A stretch of 24,000 bases of DNA. Origin: Promethearchaeota archaeon (GTDB taxonomy: Archaea; Asgardarchaeota; Lokiarchaeia; Sigyniarchaeales; SOKP01). The stretch lies in assembly GCA_030599585.1 (NCBI GenBank), contig JAUVNS010000005.1:146941-170940 (forward strand), written 5' to 3'. Every line of letters starts with the position of its first letter. The stretch's first letter is position 1. The position numbers and the translations under genes are program-made. The notes beneath the pieces were generated by a model. The model made no database searches. It saw only the letters and a program-made list of their open reading frames with translations, and was not told the DNA's origin. Positions 1 to 24,000 of this stretch are shown one piece after another.

Positions 1-900
1 AAACCAGACATGCAAACTGCTAGCAACGCAATTAGTAAATCAATAGGAGAGAAGGCTTTTTTAAGAGAAAAACAAAGAGAAAGCGATCTGAGTAGAATGC
101 ATATCAAACCAGACTTTATGAAAACGGGTGAAGCGATAAGTAAAACAATAGCCGAAAAAGCTTTTAGAATTGAGAAAAAAAAAGAGACCCAGCACAAAAA
201 AATGGAACTACATCCAGATATTGAAGGTAAAGGAGAGGCAATAAAGGAATCTATTAACGAAAAAGCATTTAGGATTGATATGCAAAAGGATAGAGAAAGA
301 AAAATAAAAGAGTTAAATCCAGATATTAGCAAAGCTGGAGAATCCATTGCCCAATCTATTGGAACAAAGGCCTTTTTACGCGAAACGCGCAGAGAAAAGG
401 ATCATGAGAGAATAGATTTGAAACCAGATTTTATGAAAACTGGAGACGCAATTAGCGCTACAGTAGCTGAAAAAGCCTTTAGAATGGAAAAAAGTCGCGA
501 AATTGACGAAAAAAAACATGACCTAAAACCTGATATAAAAAAAACTGCAGAATTAATTAGCAAATCTATACAAGAAAAAGCGTTTTTACGAGAAAAACAC
601 AGAGCCGAGGATTCTAAACGTATGGAAATAAAACCAGACATAACAAAAGCAAGTCAAGCCATTAAATCTTCAATTGACGAAAAGGCTTTTAGAATTGAGA
701 AGCAAAAAGAGATGGACCATAAAAGAATGGAATTAAAACCGGACTTTGAGAAATCCAGTGACGCTATTCAAAAAACAATAGGGGAAAAAGCATTTATTAT
801 CGAAAAACAAAAAACTCGCGATTCTGAACTAATAGAGCTTAAACCAGATATTAAAGGTATCAGTTCTTTAATCGAAGGAAAAATTGAAAAAATTGAACAG
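1..900 (+). repeat. Coding tandem repeat, exact 105-nt period, 9 unit starts
   Basis: The K-P-D codon triplet (aaaccagac and variants catccagat, aatccagat, aaacctgat, aaaccggac) starts at 1, 106, 211, 316, 421, 526, 631, 736 and 841. The period is always 105 nt with no indels. Copies are diverged at nucleotide level, and the last unit is degenerate. Confidence 0.9.
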
Positions 901-927
901 AAGAAAAAGGACGAGAATACTACATAA
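1..927 (+). CDS. 5'-truncated tandem-repeat protein (about 8.5 copies of a 35-aa K/E-rich, Pro-punctuated unit); function unknown
   Basis: Frame 1 is open from base 1 (aaa cca gac atg = K P D M). The ORF-track ATG at 10 is therefore internal and the gene continues upstream of the window. The unit KPD[FI]xKxxxAIxxSIxEKAF[RLI]xEKxxExxxxxxxL recurs every 35 aa. Stop TAA at 925-927. Confidence 0.75.
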   Translation, partial: KPDMQTASNAISKSIGEKAFLREKQRESDLSRMHIKPDFMKTGEAISKTIAEKAFRIEKKKETQHKKMELHPDIEGKGEAIKESINEKAFRIDMQKDRERKIKELNPDISKAGESIAQSIGTKAFLRETRREKDHERIDLKPDFMKTGDAISATVAEKAFRMEKSREIDEKKHDLKPDIKKTAELISKSIQEKAFLREKHRAEDSKRMEIKPDITKASQAIKSSIDEKAFRIEKQKEMDHKRMELKPDFEKSSDAIQKTIGEKAFIIEKQKTRDSELIELKPDIKGISSLIEGKIEKIEQKKKDENTT

Positions 928-958
928 AGATTGAAATCTTCTCTACTCTTATCTAAAG

Positions 959-1462
959 CTATAAATGGACATCAAATTTGAATAAAGTATTTAAATTCAT
1001 ATTTTCTAATCTTTTTTTATATTGTAGAATTGAAGGATCTACATTTCCATTAAAATTCCTTATTGCAGACTCGAATCTATAGTAAAAATCTTCCATAATT
1101 TGATGTAAAATTACTCTCTCTACTTGTAAATTGGTTTTCTTCGAAATCGCAATCACTGACAATCGCCCTCTCCTTTCGTATAAAATTCTACTCTCCTTAA
1201 AATTCACTTCTTGAATCTCGTCGTTCACTGATTCAGGTTTAATCTCGCTAATAAAAAGATTAAGCGCATTAAGAAAACCACTTATCAAATCTTCATGAGA
1301 CGAAAATCTAGAGTTGTGCGTATATTTTTTGCTAAGCAGTAAAGAACCCGATACATTGTCTAAGAAGTAAATTGCGTGAAAACGATTAACATCTAAATTA
1401 ATCTTTTCTAAATTAAATCCATACGACTTCTCTATATTTTTATTAATCCATCTATTCGACAT
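959..1462 (-). CDS. Hypothetical protein, possible longin/roadblock-like small alpha/beta domain
   Basis: 167-aa ORF with an ATG start. The residue pattern suggests beta-beta-alpha-beta-beta-alpha: AIYFLD / LLLSKKY / DLISGFLNALNLFISEI / EVNFKESRILYERR / LSVIAISKK / VERVILHQIMEDFYYRF. That resembles longin/roadblock-type regulatory domains. Fold assignment is by eye only. Confidence 0.45.
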   Translation of the reverse strand: MSNRWINKNIEKSYGFNLEKINLDVNRFHAIYFLDNVSGSLLLSKKYTHNSRFSSHEDLISGFLNALNLFISEIKPESVNDEIQEVNFKESRILYERRGRLSVIAISKKTNLQVERVILHQIMEDFYYRFESAIRNFNGNVDPSILQYKKRLENMNLNTLFKFDVHL

Positions 1463-1712
1463 CTTTCGACTGCTTTCTAACCTAAAACTATTCCTATTAA
1501 AAAATGAAAACGATTACGATTTAAAATGTAAATATTATCTTAGTGACATATAAATAGTTTTTTTAGCTAGTTGAAGCTTAATCCAATTAATATTGCGCTT
1601 AACTGGGTAGTTTGAGTTAAAATGATAGAAAAACTTTTCAAGAAAAACCTAAAAATTTAAAATAAAATCATTTTATTATTAGACATATACTATTCTTATC
1701 ACATTTTAATTT

Positions 1713-2189
1713 TTGATGAATATGGGTCTAAATAACAACCACGGAAAACAAAAAAATAAAATTTCTATTGGTAAAATCCTATCAAGAGAGGATTTTAATT
1801 CCACTATTTTTCCAGAGGAGGTTAAAGCGGAAATCAACCAGACTCCTTATTACTTGCTAATTTTCATTTCTCGCGAAGATTCAATAAAAATTAGCTGCTT
1901 TCCTACTAATACGAATGAGATAAAAAAAATTCTCATTAAGTTAATTGAGTTCTCGCCCGATCTAGTGAAGGGAATATCGACCGTACTTAACGATCTTGGT
2001 TTAAGTAAAGATATTCTGCATACTACCGGAATTTGTTATGAGTTGGAAACTTGCTTCTATGAAACCTATCTATTAGGAGACACTCTAAAATCGAAGAAAA
2101 TGTCTATGGACCTTATAAAAGAAAAATTCCTCGCAATTGAGAAAATTGTTAATGTCTCAATAGAAGATATTCCAATTCATAACGAATAG
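1713..2189 (+). CDS. Hypothetical protein with ACT-like C-terminal half
   Basis: 158-aa ORF. The ORF-track start is TTG 1713, but an ATG follows immediately at 1716 and is the more likely start. The C-terminal part (ILIKLIEF-SPDLVKGISTVLNDLGL-DILHTTGICYE-TCFYETYLLGD-MSMDLIKEKFLAIEK-IVNVSIEDI) has a beta-alpha-beta-beta-alpha-beta pattern typical of ACT domains. It lies 11 nt upstream of the next gene, so it is a probable operon partner. Confidence 0.4.
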   Translation: MMNMGLNNNHGKQKNKISIGKILSREDFNSTIFPEEVKAEINQTPYYLLIFISREDSIKISCFPTNTNEIKKILIKLIEFSPDLVKGISTVLNDLGLSKDILHTTGICYELETCFYETYLLGDTLKSKKMSMDLIKEKFLAIEKIVNVSIEDIPIHNE

Positions 2190-2200
2190 ACTTCTTATAA

Positions 2201-2419
2201 ATGAGCAATAAAAAATTACACCCTCCCTCAATTTTACCTCCTTCTTTTACCGCATCAAGTAAGTTTTGCCTGTTTCATAAGGGTGATTTGTCAGAAGATA
2301 TTTATACTTGTCCTAAGTGTAAAATTATATATTGCCCAGAATGCGTAAAAAAGCTCAGGCTGATAGGAAATCGTGTATTAAATGTAAACAGATCGTTTTA
2401 CTCTAGTTATTGTAAATGA
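2201..2419 (+). CDS. Small zinc-finger protein (CxxH / CxxC / CxxC ...), possibly frameshifted at 2347-2353
   Basis: The zero frame gives 72 aa with C23-x2-H26-x10-C37-x2-C40-x4-C45-x2-C48, followed by a Cys-poor tail. The -1 frame after the A6 run reads KKAQADRKSCIKCKQIVLL*, adds C-x2-C after a 10-residue spacer and stops at 2404-2406. The true 3' end is therefore uncertain. Confidence 0.6.
   Translation: MSNKKLHPPSILPPSFTASSKFCLFHKGDLSEDIYTCPKCKIIYCPECVKKLRLIGNRVLNVNRSFYSSYCK
2347..2353 (+). other. In-phase A_AAA_AAG heptamer (candidate -1 frameshift site, or a homopolymer indel error)
   Basis: Codon phase from ATG 2201 is gtA AAA AAG, which is X_XXY_YYZ in the correct register. The functional status is unknown. 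Confidence 0.3.
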
Positions 2420-2835
2420 TCCTCCTCAAGTGAACCTGTTCTTATTGAACTCAAACTACGCCACGCCTTCCAAAAAATTAACCATAATATGATAAATATA
2501 AATAGAGTTGTAGCGAAAGTGTAACCTCCAATAAAAAGATCAACAATAATTAAAAACGGGATACCTGCAATCGCAAATCCTATCAAATAACCATACCCCC
2601 AATACCTGTTAACTAAGGCTATTATTATTCCCGGAATCATCGTTGTGAATATGATTGAAAGAAACGCTAAAACTTCAATTGAGCGAGGAGCATCTTGTAT
2701 GAACGTCATATTTACCCAAGATGCTACAAAACCAATTACTACAAACAATAAAGTCCACACATTTATACTTAAATCTTTCTCCGCCTTATCTCGATCGTTT
2801 CGATTTGATTCTGTTTTTTTCTCCAACAATGTCAC
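2407..2835 (-). CDS. Small integral membrane protein (4 predicted TM helices)
   Basis: 142-aa ORF with a GTG start (plus-strand cac at 2833-2835). Four hydrophobic stretches of about 20 aa: WTLLFVVIGFVASWV, VLAFLSIIFTTMIPGIIIALV, YLIGFAIAGIPFLIIVDLFIGG, FATTLFIFIILWLIFW. The N-terminus is charged. Confidence 0.7.
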   Translation of the reverse strand: MTLLEKKTESNRNDRDKAEKDLSINVWTLLFVVIGFVASWVNMTFIQDAPRSIEVLAFLSIIFTTMIPGIIIALVNRYWGYGYLIGFAIAGIPFLIIVDLFIGGYTFATTLFIFIILWLIFWKAWRSLSSIRTGSLEEDHLQ

Positions 2836-3130
2836 TTCTTACCAAACAATTAAAAAAAAATAAATTCTTTTAAGTTGTAAAAGATAATTCTCATTATAAA
2901 AAATATTTGACGATTGAATAACTGAAAATTAGGTAACTTTTAGTTAGAAAAGGGTAAGACCCTTTAAATTCCGACAAAAGTTTCAAAATATTGTCAATTC
3001 TTTTAAATAAGACTAAAGATATTAGTATAATAAGATAAAAATTTATATGTGTAAAACATATAATAATCGTTGAAGATAAAGATTTAAATATTAAACAAAA
3101 CAAATTTAAAAAAAATATAAGATTTAAAAA

Positions 3131-3274
3131 AATAAAATAGGGATTTTATAAAAAATCATGACTCCTGCCCCGCCCTGGATTTTTGTCTTTTGGTAGTGTG
3201 TAATACACACTCATTTCGCCCTCCTCCCCCTATTTTATTTCTGACCTTCTTATTAGGTCTTGGTGGCAGGAGTC
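3131..3274. ncRNA. Candidate structured non-coding RNA of unknown class (GC-rich island with interleaved inverted repeats)
   Basis: Perfect 12-bp inverted repeat aataaaataggg (3131-3142) / ccctattttatt (3228-3239). Perfect 10-bp inverted repeat gactcctgcc (3160-3169) / ggcaggagtc (3265-3274). Internal hairpins at 3195-3211 (7 bp) and 3243-3259 (5 bp). Hand count for 3160-3274 is 55 G+C out of 115, against very AT-rich flanks. There is no ORF. Strand is undetermined. Confidence 0.45.
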
Positions 3275-3722
3275 TCCCTTTATTATACCTGAAAAAATTA
3301 AAAAAAAAGATATATTTAGTAGGTTAATTTTCAGTTGGTGAATATGGAATATAAAGGTTACACTGAAATTAACCGGTAAGTTTTCATTTTTTACCAGTAG
3401 TTTTTAAATAAAAACACATTTCATAAGATTTAATTATAGAGATAACTAAAGTAAGAAACGCCTCCTTCTGTTTCGTTTTTTCAATAATTATAACTATAAA
3501 TAATCTTTCACTCAAATTACGTTATTTTTATGTGTAGCTTAACTAGAAAATTTTGAAGTAGAAAAAGTAGAAGAAAAGGATTGCCTTTTAGATGTAAAAG
3601 CGTTCTTTTTTTATTCGATAATACTTAAAATACTATTAATTTTCTTATAAAATTAAAATAGAATAACGTGTTATTTGATCAAATTGTTATTTAAATAAAA
3701 TAAATCGTAAAAATTAACGAAA

Positions 3723-5432
3723 TTGAAACTTATGACAGAAGATATTATAAGACGGACAACGAGTATTTGCCCAGAATGCTTACAACCCATTCCAGCGGAG
3801 ATCTATGTTGATCCAGAAACTAATTGGGTCATGATGAGAAAAGATTGCAAGGAACACGGGCATTTTAAAGACAAACTTTCCATCGATCCAGATGAATACA
3901 AATGGGGCGAAACTTTCACTGACGACATAGGATCTACAGTCGATAACTCTACTAAACCTGAATATGTTAGTTCAGGTTTAAAGGAGTGTGTTGAAGGCTG
4001 TCCATACGATTGTGGCCTCTGTGAAAATCATAAAAGCGCACCTAATATATGCCTAATCGATATTACAAATCGCTGTAACTTAACCTGCCCAATTTGTTTT
4101 GCTAACGCAAGCGCGAAAGGGTATGTTGTAGAACCTACGCTCGAACAAGTCTTCCAAATAATGGAACATTTCAGGTCAATGAAACCTGTTCCAGCAGTTA
4201 TGCTCCAAATATCTGGGGGAGAACCTACGATCAGAGATGATCTTCCAGACATCATCCGGGAAGGAAAAAGACTCGGTTTCTCTGAAGTAATGGTTACAAC
4301 TAACGGTATAAGGTTCGCCAAATCGATTGACTTTTTAACGAAGTGCAAAGACGCGGGAATGGATGCCATCTATTTACAATTTGATGCAACTGACGATCCT
4401 GAAGCTTGGAAAAAGGTTCGTGGCGTTAATTTATGGCCGTTAAAGAAACGTGTTATTGAAAACTGTCGCAAAATTGGATATTTTGGTTTAATGCTAGTTC
4501 CTGTTATAGCCAAAGGAGTTAACGACCACGAAGTCGGAAACATTTTAGACTTTGCTAAGAATAATAGCGACGTGGTTTCTGGAGTAATTTTCCAGCCAGT
4601 CTCACTTTGTGGACGGATCAGTTTTGAAGAACTGATGGATTTAAGATATACAACCTCAGACCTCAAAGTAGCAATAAATAAACACACAAACAATGCTATT
4701 GAAAAATTCTATCCTATCGCAACTACAGCAAAAATGACCCGTTTATTAGCTTGGTTTGATAACATGCCCGAATTTGGTATGACGAGCCATAAAGATTGTG
4801 GGTTTGCCACAATACTCATCGTTAACGATAAAGACGAATGGGAATCCCTCGATGATTATTTTGACGCAGAAGGACTTATTAAGTGGTCAAACAAGGTTTA
4901 TGACATGGTTCAAGGAAAAGAAGTCCCAAAACCAACTGGGTTCTTAAAAGGTATAAACTTGCAAGATTTCGGGGCTGTAGCTAGTACTGTAGGGAAATTC
5001 ATAGACGAAATGACTGATTTAGGATATCGGCAAATGATGAAAGCTTATTATTTTGCTGGAGGAATTAAGTTCGTAAAACATCCAGAAAAAATCTTAACGA
5101 GTAAAACCTACCAGAGTTTTGCACGAGTTATCGCTTCCCCGAACTTAGCAAGCGCCGCGAACTTCCTTCATAACAAGAATCTAATGATCTCAGCTATGCA
5201 CTTTCAAGATGCCTACAACTTCGATTTGGACAGAGTTTGTAGATGTTTAGTCCATTATGGTGTAGTAGATCCAGAAGACAACACAAAAACATTGGAGATA
5301 CCATTTTGTGCTATGAATACACTACACAGGGAAAGAATTGAACTTGCAAACGCCATTAAAGGCGAGGAAGCTAAAAAAGCCGAAGTTATTCAAGCAGAAA
5401 TTAAAGAGCTTTTAGAAACCGTAAAACAATAA
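3723..5432 (+). CDS. Radical SAM enzyme with N-terminal zinc ribbon; MJ0619 / tetraether-lipid-synthase (Tes, GDGT-MAS)-like family candidate
   Basis: Radical SAM CxxxCxxC motif in RCNLTCPICFAN. An additional Cys cluster GCPYDCGLCENH lies just upstream. The N-terminal CPEC...C..H forms a zinc-ribbon pattern, and GGEPT is a SAM-binding glycine-rich motif. The ORF-track start is TTG 3723, but ATG at 3732 is the more likely start. The Tes-like assignment rests on recalled family architecture, not a search. Confidence 0.85.
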   Translation: MKLMTEDIIRRTTSICPECLQPIPAEIYVDPETNWVMMRKDCKEHGHFKDKLSIDPDEYKWGETFTDDIGSTVDNSTKPEYVSSGLKECVEGCPYDCGLCENHKSAPNICLIDITNRCNLTCPICFANASAKGYVVEPTLEQVFQIMEHFRSMKPVPAVMLQISGGEPTIRDDLPDIIREGKRLGFSEVMVTTNGIRFAKSIDFLTKCKDAGMDAIYLQFDATDDPEAWKKVRGVNLWPLKKRVIENCRKIGYFGLMLVPVIAKGVNDHEVGNILDFAKNNSDVVSGVIFQPVSLCGRISFEELMDLRYTTSDLKVAINKHTNNAIEKFYPIATTAKMTRLLAWFDNMPEFGMTSHKDCGFATILIVNDKDEWESLDDYFDAEGLIKWSNKVYDMVQGKEVPKPTGFLKGINLQDFGAVASTVGKFIDEMTDLGYRQMMKAYYFAGGIKFVKHPEKILTSKTYQSFARVIASPNLASAANFLHNKNLMISAMHFQDAYNFDLDRVCRCLVHYGVVDPEDNTKTLEIPFCAMNTLHRERIELANAIKGEEAKKAEVIQAEIKELLETVKQ

Positions 5433-5435
5433 TCG

Positions 5436-5442
5436 TTTTTTT
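5436..5442 (+). terminator. Oligo-T tract (T7), archaeal-type terminator candidate
   Basis: T7 begins 4 nt after the TAA stop of the radical SAM gene (5430-5432). Confidence 0.45.
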
Positions 5443-5575
5443 AAATTTTAATCTTATTTTATTATTTATTTTTTCTTCATTTTTAAGAAATTAAAGAATA
5501 GCTTCCTAACAAATAGTATTTAAATTCGGACTCTTATTTATTAGATATATAAGGTAGTAGTTTTATTCAGATTTT

Positions 5576-6163
5576 ATGGTAAGCAATACGGATATAATAG
5601 GGGAATATCGGGGAACAGTCAAAAACAGGGTTTTAACTGCGTTATTGCAGTCTTATATGGATAACTTAGATTACGATGGGATGAAATCGATTTTAAAGGA
5701 AGCGGGGCTCTTAGAACTGAAAGATATACGAGATGTAGATCCAGAGGGGGAAATCGACTTTTTTTCGTTTAAAAAGATTATATCTGCTCAAAATTGTTTG
5801 CTGTACGATTCAACTGATTTATTATCTGAAATTGGGAGAAAATTCTCATTTTACTTGTTCCCTTTTGGAAAAGTTTTCGAAGAGATTGTCGAAGAGATTA
5901 ATAAAATGGTTGTTACTGATTGGCAAGTCAAAATTGTGGAAAATAGAGCTGAATCCGTCATCATTCGGGTTGATAAATGTATTTTTTGTTCGGAAATCGG
6001 AGTTTCCTGCGAGTTGTTTAAGAGTTTTTTGATTCATTCGTTAGAAAAAAGTTTGCCTTCTGATTATCGAGTAGTTTCCTACGAAACGAAAGAAAATATT
6101 ACTAATCCTAATCATAATTCTTTTATTTTGAAATTACGAATTGAGAAAACATTTATATCATAA
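5576..6163 (+). CDS. V4R-like (4-vinyl reductase / Bet3-fold) domain protein
   Basis: 195-aa ORF with an ATG start. It has an N-terminal helical region. The C-terminal block WQVKIVENRAESVIIRVDKCIFCSEIGVSCELFKSFLIHSLEKSL...YRVVSYE...FILKLRI matches the V4R layout (C-x-f-C ... C-x-x-f-x-x-f-l). It lacks the distal Cys pair seen in the clearer paralogue at 19349-19840. Confidence 0.5.
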   Translation: MVSNTDIIGEYRGTVKNRVLTALLQSYMDNLDYDGMKSILKEAGLLELKDIRDVDPEGEIDFFSFKKIISAQNCLLYDSTDLLSEIGRKFSFYLFPFGKVFEEIVEEINKMVVTDWQVKIVENRAESVIIRVDKCIFCSEIGVSCELFKSFLIHSLEKSLPSDYRVVSYETKENITNPNHNSFILKLRIEKTFIS

Positions 6164-6253
6164 AATAACGAAAGCTTATATATATCAAAAATCAAGATAC
6201 TTTTTGTTATTATTAATTCAATTTTAAAAATCATAACTTAATTATTATTAAAA

Positions 6254-6817
6254 TTGCCAGCAGAAGGACTTTCCACCGAAGCTAAGGAATATGTATTCAA
6301 GATAACAATTCTTGGACAAAGTGCCGTTGGTAAAACTTCATTAATTAATCAATTTGTGGAGGGCTCGTTTCAGGAAGATTATAAACCAACACTCGGCGCA
6401 AATATAATCCGAAAAGATGTTAATATAGGAGAGGTCAACGCTAAAGTTCGATTAATTATGTGGGACTTAGCGGGTCAAGAGAAATACAATGTGATACGAA
6501 GTATGTATTTTCAAGGATGTGTTGGGAGTCTACTCGTGTATGATGTCACTCGTCACGAGAGTTTTGCTGCGATTGAATCTAAATGGCTTAAAGATTTCAA
6601 AAACTACGTGAAAAAAGAGGGCGCTTACATTTTAATCGGCAATAAAGTCGATCTAGACGACGAACGAGTCGTCAGTAAAGAAGAGGGTGAAAAATTAGCT
6701 AAACAAATCGGTGCAAGTGTTTTTGTTGAAACCAGCGCTAGATTGGGAAAAAATGTAGAAGAAGCCTTCAAAAGTCTAGTATACCAAATTTTACGAAATT
6801 ATGGAGAAAAAATATAA
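6254..6817 (+). CDS. Ras-superfamily small GTPase, Rab-like
   Basis: G1 GQSAVGKTS, switch I YKPTLGANI, G3 WDLAGQE, G4 GNKVDL, G5 ETSARLG. TTG start at 6254, with no in-frame ATG before G1. There is no C-terminal Cys prenylation motif (ends RNYGEKI). Confidence 0.9.
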   Translation: MPAEGLSTEAKEYVFKITILGQSAVGKTSLINQFVEGSFQEDYKPTLGANIIRKDVNIGEVNAKVRLIMWDLAGQEKYNVIRSMYFQGCVGSLLVYDVTRHESFAAIESKWLKDFKNYVKKEGAYILIGNKVDLDDERVVSKEEGEKLAKQIGASVFVETSARLGKNVEEAFKSLVYQILRNYGEKI

Positions 6818-6851
6818 GGACGCTTAATTAAATAAGAAATCTCCATTTCAG

Positions 6852-6859
6852 TTTTTTTT
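6852..6859 (+). terminator. Oligo-T tract (T8), terminator candidate
   Basis: T8 lies 35 nt downstream of the GTPase stop codon. Confidence 0.4.
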
Positions 6860-6900
6860 AATTACAAATCATTATTATAATTATAAATTGTTTTTATTAA

Positions 6901-8061
6901 ATGGTAACAATGAAAGAATTATCAAACAAGATAAGAAACGCTCCAAAATCAAAAATACGTGAACTTTTTGACCTTGCTGCGGGACGATCAGATGTTATAA
7001 GCTTAGGGATTGGGCAACCGGATTTTTCCACGCCTCAACCCGCAATAGAGGGGAATATTAATGCCTTAAAAGAGAAAATCACATATTACGCCCCTACGAA
7101 AGGTATTCCAGAATTATTACAGCATCTAGAAACCAAATTAAATTCTGTGAATAACATTAAAACAGCCTGGAAAGATAATATTATTATTACAAACGGCGGT
7201 TCCCAGGCTCTTCATCTTGCTTTTGCCTCCATTTTTAATTCTGGAGATGAGATAATAATTTCCTCTCCAAATTTTATCTCTTATTTCTATTTGAGTGCTT
7301 TTTTTGACTTAAGAGTGATTGAGGTTGAGAGGAAAAGCGACTTTAGTCCTAATATTGACAAAATAAAGAAATCAATTACTGATAAAACTAAAGCGATTTT
7401 AATTAATTCACCTAACAATCCAACTGGATATTCGTTAAGCACAAATGAATTACAGGAGATCGTTGAAATTGTTAAGAAACACGACTTATATTTAATCTCC
7501 GATGAAGTGTACGAAAATTATCTATACGACGATTCCAAGCATACAAGTCCAGCTTCGTTAAATGATATGTTTGAACGGACTATTACTATAAACGCCATGT
7601 CAAAACTGTATTCTGCTACGGGATTTAGATTAGGGTATGTAGCTGCAAGTAAGGATATAATAGATACAATGGAAAAATATCATCAATATACCGTAGCAGG
7701 TACAAACCACGCGGCTCAATATGGTTTTTTAGAGGCTTTAAAGATGGGTAGTAGTTTTTTTGACGAAATTTTAAAGAGTTTTGATGAAAGACGTTTATTA
7801 GCTTACAATCGTTTAACCGAATTGGGTTTTGATGTTGTTAAGCCAAAAGGAGCTTTTTACGTTATGCCGAAAATCAACGATTTTGGGTTAACTGGTGCTG
7901 AATTTTCGAAAAGAATAATGAAAGATCAGGCAGTCGCAATAGTTCCAGGTAATATTTTTGGATCTTACTCAGAATATATGTTAAGAATGTCTTATGCGAC
8001 TAAATTAGAAAAGCTCGAAGAAGCGATGGATAGGATTGAAAAATTTGTAAAAAAAATATAA
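6901..8061 (+). CDS. Class I/II PLP-dependent aminotransferase (aspartate/aromatic aminotransferase-like)
   Basis: NSPNNPTGY motif, the PLP-lysine block SKLYSATGFRLGY, and DEVY. The 386-aa length is typical of the family. Confidence 0.85.
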   Translation: MVTMKELSNKIRNAPKSKIRELFDLAAGRSDVISLGIGQPDFSTPQPAIEGNINALKEKITYYAPTKGIPELLQHLETKLNSVNNIKTAWKDNIIITNGGSQALHLAFASIFNSGDEIIISSPNFISYFYLSAFFDLRVIEVERKSDFSPNIDKIKKSITDKTKAILINSPNNPTGYSLSTNELQEIVEIVKKHDLYLISDEVYENYLYDDSKHTSPASLNDMFERTITINAMSKLYSATGFRLGYVAASKDIIDTMEKYHQYTVAGTNHAAQYGFLEALKMGSSFFDEILKSFDERRLLAYNRLTELGFDVVKPKGAFYVMPKINDFGLTGAEFSKRIMKDQAVAIVPGNIFGSYSEYMLRMSYATKLEKLEEAMDRIEKFVKKI

Positions 8062-8064
8062 ATT

Positions 8065-9192
8065 CTATTTTTCTAAATAAGTTCGTATTAGAGCTTGAGA
8101 TAGATATTCTGTTGATTTTATAACGTCATCTATCCTTATATATTCATCTGGTTTATGGATTACTCCTGGGTCTCCTGGTCCATAGATCACAAATGGAATA
8201 GCATTCTTTTTTTGAATGAGAACACCCGCATCTGTAGCGTAGGGTAAGCCTATAATTTCTTTTCCATTAATCTTTTTTAAATTCTGAATAAATGGAATTT
8301 CCATATCAGTCTGAAGTGCTGGGAGTGTATGGGTAATTTTTACTTCTAATTTACAAGGAGAAGCATTGATCGACCGTAATTTCGCATTTAATCTTGCAAA
8401 ATCTTGTTCAGGGATATATCTATAGTCAACAGATAAAATAGTTTTATTTGGAACTATATTGTACGCGACTCCTCCTGAAATTTTCCCAATATTCAGTGTA
8501 GAGGAGCCCAGAAATCTATTTTCAACATCATCCAAACATTCATGAAGTTGTGGAACAATTTTTAATGCACACTCAATAGAATTTATTCCGCCTTCGGGGG
8601 TTGAGGCATGTCCGGGTTTTCCATTAATATGGATATCTGCCCATAATAATCCTTTTTCGGCTATACCTATATTCATATTAGTTGGTTCTCCAACTATAAG
8701 TAGAACAGAATCTTTCATAAAACCCTTTCTAGCAAAGTTATAAGCTCCAGTCATACCAGATTCTTCATCCGCACTAGCTAAAAAGAAAATTGTGTAATTT
8801 TCTAATAATTCCGGATATTCTTTTAGATTTATTAATGTTCCAATAAGCATGGTTAATCCTCCTTTCATATCACATGCCCCTCTACCATACAATTTTCCAT
8901 CAATAACTTCAGCAGAGAACGGAGGATACTTCCATTGTGAATCTTCACCTGCCGGTACAACATCCAAATGCCCTGAGAGCATTATTTTTTCCTTACCAGT
9001 TCCGATTCTTGTTATAAGGTTCTTTAGCTCGATACCTTTTTTTCTGTAATTCATGACCTCATTATGAAAACCGTCAGACTCCTTAAAGATATCCGTGATT
9101 AGGTAGTTAATGATTTCATCGGTTTTCCCAGGTGGATTCTCCGTAGGTATTTGTACTAAATTCTTAAGAATTTGCTTTAAATTAGCTTTCAT
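8065..9192 (-). CDS. M20 family metallopeptidase/deacylase (ArgE/DapE-like)
   Basis: LSGHLDVVPAG, GRGACDMKGG, ADEESG and GHAS motifs match the M20 metal and catalytic residues. The gene is convergent with the aminotransferase, with a 3-nt spacer. Confidence 0.85.
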   Translation of the reverse strand: MKANLKQILKNLVQIPTENPPGKTDEIINYLITDIFKESDGFHNEVMNYRKKGIELKNLITRIGTGKEKIMLSGHLDVVPAGEDSQWKYPPFSAEVIDGKLYGRGACDMKGGLTMLIGTLINLKEYPELLENYTIFFLASADEESGMTGAYNFARKGFMKDSVLLIVGEPTNMNIGIAEKGLLWADIHINGKPGHASTPEGGINSIECALKIVPQLHECLDDVENRFLGSSTLNIGKISGGVAYNIVPNKTILSVDYRYIPEQDFARLNAKLRSINASPCKLEVKITHTLPALQTDMEIPFIQNLKKINGKEIIGLPYATDAGVLIQKKNAIPFVIYGPGDPGVIHKPDEYIRIDDVIKSTEYLSQALIRTYLEK

Positions 9193-9366
9193 GAATCATC
9201 TAATCAATTTAGAATTTGATGTATAAAAACTTTGAAAATCATAATAAATTTTCCCTTTTTAGAATTTATCGACAAACATCTGTTAAAAATCTCTATGAAC
9301 TCTAATTATTGTACTCATTTAGTATAAAAATAGAGAAAAAATAGAATTTAACAAAATGTAAACAAA

Positions 9367-10626
9367 TTAAATGTAATCCACTTCAAATGGAGTTTTTGGG
9401 AGTACCTCTGCTCCTTTTTTAGTAATCAATGTTGGAGATTCTAACCTTAGTCCACCAAGTCCAGGACGATTGAATACAACAGCAGCAATTTCGACCATAT
9501 ATTCTTCAAAGACCATAGGACCCCATTCTTTGCCAGGTACTACTACTGGCCACGATTCATTCCCTATAAGACCAATTCCGTGGCCTAATCCAAAGAAAAG
9601 ATCATTAGCATAACCTTCTTTATCAGCTACTTTTCTAACCGCTTGGTAACATTCCTCAAAGGTATTTCCAGGGTACATGTTATCAATAAGAGCGTAACAT
9701 AGTTGCTCGTATACATCATTAAATTTTTTTAGCTTAGATGGGCACTTTCCTAGCACGTAATTATGGCTTAAATCTCCGAGATAACATCCATATTCGCTGT
9801 GTAAATCTACAAGCAAGGATTCTCCCTCCTCTACTTTTTTGTTCGTCGCAGGCGTGCATCCATTAAAAGTCCAACTCGCTCGATAACCAGAACCTATTTC
9901 TTGACTACCGGTAAATGTCCATTCATAATTACTACCAGCTTTTCTCATCGCAAGGGTCCCTATACCTGCGATTTCGTTCTCAGTAAAAACTTTTCCTCTA
10001 GGTCGTTCACTTAATGCTTTTTTCACAGCTATCTGGCCAATATCCGTAATTTCGCTTGCCTTCCTTAACATCGCTATTTCTTCGGGCTCTTTAATAAATT
10101 GAATCCTCTCAGTCTTCTCGTTAAAATCGACTAATTCACATCCAGGAAAAATCTGCTTAAGTAATTGTGCTTCCGTATAAGAGAGCATTTGCCCAGTAAT
10201 ACAAATATCCAAGCCCAGTTCTACTCCAATTCGAGGAGGAGATCCTTTCGGATTGTATAATCCCGTCTTTTTTGCGATTGATTGAATTTTTTTTTCCCAG
10301 AAAAATCCTTTCATAGGACCCCACCCACTCACGTTTTTTAGGTGACCCTCCGCCTTAACCCGTTCAACATCTAAAAGGACCGTAAATAGTGAGGGATCAC
10401 CAGCTCCCTCTTTTGGTAAAAAAATTGCACTTTTCCAAGGAACAAAACATCCTGTTAAATAGGTAATTGATTTAACTCGAGTAAGAACACAAAAATCTAG
10501 GTTGAGTTCTTCCATTGCTGTTTGATATTTTTTAATATGTCCTTCCCAATTTATCTCAATTTCACTCATTTTCATTTCACTATGTTTTTTTACATTTTTT
10601 GCTTGATGGTTATAATTTAATTTCAT
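9367..10626 (-). CDS. M24 family peptidase (Xaa-Pro aminopeptidase/creatinase-like)
   Basis: Pita-bread metal ligand blocks: VDLHSEYGCYLGDLSHNY (D..D), GHGIGL (H), EEYMVEIAAV and GGLRLESPTLITKKG (E, E). It also has a creatinase/prolidase-like N-domain. The true start may be an internal Met (MKMSEIE). Confidence 0.8.
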   Translation of the reverse strand: MKLNYNHQAKNVKKHSEMKMSEIEINWEGHIKKYQTAMEELNLDFCVLTRVKSITYLTGCFVPWKSAIFLPKEGAGDPSLFTVLLDVERVKAEGHLKNVSGWGPMKGFFWEKKIQSIAKKTGLYNPKGSPPRIGVELGLDICITGQMLSYTEAQLLKQIFPGCELVDFNEKTERIQFIKEPEEIAMLRKASEITDIGQIAVKKALSERPRGKVFTENEIAGIGTLAMRKAGSNYEWTFTGSQEIGSGYRASWTFNGCTPATNKKVEEGESLLVDLHSEYGCYLGDLSHNYVLGKCPSKLKKFNDVYEQLCYALIDNMYPGNTFEECYQAVRKVADKEGYANDLFFGLGHGIGLIGNESWPVVVPGKEWGPMVFEEYMVEIAAVVFNRPGLGGLRLESPTLITKKGAEVLPKTPFEVDYI

Positions 10627-10775
10627 TATTTTATAATTGTTATTATTTAGTTAAAATACTGATATAAGTATAAAAAAAGAATTGCTTGTAGCTTTTAATA
10701 AAATAAAGGCGTAATTGAAAAATAGAAATTATTATGATTAATTCATTGATATTGCTAGCATTTCTTTATACTCTC

Positions 10776-13055
10776 TTATTGATACAAGTTAGAATCGCCA
10801 TTTTTTACTTTTTGGTCTTGAACGAGCTGTTTTGCTAAATTTTCGTACTTAACAATAGTTTCTTTTTGTAGTGTTGAGCCAACTTTGGAAAGAGCATACT
10901 CAAAATGTTTAAATTCAACAAAATCAAAATCTTCTAGTTTTTCTCGTATTGCTTGCATACCTGCTTCTCTACACAAATTTTCTAGATCTGCTCCACTATA
11001 TTTTTCTGTCATTAATGCTATGTTTTTCAGAGAAATACCTTCTTTAAGTGGCATATTTTTCGTATGAACTTCTAAAATCTTAATTCTTCCTTCATAATCT
11101 GGAGCAACTACATATAATAGTTTATCGATTCTTCCAGGCCGTAGTAGGGCTGGGTCAACCAAATCAGGCCGATTAGTACTAGCTACAACGACGATCCCGC
11201 TATTACTCTCGATCCCATCCATTTCCGTTAATAATTGGGTTAATACATTGTCGTGAACTGCTGATCCTTTCCATCCTCCTCGATTAGCAGAAAGGGCTTC
11301 AATTTCATCAAAATAAATAATAGAAGGGGCTAATTCTCTGGCTTTTGCGAATATACTCCTGATATTTTTTTCAGATTCACCAATCCATTTTGATATTAGT
11401 TCTGGACCTTTAATTGTTATAAAATTCGACTGTGTTTCGCTCGCTACAGCTTCTGCTAAGAGCGTTTTTCCGCAACCAGGAGGGCCAAAAAGTAGAATTC
11501 CCGCAACAGGGCGAATTCCCGCTTTCTTGAACAGGTTTGGATGCATTAATGGCCATTCAATGGCTTCTTTTAACTCTTGTTTTATTTCATCCAATCCACC
11601 AACGTCATCCCATGAAATTTCGGGAATTTCTCTAAGATACTCTCTTAAAGCAGATGGTTTTATTTCTTTGGATGCTTTTAGAAAATTTTTATCTTTTACA
11701 AATAATTTCTGAATGATCTCAATTGGGATAGGTTCGTCAATATTAATTTCAGGTAACATATCTCTAATAGCATCCATAGCAGCTTCTCGAACGAAAGCCA
11801 TGATATCTGCTCCAACAAAACCGTGGGTGATCCCAGAATAGTAATCTATATCTACATCATTTGCAACTGGCATTCCTCGAGTGTGAATTTTAAAAATTTC
11901 ATTCCTTGCGCTTTTATTTGGAACTCTAAATCTTATTTCGGTATCAAATCTTCCTGGTCTTCTTAGAGCTTGATCAATAGCGTCTACTCGGTTTGTAGCT
12001 CCAATCACGATCACTCCCTCTCTTCCTTTCATTCCGTCAAGAAGTGTAAGTAATTGAGACACTACTCGTCTTTCAACTTCGCCTGTAACATCACTTCTTT
12101 TAGGGGCTATTGAGTCAAGTTCATCAATAAAAATTATTGTAGGTGCGTGCTTTTCAGCTTCGTTAAAAACATTTTTCAAATTTCTCTCGCTATCCCCATA
12201 AAATTTACTCATTATCTCAGGACCATTAATAGTAATGAAGTGAGCATTTGCTTCTTGAGAAACCGCCTTTGCCATCAATGTTTTTCCTGTACCGGGTGGT
12301 CCATAAAACAAAACTCCTGTTGGGGGTTCAATATTCAATCTTCGGAATAATTCGGGATGTCTAATGGGTAATTCAATTACCTCTCTAATCCTTTGAATTT
12401 CATCAGTTAAACCTCCAACATCATCGTATGTAATAATTTCTCCGGCAATATTTAGAAGTGCAACTTTTTTATTTATTTTTATCCTTGTTTCCCGAGTAAG
12501 TCTAACTACCTTGTCCATAGGTTTAGTGCTAAGCACTACTAATCTTAAAGGGCCTAAAGTTGCTCTCCTCTGAGTTCCCCCCATATTGAGCATTCTCATA
12601 AATCCATTCATAGGATTGTTTCCTTCATCAGATTTAATATAAGCCCCGGGAACATCTATCAAATCTCCAACCATCACGGGTTTATCAATCAGTTTTCCCT
12701 TTATGGCATCTGCTTGCTTTTTAATGTCGTAAATTCCCTTAGTCGGTGCGAGTTCAATTTCTCTCGCTGGTTCTACATTAATGTATCGAATAGTAACCAA
12801 TTCACCAATAGTAGATCCAAGATTTAATCTTTGTATTCCGTCTATTCTTATAATCTCCTTTCCTTTATCTGCAAAGCTCGCCACAACAATACCCGCAGTT
12901 TTCTTCCTCCCAACGATTTCTATAATATCACCAGTAGACAATCTTAATCTTTCCATAATTGATTGATCTACATAGCATAAACTTCTCCCGCTACGGCTTG
13001 ACTCTAACCTTTCAATTCTCAGTTTTGCTGATTTAGGCATTCCTTCGTTATTCAT
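10776..13055 (-). CDS. cdc48: CDC48/VCP(p97)-type AAA+ ATPase
   Basis: 759 aa with an N-domain and two AAA cassettes. Walker A motifs are GPPGTGKT and GPPGCGKT, Walker B motifs are IIFIDELD and IIYFDEIE, and RPGRFD/RPGRID are second-region-of-homology motifs. Confidence 0.95.
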
Positions 13056-13303
13056 TTTATTAGAAATTTCTTTTTTATTTTGCTATTTTAAGATAAATAA
13101 TGGTACTTTATTTTCTTTTGTATTATTTAATATAACGAGTCATGTTAGCTCGACAAATCAAAATTTAAAGTTATAATATCTTATTTGATGAATTTAAGCA
13201 ATTCATGAGTTCGTACACTTACATTCACGACTTTATCTAATAAAACTAAACCAATTTTTAGATTTGTTTCGATTCATCAAAACCAGAACAATACGCTCTA
13301 GTG

Positions 13304-14110
13304 TTAAATTAGGTTAATATTTAGATTTTGTGCTAAATATCTTTTAAAATCCTCGAGTATTGCTTTAGTATCAGTTAATTCTCTCTTTCTTTTTTTTATA
13401 AAGGATTTCCTGTATTTTAATATATCATCTTTGTGAGAGAGATTTTGAGGAACATCTAAAAGTCTTCCCACATATTTTCGGGTGATAAGGTCTAAAGCTG
13501 TTAAATTTGAGGAATGGAGTGTTTTTCTAACCGTTGTTGTTATTGTTGTTTTTTTAAGATCTTCTGCAATTTTAATAATTAGATCCTCTATAAATTTGAC
13601 TGGATCAGAAGATTGAGTTGAAGTATAAGTTCTGAATGGGTGATCCCATTTATATTTTTTAAAATTATCAAATTTATTGTGAATTTTTTGAATTACATTA
13701 TTAGGGATAGGTTTACCCCTTTTTTCATTGCGCTTCAAACATAGTTCAAGCGGTGTAGATATATGAATTATATAAAAATTTATTCTTAAGTCATCAGCAA
13801 TAGATTTTAAATCATGTCTCATGCTTGAATAGTAGTTTAAATCGTCATTAATAACTATTATTCTCTTTTTGAGATATTTCCTCACTTTTTTAAGCGTTTC
13901 TTCTCTTATGCGAGGTTCATTTTGAAAATCAAAAATTTTTGGAGATAAAGTATCCCTTAATAAGTCTGGATCGATAATTTTAATTTCTGCTTGAAAGTAG
14001 AGATTTAATTTTTTTTTTAAAATGTCAGCGAAAGTGGTTTTTCCCGATGCGGGTAACCCCACTAATATAATAAGAAAAATTTTATTATTATTCAATTTGC
14101 TCCTCTTCAT
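13304..14110 (-). CDS. pstK: PSTK/KTI12-family P-loop kinase; best read as O-phosphoseryl-tRNA(Sec) kinase
   Basis: P-loop GLPASGKTT, then the DDLNYYSSMRHDL block, an RxxxR motif (RNEKR) followed by GKPIP, and KYKWDHPF. These match blocks I recall from archaeal PSTK (M. jannaschii type). The family also includes KTI12, so the specific call needs phylogeny. Confidence 0.6.
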   Translation of the reverse strand: MKRSKLNNNKIFLIILVGLPASGKTTFADILKKKLNLYFQAEIKIIDPDLLRDTLSPKIFDFQNEPRIREETLKKVRKYLKKRIIVINDDLNYYSSMRHDLKSIADDLRINFYIIHISTPLELCLKRNEKRGKPIPNNVIQKIHNKFDNFKKYKWDHPFRTYTSTQSSDPVKFIEDLIIKIAEDLKKTTITTTVRKTLHSSNLTALDLITRKYVGRLLDVPQNLSHKDDILKYRKSFIKKRKRELTDTKAILEDFKRYLAQNLNINLI

Positions 14111-14384
14111 TGAAAGTTCTTACAAGCTGAATCTTCTCTTTCCTTGAATAGGTCTTAATTTCTAGCTCTCTTTTCATAGCCATTCCTCTTTCTCCAAAAG
14201 TTTCAAAATACTTAAGTTTTATACTCTTTTTACCTCGACAAAATTTAGCGCCGGTCCCCTTTTTGTGTTCTTCTAATCTTCTCTGTAAATTATTGGTATA
14301 TCCCGTGTAGAATCTCTTTTTATTATTCTTCGCAATCGTTTCTAAAATATACACGAAATAAATTCCTTTCATTAATAGAGACAC
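14088..14384 (-). CDS. GIY-YIG nuclease-domain protein (UPF0213/Slx1-core-like)
   Basis: YFVYILE...FYTGYTNNLQRRLEEHKKG is the canonical GIY-(x10)-YTG...R..EH motif series. The protein is 98 aa. Its 3' end overlaps the downstream kinase gene by 23 nt, which suggests an operon. Confidence 0.85.
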   Translation of the reverse strand: MSLLMKGIYFVYILETIAKNNKKRFYTGYTNNLQRRLEEHKKGTGAKFCRGKKSIKLKYFETFGERGMAMKRELEIKTYSRKEKIQLVRTFNEEEQIE

Positions 14385-14600
14385 CTATATTATTTATAAG
14401 ATAATTTTTCAACTATTTATTTTTTTTGGCAAAACTATCGCATTATATCCTTATTAAAAGAAAATCTAAAGATTCGTAATACATATTTTGTGATTAACAA
14501 ATTAATCTACTAAAAATTAAATTTATTAATAAGAACTTTTATATTTTTTAAAGGAAGTGTTAGGTTTTTCTGGTGAGTTACTTTTCCTCTAGGTATTTGT

Positions 14601-15218
14601 TTGATTAAATGGGATGAGGTTCTTGGTGGAAACATTTACATGAAGTTTCCGGAAGGATTAGAGGTTCTGGATAATGCAGTGCAACAAATCCAGATTTCAC
14701 ATAATTTTATCGAATCATACATCACTATTGAAGAAAAAAATTGGAACTCAATTTCTTATTATAACGAAAATAGAGAAATAATAATCGTATTAGTATTAGA
14801 CAAATACGATGATGGATCGGATTACACTGTAATACTAGATGAATTTAAGAAAGAGCTCGAGTTAGAATTAAGCGAAGCTGAGCTTAAAAAGCACTTGGAA
14901 AGAATCTATAAATTATCTTTAAAGGTATTTAGGACTAGGGACGAAGTAATTGGGAAGTTAAGCAATCAGGTCGCCCAATTAAAAACGATGGAATATGACT
15001 TGAAAAGACGATTTGAGAAAATTGTTAACGCTGACCACCTTAAAGTAAAAAGTAAAATCCAATTCTTATTAGCTGTAAATAATGAGATGAATTATAAAGA
15101 ATTACATAAATTAATTAACACTAGCAAAAATTGGCTCGATAAGGTCTTAGAAACTCTCACACAGAACAAGATTATTGGATATAGTGTTACAAAAGATACA
15201 TATTATCTTATTATATGA
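14601..15218 (+). CDS. Hypothetical protein: small N-terminal alpha/beta domain, coiled coil, C-terminal winged-helix
   Basis: The ORF opens after a TGA at 14574-14576. Candidate starts are TTG 14601 or ATG 14640. The middle region LELELSEAELKKHLERIYKLSL...QVAQLKTMEYDLKRRFEKI is heptad-like. The C-terminus KIQFLLAVNNEMNYKELHKLINTSKNWLDKVLETLTQNKIIGYSVTKDTYYL has an H1-H2-H3-wing wHTH pattern. Confidence 0.5.
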   Translation: MIKWDEVLGGNIYMKFPEGLEVLDNAVQQIQISHNFIESYITIEEKNWNSISYYNENREIIIVLVLDKYDDGSDYTVILDEFKKELELELSEAELKKHLERIYKLSLKVFRTRDEVIGKLSNQVAQLKTMEYDLKRRFEKIVNADHLKVKSKIQFLLAVNNEMNYKELHKLINTSKNWLDKVLETLTQNKIIGYSVTKDTYYLII

Positions 15219-15316
15219 ACATCCTAAATAGCTGCTCTATAAAGAATTACATTATTAAAATGGTTATTATTTTTATTATTATTAATTTATAATTTTAATT
15301 TTTAATAGTAGCGAAA

Positions 15317-16456
15317 TTGATAATGAACCTTTCAGAAGAAGAGCAGCAAGAAGTTCTAAAAGTAATGAAATCTCAGATGCTAACACTCTTACATGGTGAG
15401 TTTGTCAGTAAATTCGAAAAGGAATTTGCACAATATATCGGTGTAAAGCATGCTATTGCAGTCAATACCGGTACAGCAGCACTTCACATAGCTATTGCGG
15501 CGTTAAATATTGGTCCGGGAGACGAGGTTATTGTCCCTCCTTTTACATTTATCGCGAGTGCAAGTTCAATACTACACAATAATGCGATACCTATTTTTGC
15601 AGATATTGACGATAAATCTTATACATTAGATCCCAACTCTGTAAGGGATAAAATTACTGAGAAAACGAAAGCAATTATCCCAGTACATTTAGCAGGAATT
15701 AGTGCTGATATGAGCGAACTTATGGATATTGGAAGCGATAATGGAATAAGCATAATAGAGGATGCTGCACAATCTATTGGAACGCGATGTTATAAAAAAA
15801 AAGTGGGTTCTATAGGGCATCTTGGTTGTTTCAGCTTTTATCCCTCTAAAAATATGACTACGGGAGAAGGAGGGATGATTACTACCAATGATGACGAATT
15901 AGCTGAGCAATGCCGATTACTCAGACACCATGGTGAACCAGAATGGTATGTTTATAATAGGTTAGGATATAACTATAGAATGACTGAAATTCAAGGCGCA
16001 ATTGGAAGAGTCCAATTAAAAAAAATAGATTCTTTTATCAGTATGAGGAATAAAAATGCCAAATATCTTTCAGAAGCAACTTCCAATTTGAACGGCATTA
16101 GCCCTCCTTTCATTCCTGAATATTGCGAACCCGCGTTTAATTATTGGATTGGAAGGCTAGATCCTGGTGTTTTAGGAATTACTAAATCTCAATTCTTAAA
16201 CAGATTTCCAAGGAGTAAGGTTCTCTATCCGAAACCTCTTTATAAAACAAAATTGTTCCAAGAAAAAATTGCATACTCTCATGGATGTCCCTGGTCATGC
16301 CCTTTCTATAATAAAGAAATAAATTATAAAGAAGTTTATTTACCAATAGTAGAGAAAGTAACGCAGGAAATATTCGCTCTAGATATCCATCCTAAAATAT
16401 CTAAGGAATCCCTTGATGAAAACATAGAAATTATGACAAAAATTTCAGAAAATTAA
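15317..16456 (+). CDS. DegT/DnrJ/EryC1/StrS-family PLP-dependent sugar aminotransferase
   Basis: The SFYPSKNMTTGEGGM block contains the PLP lysine. Also present are NTGTAALHIA, DAAQSIG and YNYRMTEIQGAIG. The ORF-track start is TTG 15317, but ATG at 15323 is the more likely start. Confidence 0.9.
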   Translation: MIMNLSEEEQQEVLKVMKSQMLTLLHGEFVSKFEKEFAQYIGVKHAIAVNTGTAALHIAIAALNIGPGDEVIVPPFTFIASASSILHNNAIPIFADIDDKSYTLDPNSVRDKITEKTKAIIPVHLAGISADMSELMDIGSDNGISIIEDAAQSIGTRCYKKKVGSIGHLGCFSFYPSKNMTTGEGGMITTNDDELAEQCRLLRHHGEPEWYVYNRLGYNYRMTEIQGAIGRVQLKKIDSFISMRNKNAKYLSEATSNLNGISPPFIPEYCEPAFNYWIGRLDPGVLGITKSQFLNRFPRSKVLYPKPLYKTKLFQEKIAYSHGCPWSCPFYNKEINYKEVYLPIVEKVTQEIFALDIHPKISKESLDENIEIMTKISEN

Positions 16457-16467
16457 CAATAAAATTC

Positions 16468-16476
16468 TTTTTTTTT
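16468..16476 (+). terminator. Oligo-T tract (T9), terminator candidate
   Basis: T9 lies 12 nt after the TAA stop of the DegT-family gene. Confidence 0.45.
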
Positions 16477-16535
16477 ATGAAGATATTACCGGGATATTAT
16501 TACAGATGATAAATAATATTTCGATATTATAGATT

Positions 16536-16889
16536 ATGTCGCTGTCTTTAAAGAGGAATAAATTTCTCCAATTATTTCATAAAATCAGCAATAGTAAGAT
16601 TAGACATAGAGGACCTTTAATTTTAAGATTGTACGGTCTGTTAAATGAGGTAGACTTCGAGAACGAAAATCGATTCATCCTTTGTAATTTTATTGACCAA
16701 AATAGTGAGCTTTTCAGCCTAAGTAGAGATATTTACGAGATTAACAATGATGTGACCTTAAACCAATTGTTTCTATTCGCTTATAGCAAAGCTAGGATCA
16801 ACAATCTTATCCCAAACCTTTATTCTGAATACATTAATTCCATAAACGCCATATCTCAAAAAATTGATACTCAATCAAATCTGCCTTAA
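16536..16889 (+). CDS. Hypothetical protein (117 aa), no recognisable motif
   Basis: ORF with an ATG start. It occupies an otherwise empty gap on the same strand, 126 nt upstream of a small GTPase gene. Coding status is not independently supported. Confidence 0.4.
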   Translation: MSLSLKRNKFLQLFHKISNSKIRHRGPLILRLYGLLNEVDFENENRFILCNFIDQNSELFSLSRDIYEINNDVTLNQLFLFAYSKARINNLIPNLYSEYINSINAISQKIDTQSNLP

Positions 16890-17015
16890 ATCTTATTTAT
16901 AGATTTAAAAATACCATTTAAAGATAAATATAGATCCTTAAGTTAAGACAAAATAATTAAAAATGATAATTATTATTATGAATGTAATACAAGTTAATTG
17001 TTAAATTGAACAATC

Positions 17016-17540
17016 ATGAGCATCGAAGCGAATTATATAGTGAAGATTTGTTTACTCGGAGAAGCTAATGTTGGTAAAACTTCATTAGTCTATAGATTTA
17101 TCGAAAACAAATTTAGAGGAAATTATAAATCTACCTTAGGTGTAAACCTATTAAAGAAAGATATGAAAATTGAAGAATTCGGGGATGTCTCTGCACAAAT
17201 CTGGGATTTAGGGGGCCAAGAAAGTTTTAAAAGCCTTCGCAAGCTGTATTTAGAAGGTGCTAATGGTGCTTTAGTTATATATGACAGCACTAAAAGAAGT
17301 TCTTTTGAAAAACTTTACGATTGGATTCAAGATTTCAAAGATGCTAGGGGAGACGAACCTATGCTTCTAATTGGGAATAAAAGCGATTTATCTGATAATA
17401 TTCTGATAGAAGACAGTGAAGCTATGGAATTAGCACAAAATTACAATATGGAATTTATATCCACTTCAGCAAAAACAGGTGAAAATGTCGAAGAAGCTTT
17501 TTTAAGAGTTATAAAGACAATTCTTGATAAGAGTTTATAA
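17016..17540 (+). CDS. Ras-superfamily small GTPase, Rab-like
   Basis: G1 GEANVGKTS, switch I YKSTLGVNL, G3 WDLGGQE, G4 GNKSDL, G5 STSAKTG. There is no C-terminal Cys (ends ILDKSL). Confidence 0.9.
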   Translation: MSIEANYIVKICLLGEANVGKTSLVYRFIENKFRGNYKSTLGVNLLKKDMKIEEFGDVSAQIWDLGGQESFKSLRKLYLEGANGALVIYDSTKRSSFEKLYDWIQDFKDARGDEPMLLIGNKSDLSDNILIEDSEAMELAQNYNMEFISTSAKTGENVEEAFLRVIKTILDKSL

Positions 17541-17722
17541 TATAAGCCTTTTAGCTTACCTATCTATAAATTTCGTCACTATTTTTCATAAAAAATGGTT
17601 AATTACTATAGTCACTTATAAATGCCTTTATAAATAAAAAATCATTTATAAAGAAATACCCTTTTTAAAAGAATTTAATTTTCTTAATTAGTTAAAATCA
17701 TATTTATTAACTTTGATATAAG

Positions 17723-18394
17723 ATGGCAAAGAAAGAGGAAAAAGTTAAGGAAGAAGTCGAGGAAGAAAAAGACGTAGACGAAGCAAGCGAAGCCGATAAA
17801 GAAGCAGGTTTAGATTATAAAATTGAGAACGTAGTAGCAACTGTCGTTGTTGAAATCACAGAAAAGATCGATTTAAATATAATTGCTCGCAAACACGCAG
17901 ATGTTGAATATAACCCCGAAAGATTTCCTGGCTTAGTTATGAGAATTCTAAAACCGAAAGCTACAATCTTAATTTTTTCGACTGGTAAAATGGTGGTTAC
18001 GGGTTTAAGAAAAGCGAATGAAGCCGGACAAGTAGTAGAGAAAGTGTTAAAAAATATAAGAAAAGCAGGGATAAAAGTATCCAATCCCGAAATCACGATT
18101 CAAAATATTGTGGCAAGTGGAGATTTACACACGAATATCGATTTAAATATGGCAGCAATCATTATGGAGTATGCTATGTATGAACCTGAAGTATTTCCCG
18201 GTTTGATCTACAGAATGCAAGAGCCTAAAACGGTTTTTTTAATTTTCAGCACTGGTAGGATTGTTTGTACCGGAGCAAAGAATAAAGAAATAGTTAGAGA
18301 AGCAGTGAAGAAATTAAATAAGGAAGTACGCAAGTTAGGTGTCGCGAAAAAGGACTTAGGAAATCCCGACTATCAAGATATTACTTTTGTTTAA
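17723..18394 (+). CDS. tbp: TATA-box binding protein, paralogue 1, with a 29-aa K/E/D-rich N-terminal extension
   Basis: Two TBP repeats: IENVVATV...YNPERFPGLVMRI..PKATILIFSTGKMVVTG and IQNIVASG...YEPEVFPGLIYRM..PKTVFLIFSTGRIVCTG. Confidence 0.95.
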   Translation: MAKKEEKVKEEVEEEKDVDEASEADKEAGLDYKIENVVATVVVEITEKIDLNIIARKHADVEYNPERFPGLVMRILKPKATILIFSTGKMVVTGLRKANEAGQVVEKVLKNIRKAGIKVSNPEITIQNIVASGDLHTNIDLNMAAIIMEYAMYEPEVFPGLIYRMQEPKTVFLIFSTGRIVCTGAKNKEIVREAVKKLNKEVRKLGVAKKDLGNPDYQDITFV

Positions 18395-18477
18395 TTACAT
18401 CTATAAAAAAATACCATTTTTAAAAGAAATTAATTCTCTTAATTAGTTAAAACAATATTTATAACGTTTGATGTAGG

Positions 18478-19164
18478 ATGACAGAAAAAAAGGAAAAAAT
18501 AGTCGAAAAAGAAGAAGAAATCAAGGATAAGGAAAAAGAAATCAAAGACGAGGAAGACGAAATCGAAGACAGAAACGATTTAGATTATAAAATTGAGAAT
18601 GTAGTTGCGACTGTTGTTGTCGAAATCACCGAAAAAATCGATTTAAATATAATTGCTCGCAAACACGCTGATGTTGAATATAATCCCGAAAGATTTCCTG
18701 GTTTAGTTATGAGAATTCTAAAACCGAAAGCTACGATCTTAATTTTTTCGACTGGAAAGATGGTAGTTACAGGGATGCGCAAAGCTTCAGAAGCTGATAG
18801 GGTTGTGGAGAAAGTGTTAAAGAATATAAGAAAGGCAGGCATAAAAGTATCCAATCCCGAAATTACGATTCAGAATATTGTAGCAAGCGGAGATTTACAC
18901 ACGAATATAGATTTAAATATGGCAGCTATCGTTATGGAATACGCTATGTACGAACCTGAAGTATTTCCCGGTTTGATCTACAGAATGCAAGAGCCTAAAA
19001 CGGTTTTTTTAATTTTCAGCACTGGTAGGATTGTTTGTACGGGAGCTAAGAAGAAAGAAATCGTTAGAGAAGCAGTGAAGAAATTAAATAAGGAAGTACG
19101 CAAGTTAGGTGTAGCGAAAAAGGACTTAGGAAATCCCGACTATCAAGATATTACTTTTATTTAA
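18478..19164 (+). CDS. tbp: TATA-box binding protein, paralogue 2, with a 34-aa K/E/D-rich N-terminal extension
   Basis: Same two TBP repeats as paralogue 1. There are 7 amino-acid differences in the 194-aa core, and the N-terminal low-complexity extension is unrelated in sequence. Confidence 0.95.
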   Translation: MTEKKEKIVEKEEEIKDKEKEIKDEEDEIEDRNDLDYKIENVVATVVVEITEKIDLNIIARKHADVEYNPERFPGLVMRILKPKATILIFSTGKMVVTGMRKASEADRVVEKVLKNIRKAGIKVSNPEITIQNIVASGDLHTNIDLNMAAIVMEYAMYEPEVFPGLIYRMQEPKTVFLIFSTGRIVCTGAKKKEIVREAVKKLNKEVRKLGVAKKDLGNPDYQDITFI

Positions 19165-19172
19165 TTATTTTA

Positions 19173-19180
19173 TTTTTTTT
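19173..19180 (+). terminator. Oligo-T tract (T8), terminator candidate
   Basis: T8 begins 9 nt after the TAA stop of TBP paralogue 2. No comparable tract follows paralogue 1. Confidence 0.45.
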
Positions 19181-19348
19181 AAGGATTCTCGCTTTATTTA
19201 AAGTTGCAATTTTTATAATTCTAAAACTATCAATATTTTAATCAAAAAAAAGAATATACTTACTATTAATACTTAATTGCTAAATCTACCTATTTTTTAA
19301 TACAACTAAATTTGAATTAGAAACTATTGAAAGTTGAGGTCCTGAAAA

Positions 19349-19840
19349 TTAGTCTTTTTGAAATACAATCATAAATTCGCAATGATCTTTTCCTGATTGT
19401 AAGCTACAATCGACCTCTTGTGCAAAACAATGATTATTTGTCATTTTTTCAACGAGTCCTGCCAATAAACCTGCTTCGAATGAACAAAAGCTTCCATCTG
19501 TTTTTATACCTTTATTAATGAGATCCTTTATGGAAGAATGTCCTTTAAGTTTTAATTGCACAATTTCTTCGCTACTTTCTATAATCTCGACATCGCCTAG
19601 GTTATATTCAGAGATTTTTTCTTTTAAAGCATTAGGAATATCTTTTACATCATCAATTTGTTTAACTTTTAAAATAGTTCCTAATTCGTGACCTAAATAG
19701 TAGAAAATAGCCTCTAACTGATGACCTAAAGCCAACAAAGCTCCTACTTTCATATCTCCAATCTCTTTTCCACCTTTCAAATGTTTCCTCATTTGTACTA
19801 AAATTTTTGAAAGCAATTGCCTATCCATTTTTTTATCCAC
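19349..19840 (-). CDS. V4R (4-vinyl reductase / Bet3-TRAPP-fold) domain protein
   Basis: The C-terminal block GSFCSFEAGLLAGLVEKMTNNHCFAQEVDCSLQSGKDHCEFMIVF matches the V4R signature (C-x-F-x-x-G-x-L-x-G ... E-x-x-C ... G-x-x-x-C-x-F). The 163-aa length is typical of stand-alone V4R proteins. Confidence 0.75.
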   Translation of the reverse strand: MDKKMDRQLLSKILVQMRKHLKGGKEIGDMKVGALLALGHQLEAIFYYLGHELGTILKVKQIDDVKDIPNALKEKISEYNLGDVEIIESSEEIVQLKLKGHSSIKDLINKGIKTDGSFCSFEAGLLAGLVEKMTNNHCFAQEVDCSLQSGKDHCEFMIVFQKD

Positions 19841-19863
19841 ACTCTATGTTTATATATTTGTGA

Positions 19864-20157
19864 TTATAATTTTACGGAAGATATAAATCCATATAATATT
19901 GCATCTATGATGTCTTCCTCTTGAATATTTACAGATAACCTCCTATCTGCCACAATAATTGTCGGTAATGAAGTAATCTTATATTCGTTAGTTAATTGGT
20001 AATTTTTTTCTACATCAATTTTTTGTATATACAATTTTTTTCCAAACATCGAAATATTTATTCTCTTTAACATCTGCTCAATTGGCAGGCACGGACCACA
20101 ATGGGAAGATGAAAAAAATAAAATTTTCGGATAACCTTGCTGAAACTTTTCTAACAT
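19864..20157 (-). CDS. Thioredoxin-fold protein with CGPC active-site motif
   Basis: ILFFSSSHCGPCLPIEQML matches the Trx CGPC redox motif following a beta strand. The cis-Pro region is ITSLPTIIV. The protein is 97 aa. Confidence 0.8.
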   Translation of the reverse strand: MLEKFQQGYPKILFFSSSHCGPCLPIEQMLKRINISMFGKKLYIQKIDVEKNYQLTNEYKITSLPTIIVADRRLSVNIQEEDIIDAILYGFISSVKL

Positions 20158-20197
20158 ACATCACCCTATATGTGCCGGCAAAACCTTTTTTTTTCAT

Positions 20198-20746
20198 TCA
20201 TTGATCCTTATATTTTTCATAAAGGTCTTTAATTATTGCTTGGAACGATTTATACACGCCATTTCCTGTCTTTGCGCTTGTTTTGTAGTATCCAAGAAAA
20301 TCTCTTTTATCAACAATCTCTTCTACTCTACTCTCATCTAGTTCCTCGTCATTAACTAAATCCATTTTATTTCCAAATAACACGATTGGAATATTTCCAC
20401 AGTATTTCTTAATATCCTCATGCCATTCTGAAATGTGCTTAAAACTATTATCAATTTCGTTTGGAGCAAGAGAAAAAACTATAATTGCGGCTTTACTACC
20501 CTTGTAAAAAGTAGGTCTCATAAATGAGAACTCTTTTTGTCCTGCTATATCCCAGAAGAAGAGTTTTACAGCGCTGTTTTCTATTTTCTCGTCATATTTA
20601 GAGAACTGTGCTCCTAAAGTCTTGATGTATTCTTTCTTAAAACTCCCTTTAGTATATTTTTTTATTAAGGAGGTCTTCCCTACTCCCCCATCTCCAATAA
20701 CTGTTATCTTGAAAACGAAATCCTTCCTCTCGTCACTTTCACTCAT
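20198..20746 (-). CDS. Ras-superfamily small GTPase, Rab-like
   Basis: G1 GDGGVGKTS, switch I YIKTLGAQF, G3 WDIAGQKE, G4 GNKMDL, G5 KTSAKTG. There is no C-terminal Cys (ends YEKYKDQ). Confidence 0.9.
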   Translation of the reverse strand: MSESDERKDFVFKITVIGDGGVGKTSLIKKYTKGSFKKEYIKTLGAQFSKYDEKIENSAVKLFFWDIAGQKEFSFMRPTFYKGSKAAIIVFSLAPNEIDNSFKHISEWHEDIKKYCGNIPIVLFGNKMDLVNDEELDESRVEEIVDKRDFLGYYKTSAKTGNGVYKSFQAIIKDLYEKYKDQ

Positions 20747-20892
20747 AAAATCACATTATAGTTTTAACTTGAATGTCTTTGTAATTTCTTTTACTTCTAT
20801 AGAATATAAATTATAAATAGTACTTTTTATTTATATTGCTTTTTATTATTAAATGGATTCTTATAAATTCTCCAGATTTTTAAAATATCAAA

Positions 20893-20898
20893 GGTGAT
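20893..20898 (+). promoter_or_regulatory. Shine-Dalgarno-like GGTGAT upstream of the cinA-like gene
   Basis: aaGGTGATaaattactt ATG, with a 9-nt spacer. It is complementary to the conserved archaeal 16S 3' end AUCACC. Most other genes in the window lack such a site. Confidence 0.45.
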
Positions 20899-20907
20899 AA
20901 ATTACTT

Positions 20908-21384
20908 ATGGAACTTTTAGAAATAATCAAAGACATTATTACTGAATTTACAACTAGAAAAATTACCTTAGCCATTGCAGAATCTTGTACAGGAGGCTAT
21001 ATTTCAAATATGCTTACCAATATTTCTGGCGCCTCTAAAGTTTTTGAAAGGGGTATAGTTTGTTATAGCAATGCGTCTAAAGTAGCGCTATTGAATGTTG
21101 ATCCTGAAAGTATAAATCAGCACGGAGCAGTGTCGGAAACGGTAGCAAAACAATTAGCGAATAATATTAGAGTCCTCTCCAATGTTGACATAGGGATAGG
21201 GATTACTGGCATCGCAGGACCTACTGGTGGTACGACTGAGAAACCAGTAGGATTAGTATATATTGGTTTTTCAACTATCGATGAAACTTTCGTGGGGAAA
21301 CATCATTTTAACGTAGATAGGATTACTTTTAAGACTAAAATATTGGAAAAAATCCTTTTACTATTACAGAATTACATAAAATAA
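20908..21384 (+). CDS. CinA C-terminal domain protein / nicotinamide-nucleotide amidohydrolase (PncC-like)
   Basis: LAIAESCTGG, ERGIVCYSN, HGAVSE, GITGIAGPTGG and KPVGLVYIG are the conserved CinA/PncC blocks. Confidence 0.85.
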   Translation: MELLEIIKDIITEFTTRKITLAIAESCTGGYISNMLTNISGASKVFERGIVCYSNASKVALLNVDPESINQHGAVSETVAKQLANNIRVLSNVDIGIGITGIAGPTGGTTEKPVGLVYIGFSTIDETFVGKHHFNVDRITFKTKILEKILLLLQNYIK

Positions 21385-21522
21385 CTCAACAAGACTCATT
21401 CTATTTTCTTACTGCAGCGAAGAAGAATAAAAGATTCAACAAAACCTTTTTCTTTAAATATCGAAATCCTAAAAATATGGTATCTCATTTCTACTTAGAA
21501 ATAAAGTGTGAAGGTCCTTTAG

Positions 21523-22761
21523 ATGAATGTTAAAAAGATGTATGGAATTTTTTTCTTAGTGTATTTCACATTAGGAGTGTTTGAAGCTTATTTTGGTTTG
21601 TACATTCCGTTGTTTTATTACGAGATTTTGGCTGTTAATCGAAACGACTTAGCATTTATCCAATTTTTAGGTTTTTTATCGTTAATAATAACGCCCCTTA
21701 TTGGTTATATTTTTGATGCTCATATAAAATCTGAACGAAATCATAAAATATTTGTATATCTTTGCGTTATTTTGCTGTGTTCGTGCTTCTCTATTTTTCT
21801 TATTAATAAAAACATACTTTCATTGTATGGAATCTTTTTGGGCGTATATTTTCTTGCCAGGATGTTTATTCGTACAATTATGAGTAAGATTTTCCTCACA
21901 CTTAGCGTGGAATCGCCAAAAATTAAACATCATATGATATTAATCGTAAACGGAGCAAGAGGTGTTAGTTTTCTTTTAGTGTCTTTGTTTTTCGATTTTA
22001 TTATTAAAAATATCTACTCTTTACCGCAATGGGAAATATTCTTCATGGTCGGATGGATGTTGACGTTACCATTACTCTCTATAATTCTGTTTTTGAGAAA
22101 TAACACCATATTCAGCGATCAAAGTTCAAAAAATAATAAGAAAGATATTGAAAGCAAAAATATAAAAAAATTGAGCCAGAAAAGTGTTCTCTGGTTTATT
22201 ATTTTCTTGTATATTGCGTTCTTTTTAGCGTCTTCAGATTTGATATTTTTATCGTTAGTTAGTTCGTGGGTTTTAACGAAATATAATGAGTTTTCGCTAA
22301 GAATTTTCTTTTCCTTATATTATGTGATATCGATATTTGCACTCCTTGGATATTATATTGCTTCAAAAATCGCCAAAAGGATGAGTAATATTGTTCTTCT
22401 CTTTATTTTTTGTTGCTTCTATTTATTATTCCTTGTTCTTTTACCGTTCTCAAATTTTCCAACATTTTTAGTGCTTCAATGTGGTCTCACATTTGCCGGT
22501 TACATCGCGAATTATATGTATATAAGTATTGTACAAACTATTTCAGTAAAGACGCGATACAAAACTTTTGTGTATCAGCTATTATTAACATGCCAATCAA
22601 TCGCAAATATTGTGTTTGCTCCTATAGGAACATCGTTATCAGTTTTTATCAGCGTGGAAATGTTGATTTTTATTTCTTCAATCTTTTTTGCCTTTTCTTG
22701 CGGAATTCAGTTAATTCTCGTATTAGTAAATAAAATCAAACAAATAAAAGAATTTGATTAA
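21523..22761 (+). CDS. MFS-like polytopic membrane transporter
   Basis: 412 aa with about 6+6 hydrophobic helices, separated by a charged central loop (DQSSKNNKKDIESKNIKKLSQK). This is the usual MFS topology. I could read no specific substrate motif. Confidence 0.55.
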   Translation: MNVKKMYGIFFLVYFTLGVFEAYFGLYIPLFYYEILAVNRNDLAFIQFLGFLSLIITPLIGYIFDAHIKSERNHKIFVYLCVILLCSCFSIFLINKNILSLYGIFLGVYFLARMFIRTIMSKIFLTLSVESPKIKHHMILIVNGARGVSFLLVSLFFDFIIKNIYSLPQWEIFFMVGWMLTLPLLSIILFLRNNTIFSDQSSKNNKKDIESKNIKKLSQKSVLWFIIFLYIAFFLASSDLIFLSLVSSWVLTKYNEFSLRIFFSLYYVISIFALLGYYIASKIAKRMSNIVLLFIFCCFYLLFLVLLPFSNFPTFLVLQCGLTFAGYIANYMYISIVQTISVKTRYKTFVYQLLLTCQSIANIVFAPIGTSLSVFISVEMLIFISSIFFAFSCGIQLILVLVNKIKQIKEFD

Positions 22762-22783
22762 TAGTTCTTTCCTATATTGATTA

Positions 22784-23965
22784 TTAAACTAATTTGCCAT
22801 TTTCCATTATTTGTTTTTTTGTTCCATCTTTGTATTCAACGGTAATGTTAGCCTGTGGAGCAGTAACAAAATCCCAATGCAGTTGAGAAACTGATGTGCC
22901 TCCCATCATTTTATTTGAACCAAACGCTAAATGTACGCTTCCATTAATCTTCTCATCTGTTAGAATATAACCAATTGCTTTTGTAATTTCTGGGTTACAT
23001 CCAATCCCTAGCTCTGCTACATTATAAGTTCTTAACTCTGGTAGGTTCTTCTCCCGGTCAATTTTTTCGCTATCTTTAAAGGTATTAATTAAAGCACTTT
23101 GATTCTCTTCAGATGAGACTTCATCGATTAACAACTGTCCCTCCTTAAATCTTAAATGAGTGTTTTTAATGATCTTATTAGTCATCCTGTCTCTAGTGAG
23201 GGGACAAAAAAGAGTGCCTTCGCCAATTTTCTCGTGGGGGGGAAAAAATACTTCTCCTGCAGGTAAATTTCCCCCTAGTAATCCTAACGCAATTTGATCA
23301 TCGGAAAGCAAACCGTTATCTAAAATCATGGGGCGATCTTGAATTGTTACCGTAAAATCCGTCCCAAGATCATCTGAAACATAAACTCTTTTTGCATTTT
23401 CAAAGAATTTTCCCAAGTTTTTTGTAATTTCGTCCATTTTGTTTTGAGGGACGCTCATTCCACCCACTATGAATTTTTCTAATAAATCATATTCAATATT
23501 ATAATAGTTTGCAGCTTTCCTTGAGGGCCATCCTGCATAGCACCACTTTTTCCCTGGAGCGTATTCTGCCTTACCTCCATACAATATATCCTTTATTGGT
23601 GCGTTAAATTTGATTTTTGCTTTGAGTTTTTCTCTAGGTGCGTTTCCTAAAATACCAGGATCTTCATAGGGCTCAATTACAATGTACGCGTCGATATTCT
23701 CGATTAATTTTAAATAATGAAGTGGCGTGATCTCTAAAATTTCACTACTAATGCTTGTATCTTGGTATATCGTATTTGTATAATTATCGCTGCTTGATAT
23801 AATAACGGGAATTCCATTGTTTCTGTAGATGTTCAGGGCAATTTCTTCCAGTAAATCTTGAGAATAAGTACCACCCTTTACTAGAATGTTTTCCCCTTTT
23901 CTTTGAATATTAATCGCATTAACAATATTTTTAGCACATAACTTAATTTTTTCTAATTCTACCAT
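22784..23965 (-). CDS. M29 family aminopeptidase (AmpS/PepS/aminopeptidase T-like)
   Basis: GTDFTVTI, NLPAGEVFFPP, VAELGIGCNP and GSVHLAFGSN blocks match M29 thermophilic-metalloprotease-type aminopeptidases. The 393-aa length is typical. Confidence 0.75.
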   Translation of the reverse strand: MVELEKIKLCAKNIVNAINIQRKGENILVKGGTYSQDLLEEIALNIYRNNGIPVIISSSDNYTNTIYQDTSISSEILEITPLHYLKLIENIDAYIVIEPYEDPGILGNAPREKLKAKIKFNAPIKDILYGGKAEYAPGKKWCYAGWPSRKAANYYNIEYDLLEKFIVGGMSVPQNKMDEITKNLGKFFENAKRVYVSDDLGTDFTVTIQDRPMILDNGLLSDDQIALGLLGGNLPAGEVFFPPHEKIGEGTLFCPLTRDRMTNKIIKNTHLRFKEGQLLIDEVSSEENQSALINTFKDSEKIDREKNLPELRTYNVAELGIGCNPEITKAIGYILTDEKINGSVHLAFGSNKMMGGTSVSQLHWDFVTAPQANITVEYKDGTKKQIMENGKLV

Positions 23966-24000
23966 AATTCAATATATTTTTTTTTAAATATTAATCTTAA

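Follow-up and report, generated by a model that had tools for sequence, protein, structure and literature searches.

Multiple TBP paralogs occur elsewhere in archaea, as exemplified by TbpA-F of Halobacterium and TBP1-3 of Methanosarcina. Many archaea combine several TBPs and TFBs for promoter specificity (PMC7289017). The lokiarchaeial genome described here resembles those of Halobacterium and Methanosarcina in coding for more than one intact TBP, alongside an expanded set of TFBs. Unlike their paralogs, however, the two TBPs that concern us are 96% identical in their cores, lie next to each other, and evolve concertedly. A prokaryote-wide survey of concerted evolution recovered seven archaeal genes, all of them from methanogens and with TBP not among them (PMC6053082), and gene conversion has been described for the euryarchaeal chaperonins (Archibald & Roger 2002, as cited in PMC6053082). 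As in tuf, mtrA, the methylamine methyltransferases, the archaeal histones, and the chaperonins, the paralogs of the present locus are closer to each other than to their orthologs and display mosaic tracts. They differ from the known converted paralogs of prokaryotes in that a short internal block escapes homogenization and also appears to have been exchanged between species.

The convex surface of the N-terminal lobe of eukaryotic TBP serves TFIIA, Mot1, NC2, TAF1, and Brf1. A basic cluster on helix H2 of this lobe binds acidic-aromatic disordered peptides of TFIIA, Mot1, Brf1/2, and TAF1 (PMC7221094). Like the TBPs reported here, eukaryotic TBP has a variable disordered extension ahead of the conserved core, but the two kinds of extension lack sequence homology. 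A second parallel is offered by the TBPs of Pyrococcus woesei (1PCZ/1AIS) and of the Promethearchaeum family, which also possess a short, disordered, and strongly acidic tail attached to a core that is otherwise canonical; theirs is C-terminal, whereas the acidic segment in this genus is N-terminal. The literature that we searched, a limited library, held no account of Asgard TBP paralogs, tandem TBPs, or N-terminal acidic tails.

On the evidence set out below, we consider it probable that the tandem pair comprises functional TBP genes with their own conserved promoters, that these undergo concerted evolution with the retention of one short patch, and that the M form of this patch has been exchanged between species. 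The locus adds a further well-documented case of already known processes, namely, paralogy, gene conversion, and interspecies homologous recombination, acting on a central transcription factor of Asgard archaea. The pair is a clear and fairly ordinary case of mosaic gene-family evolution, and current views are not overturned by it.

The tandem TBP genes and their genomic context

The window, i.e., the whole stretch of 24,000 nucleotides that was analyzed, has a GC content of 32% and comes from contig 9 of a 4.85-Mb MAG with an estimated contamination of 8.9%. The relatives of this genome are titled Promethearchaeota or Promethearchaeia, that is, lokiarchaeial Asgard archaea. A preliminary description of the window had recognized two TBP genes duplicated head to tail, and this is borne out by two co-oriented ORFs on the + strand, copy 1 (c1; 17723-18394, 223 aa) and copy 2 (c2; 18478-19164, 228 aa), both of which match the Pfam TBP domain (PF00352; E = 2.4e-57 and 9.5e-58, respectively) with two repeats in each protein, and by the presence of the same junction in other assemblies. 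In an arrangement that is syntenic with that of relatives, c1 and c2 have on one side the genes for a conserved 117-aa orphan and a Ras-family GTPase and on the other those for a V4R protein, for thioredoxin, and for another Ras GTPase. A third TBP, encoded on contig 24 (206 aa, about 73% identical), has a short N-terminus and brings the repertoire of the genome to three TBPs, accompanied by 10 TFB genes.

Each gene of the pair is preceded by a copy of the same upstream block. The promoter and leader of c1 (17643-17722, + strand), with which the duplicated unit starts, contain the TATA-like TTTATAAA at 17645-17652 and CTTTTTAAAAG at 17661-17671, with the conserved motif TTGATRTAAG just 5' of the c1 ATG. 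The spacer between the genes (18395-18477, + strand) constitutes the duplicated promoter and leader of c2, with TCTATAAAAA at 18400-18409 and ATTTTTAAAAG at 18416-18426. Positions 17640-17722 and 18395-18477 are identical at 68 of 83 sites (z = 12 against shuffles); an upstream duplication, earlier put at 69 nt, is accordingly present but about 80 nt long. As the match spans the entire 83-nt intergenic spacer, the repeat unit consists of promoter plus coding sequence and measures about 755-770 nt. The junction of the duplication falls at about 18395-18400 (TAATTA/CAT), just 3' of the c1 stop codon. The same promoter block is kept upstream of the TBP ortholog across the three clades of the genus defined below (A, B, and C), and from the archaeal BRE/TATA consensus we infer that it acts as a promoter.

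Structure and conservation of the two proteins

Matches among solved TBP structures include those of Sulfolobus acidocaldarius (1MP9; E = 5e-49), Methanocaldococcus jannaschii (2Z8U; 2e-45), and P. woesei (1PCZ/1AIS; 1e-42). An AF2 model built on a 25-sequence alignment (pLDDT 77.8) has the TBP fold, with the succession S1-H1-S2-S5-H2 occurring twice and a core pLDDT of 74-94; residues 1-23 are modeled as disordered (pLDDT <50), residues 89-95 form a strand, and residues 98-114 form helix H2. The two-repeat core of 194 aa plus the stop codon occupies 17810-18394 in c1 and 18580-19164 in c2 (both + strand), and 7 of the 194 residues differ between the copies. In both proteins, repeat 1 contains the motifs PERFPGL and ILIFSTG, and repeat 2 contains PEVFPGL and FLIFSTG. 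Following established TBP structures, we take the Phe pairs to be the DNA-inserting residues, of which all four positions are occupied, and the xPExFPG segments to be the stirrups.

c1 and c2 agree fully in the stirrups, at the four Phe positions, and over nearly all of repeat 2, whose amino acid sequence is highly conserved. Since the DNA-binding saddle and the TFB-binding C-terminal stirrup do not differ, the sequences suggest that both proteins should recognize the same promoters and recruit TFB alike. For the same reason, combinatorial TBP-TFB specificity between the copies appears unlikely, and so does differential TFB pairing of c1 and c2, despite the 10 TFB genes. Any functional difference would be expected to reside in four surface residues of H2, in the charge and length of the tail, or in gene dosage. 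Comparison with orthologs yields dN/dS values of 0.08 for c1 and 0.02 for c2, from which it follows that both copies are under strong purifying selection.

Uneven divergence between the copies

Several quantitative claims of the preliminary description could be reproduced exactly. The two cores align over 585 nt without gaps and differ at 51 sites, 44 of them in 17810-18180 and 7 in 18181-18394; the latter tract includes an 89-nt run of complete identity (18182-18270), and the 40 nt at 18001-18040 hold 18 differences and 4 of the 7 amino acid replacements (LRKANEAGQ versus MRKASEADR). We delimit the divergent block as a 55-nt patch (core nt 177-231), situated at 17986-18040 in c1, where it is of the L type (KMVVTG-LRKANEAGQ-VVE), and at 18756-18810 in c2, where it is of the M type (MRKASEADR), both on the + strand. 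It differs at 21 of 55 nt between the copies, i.e., it is 38% diverged. The patch aligns with H2 of solved archaeal TBPs and, in the N-terminal lobe, runs from the end of strand S5 into the first turns of H2, the helix in which orthologs vary most. By established TBP structures, it presumably lies on the convex side, away from both the DNA and the TFB-binding C-terminal stirrup. The opposite extreme is the 3' third (18181-18394 in c1, + strand), which encodes most of repeat 2 and the C-terminus, differs from c2 at 7 of 214 nt, and is the most strongly homogenized tract.

The 5' and 3' parts differ significantly in divergence (Fisher p = 2e-4; p = 0.015 for third codon positions), and the longest identical run has a p of about 0.01 under shuffling of sites or codons. 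As the breakpoints for these tests were picked after viewing the data, we place the weight on the comparative tests instead. Nei-Gojobori estimates by segment, one of the checks suggested earlier for this locus, give a pS of 0.99 in the patch, 0.28 in the 5' part, 0.43 in the middle, and 0.09 in the 3' third, with a pN of 0.18 in the patch and at most 0.012 in the other segments.

Distribution of the pair in related genomes

Examination of the orthologous loci recovered the pair in 3 of 42 species-representative genomes of the genus, namely, the genome under study (G000), G004 (SOKP01 E44_bin85), and G002 (ABR04), with an identical junction and gene order in all three. A scan with the exact pattern of the junction added four JGI metagenome contigs that carry the pair and have distinct sequences. 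All the genomes compared in this way are MAGs or metagenome contigs, and chimeric contigs could mimic some instances of interclade recombination, in particular that of G042.

These data bear on whether the pair might be an assembly artifact, either an expanded repeat or two co-occurring strains joined in tandem. Short-read MAGs often mishandle repeats, and the estimated contamination of the G000 MAG would be compatible with such an origin; against this, three MAGs produced by separate studies and four distinct JGI contigs all have the unique junction, with an L-type copy followed by an M-type one. We hence assign practically no likelihood to an artifact and treat the duplication as genuine.

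As a frame for the species relationships we used a 3.4-kb rpoB tree, leaving out rpoA1, which is not adjacent to rpoB. The flanking genes had been considered as a proxy and were rejected: the affinities of the Ras and V4R genes of G042 conflict (78% versus 97%), which exposed the locus as a mosaic and led us to rpoB. In the rpoB tree, clade A has the form (G056,(G052,((G002,G048),(G000,G004)))), with an internal divergence of 4-7.5%; clade B comprises G042, G016, G008, G005, and G020; and clade C is G011,(G024,(G013,G014)). Divergence among the three clades amounts to 16-18%. Two members of clade A, G056 and G048, possess one TBP gene with an extension and patch of the c1 type, while the single TBP gene of G052 has a c2-type extension (MTEEKE...), proximal promoter, and patch. 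This distribution is most simply read as a single early duplication in clade A, after which unequal recombination led to losses.

Concerted evolution of the pair

The earlier suggestion of gene conversion, or homogenization, of the 3' half gains strong support from quartets of sequences, though the process is not limited to that half, where it is merely most complete. For the two copies of G000 and the two of G002, informative sites were tallied according to whether they unite sequences of the same copy or sequences of the same genome. The by-copy to by-genome ratio is 14:0 in the patch; the 5' part gives 3:3, the middle 1:4, and the 3' third 0:11 (Fisher p = 2e-7). The corresponding quartet of G004 and G002 gives 13:0 in the patch and 0:19 elsewhere (p = 3e-9). 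In the 3' third, the copies of G002 are 1.9% apart, each being 5.2% from the sister species G048 and 8.5-8.8% from the copies of G000 and G004; the tree of this segment follows the species tree and groups the two G002 copies with 94% support. The patch and the extensions attest to a shared duplication, yet the 3' third groups by genome, as expected of concerted evolution. Since the segments are short (55-214 nt), individual segment trees and the polarity of transfer are weakly determined.

Haplotypes from the metagenome contigs show conversion in progress. In L156 and L157, the cores of c1 and c2 are virtually identical (2 and 0 differences, respectively), and c1 of L156 in addition carries a c2-type extension, which is identical to that of its own c2 at 84 of 102 nt. 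The c2 patch of L154 is chimeric, being M-type at its 5' end and overwritten with L-type sequence in its 3' half. The contrasting site patterns of the segments, the swapped extension of L156, and the breakpoint within the patch of L154 together amount to a mosaic with breakpoints.

A different account of the low 3' divergence would invoke stronger constraint, including constraint on synonymous sites, in place of gene conversion. Repeat 2 contacts TFB and is, as noted, highly conserved in protein sequence, which might seem to speak for this. However, comparison between clades shows no part of the gene to be more divergent than the 3' third (22-24% between A and B, against 11-14% for the 5' part), so constraint cannot explain the low divergence between c1 and c2 there, and eleven genome-specific sites in it are common to both copies of the respective genome. 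Constraint is in our estimation extremely improbable as the cause, and gene conversion is the reading with which we proceed.

We propose that the pair would have arisen before the split of G000, G004, and G002, within a young clade (rpoB divergence of 4-7.5%), and that it was later gained and lost by unequal recombination, with G048 retaining only the c1 type and G052 only the c2 type. Conversion recurring within each genome would then erase the differences between the copies in the 3' third and through most of the 5' and middle parts, on occasion reaching the N-terminal extension as well. The 55-nt S5/H2 segment stays copy specific throughout the seven pair-bearing sequences, with the exception of the one c2 whose patch was overwritten in its 3' half.

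Origin and persistence of the S5/H2 patch

A DNA search of the 42 genus genomes found the patch type of c1 in the single-copy genomes G048 and G056; the same L type is present in c1 of G004 and G002 and resembles other L-type patches of the genus. The M patch of c2 is 2-9% from the patches of c2 in G004 and G002, of G052, of G042, of all of clade B, and of G013 and G014, and these M-type sequences form a group with 98% bootstrap support. The M patch is nearly identical in G013 and G014, yet it is 18-21% from the patches of G024 and G011, the closest relatives of these two, which implies that the M segment has moved between lineages. Two potential donors of the c1 patch within the genome were considered and discarded: the contig 24 TBP has a dissimilar GLRRADQASAG at this place, and repeat 2 of c1 itself shows no resemblance. 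Coinheritance of extension and patch type was likewise discarded, as M patches occur with extensions beginning MV..., MA..., and MT....

The clustering of 4 of the 7 replacements in a single helix, which also varies more among orthologs than any other part of the protein, could suggest that a young duplication arose in place and that positive selection then brought about rapid diversification of H2, with the 3' half being homogenized meanwhile; the preliminary description had leaned this way in proposing the diversification of one surface helix. In fact, the patch has reached saturation at synonymous sites (pS about 0.99), with a pN/pS well below 1, which rules out recent adaptive diversification. 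Further, both forms are found in relatives, L in G048 and G056 and M, with 98% support, in clade B, G013/G014, G042, and G052. Diversification in place after a young duplication is therefore very unlikely. Given that the L form occurs in single-copy kin and the M form in other clades, the patch is best read, on these sequences, as two alternative segments, old or foreign in origin, that have survived conversion. The L segment would be the resident form of clade A, and M a form common, and nearly unchanged, to two other clades; short TBP segments would also have moved between species by homologous recombination.

How the M segment came to lie beside the L segment admits two scenarios. In the first, the gene was duplicated in place and subsequently imported the M segment. 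In the second, a diverged allele from a sister lineage, similar to those of G052 or clade B, was fixed beside the resident gene by unequal recombination, and the two were then homogenized except for the patch. Three features point to the latter: the single gene of G052, although this genome belongs to clade A, has a c2-type extension, an M patch, and clade-B-like 5' and middle parts (clade B and G052 are 6-9% divergent there and 23.6% divergent in the 3' third); c2 of G002 retains some B-like sites in its 5' part; and the TBP of G042 (Loki_b31) switches inside the gene from clade-B-like to clade-A-like, an interclade crossover seen on a single MAG contig that could be chimeric. On the other hand, G052 is equally well explained as a pair that has lost copy 1; the sites common to clade B and G052 but not to the c1 lineage are only 17, with mixed outgroup polarity, which renders their testimony ambiguous; and the promoter of c2 is of the clade-A type (CTTAATTAGTTAAAA) rather than the clade-B type. 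The promoter type favors duplication in place followed by import of the M segment, and we regard the union of two diverged alleles as possible but rather doubtful.

As for why the patch persists, there may be selection for two different H2 surfaces, or heteroduplex DNA may be rejected across a block that is 38% diverged. Its persistence in about seven lineages, which are related and nonindependent, is no proof of selection.

The N-terminal extensions

Ahead of the core, c1 has an extension of 29 aa (17723-17809, + strand) that is rich in K, E, and D, predicted to be disordered, and of a net charge of about -7, whereas that of c2 comprises 34 aa (18478-18579, + strand) and is more acidic, at about -8 to -10. 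These lengths agree with those originally given, but the accompanying view that the extensions are unrelated does not survive comparison: their DNA aligns with 66 identities over 103 columns (z = 5.2), and a c2-type extension is found on c1 of L156. Each extension has one in-frame start: a stop lies two codons upstream of it, and neither ATG, GTG, nor TTG occurs internally; with no alternative start codon available, the extensions must be translated. Among the orthologs listed from clades A to C, the ATG directly follows a conserved motif of the TTGATGTA type, and the extension varies in frame from 21 to 55 codons, with G013, which has a frameshift in the extension, as the exception.

Of the 37 genus copies that we compared, 36 carry an acidic extension, which is 21-55 aa long. 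Net charge in the tails of the genus ranges from -2 to -25 and is close to zero at the C-termini (-1 to -3), in keeping with the previous remark that both proteins lack an acidic C-terminal tail. Sister-family orthologs, including those of complete genomes, have short or basic N-termini as well as a C-terminal tail that is acidic (...FEDEEEMTFL; -7), and in solved archaeal TBPs the first repeat begins at residue 8-14. The extensions consist of low-complexity K/E/D sequence, a Pfam search gave no match outside TBP, and no homology to the N-terminal domains of eukaryotic TBPs was found. Hence, what had been described as a eukaryote-style N-terminal extension is an analogy rather than a homology, and its composition fits a relocated archaeal acidic tail. 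By its sequence, the extension looks like that tail shifted to the other end of the protein, a real and uncommon arrangement. Many orthologs in the genus have acidic-aromatic motifs in the tail (e.g., EEEFDYESD and DDDEFDDEAD), and the tails of c1 and c2 are devoid of aromatic residues.

Possible functional significance

The variable patch corresponds to the beginning of H2, which in eukaryotic TBP provides the regulatory surface (PMC7221094), a correspondence that we treat as a lead only; the acidic tail of this genus stands N-terminal, ahead of the very helix that serves as that surface. This raises the speculation that the S5/H2 patch is a selectable, exchangeable specificity cassette, that the acidic tail might act in a TAND-like manner by binding the basic H2 surface or the DNA saddle of its own protein, that two isoforms differing in H2 surface and tail charge might be kept in tandem for differential regulation, and that M might have spread through lokiarchaeial species because it was advantageous. 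We consider this reading improbable as a whole, and that the tail folds back to bind its own core is wholly hypothetical. We know of no Asgard partner for the H2 surface or the tail of TBP. Were the cassette and TAND-like tail to prove real, they would mean that Asgard archaea possess a precursor of the way in which eukaryotic TBP is regulated.

Apart from such functional considerations, the locus indicates that lokiarchaeial genomes have variable TBP repertoires and that the gene for a core transcription factor can be a hot spot of both intragenomic conversion and interspecies homologous recombination, which matters where TBP is employed as a phylogenetic marker. The near-identical isoforms of the pair, together with the natural chimeras, also provide material with which the roles of the tail and the H2 surface can be probed.

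Conservation and possible recombination at the TBP locus

The promoter region of the TBP genes, comprising window positions 17643-17722 and their equivalents in relatives, is strongly conserved throughout the three clades (A to C) defined by the rpoB tree within the genus, where it follows the pattern ATCATTTATAAAGAAATACCCTTTTTAAAAGAATTTAATTTT...TTGATGTAAG-ATG. It contains two TATA-like boxes spaced about 16 nt apart, along with a conserved motif directly adjoining the start codon. Autoregulation or a ribosome-binding element could account for this conservation.

One relative, G042 (Loki_b31, NJBI01000016), which is placed in clade B by rpoB, possesses a mosaic version of the locus (L042). Here the Ras GTPase gene, the promoter, the acidic N-terminal extension and the 5' part of the TBP are of the clade-B type, and everything from the 3' part of the TBP through the spacer behind it to the V4R gene is of the clade-A type. 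Identity to G000, the source genome, is 78% for the Ras gene and 97% for the V4R gene. This arrangement reflects either a genuine recombination between clades, with the crossover inside the TBP gene, or a chimeric contig.

Two further relatives display irregularities within the gene itself: the TBP core of G023 (L028) has an insertion bearing an in-frame TAA, and the acidic extension of G013 (L020) has a frameshift that turns it into an R/K-rich sequence. Both may be genuine lesions, or else errors of the metagenome-assembled genomes at low-complexity sites.

Upstream of the Ras GTPase gene lies a 117-aa ORF (window 16536-16889) that has no Pfam match. Counterparts of similar sequence occupy the same position in relatives (L037:1578-1931, L038:1535-1888 and L020:25-273), and this conservation of both position and sequence marks it as a real gene.

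The wider TBP and TFB repertoire

Beside its three TBPs, G000 codes for 10 TFB/TFIIB-like proteins, a count based on open frames, 293-329 aa long, that together give 20 matches to the cyclin repeat. All of these genes lie outside the window, on contigs 3, 4, 8, 11, 15, 20, 34 (two) and 40 (two). A comparable expansion of general transcription factors is seen in haloarchaea. Genomes from other Lokiarchaeial families of the order (G025-G040) carry 4-5 TBP-like genes each (two genomes that are complete on a single contig have four loci apiece), with 30-75% identity to the query, and include a second tandem TBP-like pair; examples of these genes are found at 10721-11260 and 11449-12060 on contig 65 of G040.

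Relatives also possess proteins in which the TBP repeat (PF00352) occurs only once, matched at E about 6e-19. In the 427-aa protein of G017 (contig 11; L153:1108-2391), an N-terminal region, without a Pfam hit and judged Lrp-like by eye, precedes the half TBP, which is followed by an Lrp/AsnC HTH and ligand-binding domain. The fusion of a half TBP to an Lrp-type regulator seems unusual. The 319-aa protein of G002 (contig 38; L152:760-1719) combines an uncharacterised N-terminal region with a succeeding half TBP. No half-TBP open frame of this type (320-435 aa) was found in G000; similar frames are present in at least 10 genomes of the genus.

Follow-up and report, generated by a model that had tools for sequence, protein, structure and literature searches.

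A conserved small GTPase-thioredoxin-V4R gene triad in Lokiarchaeia, a candidate redox-gated GTPase switch

Small GTPases number in the dozens in Asgard archaea and, to our knowledge, a regulator can be assigned to almost none of them. Matching the two is difficult because operons are lacking, and the GTPase genes of MK-D1 generally do not share operons with genes for RB, longin or TRAPPC3 proteins (Tran et al. 2024, PMC10933270). Only few conserved neighbourhoods were reported by Liu et al. (10.1101/2020.10.19.343400). A GTPase gene does lie beside candidate regulators, in a conserved putative operon, in the case of MglA/MglB and of the Asgard genes for a LAMTOR1-like protein, a Rab-like GTPase and a DENN protein (10.1101/2020.10.19.343400), and the partners in these systems are Roadblock, longin or DENN proteins.

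V4R domains have been described in several other settings. MsvR (methanogen-specific V4R regulator) joins an N-terminal wHTH and a V4R domain in one polypeptide, has DNA binding as its output and contains a thiol-based redox switch that is re-reduced by thioredoxin. The three conserved cysteines modulate how DNA binding responds to redox state, and redox control is lost in the C206A variant (PMC3729527); according to the account of Sheehan et al. (2015) given in PMC7278568 the oxidised protein is re-activated by the NADPH/TrxR/Trx system of M. acetivorans. PoxR, MopR and DmpR combine a V4R fold and Cys/Glu zinc-site positions with phenol binding and fused AAA+/HTH outputs, and MJ1460 and YslB (DUF2507) are stand-alone V4R proteins without an assigned partner; none of these five is linked to a GTPase or a thioredoxin. 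In eukaryotes, Bet3/TRAPPC3, Trs31 and Trs33 share the fold and belong to TRAPP, a multi-subunit GEF that is functionally associated with Rab-type GTPases. The related Thor-TRAPPC3 (7YH3) binds zinc through cysteines (PMC10933270) and has not been reported in an operon with a GTPase.

Here we describe a locus in which genes for a small GTPase, a thioredoxin (Trx) and a V4R protein follow each other on the minus strand of a 24,000-nucleotide stretch of Lokiarchaeial (NCBI Promethearchaeota) DNA (the window; 30% GC). The V4R protein resembles MsvR in its domain and in three conserved cysteines (C115/C141/C150, corresponding to C206/C232/C240 of MaMsvR), but it stands alone, a Trx is encoded in the same predicted operon and the partner is a small GTPase instead of an attached DNA-binding domain. 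It has the alpha/beta fold of the TRAPP subunits and Thor-TRAPPC3 (TM about 0.6), and the association with a Rab-type GTPase, functional in TRAPP, is here one of genomic linkage; unlike TRAPP, the triad shows no match to the TRAPP_Bet3 profile and no longin partners were seen. In contrast to MglA/MglB and the Asgard DENN operons, the companions of the GTPase are a thioredoxin and a V4R protein, and this pairing is mentioned neither in 10.1101/2020.10.19.343400 nor by Tran et al. (2024). A search of the literature yielded no published description of such a module, in agreement with the earlier note on this DNA, which knew of no experimental account. The features discussed below are the following.

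20803..20819, minus strand: TATA-like block TATTTATAATTTATATT, candidate operon promoter, about 57-73 nt upstream of the GTPase ATG
20750..20754, minus strand: Shine-Dalgarno-like GTGAT, 4 nt upstream of the GTPase ATG
20198..20746, minus strand: Rab/Ran-like small GTPase of the Ras superfamily, 182 aa (Pfam Ras, 8e-43)
20158..20197, minus strand: GTPase-Trx spacer, 40 nt, with SD-like GGGTGAT at 20160-20166
19864..20157, minus strand: small thioredoxin, 97 aa, with CGPC active site and cis-Pro motif SLPT (Pfam Thioredoxin, 1.9e-8)
19829..19863, minus strand: Trx-V4R spacer, 35 nt, with TATA-like AAATATATAAAC at 19848-19859 and SD-like GAGTGTGGAT at 19835-19844
19349..19828, minus strand: stand-alone V4R (Bet3-fold) protein of the MsvR type, 159 aa (Pfam V4R and DUF2507)
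19244..19251, minus strand: T8 run about 100 nt past the V4R stop codon, putative archaeal oligo-T terminator of the operon
17723-18394 and 18478-19164, plus strand: two tandem TBP genes, linked conserved neighbours, convergent with the triad
17016-17540, plus strand: second small GTPase (GTPase2; Pfam Ras, 6.8e-48), linked neighbour, convergent with the triad
14601..15218, plus strand: 205-aa protein, linked conserved neighbour; weak winged-helix signal at the C-terminus, N-terminal domain without an assigned fold

The earlier note had reported three minus-strand genes separated by 40 and 23 nt, with no TATA-like tract in either spacer. All three open reading frames (20198-20746, 19864-20157 and, as originally called, 19349-19840) were recovered, with Pfam matches to Ras, Thioredoxin and V4R, respectively. 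The start of the V4R gene had to be moved: the 159-aa form that begins with MDRQLL at ATG 19828 is the one found in 120/120 homologues among the matches listed, and the same start was chosen by independent gene calls on contigs carrying an identical V4R protein. The Trx-V4R spacer is therefore 35 nt instead of 23 nt, while the 40 nt between the GTPase and Trx genes stand. The shorter spacer does hold a TATA-like tract (AAATATATAAAC, reading from 19859 to 19848), contrary to what had been claimed. In some relatives, such as L024, L034 and L044, the triad genes are interrupted by bulge-helix-bulge (BHB) mini-introns, inserts of 29-39 nt; a scan with a loose BHB pattern is by itself unspecific (16 hits per kb), and such evidence is meaningful only where the pattern coincides with frame-restoring junctions.

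The GTPase is a clear member of the Ras superfamily (146 bits against Pfam Ras PF00071, cut-off 21.6). The statement that it has complete G1-G5 motifs and no prenylation cysteine proved correct: GDGGVGKT (G1), the switch-I threonine in YIKTLGAQF, WDIAGQ (G3), GNKMD (G4) and TSAKTG (G5) are all found, and the protein ends in EKYKDQ. The G1 motif, the switch-I threonine, DIAGQ, NKMD and SAK are kept among the orthologues, which are 66-93% identical in 77 loci and in whose alignment no conserved cysteine column occurs. The closest solved structure is Rab23 (2.8e-32), followed by Rab30, Rab43, Ran and Rab1A with similar E-values; given this mixture of relatives we consider Rab/Ran-like the safe label. 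It is not a Rab in the strict sense, as it lacks a prenylatable C-terminal cysteine and RabF-type motifs are, by eye, only partially present.

The second protein passes the Pfam thioredoxin threshold (PF00085; 34.7 bits, cut-off 23.5) and stays well below that of the canonical TrxA equivalog (NCBIfam TIGR01068; 38.3 bits against 96.8); the NCBIfam model of the MJ0307 family gives a weak match. Alignments to Pfam and to solved Trx chains begin near position 18-25 of the model or chain, and the N-terminal beta1-alpha1 of classical TrxA is absent. The residue preceding the CxxC is H, Y or T in the orthologues, not W. The CxPC active site (C20 and C23) is invariant in 84/84 orthologues and the cis-Pro motif S[VL]PT was found in 77/79. 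This invariance fits the proposal that the thioredoxin provides a redox input.

The third protein carries a V4R signature (Pfam PF02830; 6.5e-8, 33 bits against a cut-off of 31) as well as a DUF2507 match (1.5e-8), and 30/30 family members match both models. Its AF2 model (pLDDT 80.7) was compared by Foldseek with solved structures, giving probability 1.0 for MJ1460 V4R, TRAPPC3/Bet3, YslB, MopR/PoxR and Thor-TRAPPC3 (2oso, 3njc, 5kbg and 1wc8 are among the entries with this probability), with TM values of 0.56-0.64 for TRAPPC3/Bet3 and a match to 7yh3 for Thor-TRAPPC3. The V4R signature and the Bet3-type fold that had been assigned to this protein are thereby corroborated. The further idea that it represents the prokaryotic counterpart of Bet3 stands for the fold and fails for the sequence: none of the 30 family members matches Pfam TRAPP_Bet3 (PF04051), even at E<=10, the best match both in sequence (0.0028) and in structure (1.4e-7) is MJ1460, and the sole NCBIfam match is MsvR (4e-11, residues 30-154). 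In the MsvR model (NF053755) only the V4R half is aligned (model positions 118-236), and since the score is 43 bits against a cut-off of 220 the protein is not a member of MsvR itself; at 159 aa it has no HTH domain. By sequence it is a prokaryotic V4R protein of the MsvR type, not of the TRAPPC3 type. The family was found in Lokiarchaeia only.

Conserved residues of the V4R protein include C115, H133-C134, E138, C141 and C150, the cysteines being present in 83/83 (C115), 82/83 (C134), 81/83 (C141) and 80/83 (C150) sequences. C115, C141 and C150 fall on the conserved cysteine positions of the MsvR-like proteins P0167, P0170, P0157 and P0168, so that the three-cysteine pattern of MsvR is, by alignment, present; the spacing of 26 and 9 residues compares with 26 and 8 between C206, C232 and C240 of MaMsvR. 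A CxxC motif kept by deeper members of the family is lost in the clade of the window. C141 and C150 are missing from the V4R proteins of the divergent loci L082 and L084, although the Trx encoded beside them retains its active site as CAPC. Both losses speak against a redox role of the V4R protein. Because the V4R protein has four conserved cysteines and the GTPase none, the V4R protein is the likeliest target of the Trx. The conservation of these cysteines may, on the other hand, be purely structural, because the equivalent Cys/Glu positions hold a structural zinc in PoxR and MopR, and Thor-TRAPPC3 is a zinc-binding protein too (PMC10933270).

Loss of the neighbourhood in related genomes had been named as an outcome that would speak against the module. 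The order GTPase-Trx-V4R and its strand were instead kept in all 78 informative species-level Lokiarchaeial loci, and the triad was also intact in 6/6 informative divergent loci, in which the V4R proteins are 42-51% identical. Five of these six retain enough DNA to reveal that the flanks are different, and the divergent triads with unrelated flanks are L084, L085, L086, L087 and L082/L083. Loci carrying the triad span a GC content from 29% to 62%. Among the 80 closest loci a wider block (M29-CinA-triad-GTPase2-TBP) is largely kept, and where the flanks do change, by insertion of an MFS gene, by inversion of the GTPase2-TBP block or by an extra gene in a gap of about 600 nt, the triad remains unbroken. 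As gene order and strand recur in 78/78 related and 6/6 divergent loci, the arrangement is far beyond chance. The genes are also closely spaced, as had been stated for the window: the GTPase-Trx junction measures 2-4 nt in 38 of the 78 loci (e.g. TAGAAAATG), the Trx-V4R gap in L082 is 9 nt and includes a GGTGA SD, and in L085 both junctions are 4-nt overlaps; the gaps of 409 and 260 nt in L086 run counter to this pattern. The junctions in other lineages are too short for a promoter, compared with the 40 and 35 nt of the window, and gaps this short make the comparative evidence for the predicted operon strong.

The putative control signals are in line with this arrangement. The block TATTTATAATTTATATT lies between the GTPase gene and the divergent CinA gene, which have a 161-nt upstream region in common, an equivalent A/T block (AATATTTATAATTTATATTTT or AATAATATTGTATACTTTTGA) occurs at about the same distance upstream of the GTPase gene in nearly all related loci, and among the triad genes only the GTPase gene is preceded by such a conserved promoter-like block. 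SD-like motifs are conserved before each gene, namely (A/G)(A/T)GTGAT before the GTPase in essentially all loci, GGCACATATAGG(G)TGATGT in the GTPase-Trx spacer among near relatives of the window, and AGTGA/GGAG at -12..-6 of the V4R gene in 80 loci. The Trx-V4R spacer is A-rich on the sense strand and thus holds no oligo-T terminator. With 35 nt in the window and A/T-rich spacers of 27-90 nt elsewhere, it could contain an internal V4R promoter, and the TATA-like tract about 25 nt upstream of ATG 19828 would suit a leaderless transcript. The tract does not occur in the closest relatives (L001-L004), whereas the SD-like motif at -12..-6 is conserved, and both points weaken the leaderless reading. 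TATA-like 8-mers occur in the window as a whole at chance frequency (57 found, 49.9±8.5 expected), a scan for bacterial sigma-70 promoters gave 10 sites where 10.1 were expected, and a scan for bacterial-type hairpin terminators gave none.

We consider it about an even bet (probability roughly 0.5) that the triad constitutes a thiol/Zn-redox-gated GTPase switch in which the Trx acts on the V4R protein. The V4R protein, probably a dimer like other V4R/Bet3 proteins, would be a thiol/Zn-thiolate redox sensor of the MsvR type, in which oxidation of C115, C141 and C150 together with the H133-C134 pair would cause a conformational change, and the co-encoded Trx would be its dedicated reductant and reset the sensor. 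The GTPase would form the output, taking the place of the DNA-binding domain carried by MsvR; in keeping with a separate output protein, another archaeal stand-alone V4R protein (P0143) is encoded 12 nt upstream of a gene for an AsnC/HTH regulator. The redox state of the V4R protein may then set its binding to the GTPase and thereby bias the GDP/GTP cycle, or the V4R protein may itself be bound as an effector; in either case the cell would convert a redox state into a GTPase switch, with control exerted as GEF, GAP, GDI or effector. More specifically, direct binding of the V4R protein to the GTPase, with redox-dependent and Trx-reversible control of its nucleotide state (GEF, GDI or GAP), seems quite unlikely on present evidence. 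We know of no V4R protein that regulates a GTPase, except for Bet3 within the multi-subunit TRAPP complex. If such direct control were nevertheless found, it would be the first prokaryotic partnership between a Bet3-fold protein and a GTPase, and the relation between TRAPP and Rab would have grown from an archaeal redox-sensing V4R-GTPase pair.

Other readings account for part of the data. The cavity of the V4R protein might bind a hydrophobic ligand, with the cysteines holding a structural zinc, the GTPase relaying ligand occupancy and the Trx either keeping the zinc site reduced as a matter of maintenance or having a separate role. The structural match to the sensor domains of MopR, PoxR and DmpR agrees with this, ligand binding has precedents in these three proteins and in palmitoylated Bet3, and E138, C141 and C150 with C115 reproduce the spacing of a Cys/Glu/Cys/Cys zinc site such as that of MopR. 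Homologues of the V4R protein are annotated by JGI as 'predicted hydrocarbon binding protein', and Tran et al. (PMC10933270) make the case that Asgard TRAPPC3/V4R proteins bind ligands. We nonetheless judge a small-molecule sensor unlikely, since it leaves unexplained why a Trx with an invariant active site is fixed between the GTPase and V4R genes in 84/84 loci, and two lineages dropped the zinc-site residues and retained the module. That the three genes are merely co-regulated, in a general stress operon or a syntenic block, with products that do not interact directly, would agree with the possibility of internal promoters and with the wider conserved block, which implies that part of the synteny reflects relatedness. 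It is hard to reconcile with triads that persist between entirely different flanks (L084-L087) over the full range of GC contents, with junctions of 2-4 nt and 4-nt overlaps, which imply coupled expression, and with strong purifying selection on all three genes (V4R identities stay at 72-97% in loci whose CinA and M29 proteins drop to 58-59%); we hold such independence to be improbable.

The suggestion closest to the earlier note is that of a minimal TRAPP-like pair, in which the V4R protein is the GEF, or the core of the GEF, of the adjacent GTPase and a prokaryotic forerunner of TRAPP, the Trx merely modulating it. The fold similarity to TRAPPC3/Bet3 and Thor-TRAPPC3 and the strict linkage with a Rab/Ran-like GTPase speak for it, as does the position of the most conserved V4R segment, the N-terminal helical pair of residues 24-50, whose equivalents form a subunit interface in Bet3 proteins. 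Bet3 alone, however, is not the GEF of TRAPP: a catalytic surface does not form without the longin subunits Bet5 and Trs23, which together with the C-terminus of Bet3 make up most of it (3CUE), and the triad contains no evident longin gene. The lack of any TRAPP_Bet3 match among the 30 family members and the proximity to MJ1460 and the MsvR type point away from TRAPPC3, and bacterial phenol sensors and YslB match the V4R model structurally as well as Bet3 does. The V4R family is moreover confined to Lokiarchaeia, and closer homologues of TRAPPC3 exist in Thorarchaeota (PMC10933270). Taken together, we regard a TRAPP-like pair as improbable.

Throughout an entire class, some lineages of which have cultured representatives, the triad provides one GTPase with the same two genomic partners, and in that respect it is a rare, directly testable module of a GTPase plus partners. 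It suggests a biochemical hypothesis, in which a redox state would be passed from Trx to the V4R protein and on to the GTPase, and this relay can be tested in vitro because the three proteins are small and probably soluble. It also bears on how Bet3-fold proteins first became associated with Rab-type GTPases, where the evidence ties the family to the prokaryotic branch of MsvR-type V4R proteins rather than to TRAPPC3.

Some of the neighbouring genes are conserved as well. GTPase2 was found downstream of the V4R gene in 68 of the 78 loci (41 on the same strand, 27 inverted), and TBP adjoins it in most of these. Homologues of the 205-aa protein are encoded directly after the V4R gene in L084, nearby in L086, and also in most other loci; for this protein there are weak HTH matches, no significant match to PDB sequences was obtained with an HMM and the AF2 model is unusable (pLDDT 35). 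No Pfam matches to longin or Roadblock domains occur in the triad or the scanned neighbours. Two apparent V4R fusions (P0130 and P0136), considered as Rosetta-stone candidates, were rejected since they are chimeric or truncated gene calls joined to unrelated enzymes.

The module consists of three minus-strand genes, in a window of about 30% GC:

20198-20746, minus strand: GTPase gene (Pfam Ras, 8e-43).
19864-20157, minus strand: thioredoxin (Trx) gene (Pfam Thioredoxin, 1.9e-8; 34.7 bits against a cut-off of 23.5).
19349-19840, minus strand: open reading frame of the V4R gene, ATG at 19828 (Pfam V4R, 6.5e-8; 33 bits against a cut-off of 31; also DUF2507).

A scan for V4R relatives in one genome per GTDB species yielded 120 species with a relative. 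Among the best 80 loci, which were kept, GTPase→Trx→V4R lay on one strand in 78 of the 78 with enough upstream DNA, so that the synteny proposed for survey in an earlier note indeed extends, in order and strand, across related genomes. In these related loci the identity to the window proteins is 66-93% for the GTPase, 63-99% for Trx and 72-97% for V4R, and 58-91% and 59-94% for the flanking CinA and M29 peptidase. The triad is intact while the flanks rearrange: the window's clade carries an inserted MFS gene, another clade has an additional gene, for a membrane protein, in a gap of roughly 600 nt, and the block of a second small GTPase gene (GTPase2) and TBP lies on the same strand as the triad in 41 loci and is inverted in 27. 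All divergent members examined (V4R 42-51% identical, GC 29-62%), for which orthology with the window triad was checked with tblastn, have kept the triad as well. The gaps are 15 and 38 nt in L084 and 409 and 260 nt in L086 (a genome of 4.36 Mb), and in L085 each gene of the triad overlaps the next by 4 nt; L082 and L083 hold the end of the GTPase gene, a CAPC Trx and V4R, with a 9-nt Trx-V4R gap containing a GGTGA SD. L087 has also kept the triad, and the flanks of L084-L087 are unlike those of the window. Just downstream of the triad in L085, from a GC-rich lineage, we observed three large Gtr1/RagA-type GTPase genes and a histidine kinase gene (7047-10480). Exhaustive searching of 1.84 billion representatives (50% identity) with HMMER shows a narrow V4R subfamily, with only 18 proteins at E<=1e-10, a handful of them full-length divergent members.

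All but one of the 80 loci come from records titled as Asgard archaea, mostly Promethearchaeota (the NCBI name of the Lokiarchaeial phylum). A few records (L017, L019, L052 and other JBHL* records) were deposited as Hermod-, Hod-, Thor- or Odinarchaeota, and one, L007 (DATKTW010000097.1), lies inside an actinobacterial bin as 'Candidatus Nanopelagicaceae bacterium'. These contigs have Lokiarchaeia-type synteny and a V4R identity of 77-92%; because identity is 60-90% over the whole locus, the odd names probably reflect mis-binned contigs or imprecise taxonomic labels.

Comparatively, co-transcription of the triad is strongly supported, and we infer it for the window. An SD-like (A/G)(A/T)GTGAT precedes the GTPase ATG by 4-6 nt in nearly every locus, and a conserved A/T block lies ~55-75 nt upstream of that ATG (TATTTATAATTTATATT at 20819-20803 in the window), plausibly an archaeal TATA/BRE with a leader of ~35-40 nt. 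In 38 loci the GTPase-Trx junction measures 2-4 nt (typically TAGAAAATG); another 36 have 31-43 nt there, with a conserved GG(G)TGAT SD in the window's clade. The 120 V4R homologues listed and independent gene calls (on metagenome contigs with an identical protein) begin at MDRQLL; the V4R start was therefore placed at ATG 19828 (159 aa), which makes the Trx-V4R spacer 35 nt and not 23 nt, as the earlier note had it. Its statement that the short spacers show no clear TATA-like tract also had to be revised, since this spacer holds AAATATATAAAC (19859-19848). The tract is not conserved in the closest relatives L001-L004, and 8-mers like it are about as frequent in the window as chance predicts. 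Across loci the spacer is 27-90 nt long and A-rich on the sense strand, with a conserved AGTGA/GGAG SD at -12..-6, and in the larger clade a TT(T/A)TA(A/T)AAA motif, read by eye, is often found 3' of the Trx stop codon; an internal promoter for V4R may exist. The V4R stop codon is followed after ~100 nt by a T8 run.

The GTPase has, as described before, all five G motifs and no prenylation cysteine (C-terminus ...EKYKDQ). Among solved proteins it matches Rab23 best (2.8e-32), followed by Rab30, Rab43, Ran and Rab1A, and the safe label is 'Rab/Ran-like'. Trx is a short form without the N-terminal beta1-alpha1, because its matches begin near residue 20 of classical Trx; it scores under the TrxA equivalog cut-off, and its similarity to the MJ0307 family is weak. 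The active site is CGPC in the window, CxPC is invariant in 79 sequences from the window and 78 loci (CAPC 58, CGPC 14, CTPC 6, CMPC 1), five divergent members have CAPC (four) or CEPC (one), and the cis-Pro motif is conserved.

For the V4R protein, an AF2 model (pLDDT 80.7) gave MJ1460 V4R as best Foldseek match (1.4e-7), with Naegleria, Drosophila, mouse and human TRAPPC3/Bet3 (TM 0.56-0.64), YslB, the MopR/PoxR/DmpR sensor domains and Thor-TRAPPC3 (7yh3) also found. Since all matched at probability 1.0, the V4R/Bet3 fold put forward earlier stands, but the modelled protein is no closer to Bet3 than to prokaryotic sensors. A role as TRAPP-like GEF, in line with the Bet3/TRAPP-type regulator pair first envisaged, would suit this fold, but we regard it as very doubtful: none of 30 V4R family members matches Pfam TRAPP_Bet3, even at E<=10, the nearest solved protein by sequence is MJ1460 (0.0028), and the sole NCBIfam match is the V4R half of the methanogen regulator MsvR (4e-11), a model that divergent triad members match too. 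MsvR is a redox-sensitive transcription factor (wHTH plus V4R) of which, in M. acetivorans, the conserved V4R cysteines C206, C232 and C240 modulate DNA binding, and its C206A variant binds DNA whatever the redox state (PMC3729527). As relayed in PMC7278568 from Sheehan et al. 2015, the NADPH/TrxR/Trx system re-activates H2O2-oxidised MsvR. In an alignment with MsvR-like proteins, C115, C141 and C150 of the window V4R fall at the three MsvR positions (spacing 26 and 9 residues, against 26 and 8 in MsvR), and C115 is invariant in 13/13 aligned sequences. Among 83 triad V4R proteins C115 is present in 83, C134 in 82, C141 in 81 and C150 in 80. Both active-site cysteines of Trx are present in 84/84.

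At about even odds, we favour a thiol/zinc-redox-gated GTPase switch, in which V4R would sense the redox state, the operon Trx would reset it, and the V4R state would be coupled, in one direction or the other, to the GTPase. If Trx acts on a member of the module, that target would be V4R, because the V4R cysteines are conserved and no conserved cysteine was found in the GTPase alignment across orthologues. In PoxR and MopR a structural zinc is bound at the same cysteine positions, and zinc binding is also known from Thor-TRAPPC3 (PMC10933270), as would suit a sensor of hydrophobic ligands with structural zinc, a reading we consider unlikely; C141 and C150 are lost in two divergent lineages, and the CxxC motif of deeper V4R members is lost in the window clade. 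The triad may also be a set of co-regulated genes with non-interacting products, which we hold to be improbable. In another archaeal lineage (L088 1156-2130, L089 1412-2386), a gene for an AsnC/Lrp-type HTH regulator lies 12 nt downstream of one for a stand-alone MsvR-like V4R protein of 170 aa (P0143), an apparent 'split MsvR' that fits stand-alone V4R sensors acting via a separately encoded output protein.

GTPase-plus-regulator operons and Trx-reset V4R redox sensors are already known; the triad joins the two, an arrangement for which we found no description. Tran et al. 2024 (PMC10933270) solved Thor-Rab and Thor-TRAPPC3 structures, modelled two MK-D1 V4R/TRAPPC3-like proteins and reported that GTPase genes of MK-D1 generally do not share an operon with genes for RB, longin or TRAPPC3. 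The preprint of Liu et al. (10.1101/2020.10.19.343400) describes an ESCRT neighbourhood and a LAMTOR1-like/Rab-like GTPase/DENN operon, with Trx, V4R and TRAPP unmentioned, and Podar et al. 2008 did not discuss GTPase neighbours. Full-text literature searches yielded no description of the triad, in agreement with the earlier note; many subscription papers lay outside the search and an earlier mention is possible.

We also observed that GTPase, V4R or TBP genes of some relatives are broken by 29-39-nt inserts with stop codons or frame shifts; the window's own genes are uninterrupted.

Inserts in genes of related loci
GTPase, after codon 15/16: L024 3110-3138; L034 3110-3138; L053 3128-3156; L058 1305-1333; L064 about 1243-1272; L078 about 3083-3112; L080 about 3088-3117
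GTPase, after codon 15/16 and after F74: L073 3105-3135 and 3310-3338
V4R, after A33 (39 nt, in frame, with stop): L044 about 1973-2011; L045, L061 and L072 about 4100-4138
TBP, after about residue 134 of the second window TBP (30 nt, with stop): L036

The GTPase inserts (29-31 nt) disrupt the frame or contain a stop. In 6/6 strict cases a canonical bulge-helix-bulge (BHB; 4-bp central helix, two 3-nt bulges, cut after the second bulge nucleotide) coincides exactly with the only junctions that restore the frame, e.g. TCAC[AG|A]...GTGA[AC|T] in the GTPase, and compensatory changes between loci are seen in the stems of the hairpins. Relaxed forms, read by eye, fit the other inserts. The V4R insert (..GALLA[R*YVILNFLETIE]LGHQLE..) has a near-canonical BHB whose central helix contains one G·A mismatch. 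The inserts look like BHB introns in Lokiarchaeia mRNAs, candidates for which our literature search found no paper in Asgard archaea; occurring in GTPase, V4R and TBP, the phenomenon is wider than one gene.

A 205-aa protein (14601-15218, plus strand) that falls in no Pfam family shows a weak winged-helix signal at its C-terminus, and its AF2 model (pLDDT 35) gives no usable fold. Homology runs 6 codons upstream of its TTG start, a stretch that offers no canonical start codon. Such proteins of 205-215 aa are linked to the triad across the class (L084 1972-2619, directly after V4R, and L086 5992-6834, both on the minus strand). GTPase2 (17016-17540, plus strand), of the Ras family, adjoins the triad in 68/78 loci, usually with TBP beside it; in the window two tandem TBP paralogues follow (17723-18394 and 18478-19164) with acidic or lysine-rich N-terminal tails, a duplication found in some close relatives only (L004, L005). 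GTPase2 is closely preceded, on its own strand, by a 117-aa open reading frame (16536-16889) that has no Pfam or NCBIfam match and might encode a partner of GTPase2.
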